DNA of 64,000 bases. Origin: Oikopleura dioica (taxonomy: Eukaryota > Animalia > Chordata). How positions within the stretch are numbered: the stretch's first letter is position 1; each line of letters begins with the position of its first letter. The notes beneath the pieces were generated by a model. It ran no database searches. It was not told the DNA's origin and worked only from the letters and a program-made list of their open reading frames with translations. Of the stretch, positions 1-64,000 are shown piece after piece. Where the stretch lies: positions 9,548,001 through 9,612,000 of the forward strand of contig OU015566.1 of NCBI GenBank assembly GCA_907165135.1. Reading direction: 5' to 3'. The position numbers and the translations under genes are program-made.

Positions 1-784
1 TCCTCTCACTTTCTATAGAACGCTTCAAAATTCCAAGAAGCGAAAGCGAAAAGTAATCTTGTTTCTCCCAGCAGAAGTTATCAGCTGTTCAGGAGCCCTC
101 AACCGAGCGCTTATCGGCCAATCATGAGCGCCCGCCACCAAGCCCGTTTTCCGACAACGAAGAAGCGCTTTTCGACTTTTTCTGTACGAACTACAAGATT
201 CCGCTGGCCGTCAAACGAGTCCAGCATCGCCAGAGCCAACGGAACCCGCGACATCAGAAATGGACGGGTAGAAACTATTTAAATTCAAGTGCCAATTTTT
301 ATTTAGCCGAAGAAAAAGCTGCTTTCGAAGTAGGAGTTGCAACGAAAGGCAAAAACTTCTTCAAGATCCGCGAAGAGTACCTTCCAAAGAAGGACGTGAA
401 AGACCTTGTCCTTCATTACTACTTCGTAAGTCATCTTTCTCTCGAATCTTTTCGGAAATCTTATTAGTGGAAGAAAAGCGCTAACTACGACACCTTCTCT
501 GCCAAAACGAGATCGAAGCGCAACGGAAACTCCACCAACTACATGGAGAAGCTCATCGAAGAGCTAGAAACCAAACGACCCAGACGAAACGGCCCAAGAG
601 CGCCTGAAGAGCCGTATTTCTTCTAAGCCTTGACCTGTAAAACCAACATTTCAGATCATCAAACACTAACGGTCACGCAAAGACTGAAACAAACGCTGCG
701 CAAAGTGAATCCACCGCTCCAACTTCCAACAAGGTGATGACTCTCCAGCTGAACGGTGACACTTGGAGCGTCAGCGAAGATTAG
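1..784 (+). CDS. MIER1: MIER-family ELM2-SANT corepressor, 3' part (5' end outside window)
   Basis: Spliced translation DNEEALFDFFC...KWT|AEEKAAFEVG...HYYF|WKKSANYDTFSAKTR...TNYMEKL resembles MIER1 (DNEQALYEL...WKKSERYDFFAQQTR...TDYMDRL). GT-AG introns include 268-306 and 614-654; stop TAG at 782-784. Confidence 0.85.
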
Positions 785-1043
785 GCAAATTAAATATAAC
801 GAGATTAAAAAACGCTTTCCTTGCAAACTGCACTTTCTCAGCACCATTATTCATTTATCTGCGATTCGTTCTCGTTCCTTTATCTCCTCCCTGTTCAGCA
901 AGACCCTGCCGGATCGGCTTATTCTTGCCGGCCTGGTGGGGTCCTTTTTCATTTATCTACGAATTTTCTACATGTTCTCTGAGTTGAATAAGAGCTTTGC
1001 GCTGTCAAATTTTTCTAAAAGAAAACCATTCCAGAATTGAAAG

Positions 1044-2301
1044 ATGGTGAAGAAAACTGGCAAGCCAGGAAACTCGACTCGTGCGAAAGCGCTTGTTTCC
1101 ATGGCCCAGCAAGCGTCGCAAAAGTATCTCGAGGAAATCGACGTCAACATGGGAGATGGCTACTCGCTCGTTTACGAAAAACCTTCGGAGGAGTCAATTA
1201 ACTACGCTTTCGAACTTACAAAGCAAAACATGCAGGAGCTCTACGAACAGGCACCCGAGTGGGGCTGGCATGGTGAGTTTTTTTTACCAACGGTACAGAA
1301 TCTGTTACTACAGTGATGGAATAAGTATCACTATGTGATGGAGTAAGACCGCCAAAATAGGCATTCATTTTATTAAAAATCAGCTACCAGTTGGACCATG
1401 TGTTGTTCCAGCTTATAGTAAAGGAAAAACAGCAGCAGCAGATAACACAATCGCTTCTTGAATTCGATTCCGATACAAATACATTCTCATATCGTGAGCT
1501 TTCTTCTGTAGTAGCGATTTCACTGCTGTTCTCAAAATCAATTGTATCGTACGTTCGCCAAACCTACAAAAATAATTTAGTTCCAAATTCTCATTCAACA
1601 ACTTACTCGCATCAGTTTCAGGGACATTTTTGGTTCTCTTATCATTATTTTCTAAAAATACTAGACCTATTCTTTGACTAAGTAAATAAGAGTCTTTTTT
1701 CGGTCCTCGATATCCAATATGGCCAGCAAGATTGTTACGTCAAAGAACTTATAAGCCCATATATTGATGATCATCCTCTTATGAATCTGAGTATATTTTC
1801 AGACGACGAGAAAATGAAAGAAATTAAAAGCGCGAAGCAGCATACGCTGTTTGTTCATCACGAAGGTCAACGCCGTGGAATCTGTTGCCTTCGCTGGCTC
1901 ACCGAAAACAATGAGCCCGTGCTTTACCTGTACGAAATTCAGCTTGAAGCATCTGCCTGTCGCTTTGGCCTTGGGTAAGCGCACAACCTTAGTTGCGCTT
2001 TTGAAATATCTTTTTATTCTCAAGGACGAAAATCATGACATTGGTCGAGAAGTTGGCGAGCAAATCACGAATGCAAAAAGTCGTGTTGACAGTTTTGATA
2101 AATAATGTCGCCGCTGTCGAGTTTTATAGAAAACTCAATTACACGAATAATGAAAAGTTGGACAAGACCTTCAGGACTCGGATTTGCTTTCTGACGATTT
2201 TAATCAAAATCAGGCCAATGTAAATCCGAACGAACAGCTACAGAATTCTGTCAAAGAAAATCAAGCCAGATGGCGACGTAGAGCTGAAATACCAAGCCTA
2301 G
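1044..2301 (+). CDS. NAA40: N-alpha-acetyltransferase 40 (NatD, GNAT fold)
   Basis: LTKQNMQELYEQAPEWGW...VLYLYEIQLE...GLG...MQKVVLTVLINNVAAVEFY...SYRILSKK matches NAA40 motifs. Multi-exon; the last intron is read as GA-AG (2175-2237). Confidence 0.85.
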
Positions 2302-2381
2302 AAAAGACGTAGAAATCATGCGTTTAGTTTCTTATAGAATTTTCCTTTATCTCAAACTGCCTTACTGTAACTGCATCAAAC

Positions 2382-3244
2382 ATGTCTCCTCGAGGGAGCC
2401 AGAAACAAGTTTATCCTTGAAATTTTAAAGTTTAGATGGAGCAGCGTACTCCAGTCGTGAAAGTAAACACGCAGAAAGAAGCGTTGGCAAGGGCGGAGGC
2501 GAGGTTGAATAACTTGCTAAGCGGACTTTCTGATGTAGGCCTATTTGAATTAGTTACCGATGACGGTAGCTTAATTTTGTGTAGGAACTGAATACAGCTC
2601 ATGAGAAGTCAACTGTTTCTCAATCAGAAGGCTTCGGTAAATGTGCCAGATGCCAGCAAAGAATCGATAGTCTTGAAGAGGGATGCAGAGCTCTTGGAGA
2701 GACTTTCCACAACGCTTGTTTTCACTGCAACAGATGTGGAGATCAGCTCGTTCATAAACAGTTCGTCCACTCAAGTAATCATTAATGCAAAAGTATCGGC
2801 TTCTTATTTTTCGTATTCAGACAACAGAGTTTACTGCGAGGAATGTCACAACTCAATAGATGTTCTCTCGCATCCTCCCTCTTGCTCGAGCTGCTTGAAG
2901 CCGATCACGGATCGAATCTGCACAGCTTCGGGAAAGCGTTTCCACATTCCGTGCTTTGTCTGCTCAATTTGCAAATGCCCTCTCGCTGGGCAAGAGTTTC
3001 GACTTGGTCCTGGACCAGAATGGGAGGTAAGGAACTAACTTAAGACTTGCGTGTTGAAATAAACTCGTCATTTCAGCTCCTGTGCTTCAAAGACTGGTCG
3101 CTGCGCTATGCCCCACGATGTGGCGGTTGTACGAAGCCCATTCTGCCCAAGAATTCCAGCGACAAAATCGACTGTTACCAGATTCTCACTTCTGCTTCAC
3201 AACAAACGCCTAACAGCTTTTATCATTTCCAGTGCATCAATTGA
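2382..3244 (+). CDS. LIM-domain protein, zyxin/LPP/ajuba-like
   Basis: CSSCLKPITDRICTASGKRFHIPCFVCSIC...LCFKDW and RYAPRCGGCTKPILP resemble zyxin-family LIM2/LIM3. The last LIM lacks its terminal CxxC. Start position uncertain. Confidence 0.7.
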
Positions 3245-3349
3245 AAATAGAAAGTTCTTTACCGAAAAGTGCTACCAAAGAAGTCTTCAATTTACTATTG
3301 AGAAAATAATTTACAACAACTCGTTTCTATTATTATCTTCCTTAACCTC

Positions 3350-4398
3350 TTATTCTTCCAATTCTCGTTTCGACCACTTTTTCCTCTCCTGTTTGCCGTG
3401 AACTACCTTATGAGCCGTAAGTCTTCCAATAAATTATTTCCTAAATGGTTTATTTAAATCTAAAAAAACAGCGTTAAATATGTATGCAGCTCAAGAACAG
3501 TTTTCTGGTTGAATGTATATTTCCTCGTCAGCAGTCAGGCTTTGCAGGGTTTCTTTTACAGAAGAAAAGTCTTTCTGAAAGAGAATTTTTAAGGCGCTGA
3601 AATTTGAATTGACCTTGATTTTAGCCGGGCAGATTCTACTCTAATGTCAAACAGAGCTCCTTTCAGTGAGTTAGTTTCATAAAAGTCTTTGGAAGCTTCC
3701 AACTCGCGCTAGAATTCCAAATCTACGTCTTTAGCCCGATTTCGAGATAGATTACCTGCAGATTCTTGAGACGTCTCACGAATTCTTTGTCACTTTCTGA
3801 TTGGGACGCGTCGTCGATTTTCTTCTCAATTTGTTTCTGAAATGGTTTAATTCAGAATGGCTTGAAGGAAGGACTCACGCTATCTTCGTCCAGTTTGATC
3901 AGGTCGTTCATCACTTCTGAAAAGGAAAAATGTTTAAAAAGTTTTCAATTTTTTTCTTGGAAACCTTGATAAGTGTTGGAGTAGAGCGTTTCCACGGAAA
4001 GTGAAGATGCTATGTCTGAAGCAAGATTTGTCTCGTGAGAGTCGGAGGATAGATAACGGAATTGAGCTCGAATCCCTTCTTTGAATTTATTGAGCTGGGA
4101 TGTATCTGTTGTATCGGAATAGTTCTTAAGAAAATGTACCATAGAAAATAGAAGAATCCGTAGCTCTTACTTTTGCGCTTGTATGAGGAGCTTCAACATC
4201 ATTCAACCTTTGGTATTTCTTCATTCTTTCATCCCTCTTGCTCGGCTTTTTCTTTTTCCATCGCCAGACGGCAATTCCAATAGCCATAAGAACAAGCCAC
4301 ACTCCAAAAGTTATCAAAGCTTTTGAATTTTGAAAAGTCCTATCAACAGGCTCGTCGTCATCCATTTTCTTGGAGTTATCTGCTGGTCGATATTTCAT
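3350..4398 (-). CDS. Hypothetical single-pass membrane protein with helical C-terminal region
   Basis: Hydrophobic LITFGVWLVLMAIGIAVW followed by RWKKKKPSK. Several downstream exons join in frame through GT-AG introns; stop TAA at 3350-3352. No family recognised. Confidence 0.55.
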
Positions 4399-4428
4399 AG
4401 AGAGCACATAACAAACCGCATCTAGAAA

Positions 4429-5072
4429 ATGGCCTTTGGTCGTAGAAAACGGATCGTTCTGCTGTCAGGACCAACTAATTCTGGTACTGAGCGCATGATT
4501 TACTAATATTCATCCTTTTTTAATAAGGCAAGACGACTTTGTCGAAGGAATTAGCGGAGAAGATCAAGAACTGTCTATTGGTTCACCAAGATCCTTTCTA
4601 CCACCCTGATGAATTTATCTTTTCAAAAGGTCTTTCTTGGGATCACACTGAAGCGATCAATTGGAATGAGATCAGGAGAAAAGTCGAGTTTTCAGAAAAA
4701 CAGCTGGTTATAATCGAAGGAACAATGGTTGTGGATGAACTGATAGGTCTTGGAAAGAAAGAACTTTTGAACGAAGAATGGAAAGTTCTTCCAGTTTGGC
4801 CAAGGGCTTCAAATTTATTCTTACCGCAACAATTGAGTTCATAAGCCCTTATTAAGCTTGATATTGAGAAAGAACTAGCTGAAAGTCGACGAAGTTCAAG
4901 GGCAGACTACGAAGTTGCTGATCCGCCGGGTTACTTTGAGAACGAAGTTTGGCCACTCTCCTGCAGGAAGAAAAAATTATGCGAAATTTCAAATATTGAA
5001 ATCTTCGCTCAGAAAGATATTTTGCTATTGAAAAATTTAATCTGTCAATTTTTATCAGATCAAGACTCTTGA
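4429..5072 (+). CDS. NMRK1: Nicotinamide riboside kinase
   Basis: P-loop SGPTNSG|KTT, HQDPFY, VIIEG and DPPGYFENEVWP match NRK1/2 (GVTNSGKTT, QDDFF, DSPGYFDGHVWP). Confidence 0.85.
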
Positions 5073-5150
5073 TTTAAGAGCAATGAAAGTATCTTCCATG
5101 ATTTCAACAAATTCGCGTTCATAATTGCCAAAATTTGTGCTTTCTCCAGT

Positions 5151-5222
5151 GGTCCTATGGTGTAATGGCTATCACTGTGGACTTTGAATCCACCAATCCG
5201 AGTTCGAATCTCGGTAGGACCT
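5151..5222 (+). tRNA. tRNA-Gln (anticodon TTG)
   Basis: Acceptor stem GGTCCTA/TAGGACC, anticodon arm GTGGA-CTTTGAA-TCCAC, T-loop GTTCGAATC; 72 nt. Confidence 0.97.
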
Positions 5223-5225
5223 TCC

Positions 5226-5231
5226 TTTTTT
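5226..5231 (+). terminator. RNA polymerase III oligo-T terminator
   Basis: T6 run 3 nt downstream of the tRNA-Gln 3' end. Confidence 0.8.
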
Positions 5232-5322
5232 CATCCCTTTCAAATTACCCTTTCTGCTCTCAGCATTGATTTTTACTTACCCCTCCCGTTAAAATATCAC
5301 AAGTACTGATGATTCGCTTAGA

Positions 5323-6903
5323 ATGGATGAGAACTCGTTGATTTTCGGACTCGAGAGCGCATCAAGAGAGCTCTGCCCTGTTGTTGGCGATGCGGATGTT
5401 GTCAGATTTCTAGGTACTGCTGGCGCTGTTTTAATTAGCTATTTATGTTCAGCTGTGACGCAAAATCCTACTGGAGGAAACTCCATTTCTTTACTCACGT
5501 TCGACGAAGACGACAATCAAGTAACGCGCTTTCAATTCATGACAAAAGCGGAGCACTGGAGAGTATCTTCCTGCCCTCAAGATGTTGCTAAGTTTGCCAC
5601 AGTCTCGCAGGAGATTTCAAAGTCTGAAGATGGAAAGTACACAAGTGTGGCCAAAGCGAATGTGTTCATTCTAAACGAGGACATTTCGAATTTCAACGAA
5701 CAAAGTCAGAAAGCCTTGGATCCAGCCCTGGTAATCATGTTGGCTTTGGTCGAAATTTATTCGAAATATTTAGCAATTCAAAGTCGATCATTTGGCGAAT
5801 TTAACCTGGAAGCCGGAGGAAAGCTCGACTCAAGGACTCGCAATGGTGTCTAACACTAGCCTCTTCGTTCTGGAAGACCTTGAGCAAGAAAATCCGGAGC
5901 TCATCGCGAAAACAAGAGGAATGAATGGCCCTGTCGCCTGGGATCCGCACAATCCAAGCTCAGTCGTTGCCGGTAAATTCTATAGCACCTCGATGATGAT
6001 GCTAATTTGCATTTTTATCAAGTACGCACTTGAGAATCAAATTCCCGAATCTTCCTTCCACAAGTTTTACATTCACACGATTAAAAAAATTTATTGAAAG
6101 GTTGAAGCGACTTGTAAATTTGTGTATTTCAGCTGCGGTCGGGCATTCCGCGCGCGCCTACGACGTGCGTTCCAAGGCGCTTGCCTGGGAAGTCGGCCAC
6201 CGCTTCAACGTGCGCGATCTCGACTTCAACCCTAACAAGAGCTTCCAGCTGGCTTTGGGCAGAGTTTGAAATGCTCGCAAATGCTCGCGAGCGCAAAGAG
6301 CGAGAGCGAAAATATATTATTGCTCTGAGAGCAGGGGAGCGGGAGCATGAAAATGAATATGCTCGAGAGCCAAAAGAGCGAGAGCCCAAATTTGAAATTT
6401 CAAACTCTGGCTTTGGGAGCGGACGATGGTGGAGTCAAGTTCTACGACACCAGAAAAGCGGCGAACCCGGTCAAGACGATACAGGGAGTTCATACTCACT
6501 GGACTTGGCAGGTAACTATCATTTCTCTTTTCAATGCCATTTTCCAGGAAAAATTTACTCGAATAAGGTCAAATTCAATCCTGTTCACGATCAATTGTTC
6601 CTCACATCTGGCGGTGACGGTTCTGTTTACCTTCATTCGATTACTTCTATTTCTTCTGAACCATTCGGTTCGATGATTGAAGAAGAGTCGACTAAAAAGA
6701 TAGACGATGGAGTCATTCTCAAATTCGACGAACATGAAGGTATCTATGCTGAATAAAATATTTCCTTGAGTTTTTCGTTAGATGCTGTTTATTCCTGCCA
6801 ATGGTCGACCGCAAATCCATGGCTATTCGCCTCGCTTTCGCACGATGGAAGAATGGTCATAAATCAAGTCCCGAAATCAGTAAAATACGATATTTTACTG
6901 TAA
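5323..6903 (+). CDS. EIPR1: EARP/GARP-interacting WD40 protein (EIPR1/TSSC1)
   Basis: IFGLE...[83 protein letters not shown] match EIPR1 from end to end. Confidence 0.93.
6260..6409. mobile_element. hAT-type MITE (150 bp) inside EIPR1 coding sequence
   Basis: Perfect 13-bp TIRs CAGAGTTTGAAAT/ATTTCAAACTCTG; 8-bp direct repeat GCTTTGGG at 6252-6259 and 6410-6417. Confidence 0.9.
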
Positions 6904-8422
6904 CCCTTTTCTTCAAACTAAAAAACTTCTTGTTACATCAATATATGTGCAATATTCATAATTGAAAATATCTTCAGCTCTCCTACTCTCCAATTTGAGC
7001 TGAGAATCTATGATTTTATGCAGGGCAAATCAAGTTTCTAATCTCGCAAGACACGTTGATTTTCTTTCATTTTCAAGGTCAGCGCTCGGCGCCGCGTAAT
7101 AAACCCTTGATATTTGGGTTTTCTGGAGCGCATGTGGCTTTCATGGTTTTTGATTATTCTTCACCAAGCACTCAAGGCGCGACAAGTGCTCCACCATCTC
7201 AGCTTCAACATGTGCCGCTCCGGTAATTCTAGCGCCAAGTGCGAAGCACTGCCTCTACCCATAGAAACATCTTTATACCATTCAATTAATCTATACTGGA
7301 CAACTCCTTACTACTCAACAACCGCAATTTATCTAAGCTAAACTGACCAATGCAAAAGAAGGACACAAGACAATTTTGATGGGAAATTGATTTTATTCAG
7401 GATAACAAGCCAGGTTTTACCGACTTTTGTCACGATAACTTTCTTCTTCTTTTTCCCCTTTGCTCTTCGGAAGAAGAAATCGTAGAACTGAAATGAAATA
7501 ATTTTGAATTGAAAGAAAACGCATTTTCTTACCTTTTTGTGGCCTTTTCGGACCGAGGAAATCCTCAGACTGACTGAATCTCGGTGCAGAAGCCCTGATA
7601 ACAACAGTTTATCTAGAGAAATTCGACGGAAATTTTAAAATAAACAGCGCCCACCTCGGGAGGTACTAGAATCGCTGATAACAACAACAACATATTCTCG
7701 AATGCAGTTTGATTTCTTTTATCTTTTCCAGGATTGAGAATCGGCTAGTCAGTGTTTGATGATATTCCTGACAAAGGGTTGGCCCTCTTGTCAAAGCACT
7801 GCGCCCTACTCATGATGATCAGCGAGCTCAATAGCGCCCTCCAGCTCGGCATGCTCCTCCACCAACCACATTCTTCGGCAGACGCTGCTAAAGCAGAGAA
7901 AATTAAAACTAAATTAAATAATTAAAACTTTAATTATTCCCGCCGCCACAATAATGGAAAAAGCTTTTTACGATCATTCAGGTAAAATTACAATTTCGCC
8001 TCGAAATGAAACGAAAATGAAAAAGAGAGCGCCCGACAAAATGCGAGAATTTGTTTCATTATTCAACACCTCCACCATGTAACAACACAAGAAGGAGTCA
8101 GTAGCCGCCTTCTCTCACACCATCTTGAGATTCACTTCAAAATTCAAGAGATAAAATTTTTCAAACATCAACGCGTTTTTGACTTACTACTGCAAATGTT
8201 CCCGAAGAGCTTATGAACTTTGAGAGTTGTTGAAAATAAACAGAAAATTTTGGCTTTATGTTTTGGTATTAATGTTAAATTATTTGTCTTTATAAAAATG
8301 GCCATAATAATAACCACTATCAGTGATAGTCTATCACCCTTCAAATCCAGCCTTGTGGTGCTCTCTTCGTATGAACTTCGTCCTACAGAAATACCAGCCT
8401 TATTAAACAAATTGAAATTAAG

Positions 8423-8864
8423 GTTGGAGCTCCGGTCCGAACCTTTGTGGACCCACCACTCCAGCTCTCTACCCTCCCGCGTACCAGCACCAAGCGCATC
8501 AGCTCTGTTCCAATTGTCAAAGTCCTTTTTACCCGCTTCATTTTGATGCGATCGACCGCCTTTGTCCCAGCTGTAGAACAGTCGACAAAGTCAGTTGGGA
8601 GTCTCCACTTGCCTCTGGATCCGTAACAACAAGTCTGCCGCTTTCGTTGACAACCGAGACAACAACGACAAATCACCAGATTGTCAACAATACCAACAGA
8701 TCACCGATTGCTCCGACAGTAGCCTCAACAGCGACAGTGACCAGCTCGACATCAACAAGTCTTTCCTCAGAGATACCAAAGGATAGAGAATTAAACGTAC
8801 AGTGCTTCGAATACAATGGAGAAATTTACGCGAAAGAGATTTGGAAGGCTCGACAAGAAGTTTT
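8423..8864 (+). CDS. Exon of a hypothetical protein with a C4 (GATA-like) motif and a Thr/Ser-rich tract
   Basis: Open exon bounded by AG/GT encoding CSNCQSPFYPLHFDAIDRLCPSCR. Flanking exons not resolved. Confidence 0.35.
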
Positions 8865-11207
8865 GTAAGTAAAAAATTGGTTGCGTAAATAAAGCTCAGC
8901 TGTTTTTCAACTCCAGCCTGGAGATCGTCTTAGTACACAGTATCCGTGCATAATTTGGGCGCTGCCAGAAATGTGGAGCAGAAGGCCGTGCTAGTACTGA
9001 GGCCCGTTGTTTTATGCCGGGCACGGTGTGATGTTTCTTGTAGTCTCCGCCTTTTTGACATCAATTGTTGAATTTTTTATCTTTTCTTTCTACCCCGGCC
9101 AAGAGAATTTTTTACTTTTTCTGGGAAGGAAAACTGGTGAATGAATTCAAAAATAATTCTTCTTTTTCAAATGATATTACAGAACTGAGATAAACGAGTT
9201 GCAATTTGCGTCCGGAATTTTTGTGATTTTTGCCAGGGCGTGAAGAAATTCTGTGGCGAGTGATACTCGGCGACCTTGGCGTGCCGCGCTGCTCTCGGAA
9301 GTGCCCTCGGAATTTGGCAGCTTCTGGCGCTAGAAAGAAAAACGCAGAAGGGGATAACTGCTCTACGGAATTTGGAAAATATAAATCCAAGGCGGAATTC
9401 GGTTCCCACCGAAGTAGACCGACTGGCGCGGCCGATGGGACACCGAGGCCCGCCCATTAGTCTGCTAACGACCATCAACCTTTATTAATTTTCAGCTCGT
9501 AGTGAATTTTCCGATGCAAGGGAATACGAGTTTACAGAATGCGTCTATTTTCAGAATGAAATTGTTTCCAGTTATTCAAAGTAACCCTGAAAAATTTCAG
9601 GGGCAGATGGATAGGCAAGCTTGAAAAATAATTCGAAGTAGATAATAATCATCTGGCTCCCTCTAGCCACCTGTTTTGATCGTCATATAAAGGCGATGAT
9701 GCGCATAGAAAATAATATTTACAAATGTAACTCTTGAATTATTAGCTATGAGAATTCAAAGAAGATCTACGTTTTACAATATTATTTTATACATGAAAGG
9801 AAACTTTTTACGTGGTACAACTCAGTTGTAAATCACAAATTATGATAGGACTTTCACAGTGTTTTTATCGCAATTTATGTGTATAAAATGTATGCAAATT
9901 CTGTATTGTGTATCGGGTCTTCAAAGAAATGGAAAATATATTCTGTGTTTGAAATCGAATACATGTACATTTGATTCTTTCTTTCGTCATTTTAGTCCCG
10001 TTTATAACTTTTACGATTTCTATTTGAAATTAATCTCTAATGAATCTGGTATTTGAAATGCATGTCAACATGCACTTAGTTGAAAAATGCGCTTGAAAAT
10101 TCCAAATCACACCTCAAGCTCCTCAAAAACGTCGGACGCTAAGTACTCTCTTAGGCTTTTCCATTTTCGGCTTGTGTTTGATAAACAACCGCCGGAATTG
10201 ACTAATTAGCTGCGATTCATCCGTGCTCCTCTAGCTGCGATTCTAGCGCTTGTCCAACGTGTGAAAGTTGAGAGAGTGCTCGAGTTTTTAATGAAAAGAA
10301 TTATTACAGATGTAACTTGCAATATTGGGCACTCGGCCATCTGGCCCTAGCTTTATGAAATGACGCTCCAAAAACACATAATCTCATTTCGCTGCTCATT
10401 TTCGTGAACCCTGCTCTTTCTTGTTAATCTGAAAGCAATACTCTTGCAATTTTCAAATAATTTATTCCGTATTTCTTAAGACAGTCGGTGCAATTCTCGT
10501 TCGGGCAATGAAATTAACGCAATATAACTTTAATAAATAAATCATAAAAGAGATATCCATAGAGTGGCCATCATCACTAGAAGAACCAAAACTAACAATA
10601 TTTATTTTTTCATAAACCGTGAATGAATGTCTTTACCTTTATCGGGATCTTGCGAGAAAATATTGTTCTCTAAAATCATTTTTGATAAAAATACCTCTTT
10701 TAGTAAAAAGGGCATGATCCTAGCGCATGTTTCTATTTACCTTACCGTAATTTACCGTATTTGCATTGTAATTAATTTTGATAGGCAGGTCTCCAAGAGA
10801 TTTTGCTCCTTGGTGAATCGGAATTTCCGAAGTTTCGAAAAATTCGCGGGGCCCTTGCGCATATTCGTGTATTGTGGGAATAGGCTCTTTGTCCTTTCTG
10901 AAGTCTTCACACGGCCGCAGAAAATGTCGACGGTACATTTTTTCGCCTAGAATTTACATAATTAAAAATCGCTCTAGAACAAAGCCTCGTTATCCCTATT
11001 GTGCCCCAGTCTTTCAGCAAAAAAGGGAGTACTTGGACGAGCGTGGGACTCAATAATCCCGTCACTCTAGCACTCGAAGCGCGACAAGTTTCGCAAAAAG
11101 TCATTTGAATCTTGAAAAAACGGAAAAGCGCCTTTCAAACGGGAAATTTTAATTAACACCCAAAGTGACACTTTCGCACGCAAAGAAACTTTTATTCATG
11201 AAAACAA

Positions 11208-12484
11208 ATGGCCTTCAAGTTAACCCATGAGCGTATTCTGACCAATCATTCAGACACGAAGTCCCTTCGGCTGATTCCAAACCACTTACCTCCCCTCCTC
11301 CAACGCCGTCTTCGACCTTCGAAAAACCCAGTCTAAGTGGCGATTGTTCAGTTCCAGAAGCTCCATCTGGTGTGTTGAAAGAATCGTTTTCCTCTCTAAA
11401 AGCCGATAGAATTTCTACGTATTCTGCTCCCAGCAGCAATCCGTATCCTAGCTCTAAAATTCAAGATTCAACCAGGTAAACCACTTATTGAAATTTGAAA
11501 TTTTAATAACGTTTAGCGACGATGGAAATCTAGTGATCGACGACGACCAAAATGGAAAACCAAAACGTCCGCGGACAATTCTTACAACTGAGCAAAGGTA
11601 AACCATAACTCTAACCCTAGCCCTAACACTAAACCCTTTTCAGGAAAAAATTCAAAGCTTACTTTGATTCTGGAGGCGAAAAGCCATCACGAAAAATACG
11701 CGAAAAATTGGCAGCAGAAACTGGTCTGACGGCGAGAGTTGTTCAAGTTTGGTTTCAAAATCAACGCGCTAAGGTACTTTCTTCAAAAATATTATTTATC
11801 AAGAATATTGTAGAAAAAGAAAATGGCAAAGAAAGAGCAATCTGTGGAGCTAGGACACGGGTTGATGGATCCACGGCGAGATTTTTATGGATACTCAGCT
11901 GGTATTCCATCTGGCTTTGACTCTTATTACTCTGCTGATTTCCAAGCTCAGGTTATCAATCTCAACTTGACATTTATAACGCTTGCTTCTTAGGTAGCCG
12001 CAACAGCAGCCGTCGTCGGAGCATCACCTCAATTTCACGGAAGTTCTTATCCCTCAGCTTTCCCATCAGCATATCCGGTCTGAAAAAAATTCTCAATTCA
12101 ATCGTTAAAATGAATTAAGCCATCTCCTTATGGGATTCATCAACCATCACTCCCTCATCATTCGCCTTTTTCACACCTTCCAGAGCCCCCTACGACGGTA
12201 AAAATATCATTCTCTTCCTTGATTTCATCATGATTCTTCAGGGTCTTCAATCTTCTGCCTTTACATCGCCGCCTACCTTTGGGTATTCCAGCAGCACGCC
12301 TTCAATTTCCTCACCGAGTTTTCCAACATTCGTACCATCTTCCGTTAATTCATTGTCTTCCGTCAGTTTCAACCATGAGTTGCCTCCTCATCCTGAACCA
12401 CAGCCTGTCGTTTCAAGCCCCACAGAGGCAAAATTACCAATCAAAAATGAAGAAATTCTCGATCCGTCTACACTGCAATCATAG
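11208..12484 (+). CDS. LMX1: Lmx1-type homeodomain transcription factor (no LIM domains seen)
   Basis: [14 protein letters not shown]|KKFKAYF...[31 protein letters not shown] closely matches the Lmx1 homeodomain. Short GT-AG introns; Pro/Ser-rich C-terminus. Confidence 0.85.
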
Positions 12485-13485
12485 TTCTACCTTTTTATTC
12501 ATTAAAATATACATTGAAATTCGAAATTATGACAACAGAATGTTCTTTTATTAAATAAATCGCATCAGCTTCTACAAATGACAAACAGAAATACGCTTCG
12601 AAGCCAACTGAGACAAATCCGGATCTGAAATTGATTCACTCATGCTTTCATTGTCGAGCTTTCTTCCCAATATTTTTAAATAATTCCTCTTATAAAATAA
12701 AGATAAAAATATTTTGAGACCTTTTCCTTTTCCTTTGAATACAGCACAGGATAAAAATCATCACTCCAAGTGCAATTATAGCTTGCAAGACCGATTTTTA
12801 TGTTTGTCTTTCCGAACTCTTATATTTCAAGCCTTCCGTAGTAACATAATAAGTGAAGCTACGCATACCAAAATATTCTCTGTTGGGGAGACCATTAAAA
12901 ATCAGTATAAAGAATGAAAGTGATCCCTGGTCGATCCTTTCCAAAGACTTTAATGTCCAAATACATAGAGCAGTTCTGATTATGTCTGAGTAAAGACATC
13001 AGAAGCTTGTCAGCTTTCGTCTTTAATAAAAAGCGAGCTGGCTTTCTGAGACAATAGTAGTTCTGCTGCGTGGCTTTATTTTTTAGCACTAGCAATAAAG
13101 TTATATGGACTTTATGGTAATCTGTCTTGGTGCCACGAATAAATTTTATCTCACAAATTGAAATGGGCAATAAATTAAGGTTATCTCTTGTTTTAGGAAT
13201 TTGTTTGAAAATAAGTGATTTGTAAAACTAAGAAATAAAATGCGGTCTTATTCTGAAATTTATCGTAAAAGGGTCGTTAAAAATCAGCAAGCAAGTTGGC
13301 GAAACTATTAAAATTTACACTGAAAGATAATATCGGCTAAACGATGGCGCTATACACCGCATTATCGTCGTAATTATTTTCTTCAAAAGCACGCGAAGAA
13401 GCAAAGATTTTGAATTTCGCAGAGATTCATCAAGGTTAGTTTATTTTCATTCTTCTGAAAAGGGAAAATTCATAAAGAGCTCAAC

Positions 13486-15400
13486 ATGGATCAAGTCGTC
13501 AAGCTTCGAAAAGCTTCCGAAGATCGAACCGACTTCGAGGACAACCAGTTTGATCTTGATGATCGCGAGCATCGGGCGACTGTCGAACGAACTTTTCGAT
13601 TGAGCAGCCATCAGTCTATCACTAAAGACATGGTGTCTTTCATAGTCGATGGATCTCAATCCTCAGACATCAACCAAGGGGGTCTTGGAGATTGTTGGTT
13701 CCTAGCAGCTCTTTCGTGTATTGCCACAAAGGATCAGCCAGGAACTGAAGTTGCGAAAATCAAGGAAGATACAATTGAAACGGTCTTGCAAGTACGAATT
13801 CATATTTTGTTTACTAGCGCGTTATTTTGAATCAAAGATTTCATTACTTGACAGCTTATAATAAATCTCAGGTCGGCTTCAATAAAACAATGATGGCCGA
13901 AGGCACCGGAGGATTTAAATTCAAATTTTTCCGAATGGGCGAATGGGTCGATGTCGTTATTGACGACAAGCTGCCACTGAGAAAACGAGCTCGGCCATCT
14001 GATTCTGGCGAATGGTGGGTGCCTCTCACGGAGAAGGCATATGCTAAGTTCAATGGAGGCTACGAAAAAATCCAGGGAGGGCAGACGGGTCGAGCAATGA
14101 CAGATCTCAGCGGTGGAATAGCTGTGGATATGAACGACTTCGAGTACGGCCTTGGAGTCAATGAGAATAACACCATCAACGGAATCAATTTGGTTGATCT
14201 TCTCAAGAAAATCCAACGAAACGCGCTCATCTGCACATCAAACAGAGACGGAGCCGGAAACGAGCAGATTAGAAAGGGTCTTGTTTCTGGTCATGCTTAC
14301 TCACTTTTGGCCGTCGACACAATGACGTTGTCCGATGGAAGCAAAAAAGACATGGTCAAGATTCGAAATCCATGGGGACAAACAGAGTGGACAGGGGATT
14401 GGAGCGATAAAGACTCCGCTAACTGGAGCCGGTATGTACATAATTTATGACATGAATCATATTAATCTCATAATCGTTGTTATACGGTATATGATATACC
14501 GTATATCAGGCTAATAAAAACCAACCTGATTGACTTTTAAAATATTTTACGGCCGTTTACATGGTTGTTTTTAACAACAATCAAGTGTTCCCGCTGAAGA
14601 AAAGAAGCGCTTGAAAATGGATGAGGCCACAAATGATGGTGCGTTTTGGATGGCTCTTCGGGACTGGGTTGACGAGTTTGAAAATCTCGCCATCTGCGCA
14701 CTTCCAGGCTTGGATGTCAACGATCCGGATGGAATCATTTCAGAGGAGTGCGGTTTGGATAACATAATCGTTGATGCTAATTGGTTTTTAGAGAAATGAG
14801 GAACCGAGATCATCGAGTCAAAGGAACATTCCGACCTGGGAAAAATGCCCCACTTAACACCGGCCATCTATGCCAGACTTTCCGAAACCCAGTTTTCTCC
14901 ACACAAGTCGAGCTGACTGTCGATGCATACGGCGGAACGGATAGCCGTTTAGTCTGGCTCCAGGTGAGGCGATTTTATTGGCCGATCATCAATGCTGACA
15001 ATGGATGACCTCGAAATAGCTAATAACTTATTTTTATAGGTACTTACTGACACGCCCTTGAAAGAGAACCGACTGCTGATGGTGAACTTTTGGGCTAAAC
15101 GAAATGACGATTCTGAGTTCGACGGCCCGCAGACTTCAAGAAACTTCAGAAGGTTCAAAAAGATAGAACCAGTTATTCCAGCTTCACCTGGTTACAACAT
15201 TTCCGTCTACCAGCACAACGGCTTCTTACTCAACCTCAATCCTGGCAAATACCTCATTGTGAGTTAGGCTGACAGTTTTAAAGAGTAAATATTTTGAGAC
15301 CTTATCCTCATGCATGCAACAAAACTGCACCGACCCAGCTGACTTCATGGTCCGAGCGATGGGAGCAAACCTCAAACTTCGTCCCCTTACTTCGATGTAG
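13486..15400 (+). CDS. Atypical calpain (CysPc plus C2-like domain, no EF-hands seen)
   Basis: Catalytic motifs QGGLGDCW, GHAYS and RNPWG; [17 protein letters not shown] and FWMALRDW also present. Confidence 0.92.
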
Positions 15401-15723
15401 AAAATGAAACTGACTTCTGTTCTGTCATGAAAATGACAGATTTCCTGAATATTTGACTTTCATGTTCTCTTCTGACATTTTTTCTTACGCTAGTTAATCT
15501 TTCATGTTAAACTTGCTCTGTCATAATATATCGATCCTTCCAGACAAGAATAAAACTCATGCTCTTTTGATAATGCCATTTGCTACAGATCAAGTCTTCT
15601 CTTGGAATCTAATTCGGCGAAGAGTAGTAGAGAGCCGAAAAAGGAGCAGATAATTGGCATGGACGTGCCAGTTACCCAATTTTGATTTTCTGATTCAAAA
15701 CGAAACTTGTTAGAGAGACCACG

Positions 15724-17393
15724 ATGGAAGGAATCAATGCAACGAAAGAATCTCTGTTGAAATTAACCGATATTTTTGATGACATAGAAGATTCTTTAGA
15801 GGATAATGTGAGAATGGACGTAAATTCTTTGACTGAACTTTTTTTAGAAAGAATACAGGCAGATATATTTATGGCAGCCGGTCATTAAAACGATAATTTG
15901 CACGCTTGCGATTTGTCTGAATTCTATCGCACTGTATAAACTTGCAGGGAATCGAGACTGTCACAGGCGGACACATACTCTTTTACCGTTTAACCTTGCT
16001 CTGTGTGACTTGCTTATGGCGTTGGTGTTACCGCTTGAAATCTACTCGACCTTCAATGGCGAAAGCTTTAAATCCATGGATGATGGTGCGAACGGTAGAG
16101 CTTGTTAAAATACTGAAGAAAGAAACTTCAATCTTTTTTGAATATTCATCAAGCTCGAAGGGGTTTTATGCCGCGCTCAAGTAGGCATCCGTTCGATAAA
16201 CATGTTTGTTTCGGTCTTTATTCTGACATATCTTGCATTCGACAGATATCTAACCGTTGTCCAATCCAAAACCGCGAGAATCTTCAGAAAGACGGTCGAA
16301 TTCAGCCACAGTCAAATATCGGTACTGTCGTGCAGTATGTTATTTTAGTATGTGTTATAGATAGTCGCGGTCATTTGGTGCGCTGGAATACTTATTGCAA
16401 TTGAACCGATCCGAAGAGCGAAAACCAGCGCATATGGAACTTGTGGAATAGATTGGGGCGACACAGAAGAGTGTTATGTAACAGTGCAAAATGGAACTGG
16501 GTTTATCGAAAAACAGACGAAGATACCCTTAAGAAATGTTGGATTCTGCGCTTGTGACATGTCTCGCTCACACAAGATCTTTCAAGTTGTCGCCTTTGTT
16601 TGTTCATTTTTATGTCCGTTAATTATCATTCTTTCATCGTACTTCTCGATTGTTAACGAAGTACGAAAAACAGAGAAGAACGCATACCGCCCACAAATCG
16701 ACAATCAGCGGTAACCATTAATTAGTCGAATGCCAAGTCAATCATTTAAAAGATTCCTCGATCTTCAATTTCAATCTGTCGATTCTTTGAACGCCAAAAA
16801 GTCCGCAGGGGTTAAATGGAAGGTAAAACGAGACAAAACTGTATCTCATAAAATAACCTTTGGAAATGAGCCTCATTGTAAATGCCAACGAGATGTCAAA
16901 GTGTTTATGATTTTGGGCAAAAGATAGAGCGGCTGGGTCATAAAAACTTTTCAGAAGACTATTCGCGTTTCTTTGATTTGCTTGTCTCTTATTCTTGGAT
17001 TCGTTTGCTGCTGGACCCCCTACCATCTAAATTATATTATTCTCATTTTTTTCAACGGTATTGATAAATTACCATCGATTTTAAATGAAAAATATTCCCA
17101 AATTTCAGATTCAGCTTGGACCATCAGAACCTGCTCGTCTTTCAACAAAATATACAACTTTTTGATCTGGTCAATGCGCATAACGAACCCCCTTTTATAC
17201 TGTTTCCTCCAAATGATGCTCAAAGACAACTCAATTGCCCAAACAAGGAGAAAAATCTCTACTGCTTTTAGGTCTGTTCTATTTGTTGACATGCTCATTC
17301 GAAAATGAATTCTCCAGAAAAGCTGCCGCTTGCACAGAAACGTCTGGAGAAACGCCTGTTACACTTGAAAACAAAGCTGTCGATTCTCAATAA
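15724..17393 (+). CDS. Class A (rhodopsin-like) GPCR, probably a peptide receptor
   Basis: NLALCDLL (TM2), FDRY, Cys-containing ECL2, FLCPLIII (TM5), CCWTPYH (TM6), NPLLY (TM7). Confidence 0.88.
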
Positions 17394-17437
17394 GTTCAAA
17401 TATAGATTTATTCATCGTCAGAGTCAAATGTATTTAA

Positions 17438-19506
17438 TTATGCTGAAGAGTTCAGAGGTCGTAGGTCAATGTTAGATCCCATTGTTCTCAACATGAATTT
17501 GACAGGTTTATTGGATTCGCCGGGGAGAGCAGTGCAAGCCATCTGAAAGAACGGTTAAAGTTTTGAAAAGGCTTTCGATCTTACAATAAGATATCTTCCA
17601 AGAGGGAGATTAAGCAAGAATCCGTTGTGCTTGTAGTGGTCGACAACGTAGCCCTTTTGAGTTGGAAGAATTGGGTCGATCTTCTTCATCTTTCGAAGCT
17701 GTCGCTTAGTCACGGGGCCGTCAAATGGCTCATCATCGTTCTTTTTGTAGATATTAACCATAACGTAGCGGGTCTCTTTGAGTGGGGAATCGATAAGGAA
17801 CTGGAAAGAGTTAACATTAATATTATTTAGAAAAAATGCACCTGGAGCCAGACAAGTCGGGTAGTTTCCTTGATGTAAAGATTGACGTTCATTTCGACTT
17901 GGATATTGTAGTTGTAATCCAAGAAGACTTTCTGGAGATGATTGACATCTAATTTCTCGATAATATATTTAATCAAATTTTTATCAACCTTGTGGAGCAT
18001 TAACTCCCGGAGTGAAAGTTCCAATAACGCGAGTATCTCGCTCATTTTTCTCTCTAAAACATCGTAAGACCAGATAAATGATTTTAACTAACTCTTCCGT
18101 GAAGTGACCGTCTTCGTCTTCAAGGTCCATTCCAGGGAGCGCGCAGATGGTCAGAACCTCAAACTCATCGACCCAGTCCTTGAATGTCATCCAGAAAGAC
18201 CCGTCATCTTTGTCTTCGATATCGAGTGCTTTCTTTTGCTCGTCGCTCACTCTGACAAAATTCATGAAATTCTAAAACCCACAAATGTTCGAAACCTGTC
18301 CCAATTAGCGGTATCTTTGTCGCTCCAGTCACCATCCCATTCTGTCTTGCCCCATGGATTTCGAAGTCTGACCATGTCCAATTTCGTTCCATCCTTGAGT
18401 GTCATCGTTTCAACGGACAAGAGCGCGTAAGCATGACCAGAAATCAAACCCTTGTTAATCTCCTCATTTCCTCCTTCATCGATGTTTGAAGTGCAAATGA
18501 GAGCGTTCCTCTGGATTGTTTGCAGAAGCTTGACCAAGTTGATTCCTTGAATAGTATTGTCGTCGTTGATGCCGATGCCGTATTCGAAATCCTTTCAAAT
18601 GATAAAAATTGTCTGATTGACAAAAGAAAATTCTAAGAGTTTTTTCACGAAAAGTTATATTCGCATCATTTCCTGAAGCTCGACCGCAATGCCACCACTC
18701 AAGTCGGTGAGAGCCCAGCAAGTCTGCCCGCCAACGAGTTTTTTGTAGCCGCCATTAAACTTGGCGTAAGCCTTTTCGGTTAGAGGTACCCAGAACTCGT
18801 TGGTATCCGATTCGCTGGCTCGTCGGCGCTCAGGAAGGCGATCGTCAATGACGACGTCTACCCACTCCCCCATGCGGAAGAATTTAAATTTGTAGCCTCC
18901 AGATGCGGCTGCTGCGCTCGTGTCGTTGTGTCCGATCTTAAAAAGTATCGTTTTAAAAAGGTTAAAACATTTCCTTGCTTTTTCTTTTTATAGTCTTCCC
19001 AGCCTTCGAAGAGGAAAATAAAGTCGTTTCAGCTTCCCTAAGGATTTTGCAACAACCAAAGCTAATGTTAAACGACCCTCTTTGGCTTGATAATTACCTG
19101 TAAGACACTTTCGATCGTTTGTTTTTTCAAAATACCGACTTGGGTATTCGGTTGATCGTCAGCTGCGACAGTGGAAAGAGCCGAAAGGAACCAGCAATCT
19201 CCAAGTGATCCCTGACTGACATCGCATGAGCTAAAGCCATCGTCACTAACGAACACAACCGGCATGGATTTATCTTTGACATCGATCTCGCTAAGTCGAA
19301 GGACCTTCTTGACGGTTTTTAGGTGAACTTCGTCTTCGAGGTTGAACGCGTCATCGGAAAAACGCTGCCGCCTTCAGAGGCTTTTCGAAGTTTTTGAACA
19401 TGAATTTCAGCCTCAGGCGCAATGTTATGGACAACAGTTGATTTCCCAAACTAAAATTGTTCTATTTTCCACGTTTTATCTGAATAAATACCTTTATTTC
19501 AGCCAT
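17438..19506 (-). CDS. Second atypical calpain, paralog of 13486-15400; apparent -1 frameshift near the N-terminus
   Basis: [18 protein letters not shown] and [11 protein letters not shown] present; shares KLRKASE with paralog 1. Frame shifts in an A5/T5 run at 19358-19362, and one junction (about 18975-19100) could not be spliced cleanly. Could be a pseudogene or an assembly error. Confidence 0.75.
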
Positions 19507-20556
19507 GATAAACGTCTCTTAGAATGTCTTTATTCAAGACAAGAGTCCTCCTTTTATTTTCGACTGGAAAATACTTTCGACGGAAGAAGCAGTTGAATAT
19601 ACTGCCCTCTGTCTAATCTGAGTTCTTATTGCTCGCCACTATTTTTTTATGTTTCCAAGTAAATTTTATTGCTTGTCCTCGGCACGATTGATAAAGAACC
19701 TCTCTTCTAATGATGATGGTAAAAGTTGCTTACACAGAAAATGCTCATTACGAGGCGGAGTTCTTGAGCAGCTCAATAATTTTACGGCGTTTTTCCATTG
19801 TTCTTTTTTATGTTTGAAGTTATTGCATCCTAATCAGCAGAAAAAATAGTTACCCACAATCGATTTTTCTCGCCTTCAGATCGTTCCGTTCTAGCGGAAA
19901 TTCAATTTTTTTTAAATTGATCGAATGGGCGGTATTTTCGTTCGCGAATCTAATAAAAATAGGTGCACCTGAGTTGTCAGAGGAAGATCTTTTTCATAGC
20001 CTTCATAAAGTTTTATGAAGTTTTTCGGCCGATAAATTAACAGCGTCGTCAGCAGGTTCGTAAATAATTTTGTTTTTCTTTTGATAAGTCCAAAACTGAC
20101 AGGGTTCACTTTTCTTTCTCTGATTTATTATCAGTTTTTAAGCCAAAGAAAAACACATGTTGCTCTTAAAAATCTCCAGGGGATAAAATTCCAGTGAAAA
20201 AAGGTTCTTTTTGGCCAGCCATGTCTACCGAATTTTTATCACTGTTTCAATGATGTTTACTGAAGATCGATGTTTTACAAATGAAACCAATGATAGTACC
20301 ATTATCAAAGCTCTCTCACGTTCCGCCAAGCAAACTTTTTCCTTTTCTAAATTTTTCTTGATAAATTCTGGTTAGAAGTTGAAGCTAAAGAAGTTTAAAC
20401 TTTGCGTAATCTTCTGCTTATCTTAATCCTGCGGATGATGCTGAATTTTAGAGACGGACTGGTGACACGTTTCCTCATATCTTTATGAAATTATGTAGGT
20501 TAAGTCGCCTCTCGACTGCGTTTTTCGGACACTAAACGATAAGATAAATTGGCTTC

Positions 20557-21757
20557 TCAATTTATTTTTTATAATGGCTTAATCGGATATCAGAGCAGTA
20601 GAGTTCAATAGAGTTTGATAATTTGGGTTTTGTTGAATTTTTTCGGCAGTTTGGACAACTCTTTGGAGTCATTAGATCCAAACACTGGTGGCAGAATCGA
20701 TGGCCACAGGTAAGAGTACATTCGTATCGTTCTTCTTTGTCGTATTTTTCCCAGCAAGCACCGCACTGAAACTTTTGTTCGAACTCATCATTCGTAACAA
20801 TTTCTGAAAAAGAAGGTCACGTCGTTTTTGAGACTTCGCAACTTACTTATTCCGTCAACTTCCATCGCGGCCTCCTTGAATGCCTCTGTTGTAGCTTTTT
20901 TTATATTTCTCCCGAAAATTTGACAATGTCGACTTCAGGGTTCGGTAATTTGAGCTCACGCTAAAACTCAAGGAAACAAAGCTTGAGACTCACGTTTTTT
21001 AATTTGAGTTTTGAGAACTCAGAGATGAGAAATCAATTCTGGCGATCCATGAGCCAATCAAGGAAGCGCTCGCTTAATTTGAGTTTTGAAAACTCAAAAC
21101 TCTCAAATCTCTCAAAAACTCAAAACTCCCAAAACTCTCAAATCTTCTCAAAATGATTTCTCAAGTCACTTTGAGTTCTCAATTTGAGGAAATTTGAGCG
21201 TCTAGTCAAAATGAGTTTTAGCTTGAGCTCAAATTACCGAACCCTGGTCGACTTCCTCTTTCAATCGAGCTACCACGATTTGAGCTTGACGATGTCTTTC
21301 AACAGCATCCGCCTCAACCTTCTTCCACGATTCGAAATAGCTTCCTACCACTTTCTGGTATTCAAGACTATCTTTAAAAAGGATAAGAGTAAAATGCAAA
21401 ATAACATCTTAAAAGTATATCTTATCGCTTTCCTGAGGCGAGTTTTTTCTTTGCACCATCGCAGCATGTTCCCAAAAGAAAATCAGTAGCTGTCGCGTCG
21501 CAGCCACCGATTTCGCAGATGAATTTCGCTTCGCATTGATAGAAAGATGCTTGAACTCGACCATCATTTACATCATCCTGTTTACAAAGGTAGCAGAAGA
21601 CGTTCTCTTCAACGCGGATCATGATTTCCGTAAAGTAACCACTATAAATTTATCGTAAAATTACGATCGTTGATCGCTGTTTTTACCAGTTGAGACATCC
21701 TCGATAGTTGTCATCAGTTCCCACAAATCGAGCATAAATCCGTTGCATTTTGCTCAT
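20557..21757 (-). CDS. RING-HC finger protein with N-terminal Cys motifs and a central coiled coil
   Basis: CLNC...CYLC at the N-terminus and C-terminal CGACW...CGHRFCHQC...CPNCR (C3HC4). Contains a MITE and two apparent 1-nt homopolymer deletions. Confidence 0.7.
20936..21246. mobile_element. hAT-type MITE (311 bp) inside the RING gene
   Basis: 35-bp TIRs starting CAGGGTTCGGTAATTTGAGCTCA (1 mismatch); perfect 8-bp TSD GTCGACTT at 20928-20935 and 21247-21254; internal CTCAAAA/TTTGAG repeats. Confidence 0.92.
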
Positions 21758-22119
21758 TTAGCAAATTCTCTAAAAATCCTCAATTGACTTTTGATAAACC
21801 AGAAAAACGTACGATTTATTGCGAGCGCTTTCTTCGCGAAAGAACAATCTCGAAATATTTAGACAGAAAGGAAACTTTCGAATCACTAAGAAGACGGTTT
21901 CTTCCTCCATCTGCTTCCCTACGACCGCTAAGACGCGTATCTAACCGCTACCAATCGTGAATATCAGTACGCGTGGTCAAAACTTCAAGGGGAAGGCGAG
22001 CGCTAGAGAGCGCGCTATCGCGATCACGAACAGTCGACGCTTCAAAAACTTACTACAAAAGATCTAAAAACTTGTTGTGCTTTAGGCTTCTTTTAGAAAT
22101 CAAAACAAATAATCAAAAA

Positions 22120-23081
22120 ATGAAGATTTTTCACACTCTCGTTTTAGGTAGAAAGCTTTTTCCTTTTTCAGAACTTAATTATTATGTTCAGGGCTTGCCC
22201 AAGCAAACCAGAGATCAAAAGACTTTTGTATGAACACAATTGAGCTTCCATGCGCAGAGAACGAAAACTGTCCGAGATGGAAATGTCCGGAAGGAACAGG
22301 GCATGGAAAAACATGCGAGCAGTTTTGCTCAATAACGAACGCAGAAGCTGTTGGAATACGAACATGTGTATGTTATCGACAAAGTGGTCCTATAAGGAAA
22401 GGCTCTACTAGATGATTTTGTGTATAACTAAATCGCGAAAAATCACGTGTAAATGTTGATCGAAAATGCTCAATCCTCTCTCTCCGTCTTAGAAATACAT
22501 ATGTATATACATCTCGTCAAATATTTAGACGCACAAATTTTGATGAGTTCTTAATCGGCTTAACTGGCTACACCCTTCAAACATTTTCGTTGGTACTGAT
22601 TTATTTCAAATTAATTACGAATCGCCGAGCCCTATCAAGACTGTTTATCGGATGCAGATGGGTCGAAAAAATTGATGAAACATGTCCTACTGTGGCTCCT
22701 CCTGAACCTGAGCCGAAGCCACTTTCAAATATTATCCGTCGCCGTCCAGTTTACTCAGCTTCGGTTGTCAGAAAATCATCCGCTCCAACAAGAGATGTCA
22801 CAACGAACAATGTCAGTATCTTCCGAGCGATGGGAGTGCAAAAGCCAACACTTCATCCACCAACAACCAAAACTACTTCTACGACGACAGTGACACCGGA
22901 ACACAATCAACGTGAAACGAAATATCCCTCAATGGCGTCGCTGGGCATTAAACTTGAAGATTTCAAGGTTAATCTGAAGTCTGCGGCTGGTAGTAATAAT
23001 GAGAAGACATTCGGGAACCGATCAGAAGCTTATTCGAACTGCCCGTCTATTGACGAAGATTCCATTTGCGAAAATGAGTAA
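22120..23081 (+). CDS. Secreted Cys-rich protein with a Thr/Pro-rich tail
   Basis: Signal-like MKIFHTLVL|GLAQA, Cys-rich exon, then a mucin-like PTTKTTSTTTVTP region. The middle junction is uncertain. Confidence 0.55.
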
Positions 23082-23444
23082 GTTCAAAGTTTGCGAGTTT
23101 AAATCAGCCAACCGCCAATCCTATTGAGTAATGATAACAGATCGGTGAGCTCCAACGCTGACAATTGAGTTAAAAGAATCGGATCATCAGAAAATCCGAT
23201 GAGATAGGCATTCTCTTATTTTAGACCGGCAATGACCGTAGTCAAAATCCGCAGAACCGTAAATCCGGTGACCGGATAGTTCCACGCGCTTATCGTGCCC
23301 TAGATTGACACGGGATCAGAGAAGAACGTGCTCAGGATTCAATGAATAAACATTTTCTGACCTTGATAAGATAATTGCTTATTATGCAAAGTCTGGAATT
23401 CTCTACTATTGCGTGAAGCAGGGTCTTCGGAAGAATAGGTTTAA

Positions 23445-24198
23445 GGATATAAGCTATGAATTTGAACTTTCGTAGCGCCTAAATGCGAAGTAGGATCATT
23501 TTCACTTCAAAAGTAATCCTACCTAAAAATGGACGTAAAACTCAAATCTGGTATTTAAAAAAAAAATTTTATAGAAAATTTTCCTTTTAGAGCGTTTTGA
23601 AATCTTACGCTCTCGATTTCTCGAAATTTTTCCACTAAATCGGTCGAGTTTTTTCGATGAATAACTTGTCTTAACCCTTATCTACAAAATTGACGGATCA
23701 GTTTTCCCTAATTCCGACCGAAACCGATTTTAGAGCCATTTCCATGAGGCTTACCCAGCGCGTGAATAGTGTAAAAAGCGGCGCGATGGGCGCTCGCTCT
23801 CTCAACTCTTCTTTTCCGTGAGAGTGGCGCGGGTGCCCCGAGCGCTTTGATTGGTTGCACGCGAAAAAGCACAAAAAGAAGAAAAACTCGAGCAAGAAAG
23901 AGGAAAACGCTAGAATGAAAATTTGAGGGAGTTTTGAAATAAAAGCCCATCAATTTTCTAGCTTAACATCATCAAAATAAAAGACACGGTTTAGTTTTAG
24001 CGATTCAATGGAAAAAATTCGAGCAATCGAGAGCGTAAGATTTGAAATCGCTCTAGAGAGAAAATTTTCCATAAAATTTTTTTCAAAAACTCCAGATTTG
24101 AGTTCTACGTGCAATTTAAGGTAGGACTGCTTTTGAAATGAAAATGATCCTACGTCGCATTTAGGCGCTACGAAAGTTCAAATTCATAGCTTATATCC
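23445..24198. mobile_element. Non-autonomous foldback DNA transposon with long TIRs and TTAA flanks (Kolobok-like)
   Basis: About 190-bp imperfect TIRs (GGATATAAGCTATGAATTTGAACTTTCGTAGCGCCTAAATGCGA... and its inverse) with TTAA on both sides. GG...CC termini; no transposase. Confidence 0.85.
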
Positions 24199-25313
24199 TT
24201 AAGTCGGATTGAAATCTAATATCTTTTGAATGCGATCGGTCAAATCTTTCTTTGCAAAGTTCGGATTAGAACTAAATCAAGTGGATAGTTCCGAAATGCG
24301 GTTTCGCGTTCACATAGGTCACATTTCTCAAGTTCTAACGCGACCTCGCCCAGGTGGCTAATCATGTATTCTAGCGGCTTCACTCTGCGCTGTCATGTCA
24401 ACTGCAGAAACCGAAATAAGGTGAACAAATGCGTCTGCGTAAATGGCAACTGTAAATGGAGCTCGACATGTGGCATTTTGAATGGGAGAAGTAGAATTTC
24501 GCCGGAAAAGGAGACAGTTGATTCGATAAGGACCATAAAGATTCAAGGTATGGGGACATTGATTATTGCTTTAGAGACCCTAGCTGCACTCAATTTTGAT
24601 AGACTCACACGTCATTTCATTTTTAGACGGTACATTTATCAACTTGAGAGACTTCATCGACTACATCTCGACTTGGGTAGAGAAATAAATAAGAATAATG
24701 AAATCTCTTCTGTATAAACATGTATTGTTATTAGTTCCTGCCGTAAATAAATTCAATCATATCAAAGTTCAATTCACTACCATTTGTTGGATTTGTCAAC
24801 AGATCACAATCCAATTGTCTGGCACCAGAAAACCGAAATTATTTACGGATGCATGTCACATGCAGCATGTGACACCTTTTTTTAGGAGCCTTCTTTTCCT
24901 CCTTGTCAGTCGATATTTGACAAATACTACTGGATAATTACTGCATCTTCAAAATAAAGTTGCGATGGTTCAAGCAGGAATATTTGTATGTACCCAAACT
25001 TTGCAACCGGGAGAATTATTTTCACTTTGTTTTCAAACAAGTGTAAATTTATCCGAGGTAATGTGCGGTCAAATTCACTAGTTTCAAATTGCATTGAAAT
25101 TTTATTCGAAAGTGTCCATTTGCTTTTGATACAGAACTTGTTGGAGAGTAGTATAAATACAGTAGTGTCATCGGTAGTAGAGATACAGAGAGTGAAAATA
25201 TAAAAATAGGGTTGAACTGAGAATAAAAGAAAGCTACAAAATGTAGCTAAAATTGAGATGCGGAAATCGCGGCAGGTTAAAACAGGTCGATTTCCATTCG
25301 ATTACAAATTTTG

Positions 25314-26716
25314 TTAGACGTTTATGGCAGACTTGAAGCACCTGGAAAAGATCGCGTAGAACATCTTAGCGAAGAACTTGAGCGCCGCCTGGCCGCCCGG
25401 AATATACGAAAGCGTAAAGTATGAGAGTGCCACGATCTGAATCGCAGCGGCAATGACTGTCAAAATGTAGCTCTTCGCTCCCATGGCCGCGTAGAGGGTA
25501 AAACTCATTGACAACGTGTAGCCGAGGGTAAACGGGAGACGTTCGGTCGAGATAAGATGCTAAAAGAGAGGAGATTAGAAAAAAGGTTTATTTGCACGAG
25601 CAAAGCCTTTGTTGAAATAGGTTAAAATGAGAGTTCTGAAGAATAATTTCAGGTTTCCTTTTGAAAATTGGCCTGATCTTCCTTCGAAAATACCACAGAT
25701 AATTTCGTTTATGAAACAACCCTTCTACGATAGAACCTTCTATCGAAAGAAAAAATTATCAATAGACTGAACTCCCGGAAGAATAGATAGACACACGCCT
25801 TATCGCGAGTTTAGTCTTGGTTTAAGTTTCCCGGACGAAACTATGCTTATCTTCACCATCCCAAACCCATTTACTGATCACTTCTAAAATTTGACCTACG
25901 TGGAATCGAATCTCACCTTGAAATGCTTCTTGGGCCCATAGAGCAGCGAGAATGAGGAAATGAAGAAGAGCGAGCCAAGAGTGTACAAAAGAGCGAATTT
26001 GCGCGCGGAAACGATCAGCACTGGAAGGTACATTGCCGCCATCATGAAGCAGAGGAGTCCCATGCCCATGCAGCCCATAAAACCGAGGATGCGCTGCTTC
26101 TTTGAAAGCTTGGGACAGAAGGGGTCTGATTCGGCTTCTGATAGCCAAGAAGATCCACCATCACTGCTAGAGAAAATATTTATTACATGAAAATTACTGA
26201 ACAGAACAGCGGGAAAGTCTTACTAAGAACTGTCTTACAGGACCTACATACTGTATGGTAACATTTTATATATATCTGAATTAATTGATCTCAAATCCGG
26301 GTATTTCACTCTAAATATCTATGTCGCATTTTAATCGGTTTATGTGGTTGCTGAAATTCGTACTCGGGTTATATTGCCCTGAAGTTGGGATCCTACTGAG
26401 CAGAAAATAATTAATCAATCAATATCGTCATCGCATGAAATTTTAACCGTAAAATCTGCTTTAAGCAGGTAATACCTTCTGAGCGGGTTCGGAAGCGGAA
26501 TATTTTCCTGAATCTTTGAAGCTTTATTGACTAAATTTCCAAAGCCGCTTTTCGCCCAGCCGAGCAAGTTAGCGGTCTCGGATTCATCGTCTCCTGCATC
26601 ACCAATATTTACCTAAAATTTGTTCATCAAAGATAAACTTAATTTATGCTTACAGAAGTAGACGACTTTCCCGAGAATTCCGCCAAATAATTTTTGAGTT
26701 TTTCCGCATCCGACAT
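25314..26716 (-). CDS. SFT2D3: Vesicle transport protein SFT2 family (SFT2D3-like)
   Basis: LSKKQRILGF...LIVSARKFALLYTLGS...ERLPF...SYIPGG; four TM segments after a long N-terminus. Confidence 0.85.
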
Positions 26717-27728
26717 CTAAAATCAATCCATTTAAGTCCGATAGAATCGAGAAAACATCGAAAGAAAGAGATCGAACGCAGTGTTTTAATGAACGATATA
26801 ATTTATTGCACACGTACTGGTATCAACATAAACGCGTAAGATTGTTGTTTTTATAAAATAGAACTTCCCACTTCCAAAGTTCAAGTTTCCGGGCTCTAGT
26901 TTTCAGTTCCTTCTCTTTTTGAAAATATACGATACAGTTTCATGTTTGGTCAGTAGCTGGATATATACTGTCGAGTCATACAGTCATTAAAGTAATAGTG
27001 GTTGAAAAAAGAAGAGTTGTTATAAGAGAAAGAATAAGAAATATAGAATGGGAAAGGGTTGAATTGAATGATTCTTGATAAAAACTAACTAGGGCCCCCT
27101 ATCTCTCGTTGAAACTCAATTCAATTTGACACCATATTATTAAGGGATTTGGGAACGCTTGAAAAGTGAATTCGAACAAGTTATTTTTACATCTGAACAC
27201 TCGAACGAAGGGTTTCAAGAGCCGATTCAACGAGAGACAAGGAACTCTTCGGAAAAGAAATGATAGAGTACCAAAGTGATGAAGGTAATAGCTTTAACTC
27301 TTATTTCGATTGTAAAAGTAAGTCAAGGCACGTTTCGGCAGGTGAGTGGACTTTTTATTCTTATTTTTTTGTTATGTACTTTCAGGACTATTTCTTTAAG
27401 CGGGGTAGAAGAAGAGGGGGAGAATATACTTTGAGAATATTGAATTTGATAAGAAAAAGCTCGGCGTCTCTACCAGGTATTCAGGTGATTTTTGGCTATG
27501 AAAATATTTTGGGATCAACTTGGTTATCGCAAAGTACAGTCAGATAACCGACCTCATCCCTTAAATTTTAGAGGGATATTAAAGTTAACATTTATACACT
27601 GACATTTTTAATGTACTGAAGTTTTGGGCAACCTGATTTTTAGAACACGCGGCTTTTAGATTTAGTTGAGATATAAATTATATAATAAGAATTATTGGAT
27701 ATGTTTTAAAGGGTTTCTATAATTAAGC

Positions 27729-30335
27729 TTAATCCACTTTGACAGCGCCGTAGATCTTTCGAACGAACCAGTAGCATGCAAGGAAACCGACTGTACCGGT
27801 GAAAAGGAAGATCGCCAGAGTCATGATTGAAGTGTACCTACAAGACAATAGTATAAGTTTTATTCAGAAGAACATCCTAGACGACAATGTCGATTTTTTT
27901 TCTTAATAATATTGGTAGTCTACCAAAGTCATCTATGATAAGCGTTCTTCTCATTATCGATAAGCGATTTTCATTTTAAGAAGTATAATTTGAATTCGAA
28001 TCTTGCTGGAGCGCCTAATATATCCGCTCAAAAAGCAAGCTGCACCTGGATCAACATTTTTTATCTGCCCCTGACGATAAGCTTGAACGTGACCGATATC
28101 CTTATTAAGGATCATGCGTCAAATCAACTCAAGATACTAGCACGAAAACAGCGGAGAGAACTTACCCGAAGTAGATAATAAGCGATGCAGCTCCGTCACG
28201 GAGGTCGAGCTTTGAAGTGCAGAAGTGAGCAGCGTAGATGAAGAAATAAACTGCGGTGAAGCCGGAAGTCAAGTAACTGGAATTCAATTTTATTTCGTTA
28301 ATCATTTTAGCATCAATTTACCTTCTCCACCACCATCTGTAATCTTCGGCAGCGAGGTGGAAGTAGCAAAGAAGAATGGTAGTTTCAGAACACGTGACGA
28401 TGAGGATGATCGTTACCAAAAACAAGAATCCAAACATGTAGTAGATCTTTACATATTATTTATATCGGCTCGTTTATGCTTCATACATACCTGATGAGAC
28501 CAGATAGAATTGAGGATGAAAAACAACTGGATGAAGATGCAACCGAATGGAAGGATACCGCCCATGATGATTCCAGGAATCGGCTTCGTGTAAAAGATTT
28601 GCTCTGGGATCTCACGCTGGATGGGGTTGGTGCGAACAGGATGTTCAATTGGTCGCTTTTTATAACCGTAGAAAGCTCCAAGGAATGTCAGAGGGATGGA
28701 GATTCCAAACCAGAGGAGAAGAATGACAACTAGCGTTCCAAAAGGAATGGCTATTGTAAAGAAAGTTAGTGGTGAAATCAAGGAGGAGAATCCTACCTGC
28801 GCTGGAGTGCTCTCCCCAAAGAATGAGGTTCATCACGAAGAAGATAAAGAAAATAGTTCCAGTAATGAAGCAAGATGTAAGAATGGTGTTTGCTGAAAAA
28901 ATATCAAATCAAAAGAAAAATTCAAATGAAAGCGCTTACATTTCCAAGCTTCGCCGCCGAAGGTCTTATAGAGTCGAGCAGAAACATAACCAGCTGGGAG
29001 ACCGAGGAAAACGAAGAGAACGATTCCGGTTGATCCGAGAGAGCCACGATTAGCGGGAGAAAGGAAGCCAAGGCAAGCAAAGAAGAGGGTGAAGAATGTC
29101 ATAATGATGATCTAAAAGATTATTAACTCTAGTTTCATTCATTGGCAGATTACCTGGGCACCGGAGCCGCAAAGAACAGAGAAGAGCATGGGCGCATTTG
29201 GTGGTCGGAAAACATCACCTGACAAATAACTCATTTTAGAGAAAGAATCGCTATATTACCGTGAACCAGCTTCCAGCCGAATTCTTCTTGAGCTTCTTCC
29301 TGGCTCTCGAGGGAGTTGTATCGAGCAATATCTTTGTGGAGGGATCTGACGGTGATCATGGCGACCATACCAGAGAGGAATAGGACGATGACGAGAGAGT
29401 TCATGATCGAGAACCACTAGAAAACAATAGAGAGGATATTGAAGGAAAAAGAGTACCTGAATATTGGTATGTGGCATAGAATCAAGAATATAATCCCATC
29501 GAGAAGCCCACTTGACGTTGTTGTTCTTGACAAACTTGATGGAGTACGTGTATGGAACGGTAATATCGCCTTTGAGCTCCTGTGGAATGGCCATGGGATC
29601 ACCCTTGCATTCTCCGCTCTTGTAAGACTTGGGATTGAGTCGAGCTGAGATAAGTCGGTTTCCAACGTATCCTCCCTCAACACCGTCGTGGTAGTAGATC
29701 ACGATGTCGTGATGATTAAAGAGGTAGAAATTGGATTTCTTGTTGTAATTGGTGTTGATCACGCAAGCGTCTTTTTGAGTACCATCCTTTGTGACGAAAC
29801 AACCCATAGGAATGCCAGTAGAACAGAAGGTCTTGTGCGCTTCATTATCAACTGGGTAGCACCATGTGACGGGCATGTTGTCAATGATCCAGTGATGCTC
29901 ATAGCTGAACATCATTCCGTGCTTCAAGAATTTCATGTTATCATCGTCGCCAGAATATTTCTTCTCGCAGACTTTTTTGCACGTCTCTTCACTGTCAAAC
30001 TTGAACTTGTATGGCGATGGTCGAATTCTTTCGCCGAAGAGGACCTGGCCAAGATTTTCCGTTGGCGATTTTTCACCGTCTGTGTCTTGGCAGAAATCGA
30101 ATGCGCTAAAGAAGGGATTAGATGATGGATTGAAATGGGAGAGGGATAAGTACCTGTATTCGAATGGAATGGCGGAATCGTGAGAAGTGAGCTTATTGAC
30201 GAATAATTCGATGTCAGCGTGGCAAGGTTGATCTCCTGGATTCTCCTGCCCTTCCCTACAATAGGAAACCGGGGCCAAACCGGGGAGGTAGAAGGCATTT
30301 GCTACTCCCAACAGGAGAACACTCAGACGTCCCAT
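27729..30335 (-). CDS. TM9SF2: Transmembrane 9 superfamily member 2
   Basis: [63 protein letters not shown] and terminal [22 protein letters not shown]. Confidence 0.95.
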
Positions 30336-30920
30336 TTCTTAATTTATAGATTTGATAAGATTGAAGAGTTTCAGTAAGGCATCTATGAGTGTTTTGAAGG
30401 AATCAGGCCGTCACAGTGAAAACAAACAAGGCGGTAAGTAAATTATTGAGATTTTGGATTACAAATTGGCGAATTTGTTGTTTATAAATTTTTAGGAGCT
30501 CATTAGTAGATGATATTTTGGCTTATCATTCTTCTATTCTGTCTATGATATTTACAGTTAGATATTTTACCGCCGAGTTGGCTGAATGAATCAGTAGGTT
30601 TCAGTAGTTTTTATCACACGATGAAATAAATGGGGACACGATTTTGCTACGAAAACAGCCCTTTGAAAAGGTTTGTAATTTCTCGTTTTGGCAAGGAAGC
30701 TACTTTTACTTTAATTTACAGTATTGCGCAGATTTTCATCAATTACCCGTGTTTTTTGCTAGTTAGATTGAACTGAGCTAGAATGAAGAACATGTGGAGA
30801 TTCTGTAGAAAAAATCGAAGAATGCATAAAAAATCGAAGGAGAGGTCAGAAGGGGTGCGTGGTACGACTTTTGTAGCTCAGAAGATAGGTCTTTTGTATT
30901 ATTACTGGTTGTAGAAAGCT

Positions 30921-31813
30921 TCACCACAGGTCCCAGGGTGTTTTGTTTGCAGGAATCGTGTAGGTATGATTATGCGGCAAGGAGAGACTTGCTGCCATCT
31001 GAAATTCAAAATGATTTTTATGTTTGGACGGCTAATTTGCGGCCATGACCAAGTTCTTACGATCTTCTTGTTTTCTATTCTAGAGATTTTGATTGACAAC
31101 TTACGCCGTGCTTGTAGATAGAATTCAAGATCATGTGGCCATTCTTCCCTTGCAGCCAAACAATGGGGATGTCCACAAGATGGCTCTTCTCGCTCCCATC
31201 ATCGACCATGTCAATATTGCTGTCGACGTCGATCGGGTCATCGTTGAAGATAATGGCGCCGATGACTCCTGTGTTCTGAGCCACAATCGCCTTCTCCAAA
31301 AACGAACATCCCCCGCGCTTGATCAGCATCATGTTTCCTTTCAGCTGCGCCACATTGGTGGGCGGCGCGTCTGGACATGCTTCGATTGGGCTTTTTCAGG
31401 GATGATTCTGTGGCTTTTTAGACGATTTAGAGATGATAAGAAGTTATAAGACGATTAATAATTATCTTAGAGGGCTGAAAATAAGAAAATTTCTCGCACT
31501 TTAAATGGATCTTTAGCAGTTGACTTTCAAGTCAGCTGATTTTCGACTGAATTTTTTTTCTGTCATCAAAATGACCATCCTTTCCTGGCGGGTATAAGCG
31601 GAACATGAGACATAAATCGTTCGAATATTCCGCCGAAATCCCTTGCAAATCTTCCTCTGTAACTGTACGCAATATCTACAAGATTAACTGTAAGAACTTT
31701 AAGTTTTCTTCTACCCTACCTTCGGGATGATGAATTTCAAAATAAAGAATGCTTCCGTCGCTGGCTCGCGAAAGAATACTGAGTAACGAAATCGACAGCA
31801 GCCAAAATATCAT
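30921..31813 (-). CDS. PRADC1: Protease-associated (PA) domain-containing protein 1
   Basis: Signal peptide, LYFEI, RDFGGIF, RGGCSFLEK, DIPIVWLQGKNGHMI and C-terminal TPWDLW* match PRADC1. Confidence 0.85.
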
Positions 31814-32820
31814 TTTTCTGAAAACACCAAAATTGTTATTTTTGATTTCTCTTGAAGATGATCCCGATCCAAGTTGAAAAGAATAGTTGTTTACGATGGT
31901 TTTACGCGGCGACTTGCCTCGGAGGAAATAAAGCCCATAAAATTAATACCCATTTTTTCCTGAGAAAAGCCGGTAATCAGATTATAAACTGATAACAATC
32001 GTTTAGCACATGATGAAAACCACTTTCATGATTAAAAGCCGCAACTTACCGGTATCTACAGTATGAAAACCGGTTAATTACTGTGGCATGGAATCCAAAA
32101 TTTTACTTTTTAGCTTACTTTTTATTTATTTAATTTCAAATTCAAAGTGAAAGGTTGTCTTCAGATTTTTTTCTGAAATCAGCCTGTAATAAGTGCGGGT
32201 TTTTTCATGTGCGCTAGAATTTACGCAAAAAGTTACTTTATTAAAAAATCCAAAAAGCGCGAAAAGATCTTTCTTTTTTCTTTCTCACCATTTCATAAAA
32301 ATAAATCCCTTAGTCTCCTACCGTTTTCCTACTATCCGAGATAGTCTATCCCACAATACGCGTTTTCGTCAATTTTCTCTTATTTTTCTTTACCAAATTT
32401 GGCAAAAGTAGTGAAATTTTTACCTTCTCTCATAAAAAAATAAGTTTAAACTTGTAAAAAATTCCGCCCTTAGTCCGATAAAAGGGATGCGAGAAATGCT
32501 ATCCAAAACGCACCGCTAGCCGCGGGGCGGATAATTCTCCCTCCTCTGAGCTCTAAATTTCTACTTCTTCTATTTTCAATCCTTTCTCTTTTTCGAATTC
32601 GTTTTTTAAAAATTCATTCTCCCCGGGCGAGTGAAATTTCGGAGGTGCCACGCGGAAGAATCTCTTTCAAGACACTTTTTCGAGTCAAAAACGGAGCGAT
32701 TATGTAATCCAAGCGATGACGTCATCGCTGGCACAAAACGAGTCAGAAGCTCAACAACAGAGAAAAAAAAGAAAAAGGAGGAATTTGGAACCGGTACACT
32801 CATTTCGGGATTCAGAGATT

Positions 32821-33662
32821 ATGGACAAGAAGAATGAGAAGCTGCAGATGACTGATGAAGAAAAGGAATGGGTTTTCGAATTCGAACTACCATATATGCA
32901 TAACGAAAGAAACCAACTCCATTATTCTACTGCTTGTTTTACTGAGTAAAGAACAAATCTCCGAATATTGAAAAGGGAGAAGCCTTCTGCGGCTTTGAGC
33001 CAAAAAAAATGGAAAAGCCGCGCTTTCCGTGGCTTGAGTTTCTCGGTTTTCAAAAGTAGGAGATTCCGAATCTCAGATTCGGCTAAAAACTCAATAAAAC
33101 TAGCGAAACTTACAATAAAATGGTCACATTCTATGGCTAAATAATTCGGAGTGCCAAAATTTCAACCTCATTATTCAAAAACCGACTCAAGAAAAAATTC
33201 GAGGAAGCAATCAAAAAGCCCGAATTTCGCGAACTTTTCATTGACTACATGAAAGAAATGCAGGATCCAAAGAATAGAGCAGAATATGAACGCGAAATCG
33301 CCAAATACGAAGCCCAAGTAGTAAGTAACTTTTAATTTTGTCTGCATGCCAAACAAAGTCGATTCAATCCAGTGCGTTGAAAACAGTAGTTTTGAATGTT
33401 TGAATAACAAACTTATTATACTCTTTACTAGGCCGCTGAAAACGCCGGGAAGGATCCATTCGCCCAGCAAAAGGCTGAAACTCAGAAAAGCAAGAAAGAA
33501 AAGGAGAAAATCGTCGAACAGCCCGTTGCGAAGAGCAAATCAGTCATCAAAGGATTGGTTCAAAAAGACACCCTAAAAAGTTCCCCTGGAAAACCGTCGC
33601 TTTTTTACCTTTATAAAAGGAAATCGTCGCCGACTCCAAAATTCAAGCGCTGCTTCGTCTGA
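32821..33662 (+). CDS. Short protein resembling only the N-terminal helices of kintoun/DNAAF2
   Basis: PEFRELFIDYMKEMQDPKNRAEYEREI resembles DNAAF2 PEFRRMFSQYAEELTDPENRRRYEAEI. No PIH1 domain follows; 3' end uncertain. Confidence 0.6.
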
Positions 33663-33787
33663 CAAAGACATTTTCTGAAGCAACTTTTCTACAATATTCC
33701 CTGCTAGCCTTTTTATTTTGATACAACATCGAACAAAATATATTTTTATATTATCACCAAAATTGACGTTGGCGTTTTTTAAGATAA

Positions 33788-34715
<928 letters not shown>

Positions 34716-35488
34716 CTGATAACGACACCCTACCAAGCGTTTGTTTTACTTGAACAACATCGTTTCTTTTCTGACTTCTTCCTTTTTCTTTTATTTCTTC
34801 TGCGCCTGTGTCCACGGAAAGCTCATTTCATAAGAAAACAACCAAAAATACAATCATCTGTCCTTATATAATATCACAGCACCATACCATTTCAATCTTG
34901 AACATTGTATCATCCTAATCATAATAGCCATTTTATTAAATCATACGTAGAAATGTACGATCTACGAAAAATTGTATTGCTACTTTTGAAGTCTCATTTC
35001 GGGATGCATTTTTTGCTGTTTTGAAGTCATTTGAGGTCAAATAGCCAAATCTGACCCTTGTCGTTTGATCATTGACGGTCAGATTCTGACCGTCAGAACT
35101 CGAGCTGAGTGACCTTAGATGCGAAGTGACGTGCTCTAGTGGCCTCAAAAGCCGGAAAATGCTTAGGATATCAGGTCGGATCTATATTCTCTACCAACAG
35201 TGCAACCATTCTCTCAACCTTGTGCAATATTGTTCCCCGCGTTCTCTAGTCGAACTAGTTAGTGAGAGTCAACAACTCCAGTTCCGAAACTGTTGATAGA
35301 TTTTCCCCAAGAACAGTATTTAACTCCTTTTCCTTTACTTTTTGTAACAATTTTTATTCGTCTGGGGGATTTTCTGATTGAAAAGAACATATGTTACTAT
35401 ACCTATTTATGAAAAAAACAAACTTTTGAATTGATAAAAATTAGAGAAAATATAGCATAAGAACTGAATCGTTTCTGAATTCAGGTAG

Positions 35489-37134
35489 ATGACCAGTAGG
35501 GAAGAGAGACGGGCGAGGATCGATGAGCTGTTCAAAGTTTACGAGGAAGAAATCGATGGTTTAACCGCCACCAATGTAAGTTACGCTCTCTTCTAGTGAC
35601 CTTCCAATCGATTGCGTATAAGGTGCGGCTGTCGAAAGAACTACGCGATACGAATGTATGCTTGGCCGGCAAGGACAAACTCATCAATGCTTTAAAGAAT
35701 GATAACAAAGCGCTCAAACTTCAGCTTGGAAAACGCACTCCTGTAAGTAAACCAATGTTGAAGAATCAGCGCCTTTATTATTCATGCTTCTGACCATCAA
35801 ATTAAAACATGCTTTTGTACAGTACGACAAAGAGTAAGTTGAATTATAGGTGAAACTCGGGAAGCATATGCTTGAAACAACTTCTGCTGAAATGGAAATC
35901 CTCCAATCTACGAATCAAAAGCTCAAGGAGCAAATCAACGCGCTGCAAAGAAAACTAGATCTTCAAGAAGCCTCCCTCAAATTCATAGAAAAAGATTCAG
36001 CGACTACAAATCCGGATCACGAGCAAAGTTCCGATTCTGGCTTCGCGGACAGGCACTACAACCAGTTGAACAACAACACGAAGCCGAATTTGGAAGTTGA
36101 GGGAGTTCAAAAGGGAAACGCTGCTTTTGGCAATCACAATGGGACGCAAAATTCAATTGACTTCATGAACATTGGGCACCAAGAACTCATGTGCAAGGAA
36201 AACTTCCACCTGACAACGGAAGACATTAATATAATTTACGAAGAAACGCTTCCAGCGCCCGATAATGTTGAATTCTTCACTCCAAAGTAAGTCTATCTTG
36301 TCGGAGTTCACCTCATTCTCTCGTGTTCTAGCAACATGGTAACGCCAAAGAAGAAAACCGATAGAATCGATGTCAACTTCAGCCCTGCTCGATTACCGAA
36401 GAACATCAGAACGCGCGCTGTTCATTCTTCTCAACTTGGTAAGACGTTTCCTTTCGAGCTTACCTTCAAGAGTAAAATTAGGGTCCACCTCATCAAGCGG
36501 AGGCCGCGTTTTCACCATCACTCGTTCGGGCATTTCCTCGCTTCACTCAATGAACCCAGCAGATCCAAACTCAAAGCTGCAGCCTTTCCGACGAACATCA
36601 CCAATGAAACTTTCGCGCGCGCCAGAAACAGCATCCGAGCATCACCTTGAATACGTCAACGCTTCCTCCATCGCTTCTACTTCCAACTCGTCGATCATCT
36701 CAACTTCTAGGACAGTTCCCGCTTCTTCCATCGCCTCAAACAACTTTCAGAGTCTTCCAACAGTCAAATCCGACGCTGATAGAGCAATCACTGAACAGTA
36801 AGTTCTTTCTCAAGGAGTTATTTTTCGATCCACCTCAGAGAGTTCTATGAATTAGCCTGCCACGACATCATATATTAAAGCTTTAATAGCGCTATATTGG
36901 TTTTTAGAAGTGTCTACTCTTACCGTAAAAATTTCAGCTATCCTTCTACCTCAAGTGGCTTAAAAACTGAACCGCTCAGCTCGCCACGAAAACATTCGAT
37001 TAATATTCTAAGACGTCGCCGCATATCACAAAAGGTATTCAACAACCGGATGGTTTTTGTCCAACTTTATCTCAAATTTGTAGAGTACGTTGTCGAAGAA
37101 TAAACCGCAAATCGTCAAAGGATGCAGCATATTA
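35489..37134 (+). CDS. Hypothetical coiled-coil protein
   Basis: In-frame exons MTSREERRARIDELF...|VRLSKELRD...|...EILQSTNQKLKEQINALQRKL, then a Ser/Thr-rich region. 3' exons uncertain. Confidence 0.5.
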
Positions 37135-39912
37135 GGCCCGTCACCAAGCAAGAGTCGAAGAAAACAGACTCTATGACGTCTTAGTCGCTTGATATTGAAA
37201 TATTGAGGACTTTCAATAAAAACACTTGATGCAAGTTCATTTCTTTATTATCCTTGACTGAAGTATCAACTCAATCTGATGCACATTTCATGTCTCATGC
37301 AAATGTTGTATGTTCCATTCGGACCCCATTCTTTCGGACAAAGCTTCGCACAGGCTGTGCCGCAACTATTAATGCAACTGTGCCTACTTTCTTTATACTT
37401 TCACTTGATATACTATTGTGAATCCAACTCGACCAACTTAATCAATCTTGACCCAGCATTGTATTCATCAATCATGTGTTTAAAGGGTTTGATTTCCTTA
37501 CCGTTCACTGCCCCATGTTCTTGCGAGATGCTGTATATATGTTCCACTAGGTGGCTTCCCTTCTATTTCGGCCCGGGTGATCCTTACGAGGTATTTTATT
37601 CCTGACGATTCTGTCTTCCCGCGCATTCTAACTATGATCTGCCATTTCTATGGCGATCTTGCTCGTTAGGGTTAATCATTCTTAATAAAACCAGTGCCGA
37701 AAATGACTTAAAAATATTGTGACACATAAAAACTTTACAATAAAACATCTTTCTTTATCATCTGACCTTGATCGTTAGCAAGCGTTTATACTTGAATAAT
37801 CACGGAATTTGTACTGAGTTTAGTTTTAATGCATGCATGCTTCAACTACGTCCATTCGTGTAGATTAATTGTACTCTTGAATTTTAAACTAGCGATCAGC
37901 TAAACACTCGTCTAGTTTTCAGAACAGCTTGCATACAGCAGAATTCTGGCCGCCCTTCAACTTCTTTGTTTCTTTTTAGTTAGCTTGGGAGGGTAGTTTA
38001 TTCTTGTATGTCAAGTAGCTTTAATTTTAAAAAGCGTGAAGAGGCAGAATAAGGATGCGTTTTTTTAAGTCCAGGATATTGATGTTCAGTTGGAATACAG
38101 TCGTTGCTGGCAGCTCCTTGAGACGAAAAGATAATTAGACCTCGGATTCCCGGGCGTTGTGGCTTATCCGGGTATGAGCTCTCGTGGCGATCCGAGTAAG
38201 CAGACTTTGTATTGATAAACTATCAGCTTCGGTCGAAATTATCTTTGTTGATTACCCTACTTATCAAAGAGCATCTTTTAATGCAGTACATGCTTATAGC
38301 AGGCACTTAATTTCGCCGGTTAAATTATTGCCCATGCATTTTCTTGATCAGTGAACACAGAATAACTTGAATCCAAAATTAAACCTTCCTTGGATCGCTG
38401 CCTTTACTACAGAAATCATGAGAAGAAACGCGCCAACGTACAGCAGTTGATTTGAAGTTGATCTTAGTTTCGCAGGTCGAGCTGAAGATAAGTAATTAAA
38501 ACAGGATAGCTTTGTGATTGCATTTGGAGGACTGATTACTGTCCATTTTAATTAGCCTCTAACCTGCTTCGGGAAGATTGATTACATAAAAGACGCCGAC
38601 CATTCCACTGATGAGTAGAAAAAATGTAATCAGGTTCGAAAATGTTATTCATGCATGTGATTCAATAACTCATGATCAACGAAACACGCTCATTTTGTTG
38701 CATTATCGAATTACTGTTGTTTTTCGACCCTAATCTCCACACGTCGTGCGTAAACAACTGACTGGATTTAATGTTTCTGGCTTCTCCTCAATCAGCTCAT
38801 CCTCTTAAAATGAAGCAATAAAATTGTATCGACAGCAATTTAGATAGACATCGGCGTCATCGAGAATTTATCGAGCTTGTACTGTAGTATTTCCTTTTTG
38901 AATCGAGTCCAGTCATCATGATCTTAGAACACTTAGTCGTTCTTAAGCCGGGACGAATACCCTTTGTATATTCAGAATAATATAGATACGAAGAGTAGAA
39001 GACACTCAAACGCATTATTTTATCATTGTCTACTCTACGGCTTCATTGGATACATGTACTATCATTACGTGTTAATTAAGTACCTGTATATTCGCGCTTT
39101 AACCTATCGTATCGTATTTTGTAATCTCTAATGATGCTCATCTGATTTTTCGAATCTTTCAATGGGCTCTCCATATTTCTTCTCGTATCTTTTCTCATTA
39201 CTTCATCCATTTATTACAGTTCTACATACAGCCGAGCATCTGGTGTCCCGGAGCGAACGCGCAAAAAAACGAAACGTATTACAGCTTTAGCGTGAATATC
39301 AAATAGGCTGATATTCTGAATATCTGTTCGTTACTGTATCCAGTATGCTCACTCAGTAACTAAATGAAACTAAAGAGACGTGAAGGAAAATCCATAGACG
39401 ATATCGTCTTGCGCTAAAAGGATTACAACATCGATTTGGCATCCAAACATCTGGCCACACAAGCCACCATGTTGATGCATGTCAACCTTCTGCATCGGAA
39501 CTCATAAGTGTTGTTGAACTTGACTGTCAATGATAAATTATAAAATCAAAAGATGGATGTTCTAAAAAGCCGAAAATATTCACCAACTCGTTCATTATTT
39601 TTTTCGCACTCATTTCAACCCGACTATCCAGACAGTTTTGACAAGCTTACCTTACAGAAGCAGTCCTCTGGACAATACGCGCTTGAGGCACTCGAGGGCA
39701 CTTGCTTCGGGACTAATTACCTCATCAAAGGTAGAAAAACGTTTCTGCTATTCCAATATGCATGGGTAAGTGGAATTGAATATGCACCTGCGCTGAATAC
39801 TTTATTATTCCGGAGATATAAGGGGTCACCATCGCCCTGGCCAGAGCACAGAATCAAAAAACAACTCAGCTCGACAAATTGACTTTGACAAAACAAAACT
39901 TTTTGAAAAGAC

Positions 39913-40155
39913 ATGAGATTCTCGACTATTTCCCTGCTTCTTGGTCAGCTCGCCAATGCTATGTCTGATGATGAGCTTTTGCGAATGTTTTCAAGAAGAT
40001 CGCCAGTTAGCCATGTAAGTTGATTGAACCCGTAACATTCCAGGAGAATAATCCGACATAGACTTGTGCTCATGAAATTTTTTCAGAATCTCCAGGCCGC
40101 CCGCCCGTCCAAACGAATGTTCGACCCGTTTTCAGTCGACTATGAATTTTATTAA
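39913..40155 (+). CDS. Small secreted prepropeptide (candidate neuropeptide/hormone precursor)
   Basis: Two exons joined by GT-AG intron 40015-40086: MRFSTISLLLGQLANA-MSDDELLRMFS-RR-SPVSHNLQAARPS-KR-MFDPFSVDYEFY*. Confidence 0.6.
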
Positions 40156-41185
40156 ACGACTGTAAATTGTTCATCATTCTGGTTGTGCTTTCGAGTTCCA
40201 AATTTTAAGTCTAATAAATATAGTCGAAAAATACTTGATCTGTTCATTCAACAAGAAATTCAATTCTTCAAAAGAAAATTACAGAAATAGTTTCAATTGA
40301 ATGTTCACGTAACATTTTGGTCGGAATTTTGTAATGAGCGAGAAATGTCACAGTTCCGCTGCGGTAGCATTCGAAGCATTTCAAGAATTACACTTGTCTT
40401 CCGAGACAAGCGTGGGTGTGGTGGTGCTCAGAGGGTGCCCGCAGCACCAAACGTTCCAAAAATGGAGCTCACTTAGAGCAAGTCAAGCCCAAAGGTAAGA
40501 GCGTTATGCAATTTATTCACATTTTGAACTTGGATTTTTTCTACTAAGAGAGCTGTAAAATTGACTTTATTTCCAATAATATTGGCCCAATAGTGTTATG
40601 TGACTGTATTAATAATACAGTATTATTTTTGACAGTAAGGGTGGAACAGGGTTATTCGATGTCAAAAGAAGGAGATAACTGTAATTGTGACTCTAGTTGC
40701 AGCAGTCTTCTATCACGATATGCCTGAGTAAAATTTCATTCTATTTTGTCCACGAAAAACCTATATTTTTGTTCTTCTCTCAAGCATAAACTGGTCAATA
40801 ACTTCTGATAGAAATTCCACACCCGGTTGATTTCGCGGATGATCAATTGGTAAATAATTGAATTTCTATGAAACTGTTGTGTTTGCTCAGAACCAGCGGA
40901 AAGTATTCCAGTCCATTGGGTTCGGGTTTATTTTCGATACCTCGGAACTGATTAGCGCCGCAGCAGGGTGCTATAAAACTGCAAAGGCGCTTCTCTAAAA
41001 TTCGTTTATTATCCGACAAAACTGCGATTTCAGACGGAACAAGTCAACAATTGGGCTTCAATTAAACTCCATCAATCATCGAAGACTAATCCGACGAGGA
41101 AGAGACTCTTTTTTCAATAATATTCTTGAGAAAAACGCCACAAGAATAAGAAAACCAAAGAGATAAAAATAGCAAACAGAAGACG

Positions 41186-42921
41186 ATGAAGCTATCAAAT
41201 TTAATATTTTCGACAGGTAAGCACTCAGAATGAAAATGTTGGTTTATTTGAACCTTGTGTGAAGAAAATATAGCGGTTGTCGAAAATAGACTCTGGTTTC
41301 TTACTTGCTTTGATTTCTTGGTTTCTTGGCGAATGTCCTACATTTTGATTGAGAGATTTAAACGTTTTTAGTGGCAGCTACGTCAAGTATTAATGACCTT
41401 CTCGTATGCTCTGTTTGGCCTGGTGAGACGGTTGATGAAGCTCAAATCAAAAAGTCTGAGTGTGACGAGCTCAGAGAAGTTTTTTCGTCATCAAATGGTA
41501 TTGTAATCGGTAATTAGCAGAATTATAATTTGTGTATTGAAGGTGATGTCCGGTACATTTCACGGACAGCTACACACGGACTCTGCATTGATCTTGATTG
41601 TGTAAAACAGGCGCGACAAAACAGCTTCCCAAGCGAAACTGTTGAACCAGTAAAAACTGCTACGATTTATGGAGATTCGGTGGAACACAAAGCTTTGACA
41701 CCAAAAAGAGAACTGATTCCTGTACCAATTGTATCCGTTTCCAACGCTACAAGTCCCAAAAAGACGAAACCTGCGGAACATGAAACGAAGCCAAATAGGA
41801 ATGGCTCATAAATTTAGGCTCTTAGTCCTCCTTATGATAATTTTTAAAGCCAACATGATAGTATTGCCAGTTCCTGGGGTAGGCTTTTCAATAAAGCAAA
41901 GGAAGAAAAAGAAATTGAAAAGGACGAGTATGCCATGCAATATTCTTCACAGTGCTCTCTTTCTGATCCAGGTAATTTTCAACAACTATTATCCCGTCTT
42001 CAACGACAATAGAAAGCCAAAATACATGCTGCTCGGGGCACGATCCGTCACCATGCTGTGATTACCACCAAAAAATCCTCCAGAAACAGGGAATGGCAAG
42101 ATTTGGCTTTCTTCGGCGACCAACCGGTCGAATCGTCGGTGGAGTTCCCGCTCGAGAGTTGAAAACTTCCGTTGCATACATCGCAAAGCTTTCGCATGAC
42201 CAGAACTTTTGTGGTGGTGTCCTCATTCATGAAAATTGGGTGGTCACCGCTGCACATTGCATGGTTGAATACTGCGATGCTGGTGATGAATATTTGAAGG
42301 AACTTGTTGTGAAACTTGGCAAGACAAAGAAAATTAACTGGCTCATTGAAGATGGCGAGCAAGACGCGTATGTGCAATCTGTTCATTGCCATAGTAGAAA
42401 TTGCAAAGCACCCGGAAATCCTAGATTGAACGATATTGCTTTGATAAGATTGAAGGAGCCTGTCCGAATGAGGTATTTTTGTTCGTAAAAACTCTAGTTA
42501 AAATTTTCTCAGCAAAACCGTGGATATTGCTTCCATTCCAGAGCCGTATGCAATGCCAATTATGTCTCAAGAATGCATCACTCTCGGCTGGGGTGATACA
42601 AAGAACACGGGATATGCTGATGTTCTCAAACAGGTGTCGATTCCCCTTGTTTCCAATGAACAGTGTAATGATGGCCGATGGAGAGGGTGTACAATTCGAA
42701 GCTGTATGATTTGCGCCGGTGCGAAAGAAAAGGCTCCTTGCGCCGGAGACTCTGGTGGACCACTCTTCTGTCCTTGGCACGATGGTTCTTACCAACTTCA
42801 CGGTATCTACTCTTTCGGCCGCTGTGGAAGCGACGCGACGAAACCTGCTGTTTTCACGAGAGTCTCAAATTATCGAGAATGGATCGAAAATACAATTGTG
42901 CCTTTTGGTGATTTCATTTAA
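41186..42921 (+). CDS. Secreted S1A serine protease zymogen with a long pro-region
   Basis: Activation site R|IVGG; catalytic motifs TAAHC, DIAL and GDSGGP. Confidence 0.92.
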
Positions 42922-43170
42922 ACATTAATCTTCTAGCTTTGTTTAAAAAGTTCAAAATTCCACTTCGACTCTTTTCTGTACAGCGACTGACTGCTCTTCA
43001 TTTTTCACTGTTCCTGCCTCACGTCAATCAAATCGATCAGATTCAAGCTTGATTATTTTAATAAAAATGCTTTTCATCAAACTTCATTTTGAGTTTTGTT
43101 TTTATTTGTTCAGGCACTTGTGTTATTTTTAATGAAAACTAAAGTGTGTTAAAAAAGTTTGCAAAATTTT

Positions 43171-45301
43171 TTATTCATCTGATTTGAGCATTTCTGTTTC
43201 TTGCGATTCGACGCCATTCATTTTTGCGAATTCAGCGTTGATTTCCGCAAAAGATTTTCCTTTGGTTTCAGGTGCAAATTTCCACAGGAAGACGGCTAGG
43301 AAACCCGATACGGCGCAGAAAAAGATGAAGACCCATTCGCCGATGGCACTTTGAGCTTTTCCGGTTTCAATACTGTTTTCATTCAAAAAGGCAGAACTCT
43401 CTATATAAATGAAACCGTTCCGATCGGGAAAAATTTTCCAACGACAAAAGCCGCGGTCCAGTTGAGAGCACAAGAAACAGCTAGAACATTTTTTAAAATC
43501 ATCGAAAACATTGACATTCTTACATCCAGCTGGGCCTCTGGCTCGCTGTGGGAAGTATTCAGAGTTCCAAATCCATGGAACTGGTCCAGGACCAAGAGCG
43601 AATCCGACGATGTATCCAAGGATGCAAACAATAGAAAGGTACGGAACGAAACTTGCTGCAGTCAGGTATTTCAAGCAGAGGAACATGCCCAAGCAGCTAA
43701 ATAACAGTAAACAAGTGAAATTTTTCGAGTTCATACAAGATCACCATGAGAACATTTCCTCCAACATGAAGACCTGTTCGTCCAAATTTTTCAATCACAG
43801 CTAGACTAACAAAAGTCATGCCAACATTTTCAAGCCCCACCAAAGCAGAAATCATAGTAGAAGTTTCAACGCTAGAATTTCATTTGATAAAGCTAAATTA
43901 TTTTTTCCCTACGAGAAACCAGCGGCTTTGAAGATATCATTTGTGTAGAAGAAGATCGCGTTGATTCCGGAAAGTTGCTGGCCCATTTGAGCGATGCAGA
44001 CGATCATTAGTTGCCATCTGAGAGTCGGATCTTTGAAGAGTTCAAGAACAGTCATTCCATCGTCATCATCTGATTGTTCTGCCTTTATGATTGCTCAATA
44101 AGAGAAGCAGTTCTCTGAAAAGACTTAAATGAAAGCATTTCCTTCAGCTTAGCAGCCTCTTCTTCAAGTTCAGCAAGTTCGCCAGAAACGTCCTCAACGC
44201 CACGGAGTTTTTGGAGATCTTCTTGAGCTTGTTCGGAGTTGTTCTTTTCGATGAGCGTGTATCTTGGTGATTCAACCATTTTCGGGGAATAGAGAATCCA
44301 AACGATGCACGGAATCGATCCAAGTGCCATGAACCAGCCCCAAAGTGATGCTTTTCCAAGAATGCTTGGAAACGCAAGAATCTTAAAATCAAAATTCGGT
44401 TCTTTCGATATTATCGTACCTGTGCAGTCAAAATACCGATGGTAATGAATAACTGGGGTAAAACACCAGCTTTTCCTCGGAAATCGGCCGTTGAAATTTC
44501 AATAACGTACATTGGGCAAATTCCAGTAGCTAATCCAGCGAAGTATCCTACTGCCAACCTGGCGAGGAGGAGACAATAATGGCTTGACAAGTAGTACGCA
44601 GCAACGTAGAAGGCGCCTCCGATAAACGATGCGAAGCAATTGACAAACTGCGCTCCTTTTCGTCCGAATCTCGTCACCATAAAAGTCGTGGAGAATGAAC
44701 CGGCCATGCCACCGACGGTAAACATAGACACTGCGGTCGAGAACTGGTTTTCCTGATTTTTGACGAATCCCGTGTATTCTTCGACGGTGCAACTTTCATC
44801 TTCAAGTACAGTCGAGTTACACTGTTTGCCATACAGAGGATTCGTTTCCTCAAGGGAGTCTAAACAGATAGTTTTATGATATGTTTGCTTCCTGAACTTT
44901 CACTGATGACTGTTACATAACTCGGTTTTATGCATGTTCGCTGATGAATACGAGCGCGGTTTGGTTAAGATTTACCTGCATCTGAGAGGCATTTGTCAAC
45001 GCATAAATTGGGGTAGAGCTTTTCTTTGATGAAGCCGGCCGGGCCGTTTACATTTGACACATTCCAACCATACTAGAATTTAGTTAAGAATCTCACTTGC
45101 TAAAATATATAAATGTAATCTGTCTACCTAGTATCAATTTCTTTCTATTGGAATTTCTTTTTTTCTTTGATTAAGTTCGCTAGTTTAGAATTCATGTGAC
45201 CTTGTTGCTCATAAATCAGCCAGTTAATCTACCTGAAAGCTTCCTGCCAGAACACAAATGATGAGCCCTCCCAAGAAGGTCGAGGTCATCTTTTCCCCCA
45301 T
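43171..45301 (-). CDS. Facilitative hexose transporter (SLC2A/GLUT family)
   Basis: GSFQ|...YGWN, RFGRK, ESPRY, QQLSGINAIFFY, GPGPVPW and PETKGKSF sugar-porter motifs. Confidence 0.93.
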
Positions 45302-45769
45302 TTTCTTCGTATCTTATTGCTCTACTGTTTCAAAGCTTCCGGGTCGTTCGTATTCTCTCTCGACTCGTCCGCTTACGAGGACCTCTTTGGTTGATAAATA
45401 CTACGGGGTAGATCGTGTGTTAGAATCAACTTTCGTTTTTGTTTGTTTGAGGCAAACATGGCTCACAAGTTTCAAACTCATCGAAAGTAATTCACATCTG
45501 ATATATGCATGGTTATTACTTCACTAACGATCGACCATAAAAGTTCGGGGGATGGTCCAAGAGTCAAGTGCAAAGTACTTCGATATCTCCATTCATTACA
45601 AAGTATTAAGTCAACATGCATTTCTACCTGCTTATGCGATGTGATAAATACGAAAAGCAAATATATCTTGCGTCCTATAAAATTTCCATTCTATATTTTT
45701 TCAATGCCCAAGAGTAGTATGTAAAAACACCATGTTTTACATAAAGGTCAATTTCACGGTCTGGCGCCA

Positions 45770-45837
45770 GCTTGTCTGGGATACAGGCGGTAATCTGTTT
45801 GATCAATTTAACAGTACTTCCTGTATCCCAGACAAGC
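45770..45837. repeat. 68-nt hairpin with perfect 18-bp arms
   Basis: GCTTGTCTGGGATACAGG ... CCTGTATCCCAGACAAGC, with extra internal pairing CTGTT/AACAG. Confidence 0.85.
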
Positions 45838-46229
45838 ATTTACTGGGAAATTTGGGTGATGTAATCTGCTTCTACAACCGACTAAGAAACTTTTGAAAAG
45901 TTAGATAAACGCTGTGACGAGCCTAAATTGGGGGCTATTATAGGATGACGGAAAAGCTGGCAAATCCGATATGTTCCGGAAGTGCCAGTCCGCTGCTGCG
46001 TTTTAGGATTTAGAATATTTGCTAACAATGTACCAACAAGCTGGGCGAGAATTGAAGAATCACCAGACAGTTTGCTTCTATCTTCTTTCCATTTTGATAT
46101 TATTTCATTTTCTGGAAACATTTTCGATAGAAAAGACACGAGCAAGCGTCGTAATTATATATAAAATGATTAATGGAGGGGTTAATGTAAATATGACTTC
46201 CGGACCGGAAGTATAAACTTCTCGATTCT

Positions 46230-47356
46230 CTCCAAACATTGTGGATCTTCAGCTGGTCTTCGCGAGTAAAAGCAAGACTTACGCAAGTGCGCTGAGAGTA
46301 ATTTGCTCCGTATCCTGATCCTCGAGTTTGGCTGCAGTAAGTCTCGCCTCGGTAGCTTCCTGTCGAATCTGACGTGCAGTTTTATTCAGATCATGCGCTT
46401 TCGCTTGTCGTTGATGTTGGTTCACCATTTTCGGCTCCATCACTCCTGATTTCGCGACAGCTAGAATGGAGGCTCATTATCTTTTCTTTTCAATTTCAAA
46501 CTTACATGTTTCATGACCTTGATTTCTGTTCAAGCGCTTGTTTCTGCCTTGATTCTTCCTCCGTTCGTCTCTGAAAATCGCGTCTTCCATTCGACCGATA
46601 CTTCTCATGACGAATTCTACCGCCTTGAGATTCACAGTACCGTCTCTCGTCATGTAGGACTTCATTTCGCAAACAGTTCCTAGAATTTCAATAAGAAAAG
46701 ATTCTCAAAAGATCAACTTACGTTTGTAGATTCCAACAAGTTTGTCGATCGCTCCCTCTCTGATCTCCCACGAGGGCAAGTGAGGCAAGAAATCGTTGCC
46801 AACGAAGAAACATAATAGAATCCAATCATCTATGATATTCTCCAAGTCCCAGGGAATAGGAATATTAAGAATTTGAAGCAGTTGGGCTATCCACTCGCGA
46901 ACTAGGGTCTGTTTAGCTGTTGAAAGAGGGGAAAGTGTAGTACCTGTTGCGATTCTGATGAAGATATAATTTCCCTTGGAGAAAACAGGCGGCTCTTTGT
47001 CTTCCGCTCCTTCTGGAAGACCTTGGCAGTCGATCAGCTCGTGGCTACATTGTCCACAGAGCGTACAGGGCTTCGGCTAAAGAGAGAGGTTAGTTTTTGA
47101 TGGATTTAGAGAACCTTACTTTTCCGTAAACAAACTCCTCTCTAACAATAGTGAAATTGGGCTCGTGCGTAGCCAAACCCAACATGATCAAATCAGCATC
47201 GGCGCCCCAAATACAGTGGTGCGTGTTGGGATCGTGGGTTGGCGTGTTACGCTGTTTTCGGATGTAGTCGATGATCTTGTGCTCTTCTTCGCCGGGAACA
47301 GAGGCGTCGGACAAGATCACATTCAACTCGTGCCAACCAGCCTCTTTATTCAGCAT
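46230..47356 (-). pseudogene. XRN2: Internal fragment of 5'-3' exoribonuclease 2, truncated at both ends
   Basis: [16 protein letters not shown]...[30 protein letters not shown] knuckle, DDWILLCFFVGNDFLPHLPSWEIREGAID. Introns retained; conserved PGEGEHK reads PGEEEHK; N- and C-terminal thirds absent. Confidence 0.85.
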
Positions 47357-47726
47357 TAAAAAGAGTGTCTAATGAGGACTCTTTCATGCTAGTTTTACCT
47401 TTCGGATTCGGGCCAGATAAATCGACTAGAAGTATGAATAAGGAAATTTGACGTAAAAAGAGTTGACTAAGATGTAGTATGAGTTGTTGGTCACATGGTA
47501 GCCGTAAGTTTTGTAGATGTTTTCTTAAGTGGATGATCTCATGTTTGGAACCAAATAAAGGATGATTATTCTTTGTTAACTAGATGGGATAAACTGGAGC
47601 TACTAAGACAACAGTAATCGTGATTTCTCGACAGGCAATCAGAAAATTTTCGAGAACTCGTTCTCCGGGGAGAATTATCTGAATCATTTTTGAACACGCG
47701 GTGCACCTACGCACCGCGCGGGGCTC

Positions 47727-47748
47727 TGATTGGCGCGCGCGCATGCGC
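47727..47748. promoter_or_regulatory. CCAAT box adjacent to an NRF1-type GCGCATGCGC palindrome
   Basis: TGATTGG at 47727-47733 and GCGCATGCGC at 47739-47748, about 120 nt upstream of the first traceable exon of the orphan gene. Confidence 0.5.
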
Positions 47749-47859
47749 AGACACTCAGAATTTATTTTCAATTTTCAAAAATTTGAATTTATTTCAATTT
47801 TAAAGAGAAAATCTGCGAAAAAAGAGAAAATCGACAACCAAATAACAGTTTTTATTCAA

Positions 47860-50800
47860 GACATCGACTTTTTTGGCGAGCCCTACTTTAGAGACATACT
47901 GTATCTTTTTACCTCTTTTTTTTTCAATAATTAACCGTATTGAATTTTAGATTGAAATCGAGAGGTAGAAACTTTCCTCCCTAATCGCTCCTAGCACACT
48001 CGATCGAGTACCGATTCTTCTGCAACAAGTTCGGCTGGAAGAACGATCTTAAGGAGCTTCTCCGAGAAATCTACTCCTTCGACAAGCCCGAAGCTGTCAT
48101 GCCCATCACGCGATCAGGTAAATAAACATTCTGAAATATATTTTACTATAAAAAAATGATCAAAATTATTAAAAAAGTAACCCATATCTTTTAGGAGCTG
48201 GAGGAAATCTCGTGATTGTGGAGGATGAGTCTTCAACTCCCGATCAGAAAAGGTAAGATAAAATAGAACTCAACCCCGACTTATCAAACTTATTCAGCAC
48301 CCAGCCCTGCGTCGAGAACCAGGCACCGATTCAAGAGCCACCGACGCCCGTTGAAGGGCAAAAAAGGAAAGAAGGGGAAGAAAGGCAAGAAGGGCAAAAA
48401 AGGCAAGAAGGGGAAGAAAGGCAAGAAGGGCAAAAAAGGCAAGAAGGGGAAGAAAGGCAAGAAAAAGAAAGCCTCCCCAAGCCGCCAAGCCCCAAAGCCC
48501 CCCAAGCCGCCAAGCCCCAAGCCGCCAAGGAGGATATGCCGCCTCCTCGCAAGCGTCAGCGGCGAGGTGGATACAAGAGGGCCAGGTTAGTTTTTGAGAT
48601 TTTTTTTTTTGGGAAAGGGAGAAAGCCTCTCGCCTCATAAATAATGGGGATAAAAATGAACATTTTCCCTGTGTACCTGATCAAAATTGGGGTAAACGTC
48701 TCGATTTTTTTAAACGCTCGAGACAGGGTTATGATTTAGAGATTGTGAGTTTGGCAAGGGAAGAGTGAGGTAAGGCTCGGGGTTGTTACAGAGGTTATAA
48801 AGGGGAAAGAAGAGGGGTCATACGGAAACTTCTTAGTACGGACCTGGGAGTCTGACAGAGAACGGAACGGATCCGCTGATTTTCTCCATACTTACCTCTG
48901 TAACAACCTCGAGCCTTACCTCACTCTTCCCTTACCCAACTCACAATCTATAAAACTTAATCTCTAGTCATGTTCGCTGGTGAACCTGGAGACCTGAGGG
49001 TGGAAGGGGTCATACGGAAACTTCTTAGTACGGTCCTGGGAGACTGGCAGAGAACGGAACGGATCCGCCATTCCTCAGGTCTCCAGGCTCATGAGCAAGA
49101 GCACGATTAGAGGTTAAAACATAGTAACCCTGTCTCGAGCGTTTAAAATAATCGAGACGTTTACCACAATTTTGATCAGGTACACAGGACAGGGTCAAAA
49201 ATTATCCCTATTTTACTCAGGTACACAGGACAGGGTCTCAAATACAGGATTCTACATAGCTCAGGTTGCTGAGCTCAGTTAAGGTTAAACGTAGGACCTT
49301 GAGTCGAGTCAGAGGAAAGGAGGTGGAATCAAGGGAATATAGCAGAGGTAATAAAGAAAAAAAAAAGGAAGGGGTCATACGGAAACTTCTTAGTACGGTC
49401 CTGGGAGACTGACAGAGAACGGAACGGATCCGCCTTATTTTTCAATGTTTACCACTGCTAAATTCCCTTGATTCCACCTCCTTTCCCCTGACTCGACTCA
49501 AGGCCCTACGTTTAACCTTATCTGAGCTCGGCAACATTACCTGAGAAAACTTGAGAGTCAAGATACACTGATTCTCCACCATAAGGGTGATTTTCTGATA
49601 ATAGGACTGTAGGGTTGAAAGTTGTCTTGGTAAAAGACAACGGTTATAATTTTTATGTGTGAACTTGGTCGAAAAAAAACCCTGTGTTTAACCCTGAGTC
49701 TGACCTGAGTACCTGACTGAGTGGGAAGGGCTTTCTCCCGAAATTAATTACAGCGAAATTAATACAGCATAAATTTAGGGACCGTAAGTGTCTCACAAGA
49801 AAGGTGTTTGCGAGCGCGATGAAGTCGGAGGGCCAGTATAATCAGCGATTAATAAGAATCGTGCAAACGGCAAAAACATCAGCCAAATTTAAACGGGTGC
49901 CAACCATACAACAAGCTGATATCGACAAGCTCAACAGCCGCGAGAATCCGGTAATTTATAAAAAGAAAAAAGTTTTAAACGTTATTTTTTAGGTCAACAA
50001 AGAGATCCTTCGAGCATTGGGAGGATACGATGGGTGGAAGCTAGGACATGTATTGAAGGATCTCTACAAGCAACAGGCAAAAGGCAAAGAAAAACTCCTA
50101 CTCCCACATCCCGACTCCATAGCCAAGGAACAGGCGGAGAATTTGGAGCAACAGGAGATTGAAAATCTCACCGACGAGGAGATGGAGGAAGAGGAAAGTG
50201 TCTTCAAGTGTTATGATCACGATTCGTTCGAGGAGAGGGAGCGACGGATAAAAAAAGACAAGTTTGCGATCTCCAGAGTCGCCCTTCTACGTAAGTCAAA
50301 CATTTTCGTTTCATTCAATGAGATGTACTTTTAGGATTCGAGATTCCCACACTGCTGAAAAACGACAAGGACTTGCGCTACAGGTCACGGTACGTCTGTC
50401 TGTACTCATGGTGGAACGACTGGATAGAGGGGGTTGCGCCGTTCACAGATCTAGAGTGTGCCATATTCAGCGAGTTCAAGCGTACAAACTCGGCAGGCGG
50501 CAAGATGGCAAAAAAAACGGTGGATGCCCTCGACAAACTCTGGAAGGAGCGAGAAGAAAGACAACTCAGGCATCATCGTTTTAAAAAACATATGCATCTA
50601 TACCACCCGCATCTGACAAAGTCACGATACAGAGCAAAGAGAAACGCCCTCATCAATAGATTGTCTTTTGCAAAGGTGCTCACCCTGGACAGATTCATGT
50701 AAGTTTACTTTTTGAATTCTTATACTTATATTTCTCCTAGGAAACACAGCGTTCTCGTCGACCCGGCGGAAGATTTTGTAAAATTTAAAGACGAGGAGCA

Positions 50801-51054
50801 TTTCTCGAATGCGGTCATTGTTGCACTCTCGGATTGGAAGAAGTTTCAATTGAAGAAGACCGGCAGGGTCACATATGGGAGCGAGTACACTGCCAACGTA
50901 AGTTTAATATAAGCTTTATCCATCTAACTTTATTTTTAAGCCGGCCGCTGGCGAAAAAGTGGACGACTTTGCGGACGCCGTGTCGGATGATGACGACAAC
51001 CACTCGTGGACCACGGCAGAGTCAGACGAGGGGGAAGAGTCCGAAGAAATGTAA
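47860..51054 (+). CDS. Orphan multi-exon nuclear-type protein with charged repeats; contains the 1.19-kb structured intron
   Basis: Exons splice in frame with GT-AG: IDFFGEPYFRDIL|LKSR|AHSIEYRFFCNKFGWK...EGEERQ repeats...PPPRKRQRRGGYKRA|RDRKCL...SWWNDW...HFSNAV...EESEEM*. N-terminus not located. Confidence 0.7.
48353..48460 (+). repeat. Three copies of a 36-bp coding tandem repeat
   Basis: GAAGGGCAAAAAAGGCAAGAAGGGGAAGAAAGGCAA x3, encoding EGQKRQEGEERQ in the spliced frame. Confidence 0.9.
48586..49778 (+). repeat. 1193-nt intron built of nested inverted repeats with three copies of a 64-nt loop
   Basis: GT at 48586, AG at 49778; flanking exons join in frame. Direct repeats at 48813-48876, 49005-49068 and 49370-49433, each bracketed by a different inverted-repeat pair. 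Confidence 0.9.
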
Positions 51055-51538
51055 ACTGTCCTCTACTGCCCTCTACTGCCACCCTCTACTAGCACTGTAT
51101 AATATACTAAAAACAACTCATACGATCCTGTTTTTCCTTTGCATTTGATTATCTAAAGAGTCAGGCTCGAGCAATTATTCAAAACAACTTTATTCAAGGT
51201 AAATTTAAATTATTGTTCTATGCAGGCTTTTACTATAAATGCATGCAGAGGTCGCTTGTGTGATCGACTGCTGATATAATACGTGTAGGTTTTAAGAAAT
51301 GAGTTATATTCGAATTTAAACACAGTTGATATTCACGAGAAAAAACCGAATTTTGCAGGTAAAATTGTGACATTTTAAAGGAAGAAACACCCGAAGTGAC
51401 AATCAAAATATTCTTAATGATTGAGTTTCATTTTATCAAGAAGTAGGCAGATGCGATCAATACGACAGATAAAAAAACATATGTTTCATTTCAAAGTTCA
51501 ATTTTCAAGTAAACTTCGGCTTTGAAAGCTTAACCCAA

Positions 51539-51829
51539 ATGTCGTTTCATTTTGACTTTGTGATGAGGAAGGAGAAGCTGTCGACTTCACGGACAACGAC
51601 CACTTCAGCAACACGCTGGTGGCAGCGATCAACGACTACAAGGGCTTCATCTTGAAGAAGACAGGGGCTCTCCCCAATGGAAGCGAATACACACAAGAGG
51701 TATGACTTATTCTTAAAAATCAAACTACTTTTTCTTTAGCCCGGCCGGGAGGAGGATCGCCTCCAAGACTACGCCCAACTCGACGTGCCCGACGACTGGA
51801 CAGACGAAGAAGACAACGAGGAACCTTAG
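51539..51829 (+). pseudogene. Tandem paralog of the last two exons of the 47860-51054 gene
   Basis: DHFSNTLVAAINDYKGFILKKTGALPNGSEYTQE| aligns with EHFSNAVIVALSDWKKFQLKKTGRVTYGSEYTAN|, with the same intron position. The only nearby ATG is out of frame by 1 nt. Confidence 0.6.
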
Positions 51830-52549
51830 CTACTGCTCTCTCACTGCCACCCACAAATAAAAAAAAATCGAGGACACTAATCCGATGTTTTTTCTTTGAA
51901 GTAGTTAATAGATTTAGTCAGGACCAAGCAGGCAGTGACTCAGGTTTTGCATGATGTAAGGAAGTGTATTGAAGGGAGATCAATAAATTACGAATAGAAA
52001 CCTTTGTATCGTTTTATCAATTGATACAGTTTGATGAAATCTTGCCAGTGTATTTTGTATTGCTACCAACAGAGGGCGTAAGTTACGTCTCAGCAGGATA
52101 TCAGTAGCTAGTTATGTTGGGAAAATAAGTTTTTGCCTGATTGATAAGCCGGAAATGTTATCCTCTGAGAATTTGCGAGAATTGTTCGAAGAATGGGTTT
52201 TCTAGTTTCCTAAGCCGGAAATGTTGCGGCGGAAAATCACTCGGCTGTTGCACTCTCTTCGTATATAGGTCAGCATGCATGTGTTTGAGTACAAAATAAA
52301 CAGAAAATGGAAGAGGCTTTGAGTTTGACCGAAATTATCAAACAGAAATTTTTCTTTTTTAACCGAGATATCCTCCGAAATGCGCGAAAGTTCAAAACAT
52401 GCGGGGAAAAATTGAAAACTGAGAATCAAAAGGAATTCCAACAACTTGCAAGTAATAATTATATCAGAGTTTAAATACCAACGATTTATTAAGAAAAACT
52501 TGTCCAACTCCTTGAAAAGGAACTCGATGCTGTGAGATTTTTGGAACGT

Positions 52550-53300
52550 ATGATAACACTTGGTTCGCTCGCTGACAATACTATTGTCATTTCCTCGGAC
52601 GAAAGCGAGGAAACTCAGTCGGACATTAGAGCGTTTCTTTTGCCAACTTCGACTCCTCTTAAGCAGCCGACCCCAATCGAGGGATTATCGCTTACCCCTA
52701 TTCACCATGAGAACGCTCCGGCTGAATCAGCGATAAATTCTAAAAATAAGCTTGTGTTTGAAGGTATGATTCAATCGAAAATTTGATTGTCAACTGTTTT
52801 AAAAGATGATACGATTTCCAAGACTGAAACATCAATGGAGCAGACTTTGATTGCCGCTGAGAAAGGTAGTCTCTATCAAAATGATTTGATAAACAGAATC
52901 TTTAGTTTCTACTAAACTGCTGAATGTGGTTCCAATCGTCAATGGTGAAAAATTGGTAAGGGGAAGCTCCATTATAAGTACTCATTTCGGATTCTAGCAA
53001 AGCCGAAAGCGTAGCCTTGACGATGCATCCTCTGATCAGAAGAAGAAAAAGCTCTTTGATGATATTAAAAAACGAGCAGACGATTACGTTCAGGAACACA
53101 TTAATTCCTTAAAAGAAGATTCCGGTAAAAATAATAAATCCGATAGACTCGTAACTTATTCAGATTATCTATCCGATAAAGAAGTCAGCCTTTTCCTCGA
53201 AACAATTGAAGCTGAAACCAAAGATGAGACAGATGCTGCCCTCAGCAAGATCGAGAGCTTCGAAGACCTTCTTGGCTACTTTGACTTGTCCTCCGGCTAA
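52550..53300 (+). CDS. Orphan acidic protein, 5 exons
   Basis: Four GT-AG introns of about 40 nt restore one frame. N-terminal IVISSDESEE (SIM-like); KRSL...KKKKL (NLS-like). Confidence 0.7.
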
Positions 53301-54013
53301 TCATCAACTGTATATATATCCCGTAAGTGATTATCCGAGCCAAAATGTCCGGTTTTTATCCGAATATTTCCTTTCTTCAGTTAAAAGAGTAATTTTTCGA
53401 AAAATTTATCATCTAACCGATTTTTTAGACCGCACTTCTTTTCCGACAATTCCGACAAATCCGTCTTCATTGCATACACGCTCGCCTACTTTACCTATGG
53501 TTTATCTGTACTTTTATTTCTTACTTGTGTCCAACCTTTACTGAAAAAACGCTCTCAAAGCAACTCCGAGACTTATGTCTAATAAATTCCAATCCATGAA
53601 ATCATCAGTTTGTTTTTCTACGCAGGTCTGAGGAGAGGTTGGTTCGATCGCCAGAGTTCTATTTTTAGTCTCGCGCATTTTCCGTTGGCAGTTAGAAACA
53701 GCGCCGCGAGGTTTCGTTGACAGCGCCGCTAGGTCTCGGGAGCAAGCTCACGGTCAAACCTCATACGTAAAAGATGAAAATTGTAAAAATTATTCTCCTT
53801 CTTTTTCTTCCTCCGAGGTTCCCGAGTGGAGCAAATGAGAAAACAACAAAAACGCCAGAAAAAAAATTTGTAGAGAAAGAGCTGTAAATATGTACCTTCT
53901 GTAGATTCTTATTGATAAAAAAATAAATTGACTGCACTTGATATGAACGATTCTTACCAAAATTTTTCATTTCAAGTGCAATCATAACAAAAAATAATCT
54001 TAATAAATTTAGA

Positions 54014-54418
54014 ATGAGACCTTTTTGGGCGGTCAAACTCCCCGGCGAGGACCCGGACGAGCCAGTGTCACCTGAGTCTGTCACAGATTCAGACGACATT
54101 GGTTCTGAAGGCGTTCTTCAAGGGGAAATTCAGTTCAACCTCCTCAATTTAGGTAATCTTTCAAAATCCCTACCCAATTAATTTTTTTTCTAGGGGTCAT
54201 CGTTGTTGTTGCCTGCCTCTCACAGATCACTACTATCTACTGCTTAGGTAAGAGATTCCTTATTAAATACGATACTAAGCTTTAATTTAGCAACCTGCAA
54301 GCACATGAAGCGAAGGATGAAACTCAAGGCTGCACTAGCATGGAGATGGATGAGGAAGTGCTGCAAGAAACCACCCCAGCCCCAAGATCAAGCAAGAGAC
54401 AACCGACAAGACTCATGA
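54014..54418 (+). CDS. Small single-pass membrane protein, 3 exons
   Basis: MRPFWAVK...LLNL|GVIVVVACLSQITTIYCL|ATCKHMKRR...; two short GT-AG introns keep the frame. Confidence 0.65.
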
Positions 54419-54513
54419 CTGTGAAAGAATGCATACCGCTTGACGACTGTTTACACGACTGATGAATAGAACGACTTTTAGGACAGGGACTAATTGTTTC
54501 TTTTTTCAAGATA

Positions 54514-54750
54514 ATGTCGTGCATCCGACCAGATTCGCCTCTTTCGGACTACGAAAGCGATCCGCAAGTACAACGTCTGTTGACTGAGTTCGCCCTCGAT
54601 GCTGGTCTTCTCGAACAGAAGAAATCATTGTATTTTTTCTTAGCAATCGGAATCCTTTTCTTTTTATCCTGCATTCTTCAATGCATTACCATTTACCACG
54701 TCATCAAATTTCGACGAAGATACCATCGATTCCTTGATGCTCTTCGCTAA
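54514..54750 (+). CDS. Small single-pass membrane protein (78 aa)
   Basis: Acidic N-terminus, TM segment LYFFLAIGILFFLSCILQCITIY, basic tail KFRRRYHR. Confidence 0.6.
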   Translation: MSCIRPDSPLSDYESDPQVQRLLTEFALDAGLLEQKKSLYFFLAIGILFFLSCILQCITIYHVIKFRRRYHRFLDALR

Positions 54751-54917
54751 ATTATTCTGAATTCGTCCGTTTCCAAATTCTTTCATAGCCCTCTGACGGT
54801 CGTTCAAAATTTACGACATTTTCTGACTGTTTTAAATTTTGATCGACCGTCTTCAAATTTTCTTTCAAATTTCAAAATAAACAATTCGGCCAAATAACAA
54901 TCCTTTCAAATTTCAGA

Positions 54918-55612
54918 ATGTTCCCGACCGGCCCAAACAAGGATGACAAGCGCAAAGAGAGACCCTTGATCTCCTTCAGTATGTTACAGATCATCAGCAA
55001 ATTCTAAAATGATATTCAGACGTCCTGAATTTCTCTATCGTTATCCACGACCCCGTCCTCGCCGTGCTCTTCGTTGTTTTGCTCGTCGTTGGCATCTTGG
55101 CTCTCAACTTTTTCCAAGGTAACAGCAGCTTATTAGAATCTTATCCAAAATTGAATTTAGCCCGAGCTCGTCATCTCCTGGGTCGAGCTCGAGTACGATT
55201 TCAGCAAGTTCTACCTTCTCCGCTTGAAAATGGCATCCGAAGGATTTTCCCAGGCCTCTTGCTGGTAATAATTCAATCTTTATTTCAATTTTTAAATTTT
55301 TAAGCCGACCCTTCCAAGACCAGAACCAGCGATCATGGCCGCACCGAGACAAGGACCAATGATCCTGCCCACAATCGACGAGCCTCCCACAGTCGATGAG
55401 CCTCCCCAACCGCGCCAGCGTCCACGACCAAGCCAGATTCCAAGACGTCGAGCTAGACCTCAGGAATACGGTCGAGCGGAGATCGGACCGGTAAGAGTTG
55501 ATTCAAAAATTGTCTTCTTACATATGTTTAGCCAAGCCCGGAACCAACTCGTAATGCACGACCCCGAAGATCGCTTCGCAAAAACATCTTCAAAGGAGAG
55601 TACGGACAATAG
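54918..55612 (+). CDS. Single-pass membrane protein with Pro/Arg-rich tail, 5 exons
   Basis: Introns 54979-55019, 55119-55160, 55265-55304 and 55491-55531 (40-42 nt, GT-AG) give one open frame; TM segment VLAVLFVVLLVVGILAL. Confidence 0.75.
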
Positions 55613-56160
55613 GTAATCCTTTTAACACCATTCTTATCTTATTGTAAATTTTATGCTCTTCGATTCCGACATATCCTGCACATTCCAATCCCACGTCATC
55701 TCTCTTCGCAAACACTTCCGCTACACGAAAGCCAGCGCGCGAAATCTTAGTTCTGTACATTTCCGCTACACGAAAGCCAGCCCGTGAAATCCTAGTTCTG
55801 TACATTTCCGCTCTTCTCAAATACGCTCAATAAATATCGAATGCATTCAACCAAAAATTTGGTCTTATAAGCAGCCAGAATTTCAGCAGAGGCATCCAGA
55901 TAAAAAAAATCAGCCAAAATTACTTGCATCAACCAAAAAATGGAAAAAGCGAATAAACTCGCAACCCAACTTCGAAAGCAGTTCAATAACTTGTCAACCA
56001 CAATGCTTATGACTGCATTGAAATACCAGGAGGAAGCAAATCATATCCCAGTTGAGCACGCAGATGAATTTACTGAGCTAACACGTAAGTAAAAAGTGAA
56101 AACATCGCTAATAGCTTTCCTGGAAAACTCGCTGACAGTCTCAACATTGACAACGAAGCC

Positions 56161-56802
56161 GTGGGCATCATTGAAAATCTTCTTCTCGCAGAAACAGACG
56201 ACGAGCTCTCTCTTCACTCATCCAGCGAAGAAAGCGACTCCGAAGAAAGCGACTCTGAAGAAAGCGAGCCCGAGTCGACCTGGACTCAAGGTCACATTGT
56301 TGCTGACAGCGGTGAGCAGTACGGTTTGGTCTGCGACGCTTCTACTCAAACAGCTGATTCTGGATATCTTTCCCTCATGGAAGACTACCCGATTGCCTCT
56401 CATGATCCCGTTTTCGACACAACTCCCGAAATCAGCCCCATTCAGCCAAGACTCATGAGACTCAACGCAACTTCAACAGATCCTACACCAATGCTGATCG
56501 ATATCCCTGATGATGTTTCCCTTGGAACGCTTTTCGAAGGCATGATTGAGCCAGAAAATCAAGACTATGTCACTCTTGAGGAGCTAGTTAATCAGCAATC
56601 TACAATGACCCCACCGAAAAGCCCAATGCTGATCGACATCCCTGATGGAATCTCTCCTCTGCAATCTGAAATGATGGATACTACAGCTTGTGTCACACCA
56701 CCAAGAAAAATCAACCGCAACAAAAAAGCACGAAAGCCACGATGCGCTCGACGAATCTTTCCAAGTAATATAACGCAAGCTTTCTTATCTAATTGCTTTT
56801 AG
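56161..56802 (+). CDS. Orphan acidic Ser/Asp/Glu-rich protein with a basic C-terminus
   Basis: 213-aa ORF with SEESD repeats, duplicated PMLIDIPD and RKINRNKKARKPR. True start not resolved. Confidence 0.55.
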   Translation: MGIIENLLLAETDDELSLHSSSEESDSEESDSEESEPESTWTQGHIVADSGEQYGLVCDASTQTADSGYLSLMEDYPIASHDPVFDTTPEISPIQPRLMRLNATSTDPTPMLIDIPDDVSLGTLFEGMIEPENQDYVTLEELVNQQSTMTPPKSPMLIDIPDGISPLQSEMMDTTACVTPPRKINRNKKARKPRCARRIFPSNITQAFLSNCF

Positions 56803-56971
56803 AAACTCCATACAAAAAGCAAGTTGAAACCGATTGAAGATTCTCCTTTTCTGCCTGAAACTCTTTTACTGTCTTGATTTAACCTGCATTTCTCGCTCTA
56901 TTAGACACAAATAAACACTGGTGAACTTTTTACTCGTTGAACTATGTCCTTCATCAGAATAAAACGCGCAG

Positions 56972-57343
56972 ATGATTGCAAAAGTTATGAGAAAATTCGA
57001 TGTTACTTTTGAGGGTGTTTCCCCGTTCCTTTTTATAGGAGAATTATTCTTGAGCGAGACGCCTTATCAGATTTTTTACGACCAAGACGGCAATCTAAAG
57101 AGCACTGGCTTTAGAAATCACATTGCACAAATATCAACAGGCTGTCCTTATTCAACAAAACAGGAATTTGAGAATCATTACAATCTTAGATTTATTGAAA
57201 TTGAGCATTATCGAAGTAAGTTGATAAGATTCAAGAATGAAGCGTTTTGGTCGAATAGAACTTGCTTTTATGAACAAAACGGCGATCGTTTTCTTGTGGT
57301 CTATCCCATTCTTTCTCTTGCTGAAAAACCTACATATGCTTGA
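56972..57343 (+). CDS. Hypothetical 123-aa protein directly upstream of pPolB
   Basis: Intronless ORF whose TGA overlaps the proposed pPolB ATG (ATGCTTGA). Confidence 0.5.
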   Translation: MIAKVMRKFDVTFEGVSPFLFIGELFLSETPYQIFYDQDGNLKSTGFRNHIAQISTGCPYSTKQEFENHYNLRFIEIEHYRSKLIRFKNEAFWSNRTCFYEQNGDRFLVVYPILSLAEKPTYA

Positions 57344-60300
57344 TAAACGTTTCGACAAAATATCTGATTTTGCTATTGAAATGCCCGACTTAAAGTTCTT
57401 TAATTATCACGGTGTTTTTTCACATGATAACTATCTATCCATCGCGAAAGAAATTCGTCGTGAAATTTCGATTTATGCAAGATCAAATCAGAACCAAGAA
57501 AAGAAAAGAATGCGCTTCCAACGAGTTGGTCGATTCCGTGTAAAGGATCCCATCAGTGAGCCTCTCAATCTCTTCCTCAAACATGATGAACCAACAAGGA
57601 TTTTCGTCATTTTCAATCATAAAGGTAGCTCTTTTCGTCCGTAAGAATTCTTTATTTTTTAAGTTATTGAATCCAATCTGTTTCGATGTGAAAATATCAA
57701 TTGCAACTTGTCTTTCACAAGAAAGTTGGAACTCGAGCGCCATGACTGTTCCAGAGCTCGTCAAATAGAACCAAGTCTCAAACCGTACGGTAAAAACATC
57801 AATCCCCTTGTCGACATGATCGAGCTAGGCGTTTTGGATCGTAAATATTCAAAATATCGAAAGACGTCATTTGGTATGTGCGTATTGAAACTAAAAAATT
57901 AAATGATTTCTAGTGAGCTTTGATATAGAAACTTACGAAAATCCGTTGAATGAAAAACGACAAGAAACCGAAATCCACTCGTCTCTCAAACTGCTGTCAA
58001 TTGGAATCGGGTCAAACTTTGGATACGAAAAATTCATAGCTCGCCAAGGAGACGATTCAGATCACGCTCACAACATGGTTGAAGAATTTGTCTTTGCTCT
58101 CGAAGAGCTCTCTCAATCACCAGAAACTGCTCTACCTCTGGATTTTGACGTTGCTCTTGAAAAGCTTAATGAGCTTATTCAAAACGGTGAGTTTAATTTT
58201 ATAAGCAAGTTTACATGACTTTATAGAGACAAGCATCAAGGAAAAAATGCGATTATCATCTTTGCGAAATCAGTTCAAACAGTACTGCGTCATGAACGTC
58301 TTCGGATTCAATTCGGCAAAGTTTGATTTGGTTGTCTTGGCACCTTATCTCATCCCATTACTCAAGGAAAGGTATCCAAAGTCTTTCAACGTAATTAAAA
58401 AGGGATCCTCCTTCTTTATCGTCTCAACAGAAAGATTTGTGTTCAAAGATGCCATGCTTTTCGGAGCACCGACAAGTTTGGCTGGCTATCTCAAACAGTC
58501 TGGAATCACAGAACAAAAATCAATCTGGCCATACGAGCTTTTTCATAGTGTCAATGATATTCGAAATTGTTTTCAGTTTCCTAATTACGAGAGTTTTTTT
58601 TCGAATCTCAAAAGTTCCAATGTTGATTACGATGATTATTTGACAGAAATGAACAAATTTGAAAGACTCAAAGCGCAAAATCCGCAAACAACAATGATGG
58701 ACTGGCTCAAGCACTACAATATGCTAGATGTCAACCCTTTCGCCAAGGCAATCGCGATTCAATTCGAAATCTTCCATGAAGCATTCGGAGTGGATCCATC
58801 CATGTGCAGTAGTCTACCGAAGTTTGCAATGATCTGCCTCTTTGATTTGTACTCAAAATCATCGCCATTGTCTTGTAAGTTGATAATATAGATTCTTTCC
58901 TCAGATTTTCAGTTTCTTTTGGTCCATCAAGCGCGGAAGAACATCAGTTGTTTCGTGACAATATTATGGGTGGACTCGTCAACGTATTTTCACGATACAC
59001 AGAGCTACGAGAAGATGTTTCTGCTCCTCACAATGCAAAATTTGCTCCGAACGGAGATAAATTTACGAAAATAATCTTTCTTGATTTCAATGCATTGTAT
59101 CTCTATGCTCAGAATCAAGAAATGCCGACAACACCTGGTAATTATTCTTACTCAATTTTATTTTAACTTATATAATAGGAATCCGCTGGATTCGTGATGG
59201 AAATCTGTTTCGAAAGCAGATCATGTCGAGTGGAAACAGTCTCGCTGCTCTTGAATGGCTCACTTTCATCGACGAATACAGCCCGTTGCTGATAACCAAT
59301 GATGGCAAACGCGTTCCACTAGAACATCAATACTACCGTGGCGAAAAACAACTTTTCGACTGGACGATCGACGGCTACGCTCTTGTTGATGGTACCGAGC
59401 TCTTCTTTGAGTTTCTTGGCTGCTACTACCACTCTTGCTGTCCGGAATGCAAGCCTGGACAGACAGATGAAAATTGGGAACAAAAGAAATCCTACCTTGA
59501 AAGTCGAGGACAGCTTATCTTCATTCATGAGTGCGAATGGAAAAGACTCTCTTATCGTCATTTCAAAAAACGATCTAAACATTGGGGACTGATGTTTCAG
59601 CGGCACAATGAAGAGGATCTTCTCGCTGAAATCAAGGATGACAATGTTTTTGGATTCATCGTCGCTGATATTCACTGTCCTGAAGAAATCGAGGCTAAAA
59701 TCAAGCATCTCAACTTCCCTCCAGTTATACAGCGTATGACTATAACTGAGGATTTGGTCTCTCCATACATGAAAGAGCGAGCAAATGCAGCTGGTAGAAA
59801 GATTGAGCAGAACACCGTCGTTCAAACCTTTAACGGCACTCAGCAGCTGATATTGACAAAAGTGGCAAAATTCTACATGGATCTTGGACTAAAAGTAAGA
59901 AATGTCTCCCGTTTTGTCCAGTATCGTGCTGATCGCTGTCTTGGGAACTTTTGCAATACCATTACTGAAGGACGGATAAAATCGCTTGAGGAGAAAAACA
60001 AGTCACTTGCCCTTGCTTTCAAAACCGTCGGCAATTGGTATGTTACAGCAGCTGATTTTCTAATAACTTTTTCTTTAGCGGCTACGGCAAGATGGGGGAG
60101 ATTGTGGATCGTCCAAGGGTCAATTTTTGCAATGAAGATCAACTTGCGAGAGCTGTTCAAAAACCAAACTTCAAGTTTACGGAGCCGCTCACGAGGGAAG
60201 ATGGAGATTACGAACTTTCACAAGTGACAGTAACACCTTCAAAAATCATGGACAACAAACCAATCGTTCTCGCCGTCGCGATTCTTCAGCAATCGAAATT

Positions 60301-60974
60301 GTTATTTCTACGATTCGTCTATGATTTTCTATTCAAGTACCTCGAGGAAGGAAGTTTCAAGCTCAATTATTGCGACACTGATTCATTAGCGATCTGTGAG
60401 TTGAATACTTTTTCAAAATTTACATATTTGATAGCAACGACGAGGACGGCTCCATCGGGCGAAACGCGCAAATCCAAAATTGCATCGACTTTCTTGCCAA
60501 TTGTGAAGCCGCATCTTCGAAAAGCCTTTTTACGAGAATGGCAGAACTGGTTTGTTTTAAAAGACACTCACCGTAATGAGAAAACTCCTGGTTTGATGAA
60601 AAGTATGAAACGCTCATTTCTTTAAAACTAACGTTTTTTAAGCGGAATGGGAAACAGACTGTGGTGCTCTTATAGCTCTTGGAAATAAACTCTACATCGG
60701 AATCGATCCTGAAACTGATGAAAAGAAGAGATCTACAAAAGGAATTCCTCACAATGTCGAAATCGAGTTCGAATCAATGCGAAAATGTTTGAAGGGCGAA
60801 GTTCTTGAAAACAATAATTTTGATCTCAAAACTCTGCGCCGTCAACCGTCAAATGGTTTAGTTTGCCGGACGAGTACTTCAAAGCGCCTGCTTAGTGACG
60901 TCTTTTTTAAGTTCTATGTTGAAGCCGATAAAATAACCTGTAAACCATTATCAAAAGATGGCAAGCTGCTTTGA
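57336..60974 (+). CDS. polB: Protein-primed family B DNA polymerase (Polinton/Maverick type), 9 exons, about 1106 aa
   Basis: Zn-finger CENINC..F...LERHDC; ExoI DIET, ExoII FNSAKFD, ExoIII YNMLDV; PolA DFNALY, PolB KTVGN|CGYGKM, PolC YCDTDS. Removing 8 GT-AG introns gives 3321 nt of uninterrupted frame. Confidence 0.93.
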
Positions 60975-61033
60975 AAACTGATCATGTGTGACGCCTCTGT
61001 ATAAAACTGAACTCTTTCTCAAAACTCAATAAA

Positions 61034-61579
61034 ATGCCTTTTAACCCAACTGAAAGATCTGAGCTTTTGAAACTTACGAATTTATTTGGAAGCGAGCAAC
61101 TCACTCTCGACGATGACGAGTATGCTTTCTTTGAGAGAATAGGAAATATGAGACAGCTGAGGAATTACTTGATCATCAATCCTCCAAAACCAAATCGGAT
61201 CGTCGAAACTGCTGTTTTGATTCTGCTCGTTGATGATCAATTTGCACTGACCGAAGTTTTAAACGCTCTCAACGAGTTTCTCAATCCTCCGTACCGGCTG
61301 CTCATTGACTTTTCCTTTTTACTTGAAAAACCAGATGCGATAGATGAAGAGAGTCGATTCCGATACTCTTGGGCTCAAATGAGTACCAGCTTACCTCTCG
61401 ACATCAATCTTATCAAAGATGACATATCTTTCGAAAAACTCTTGACAGAGCTTCCTTCAATGCCTGAAATTCCTGACATTGTTGCACGATCTCATTCCAA
61501 CCAGAGTCATTATAACGAGTCTGGATATCAGCTCCGAAAAATTCTAACCTGCAACATATTCATAACCAAATTTGAGTAG
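61034..61579 (+). CDS. Hypothetical 181-aa intronless protein of the element
   Basis: Clean ORF preceded by TATAAAA and followed by AATAAA. Confidence 0.65.
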   Translation: MPFNPTERSELLKLTNLFGSEQLTLDDDEYAFFERIGNMRQLRNYLIINPPKPNRIVETAVLILLVDDQFALTEVLNALNEFLNPPYRLLIDFSFLLEKPDAIDEESRFRYSWAQMSTSLPLDINLIKDDISFEKLLTELPSMPEIPDIVARSHSNQSHYNESGYQLRKILTCNIFITKFE

Positions 61580-61701
61580 AAATTTTATTTCTGAAAATAA
61601 CACCGAAATAAAGAAAAGAAATTTCAGAACCGCAGTAATTTGTAAGAGCAGAAAACACAAGCACAGAGCATGGTAATCGAGAGAGTCGGAATCAGGAGAT
61701 T

Positions 61702-61983
61702 TTAGTCGGAGTAGCTTGTCCAGTCCATGTTGTCGAGGACGAAGTCGTAGAAAGTAAGGTTATTCCGGATGTCAAATTCTGTCTGAGTTCTTTTTCCAAT
61801 GATGCAGACGCCAATTTCTCCGGCGATGAGATCCGGGAGGGCATTATCAAGTTCTTCCTTCTTGAAAAACTTTTTCAGTTTCATCAGCTCCCGTCGATTG
61901 TCAGAAGTTCCAGTGATCGTGACGAAAAATCCGTACTGTTTGGCAACTCGGACGGAAAAAGAAATAACTTGAAATTTGGTCAT
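61702..61983 (-). CDS. Hypothetical 93-aa protein of the element
   Basis: ATG-initiated ORF with a TATA-like sequence upstream on the minus strand; convergent with 61034-61579. Confidence 0.55.
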   Translation of the reverse strand: MTKFQVISFSVRVAKQYGFFVTITGTSDNRRELMKLKKFFKKEELDNALPDLIAGEIGVCIIGKRTQTEFDIRNNLTFYDFVLDNMDWTSYSD

Positions 61984-62337
61984 TTTCGTTTGTTTTTTCA
62001 GTTTTCTGAATTTTGATGAGTCTACTGAGATGGGTACCGCTTAAATATATTTCAATTCATGCTCTAGTAGATTTGACCTTTTACCCGTGAAATATCAATT
62101 AGCAATATCAAGATGTAAAAGAATCTACCGATTCTGAGAACCAGATGTAGATACGGCTATTATTGTTACACATGTCTTAGAAAGCAGATGCAACCATGCA
62201 GATAGCGGAAGCAGCGGCTGTGGGAACTCCAGATTTTAATCCGATTACTATCAGCCGGACGTACATTGGCGCCATCTTAGCGCTAGACTAAGTTCTCCAT
62301 ATTTAACTCCACCCAAAACACGAAACTCCATCAAATT

Positions 62338-62919
62338 ATGTCAAATCTAACAAACCAAAAGCCTCTTGTCGGCTTCAACACTCGAGCAAACGTCGTCTAT
62401 CGCAGCAAGAGTCCTTGGTCTCAGACCATCTACGCAGAACCTATCTACGAAGAACCTCCAAGCCCTATCTACGACCCAAACCATCCCGACTACGACGCTT
62501 CAGTCTACGACATGCACATTTCAGGAGATCTGACTTACAATCCTGTCAGCCCAGTCTACCAACCCGACGACGCTTCCTCTGCCAGTGACTTCTCCGACAG
62601 CGACTCCTCTGACAACGACTCTTCTGAGAGCGATTCTTCCGACAGCAACTCCTCCGACAGCGACTCCTCCGACAGCGATTCATCCGACGACGACTCCTCC
62701 GAAGACGATGTCATCACAATCTCAGACGACGATCACATTACAATCTCAGATGACGATGTCATCATGATTTCCGATGATTCAATCATTAGCGTCTCTGATG
62801 AGGAGCCAATGGAGATTGACGACGAGCCCGTGCAAGGCTGCGAAGAATGGGAAACAGCTCGGCAACGCTTCATCCAGCATCACATTGACATGGGCAACAT
62901 CCGAACAGAAACCGACTAA
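62338..62919 (+). CDS. Acidic disordered protein with DSDSS repeats and a tandem SUMO-interacting-motif array
   Basis: 193-aa ORF containing VITISDDD-HITISDDD-VIMISDDS-IISVSDEE; AATAAA downstream. Confidence 0.7.
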   Translation: MSNLTNQKPLVGFNTRANVVYRSKSPWSQTIYAEPIYEEPPSPIYDPNHPDYDASVYDMHISGDLTYNPVSPVYQPDDASSASDFSDSDSSDNDSSESDSSDSNSSDSDSSDSDSSDDDSSEDDVITISDDDHITISDDDVIMISDDSIISVSDEEPMEIDDEPVQGCEEWETARQRFIQHHIDMGNIRTETD

Positions 62920-63047
62920 TTTTTCCTCCTCTACTCTCATACTTCACCTTAGATTACTGTTTTTCTATTGCTGTGCTTAACCTGCTGTAAATTTTGTCTT
63001 TGTAATAAAACACCAAAAACCTTAAAATTCAGTGTTTTTATTGACAG

Positions 63048-64000
63048 TTAAAGAACTTCTTTTTCGACAGAACCATGCTCGTCGATAGTGATTTTTACAG
63101 AGTGACATGACCAAATTACAAGCGTTTGATTTTCCGATGGATTTTCTTTGAAATCAAGAACGAGATTCAACCATCCTTGCGTTTCTTCTGCTCCAGAAAA
63201 CTCATGCGCAAAAATTGCTGATTTTTTGAATTGGTCAAGTGACAAGGCAACTCCTGAAGTCGTCGATACAAGTCTATCAATAACATCCATAAGACGAAAA
63301 TATGGCCAAATCGGAAGCTCATTCGTTATTTTCTTAATAAAAAATAAGTTTTGAAAACAATGGTGATAACTACCATCGGGAATCCCAAGCAAGATTGACC
63401 ATTCAGAGTCAAATTGACGTTTTGCAAGTCTTCATGAAATGCGAATCTTGTCGTCTCTCGATTAAGTGACCCTTGAAAGGACTCAGTATCCGTGAGCGCA
63501 AAGAAGAGGACATCAGGCGTGTTTCCTCCCTTGATATTATGAAGGGTGATATTTGACGTGTTGGCAGGTAAGTCTCTGGTGGAAACAGTAATTTCCTGGT
63601 ACTTGTATGAAATCGGCTTCGACTTGATTCGAGAAAAATAGTTGCGCATCGAAGGACTTGTTACATATTCACAGAGAGCATAACAATCTTTTATTTCAAG
63701 AGGTTTTCCCTTATGAACAGCTGTGGCTGGGGTTGATCCTATGTAAACCGTAGAAAACTCCGAATTGAGTCGGTTGAATTTGAGTTTCATCGTTGTATTC
63801 AATGGCAGTGGCTTGTTATCCAAGCAGAATCCGTTACTTGGAAAAAATACAAGCTCGTACACATAATAATCGCCATCCTGAGCGCACTGTGGACGTCGTA
63901 ATGTTTGCAGCAGTTCTTTATCAGATTTCCTTTCCAAGTAGTCGTAGACTTCGTGGTCGTAATAGCCTTCAATCTGATACGCTGTCGAAACATAGTCTCG
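63048..64000 (-). CDS. Polinton-type double jelly-roll major capsid protein, 3' part (1 intron)
   Basis: LPLNTTMKLKFNR, FFAL..ESFQGS...TRFAF..LQNVNLTLNG and LNLVLDF..P..N.TLVIW resemble Polinton MCP (recalled pattern). Intron 63333-63373 (41 nt, GT-AG) restores the frame. Confidence 0.78.

Follow-up and report, generated by a model that had tools for sequence, protein, structure and literature searches.

Palindromes made by fold-back repair are described from yeast, Tetrahymena rDNA and mammalian amplicons. They have a fixed small centre, symmetric arms formed by reverse copying of neighbouring sequence, and nested rounds of growth, and they are known to arise by fold-back priming beside short inverted repeats (PMC7999016). 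Foldback-like transposons (Drosophila FB and Galileo; PMC4168063) and long-arm MITEs have long inverted arms and a short middle, are noncoding, occur in introns and vary in structure. Introners and transposon-derived introns (Amoebophrya, PMC7789003; Oikopleura transposon-insertion introns are listed in PMC3443670) are inverted-repeat introns in which pairing can join the splice sites, and Drosophila hairpin-RNA (endo-siRNA) loci and MITE-derived hairpin precursors carry long near-perfect inverted repeats in transcribed DNA. A 1.2-kb annotated intron of Oikopleura dioica is like each of these systems in the features named, its transcription being implied by the annotation. It consists almost throughout of nested inverted repeats, three of which have a common centre and unrelated arms, and the literature searched contains no account of a repeat of this kind in O. 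dioica.

The window, by which we mean the whole 64-kb stretch of DNA analysed, is part of chr1 of O. dioica (Okinawa), and all positions are given within it. The intron belongs to the public gene model g2569:

48536–48585, + strand: last 50 nt of the exon 5' of the intron in gene g2569, from an in-frame ATG to the donor; protein P0018 spans 48585/49779, and the frame was checked by hand
48586–49778, + strand: annotated intron of g2569, 1193 nt, GT..AG
49779–49950, + strand: exon 3' of the intron, from the public gene model

Both the model and its protein splice exactly at 48585/49779, and the status of this sequence as an intron is thus an annotated one, in agreement with the intron of about 1.19 kb proposed in an initial annotation. 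It is far longer than the next four introns of g2569, which were read by hand at 42–44 nt; the median intron in O. dioica is 49 nt (PMC8008620). Only about 70 nt of the intron lie outside its outermost stem, near the host intron size. Homology of the gene was sought with exon 4 singly, the spliced protein P0018 being that of the public model and not a joining of exons by us. Against 1.84 billion representatives exon 4 found its own annotated protein and one spurious repeat protein, with no homologue; Pfam and PDB searches gave no match, and the protein forms a singleton cluster. Judged by these searches the intron-bearing gene is an orphan without a family match.

The inverted repeats are nested as follows:

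48617–48627, + strand: left arm of the outermost 11-bp inverted repeat, GGGAGAAAGCC, 31 nt from the splice site
48668–48731, + strand: arm A of a 64-bp stem around hairpins 1 and 2, pairing with 49125–49188
48729–48960, + strand: hairpin 1, stem 48729–48808/48881–48960; private arms 48729–48788/48901–48960, inner arms 62%
48813–48876, + strand: core copy 1, 64 nt
48957–49119, + strand: hairpin 2, with a perfect 15 bp beside the core (48985–48999/49073–49087) and weaker outer arms (66%)
49005–49068, + strand: core copy 2, 98.5% identical to copy 3 over 68 nt including 2–4 flanking bases
49125–49188, + strand: arm A', the partner of A
49161–49242, + strand: tandem duplication, 41 nt, 83%; copy 1 is the end of A', and copy 2 is 86% complementary to A
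49258–49542, + strand: hairpin 3, stem 49258–49365/49435–49542; private arms about 49265–49342/49458–49535 (94%), inner arms 67%
49370–49433, + strand: core copy 3
49695–49716, + strand: weak inverted match to the end of A' (82%) and to the tandem copy (88%), bracketing hairpin 3
49729–49739, + strand: right arm of the outermost 11-bp inverted repeat, GGCTTTCTCCC, 39 nt from the splice site

The three core copies are 95–98% identical, with 61 of 64 columns invariant, which bears out the earlier description of a 64-nt loop present three times with 1–3 differences. A 28-mer from the core is found three times, against none expected from shuffles. All copies have one orientation, that of the gene, lie within 620 nt, and form the exact centre of their own palindromes. 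The core (64–68 nt) is itself an imperfect mini-hairpin with weak internal and end complementarity, and folded alone it does no better than shuffles on either strand. Its three variable sites all keep the predicted pairing, including one swap of A-U to U-A; the covariation count, from three sequences, is not significant (equalled in 162 of 500 shuffles). Core conservation exceeds that of the arms, and together with the pairing kept at variable sites this hints at constraint or at recent core-to-core copying.

All of the stem coordinates first reported hold, including those of the 64-bp stem round hairpins 1 and 2 and of the closing repeat 31 and 39 nt from the splice sites. Hairpin 1 is 90% complementary over its outer 60 nt, and hairpin 3 has an 87-bp core stem at 93%, or six mismatches. 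The 15-bp stem of hairpin 2 can be extended to about 48957–49119, at 80% in its inner part and 66% in its outer, and a TTAA is common to this hairpin and the end of hairpin 1. Arms A and A' pair at 62 of 64 bases (97%), gap-free and with two substitutions, and the second copy of the 41-nt tandem duplication is an older relative. The outermost repeat has GAAA directly outside both arms, and of 3000 shuffles 19 gave a match of that length between the outer flanks. RNA folding, which the initial annotation had proposed, gives three strong hairpins 10–17 standard deviations below dinucleotide shuffles (z = -14.6, -10.1 and -16.9 for hairpins 1, 2 and 3).

In all three hairpins the left and right arms are nearly equal in length. 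These arms differ through substitutions alone, the outer ones lacking indels, and on neither strand do the mismatches favour G:U-compatible changes. Identity is 97% for A/A', 90% for hairpin 1 and 66–80% for the hairpin 2 arms, and within hairpins 1 and 3 it is 62–67% for the inner arms versus 90–94% for the outer. Compared hairpin with hairpin, including 1 with 3, the outer arms show no similarity above shuffles, and the description of the stems as unrelated is therefore right for them. It needs one correction, in that hairpins 1 and 3 have in common, besides the core, a 14-nt motif and its 9-nt complement, which lie about 10–13 nt either side of the core.

Searches for further copies were negative within their scope. 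The core does not recur in the 64-kb window, other introns included, by a search allowing three mismatches or by an nhmmer profile, and searches with an exact 24-mer or 21-mer found it in no viral, metagenome or prokaryote collection; O. dioica DNA is scarce or absent in these, so that a negative result there weighs little. The intron matches no plasmid sequence. No arm has a homologue in the window, including its pPolB region, and the search for stem-arm targets suggested earlier thus came out empty over these 64 kb. A protein search with the open reading frame of hairpin 1 and exact look-ups of 18 small open reading frames returned nothing. Known RNA families (miRNA, snoRNA, ribozymes) were rejected: Rfam scans, run at the gathering score and then with E allowed up to 10, returned nothing beyond hits below threshold that have a generic hairpin shape, one of them scoring 48 bits where the gathering score is 85.

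The array is real and odd in shape, and looks like a local pile-up of palindromic repeat DNA. We tentatively prefer, at a little under an even chance, that a short ancestral intron was swollen by palindromes grown in situ, a small local repeat being the centre round which fold-back repair worked. The roughly 70 nt outside the outermost inverted repeat would be the remnant of that intron. We infer a break beside the unit, or beside an existing hairpin, followed by resection, after which the 3' end would snap back on short internal complementarity and repair synthesis would copy the opposite flank, leaving an inverted duplicate of the sequence adjoining the unit. The arms would be private and symmetric because the sequence copied is whatever adjoined the unit. 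The unit itself may have been dispersed across a few hundred bases, through templated repair or by movement over a short range, with the enclosing stems added in later rounds, and the palindromic DNA would be tolerated because it is intronic.

Several observations favour this growth in place. Central cores and near-equal arms are the automatic outcome of fold-back copying, and the symmetric inverted duplications have a short spacer with a short inverted repeat, the 9-bp motif beside the core in hairpins 1 and 3. The outer arms are unrelated between hairpins and unique in the window, and the core copies lie together in one orientation with none elsewhere in it, which favours a local origin. In the observed gradient of arm identity the outer layers tend to be better matched, and arm A', which is 97% complementary to A, lies beside an 83–86% related tandem remnant, the expected trace of a re-copied arm joined to an older one. 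The substitution-only differences without G:U bias are as for neutral decay. Against fold-back growth, hairpin 2 opposes the gradient, being better matched inside than outside, and the weak end complementarity of the core, with a fold no better than shuffles, would make it a poor fold-back seed alone; the better-conserved cores and their kept pairing count against a purely neutral fold-back origin. The locus is single, with neither an empty site nor a polymorphism seen, and the succession of steps therefore has to be read from identities at few sites. Self-folding of the pre-mRNA would bring the splice sites to about host-intron distance. The proposal that the fold shrinks the intron to host size is in keeping with the short sequence left outside the stems, but there is no sign of selection for it, and the mismatches have no G:U bias. 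No function is needed, and none is shown.

A possible though on the whole unlikely alternative is that the hairpins are copies of a dispersed non-autonomous foldback or MITE-like family with a conserved centre, with several subfamilies in one intron or a core that inserts at palindrome tips. The 14-nt motif and its complement in hairpins 1 and 3 are placed like the short terminal repeats of a unit of about 115 nt. Hairpins 1 and 2 join at their common TTAA, and the GAAA directly flanks the outermost inverted repeat. The TTAA or TTAT found where hairpins 1 and 2 end, and the GAAA, could be target duplications, each amounting to about one independent observation; for the TTAA this is because the far end of each hairpin follows from symmetry. 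Elsewhere in the window are a TTAA-flanked long-arm element (23441–24202) and a MITE with an 8-bp duplication (20936–21246). Such elements thus live in the O. dioica genome, and 44% of the repeats of this assembly are unclassified (PMC8008620), which also counts for a family of this kind. Inverted-repeat transposons, however, conserve their ends, as in Galileo (PMC4168063), and here the ends are private. Terminal inverted repeats common to the copies, by which TIR transposons and MITEs are recognised, are not found in the array, its copies having in common only the centre and, in two of them, the 14-nt inner motif. The lack of a further core copy in the window also speaks against a dispersed family, and its absence from the metagenome, viral and prokaryote collections does so with little weight.

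It is improbable that the array is a functional hairpin-RNA cassette, in which stems of 45–108 bp in a transcribed intron would be diced against arm-homologous loci and the constant centre would be a processing or scaffold element. The long inverted repeats do give strong stems, very stable on the sense strand, their transcription being implied only through the annotated intron; all cores are in gene orientation, and the pairing kept at the three variable core sites would fit such a role. The arms, however, have no match in the window, pPolB region included, their mismatches are not skewed in a way that would keep the RNA paired, and the Rfam matches were sub-threshold and generic. The core folds no better than shuffles, its covariation is not significant, and a DNA-level quasi-palindrome template switch would yield the same A-U to U-A swap. 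Slightly more doubtful again is that the core is a dispersed element turning its landing flank into a private inverted duplicate, a maker of hairpins with constant centre and variable arms. If that were true, arbitrary host or invader sequence would become long dsRNA upon transcription and could feed RNA silencing.

The initial annotation had asked whether the loop lies in Polinton copies, and it is very unlikely that the array is a cis element (a terminal, replication or packaging structure) of a neighbouring Polinton/Maverick-like element. A pPolB-like region does lie 6–13 kb downstream of the array, and the host genes stop at about 47.4 kb, which in principle leaves room for an element beginning near 47.5 kb. 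The relatives of this region, at 40–47% identity, pass Pfam PF03175, the window's own open reading frame pieces (55.9–62 kb) being without a Pfam match, and an rve integrase is found on the contig of one relative; the signal of a protein-primed family B polymerase belongs to the region at 55.9–62 kb and not to the intron. Homology to the relative begins only at about 55.9 kb, 6 kb downstream, and the intron sits in a spliced orphan gene with host-type introns. None of 30 open reading frames of 49.7–64 kb matched a capsid, ATPase, protease or integrase in Pfam, the region has no inverted partner in the window (the far end is outside it), and the relatives' contigs contain nothing that matches the intron. 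The sole virus-like signal is the pPolB-like region, and nothing places the hairpins inside a Polinton.

Least probable of all is an assembly or sequencing artefact from fold-back chimeric Nanopore reads with a constant linker, for although the assembly was made with Canu on Nanopore reads and polished with Racon and Pilon (PMC8008620), and a constant centre with inverted arms is the shape of a read passing a linker into the complementary strand, the arms differ by 3–10% through substitutions only and the outer ones are free of indels (an artefact is expected to be identical after polishing or indel-rich before), they are 45–108 nt long and form three nested layers, which does not resemble fold-backs of read length, plasmid and prokaryote sequences contain no match to the core, and the gene model splices cleanly round the array.

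If the shared centre is unique to this locus, the array would preserve, in an animal genome that is very compact, a natural record of how palindromes grow on a small scale, and would show an organism with 45-nt introns tolerating a kilobase insert by self-folding. If the centre is instead a dispersed sequence that has new arms wherever it occurs, it would define a repeat class built opposite to ordinary inverted-repeat transposons and a possible source of hairpin RNA. Break-prone palindromes bear in addition on intron turnover and genome scrambling in O. dioica.

Set against the known systems, the locus departs from each in a different way. At endo-siRNA loci the arms match target genes, small RNAs are documented and there is no shared centre, whereas this array has one and its arms match nothing else in the window. 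An introner makes up an entire intron and recurs in many genes, its repeats lying at the intron borders; here there is one intron, its repeats lie 31 and 39 nt inside the borders, and its core is in no other intron of the window. FB, Galileo and MITEs need conserved arm ends for movement, while here the ends are private and the middle alone is shared. Known fold-back palindromes extend over kilobases to megabases and come from experiments or tumours, whereas these have arms of 45–108 nt, are fixed in a germline intron and use one centre three times. Fold-back palindromes and foldback transposons are already known; what appears to be new in this array is the same centre occurring three times, each time with private arms.

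The array of nested inverted repeats occupies the annotated intron 48586-49778 of gene g2569; the likeliest reading is that it consists of inert palindromic repeat DNA. The intron proposed in the initial annotation agrees with the public RNA-seq-guided gene model, which splices at 48585|49779, the 591-aa product (CAG5105918.1) reading directly across this junction. The next four introns of g2569, read by hand, are 42-44 nt long, and the median intron of the species is 49 nt (PMC8008620). An in-frame ATG lies shortly 3' of the acceptor, so the array may instead separate two distinct genes. g2569 is an orphan: its protein forms a singleton cluster and has no match in Pfam or PDB, and the largest exon, searched alone against 1.84 billion representatives, matches only its own protein. 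The exon upstream of the intron (48400-48535) contains five tandem copies of a 9-nt repeat, along with a repeat rich in proline and lysine, and this low-complexity N-terminal part is open in three frames. A C-terminal module is present twice (50742-51054 and 51454-51826; 36% protein identity), reflecting internal duplication. Directly upstream of g2569, at 46708-47368 on the reverse strand, is an XRN-type exonuclease gene (annotated 301 aa, XRN_N and XRN_M) that may be a truncated paralogue.

The components of the array are as follows.

48813-48876, forward strand: core copy 1, 64-nt unit
49005-49068, forward strand: core copy 2, 64-nt unit
49370-49433, forward strand: core copy 3, 64-nt unit
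48729-48960: hairpin 1, with its own arms and the core at its centre
~48957-49119: hairpin 2, with a perfect 15-bp stem adjoining the core
49258-49542: hairpin 3, with an 87-bp core stem containing 6 mismatches
48668-48731 with 49125-49188: enclosing stem A/A', 64 bp (62/64 paired), holding hairpins 1 and 2

The array is a genuine feature with solid statistical support, and its form is unusual. Repeat positions, pairing counts and shuffle tests show that the copies, stems, enclosing and closing pairs were accurately described at the outset, and the stems are unrelated, as stated there: the outer arms of different hairpins have no similarity beyond that of shuffles. The three cores are invariant at 61 of 64 columns, and a core 28-mer occurs three times in the window and never in shuffles. 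Hairpin 3 is bracketed by a weak third inverted match. The outermost closing pair, a perfect 11 bp, leaves 31 and 39 nt to the splice sites; in 19 of 3000 shuffles the two outer flanks shared a match this long.

We tentatively favor an origin in which a short ancestral intron was swollen by rounds of fold-back around a small repeat that was itself copied locally. Every core sits precisely at the midpoint between two equally long arms, the three copies are clustered in 620 nt, all in the same orientation and with none elsewhere in the window, and the better match tends to the outer layers: A/A' are 97% matched versus 90% and 66-80% for the enclosed hairpins, and within hairpins 1 and 3 the inner arm parts match at 62-67% versus 90-94% for the outer parts. 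These features argue that the palindromes grew in place and did not arrive as three separate insertions. Arm A' is followed by a 41-nt tandem duplication whose second copy is 83% identical to the first and 86% complementary to arm A (A and A' being 97%); this second copy is related to arm A' and older than it, and such a remnant is also counted toward growth in place. Fold-back priming is an established route to palindromes, in which the centre is fixed and the arms are neighbouring sequence (PMC7999016). In this mechanism a break adjoining a short inverted repeat undergoes resection, the 3' end folds back, and synthesis copies the opposite flank; long palindromes are break-prone in their turn, and this would set off further rounds. 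The weak points of the fold-back reading are that there is one locus with no empty allele seen, that hairpin 2 goes against the outer-better gradient, that the core is poorly suited to seeding snap-back, and that conservation is higher in the cores than in the arms.

A somewhat less likely alternative is that the hairpins belong to a dispersed family, of foldback or MITE-like type, in which the centre is conserved. The points in its favor are thin: an inner motif common to hairpins 1 and 3 (14 nt with a 9-nt complement, ~10-13 nt either side of the core), one TTAA that hairpins 1 and 2 share where they meet, GAAA immediately flanking the outermost repeat, and the presence of further small inverted-repeat elements elsewhere in the window. 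Neither the core nor the arms have further copies within the 64 kb, and searches of external collections with the core all came back empty; because O. dioica DNA is scarce or missing in those collections, these blanks say little.

The window comes from the Okinawa strain of O. dioica (assembly GCA_907165135.1, chromosome record OU015566.1, about 9,548,001-9,612,000); a locus taken from this record shows 100% identity to window 37479-61829, and the species is named in the protein record and in a paper citing the accession. Most of the window consists of host genes (tRNA, EIPR1-like, calpain, EMP70, sugar-transporter and XRN-like). A 311-bp element at 20936-21246 with 35-bp terminal inverted repeats (97%) and a flanking 8-bp direct repeat, GTCGACTT, resembles a small MITE of hAT type. 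The inverted-repeat element at 23441-24202 has 202-nt arms (89%) and a 358-nt middle, and because TTAA ends both arms a TTAA-targeting family may be present in the O. dioica genome. The 301-nt inverted repeat 14133-14433/18294-18594 (73%, 3.9 kb apart) may be an inverted partial gene duplicate, since a calpain-domain ORF overlaps one of its arms.

In computed RNA folding, which the initial annotation had named as a check, hairpins 1, 2 and 3 are 14.6, 10.1 and 16.9 sd below dinucleotide shuffles, and the whole intron adopts a single nested structure; the core folded alone is no better than shuffles. The array has the right shape for a hairpin-RNA cassette, but no target for the arms was found in the window and we regard this as improbable. 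Predicted pairing is maintained at all three variable core sites, with one A-U pair exchanged for U-A; based on three sequences this amounts to no more than a hint, and the exchange would equally result from a quasi-palindrome template switch in the DNA. On neither strand are the arm mismatches biased toward preserving RNA pairing. The array belongs to no known RNA family, no Rfam model having matched at its gathering score.

A role as a cis element of an element bearing a protein-primed family B polymerase (pPolB) is very improbable. The region in question is:

55904-62040, continuing to 64000, forward strand: homologous to pPolB genes

Its pieces themselves do not match Pfam, but relatives at 40-47% identity pass PF03175, and the contig of one also carries an rve integrase. 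Homology to that contig is collinear from ~55.9 kb to the window end, and ORFs on the minus strand at 63.0-64.0 kb share 59-74% identity with the relative. The polymerase frame is in about eleven pieces; as the public model (1153 aa) treats the gaps as introns and the relative's frame is similarly split, introns are as likely as damage. Nothing in this region matched a capsid, ATPase or protease. A short contig from another run (L003; Logan SRR23998815) has 83% DNA identity to 58825-60162, indicating a close relative of the element in another sample or lineage. Just 3' of the polymerase-like region, at 62556-62720, a 15-nt tandem repeat (at least 8 units) lies in an ORF and codes for a stretch rich in serine and aspartate. 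The suggestion that the array lies in a Polinton is unsupported, since between 47.5 and 55.9 kb the scanned ORFs have no family match, the region has no inverted partner within the window, and the intron does not match the contigs of pPolB relatives; nothing ties this interval to a virus-like element, whose far end would fall outside the window.

Least probable is an assembly artefact: the assembly is Nanopore-based and Illumina-polished (PMC8008620), and a read crossing a linker into the other strand has just this form, a constant centre between inverted arms. Against this, the 3-10% difference between outer arms consists entirely of substitutions and includes no indels, the arms are short and form three nested levels, and no plasmid or prokaryote match was obtained for the core.

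Should the core prove dispersed, there is a modest chance that the array is something more interesting. Ordinary inverted-repeat transposon families, whose conserved part is the ends (PMC4168063), are ruled out because the ends of these hairpins are private; here it is the centre that is common. The array is thus a variant within known kinds, namely fold-back palindromes and foldback-type repeats, although the variant itself is new.

Follow-up and report, generated by a model that had tools for sequence, protein, structure and literature searches.

A probable Polinton/Maverick-type element with spliceosomal-type introns on chromosome 1 of Oikopleura dioica

Introduction

How would a virus-like DNA element fare in a nucleus if its core genes could be read only after splicing? 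The question is raised by a locus of the appendicularian O. dioica, at which a predicted polymerase gene and a predicted capsid gene are broken by nine short GT-AG intervals. Core genes of Polintons/Mavericks are described as intronless (PMC8097293; bioRxiv 10.1101/2022.07.12.499685; PMC10120064); the original prediction for this locus had taken them to be intronless or intron-poor. Prokaryotic gene finders are in common use for surveys of integrated DNA viruses and of Polintons, the reason given being that these elements lack introns (PMC10120064; 10.1101/2025.04.19.649669). Nine very short introns of host type are unusual in this setting, since such elements are normally described and searched as intron-free. 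Beyond general transposon surveys, we found no literature linking Oikopleura with Polintons, and introns may already have been remarked on in some Polintons.

Here we analyze a stretch of 64,000 nt (contig OU015566.1, positions 9,548,001 to 9,612,000, forward strand), termed the window.

Results

The region from about 55.9 to 64.0 kb, at the right end of the window, is probably the left-hand portion of a Polinton/Maverick-type element, integrated and with spliceosomal-type introns, on chromosome 1 of O. dioica (Okinawa assembly). The element continues past the window end, and its left boundary falls between 55.6 and 55.94 kb. Its order, 5' to 3', is gene A, the polymerase gene (pPolB), three small ORFs and, on the opposite strand, the capsid gene. 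The remaining sequence of the window consists of animal genes. No inverted repeats involving the element region were found within the window, which holds one element end at most, and neither terminal inverted repeats nor a target-site duplication were seen. Searches of 55.9–64.0 kb against Pfam and PHROGs gave no penton protein, FtsK/A32-type packaging ATPase or adenain-type protease, the remainder of the element lying beyond the window. An rve integrase was likewise absent from the window; here its position would be beyond 64000. The virus had been predicted to be intact, a description we do not retain: the window stops inside the capsid gene, and pPolB differs by one change of frame from the models of its relatives.

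pPolB lies on the plus strand (56972..60974). With eight introns removed, a codon walk yields 1107 codons with a single, terminal stop, and hence the 1106-aa protein originally proposed; each of the nine exons can be read through in its required frame, with no internal stop. This frame begins at the ATG at 57336, which had been taken as the start of the gene. The frame from that ATG holds, but the ATG may not be the gene start, since coding similarity to relatives extends upstream, where an ORF from 56972 corresponds to the N-terminal regions of polymerase models from relatives. The change of reading frame relative to those models lies outside the 1106-codon frame; it may reflect a true frameshift, an indel in the assembly or, in the models, the wrong fusion of two ORFs. 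A 43-nt GT..AG stretch upstream of 57336 was considered as a ninth intron and rejected: coding similarity to P0271 (O. dioica OKI2018_I69 chr1.g1235) crosses it, and it appears in no relative.

By its sequence, the product of this gene is a protein-primed family B polymerase. The translated exons show motifs ExoI–III, PolA, PolC and KxY, with motif B divided between exons 6 and 7. PF03175 is present in relatives aligning to every exon, and a family profile built from 17 relatives matches phi29 DNA polymerase (E 4e-5). The profile check, run exon by exon and with the family profile, came out as anticipated. Single exons gave no polymerase-family match in Pfam or PHROGs, and phmmer searches of exons 4 and 6 against PDB returned nothing. 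Among the named relatives is a snail protein, P0279 (Bradybaena similaris), at 25% identity.

Two further domains are predicted in the polymerase. Exon 2 contains a C2H2 zinc-finger-like stretch (57681..57776, plus strand; Pfam zf-C2H2, E 0.0078 for the exon alone); the family profile matches C2H2 fingers in PDB (E 8e-10) at positions that map to this exon, and relatives bear PF00096/PF13894. Exon 6 contains a putative Vsr-type nuclease insert (59334..59537, plus strand) between polymerase motifs A and B. Here the family profile matches the Vsr endonuclease structures 1vsr, 1odg and 1cw0 (E 0.0011–0.0016, a marginal but specific score), and the matching profile positions, 694–761, correspond to exon-6 residues ∼52–119. 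Within the insert, an Asp, a Gly, a His and several Cys residues are invariant or present in at least 90% of 31 relatives. Single-sequence searches of Pfam, NCBIfam (with exon-6-sized relatives) and PDB returned nothing for the insert.

All eight predicted pPolB introns are present, each GT...AG and on the plus strand, with lengths of 39, 40, 40, 38, 41, 41, 39 and 40 nt and a GC content of 15–31%, compared to 41% in the exons. They occupy 57625..57663 (intron 1, phase 1, with an in-frame stop inside), 57874..57913 (intron 2, phase 1), 58187..58226 (intron 3, phase 1), 58875..58912 (intron 4, phase 1), 59138..59178 (intron 5, phase 1), 60038..60078 (intron 6, phase 2, inside polymerase motif B), 60396..60434 (intron 7, phase 1) and 60603..60642 (intron 8, phase 1). 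Intron 7 is in frame and contains no stop, and its retention would add 13 residues. An independent scan for GT[AG]..AG intervals of 36–55 nt, at least 66% AT and with open frames on both sides, regained six of the eight (introns 1–4, 6 and 8) with identical coordinates.

Homology places the junctions at the same points. Successive exons abut, with a one-residue gap for the split codon, in the O. dioica models P0271, P0272 and P0151, and likewise in the uninterrupted metagenome ORFs P0031, P0052 and P0274; they also map to consecutive positions of the family profile, and the profile stretch that matches phi29 polymerase covers the intron 6 junction. Between exons 1 and 2 the gap is 3 residues in P0271 (363 to 367) and one in P0272 (97 to 99); exons 2 and 3 abut in P0271, exons 3 and 4 in P0272, and exons 8 and 9 in P0031, P0105 and P0271. 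On these alignments, the exon junctions are exactly those that homology requires. AUGUSTUS models of the relatives, made with RNA-seq hints (PMC8008620), give proteins with the same junctions, an indirect sign of the predicted splicing.

The capsid gene lies on the minus strand (63048..64000) and runs past the window end, with ∼54 N-terminal codons situated beyond 64000; the visible part is without breaks. Its product is 81% identical to P0175 (O. dioica chr1.g1241). We ran the proposed structure search on a model of this relative. With 11 sequences, AlphaFold gave a pLDDT of 45 for a capsid relative, and 56 sequences were used instead (pLDDT 86.2, pTM 0.86). The best Foldseek matches of the P0175 model were the capsid proteins of PBCV-1 (Vp54), an iridovirus, mavirus and Sputnik, and adenovirus hexon (probability 1.0); NCLDV, adintovirus, MELD-virus and virophage capsids were also matched. 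E values of the best matches ranged from 1e-12 to 1e-5. As modelled, then, the gene encodes a double jelly-roll capsid protein. Sequence-family searches with the capsid protein, including family profiles against PDB and Pfam, gave chance matches only.

As predicted, the capsid gene has a 41-nt intron (63333..63373, minus strand, phase 0, GT..AG), which the scan also found. Its removal makes the junction read as in relatives, and these rule out a placement at 63318–63358.

Gene A (55940..56802, plus strand), the first gene of the conserved block, encodes an acidic, Ser/Glu/Asp-rich protein, apparently across an internal exon join. Residues 16–229 of P0271 match 56015–56733, so gene A also stands upstream of the polymerase in another copy. 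Directly downstream of pPolB is a conserved partner, a 181-aa ORF (61034..61579, plus strand), 42% identical to residues 1292–1465 of P0151, an older O. dioica model that fuses it with the polymerase. Both gene A and this ORF are kept beside the polymerase in other copies. A 93-aa ORF (61702..61983, minus strand) is followed by a 193-aa ORF (62338..62919, plus strand), which encodes a Ser/Asp repeat tract and then four motifs resembling SUMO-interaction motifs, and which contains a 15-nt tandem repeat (62556–62720). Proteins identical to the products of both are recorded in NCBI, on one and the same contig, whereas the window's own pPolB and capsid proteins were not returned as annotated proteins. 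The neighboring ORFs, including those of 181 and 93 aa, had no meaningful match in Pfam or PHROGs.

Copy number was one of the checks proposed, and the element proved to be multi-copy, with the gene block repeated at several places in one genome. That O. dioica genome contains at least six polymerase models (chr1.g14, g794, g1235, g2977, PAR.g10449 and YSR.g17157) and at least four capsid models (chr1.g95, g793, g1241 and g2986), of which g794/g793, g1235/g1241 and g2977/g2986 form polymerase/capsid pairs. Two of the polymerase models share one 90% cluster. Marine metagenomes add hundreds of further relatives, the longest contigs being ∼22 kb. The closest copy of the window's pPolB has a protein identity of only 72.5% and so gives no pointer to recent movement; we therefore do not carry forward the description as active or recently active. 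In a gene model from another strain, P0186, an rve domain (residues 10–88, E 1.5e-10) precedes a capsid part (residues 220–524), and this single fused model suggests that integrase and capsid gene adjoin.

Are the introns those of the host? The introns of the adjacent host gene measure 41, 42, 40 and 41 nt and have 12–29% GC, and strict host intron candidates from the scan are 38–46 nt; the reported median for O. dioica is 48–51 nt (PMC8008620). In size, GT-AG ends and AT-richness, the introns of the element match those of the adjacent host gene, in line with their initial description as host-style. The eight pPolB introns are no more alike than shuffled controls. They are thus not mutual copies, and an introner origin is disfavored.

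To what extent the introns are conserved was read from the points at which relatives' uninterrupted ORFs stop, not from the relatives' DNA. At the intron 6 junction, 77 relatives' ORFs (24–50% identity) end no more than 25 residues past it and 38 pass through. The motif-B intron thus appears to be shared by about two-thirds of related ORFs. Others look lineage-specific, and intron-free relatives exist; conservation, which the original prediction had put forward as a check, differs from intron to intron. Intron 4 is seen in no relative (51 uninterrupted ORFs pass its junction, and none stops there). Seventy relatives pass through the intron 5 junction, and 11 ORFs start within 30 residues before exon 6; at intron 7, 4 relatives pass without extra residues and 9 stop. 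For the capsid intron, 53 uninterrupted relatives (27–44% identity) pass, and the four closest ORFs (51–74%) stop at the junction. One caveat here is that relatives were sampled via exon 6, and hence coverage is thin at junctions distant from it.

Discussion

What kind of element is this? Like Polintons/Mavericks, it combines a protein-primed family B polymerase and a double jelly-roll capsid gene in one block, and it is multi-copy and integrated in an animal chromosome; one relative's gene model suggests an rve integrase beside the capsid gene. Unlike them, it has a compact capsid protein of ∼356 aa, and it differs from the Mavericks of vertebrates and nematodes, whose core genes are described as intronless (PMC8097293; bioRxiv 10.1101/2022.07.12.499685), in its eight polymerase introns and one capsid intron. 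Reports of adintoviruses and MELD viruses, which carry the Polinton gene repertoire in animals, concern viral contigs that are free (Starrett et al. 2021, PMC8502044). Their capsid proteins are among the fold matches of the Oikopleura capsid, but the Oikopleura element is chromosomal, is known from genes alone, and its genes would need splicing. Another parallel is pPolB2, a polymerase that bears an inserted VSR nuclease and is encoded by Polintons of marine molluscs and of Trissonchulus, a marine nematode (Jeong et al. 2023, PMC10748475). Both polymerases have a Vsr-type insert inside the polymerase domain and a marine host. The Oikopleura polymerase differs in its tunicate host, N-terminal C2H2 finger and introns (the text of PMC10748475 makes no mention of spliceosomal introns), and the likeness is judged by domain content.

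The unusual features could instead mark a separate, though related, element or endogenous virus that has pPolB and capsid genes but falls outside Polintons proper, lacking the integrase/ATPase/protease set and terminal repeats. We consider this unlikely. The window contains none of these defining parts, the polymerase has extra domains and the capsid protein is unusually small, all as such an element would have it; yet in P0186 the integrase is fused with the capsid gene, Vsr-insert polymerases are known from genuine Polintons of molluscs and nematodes (PMC10748475), and the fold search also matched capsids of adintoviruses, MELD viruses and virophages.

A domesticated module, in which polymerase and capsid genes captured long ago from a Polinton are now ordinary host genes, had been offered as an alternative and seems to us improbable. 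It would account for host-style introns, for catalytic and capsid frames that stay open, and for the lack of a near-identical sister copy (72.5% at best). It sits poorly with a genome that contains several diverged models of both genes, linked in the same way and in a repeated gene block, with two polymerase models in one 90% cluster, with the fusion of integrase and capsid gene in the model from one relative, and with the abundance of metagenome relatives on contigs of up to ∼22 kb. That the locus is a decaying pseudogene, its 'introns' chance GT..AG stretches around insertions or frameshifts, is close to refuted: the change of frame in pPolB and the chance 43-nt stretch upstream of 57336 speak for it, but all nine intervals are AT-rich, GT-AG and 38–41 nt and restore the frame exactly, exon ends meet residue for residue in relatives and in the family profile, several junctions are common to distant relatives, and 1106 codons contain no internal stop.

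We thus return to a Polinton/Maverick-type element with introns. O. dioica is a textbook example of fast intron turnover, and the introns may have been gained during long residence in a lineage of this kind. Host RNA polymerase II would transcribe the element genes in the nucleus, and the messages would be readable solely after processing by the host's short-intron spliceosome. If the element copies as DNA, with its protein-primed polymerase and an integrase, introns would pass to daughter copies rather than being lost, and an intron gained once, such as that in motif B, could mark a whole clade. Intron positions common to distant relatives imply that the lineage kept diversifying while bearing introns. 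The polymerase itself may be a member of the Vsr-insert Polinton branch described from marine molluscs and a marine nematode. A related case is that of dinoflagellate eupolintoviral proviruses, which bear introners, multi-copy transposon-derived introns of protists (PMC12166617). There too, intron-type sequences lie inside Polinton-like integrated elements, and DNA-copying elements bring introns along; in contrast to introners, the Oikopleura introns are ∼40 nt, mutually dissimilar and in an animal. Tentatively, and with less confidence than we attach to the element itself, we suggest a broad marine clade of Polinton/adintovirus-like elements, in appendicularians and perhaps other zooplankton, in which the motif-B intron predates divergence to ∼25% identity, and which spread as DNA with that intron and gained further introns lineage by lineage.

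If so, standard surveys, being blind to introns, would miss nuclear virus-like elements that depend on the spliceosome. Under prokaryotic gene finding, an intron-rich family would be chopped into exon-sized ORFs and mostly overlooked, and exon-sized ORFs are the form in which relatives appear in protein collections. The finding would also add a chordate to the Vsr-insert polymerase branch, for which reports so far concern molluscs and one marine nematode. In an element that copies through DNA, introns are heritable characters, and shared versus private positions would record the duration and the hosts of the lineage's nuclear life; a multi-copy family with datable copies in O. dioica offers a way to follow intron gain and loss descriptively. 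For the element, these introns would tie expression to a host spliceosome tuned to introns of ∼40 nt.

Introns of the polymerase and capsid genes

The protein-primed family B polymerase gene (pPolB) of the Polinton/Maverick-type element lies within 56972-60974 on the plus strand and was originally predicted to contain eight introns of 38-41 nt. All eight intervals start with GT and end with AG, and their GC content is 15-31%, compared to 41% in the exons. The required frames are open in each of the nine exons, and a codon walk over them gives 1106 codons with a single, terminal stop, in line with the predicted 1106-aa product. The expected polymerase motifs are likewise visible in the exon translations: exon 3 contains ExoI, exon 4 ExoII/III, exon 5 motif A, exon 7 motif C and exon 9 KxY, with motif B divided by an intron between exons 6 and 7. 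The predicted 41-nt intron of the capsid gene (63048-64000, minus strand) was located at 63333-63373 on the same strand. An independent scan for GT[AG]..AG intervals of 36-55 nt, with an AT content of 66% or more and an open frame on either side, recovered this intron and 6/8 of those in pPolB, with identical coordinates. A 43-nt stretch once taken as a further intron, which would effectively have spanned the reading-frame change described below, was withdrawn.

When applied to the host part of the window, the same scan returned 15 intron candidates of 38-46 nt. Four introns interrupt the adjacent upstream gene (54918-55613); these measure 41, 42, 40 and 41 nt, with 12-29% GC. Because the introns of the element match both sets in length and composition, they are of the local host style; the median intron reported for O. 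dioica is 48-51 nt (PMC8008620). Phase 1 is shared by seven of the eight pPolB introns (57625-60642), the remaining one being in phase 2, whereas strict host candidates in the window are distributed 5/6/4 over phases 0/1/2; the sample is small.

Homology across the exon junctions

Each pPolB exon was searched separately rather than as part of a joined protein. Single exons gave no match in Pfam or PDB, and a whole-library search with exon 6 identified 897 relatives, the long members of which were then compared exon by exon using BLASTP. In the O. dioica protein models P0271, P0272 and P0151, neighboring exons abut with a one-residue gap, corresponding to the split codon; P0271 is 72.5% identical to pPolB over 1097 residues. 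The same abutment is seen in uninterrupted metagenome ORFs (e.g. P0031, P0052 and P0274). In a profile built from 17 relatives, exons 2-9 fall at consecutive positions, separated by one position at three junctions and by three to seven at the others. The abutment in relatives, together with the profile, rules out the idea that the introns are chance GT..AG stretches or products of decay. Relative to the models of its relatives, the pPolB gene contains one reading-frame change and no internal stops. This change, which leaves the 1106-codon frame unaffected, may reflect a genuine frameshift, an indel in the assembly or a fusion of two ORFs in the relatives' models. The capsid gene shows no break within the part inside the window.

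Identity of the element

PF03175 is present in relatives of pPolB. Searched against PDB, the family profile matched three kinds of protein: phi29 DNA polymerase, with E 4e-5 and an alignment spanning the motif-B junction; C2H2 fingers, with E 8e-10 at positions mapping to exon 2; and Vsr endonuclease, with E 0.001 at positions mapping to the insert of exon 6 that is rich in Cys and His. An insert of the Vsr type has been published as the hallmark of a pPolB2 branch of Polintons found in marine molluscs and one marine nematode (PMC10748475).

The minus-strand gene at the end of the window shares 81% identity with the O. dioica model chr1.g1241. A structure model of the latter, computed with 56 relatives (pLDDT 86), matches the double jelly-roll capsid proteins of chloroviruses, iridoviruses, mavirus, Sputnik, adenovirus and adintoviruses. 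The element continues past the end of the window, and in the gene model of one relative an rve integrase core is fused to the capsid protein; the integrase gene of the element is probably located just beyond the window.

Genomic setting and copies

The remainder of the window contains animal genes, including those for TM9SF, calpain, a sugar transporter and a LIM protein. The sole Rfam/ARAGORN match is a tRNA-Gln (TTG) at 5151-5222. Repeats in the window include an inverted pair beside a calpain exon (14133-14433/18294-18594; 301 nt, 73% complementarity, 3.9 kb apart), a second pair at 23441-23642/24001-24202 (202 nt, 89%, 358 nt apart) and a nest at 48335-49542, in which a purine-rich array of 9-nt period (48335-48478) is accompanied by three direct repeats of 88 nt and by several inverted repeats that are nested. 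Two 45-nt tandem repeats, 91% alike, lie at 55712-55801, flanked by the stop codon of the adjacent upstream gene (54918-55613) on one side and by an AATAAA signal on the other, near the required left boundary of the element.

The original prediction allowed that the element might instead be a domesticated replication and capsid module. The O. dioica genome, however, contains at least six polymerase models and at least four capsid models, among them three polymerase/capsid pairs whose members are 1-9 gene numbers apart, namely chr1.g793-794, g1235-1241 and g2977-2986; further loci lie on PAR and YSR. Gene A (55940-56802, plus strand), upstream of the polymerase, and ORF181 (61034-61579, plus strand), downstream of it, are also conserved. 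These repeated, linked models and conserved neighbors argue for an element family rather than a single domesticated gene.

Gene A is acidic, with SEESD repeats and one seven-residue motif present twice; another copy likewise has it ahead of the polymerase, in a gene model that fuses the two. Where its exons should join internally, the leading canonical candidates either produce the wrong frame or have a poor acceptor, and hence a non-canonical intron is possible. A 193-aa ORF (62338-62919), which matches an NCBI protein exactly, contains a Ser/Asp tract derived from 15-nt tandem repeats, followed by four motifs of a hydrophobic quartet plus acidic residues that resemble SUMO-interaction motifs.

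Searches of protein collections returned no annotated counterpart of the window's own polymerase (56972-60974) or capsid protein (63048-64000). By contrast, two small ORFs between these genes did return as annotated proteins, being exact matches to NCBI entries. Both large genes thus seem to be unannotated or modelled differently in public annotation.

Intron history

The premise of the original prediction, that core genes of such elements are generally intronless or intron-poor, agrees with published accounts of Mavericks in vertebrates and nematodes (PMC8097293; 10.1101/2022.07.12.499685), and survey pipelines likewise take Polinton-type elements as intronless (PMC10120064). The nearest precedent we found is that of introners within dinoflagellate Polinton-like proviruses (PMC12166617); our literature search returned nothing on Polintons of Oikopleura.

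Intron sharing was read from the points at which the uninterrupted ORFs of relatives, sampled via exon 6, stop. At exon 4/5, 51 relatives run through and no ORF stops; at exon 5/6, 70 run through and 11 ORFs begin within 30 residues before exon 6. At the capsid junction, 53 relatives (27-44% identity) run through, and the four closest ORFs (51-74% identity) stop. At exon 6/7, within motif B, 38 run through and 77 ORFs (24-50% identity) end no more than 25 residues past the junction. In the metagenomic P0010 group, a single unbroken ORF extends across the equivalents of exons 2-6 and ends 14 residues past this junction; a member of the group, P0171, instead continues, with 22 extra residues there, the pattern that an in-frame retained intron would give. 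Because so many ORFs at 24-50% identity end just past exon 6/7, the motif-B intron looks to be old and widely inherited. Others look private and, judging from these ORFs, there are relatives that have no introns.
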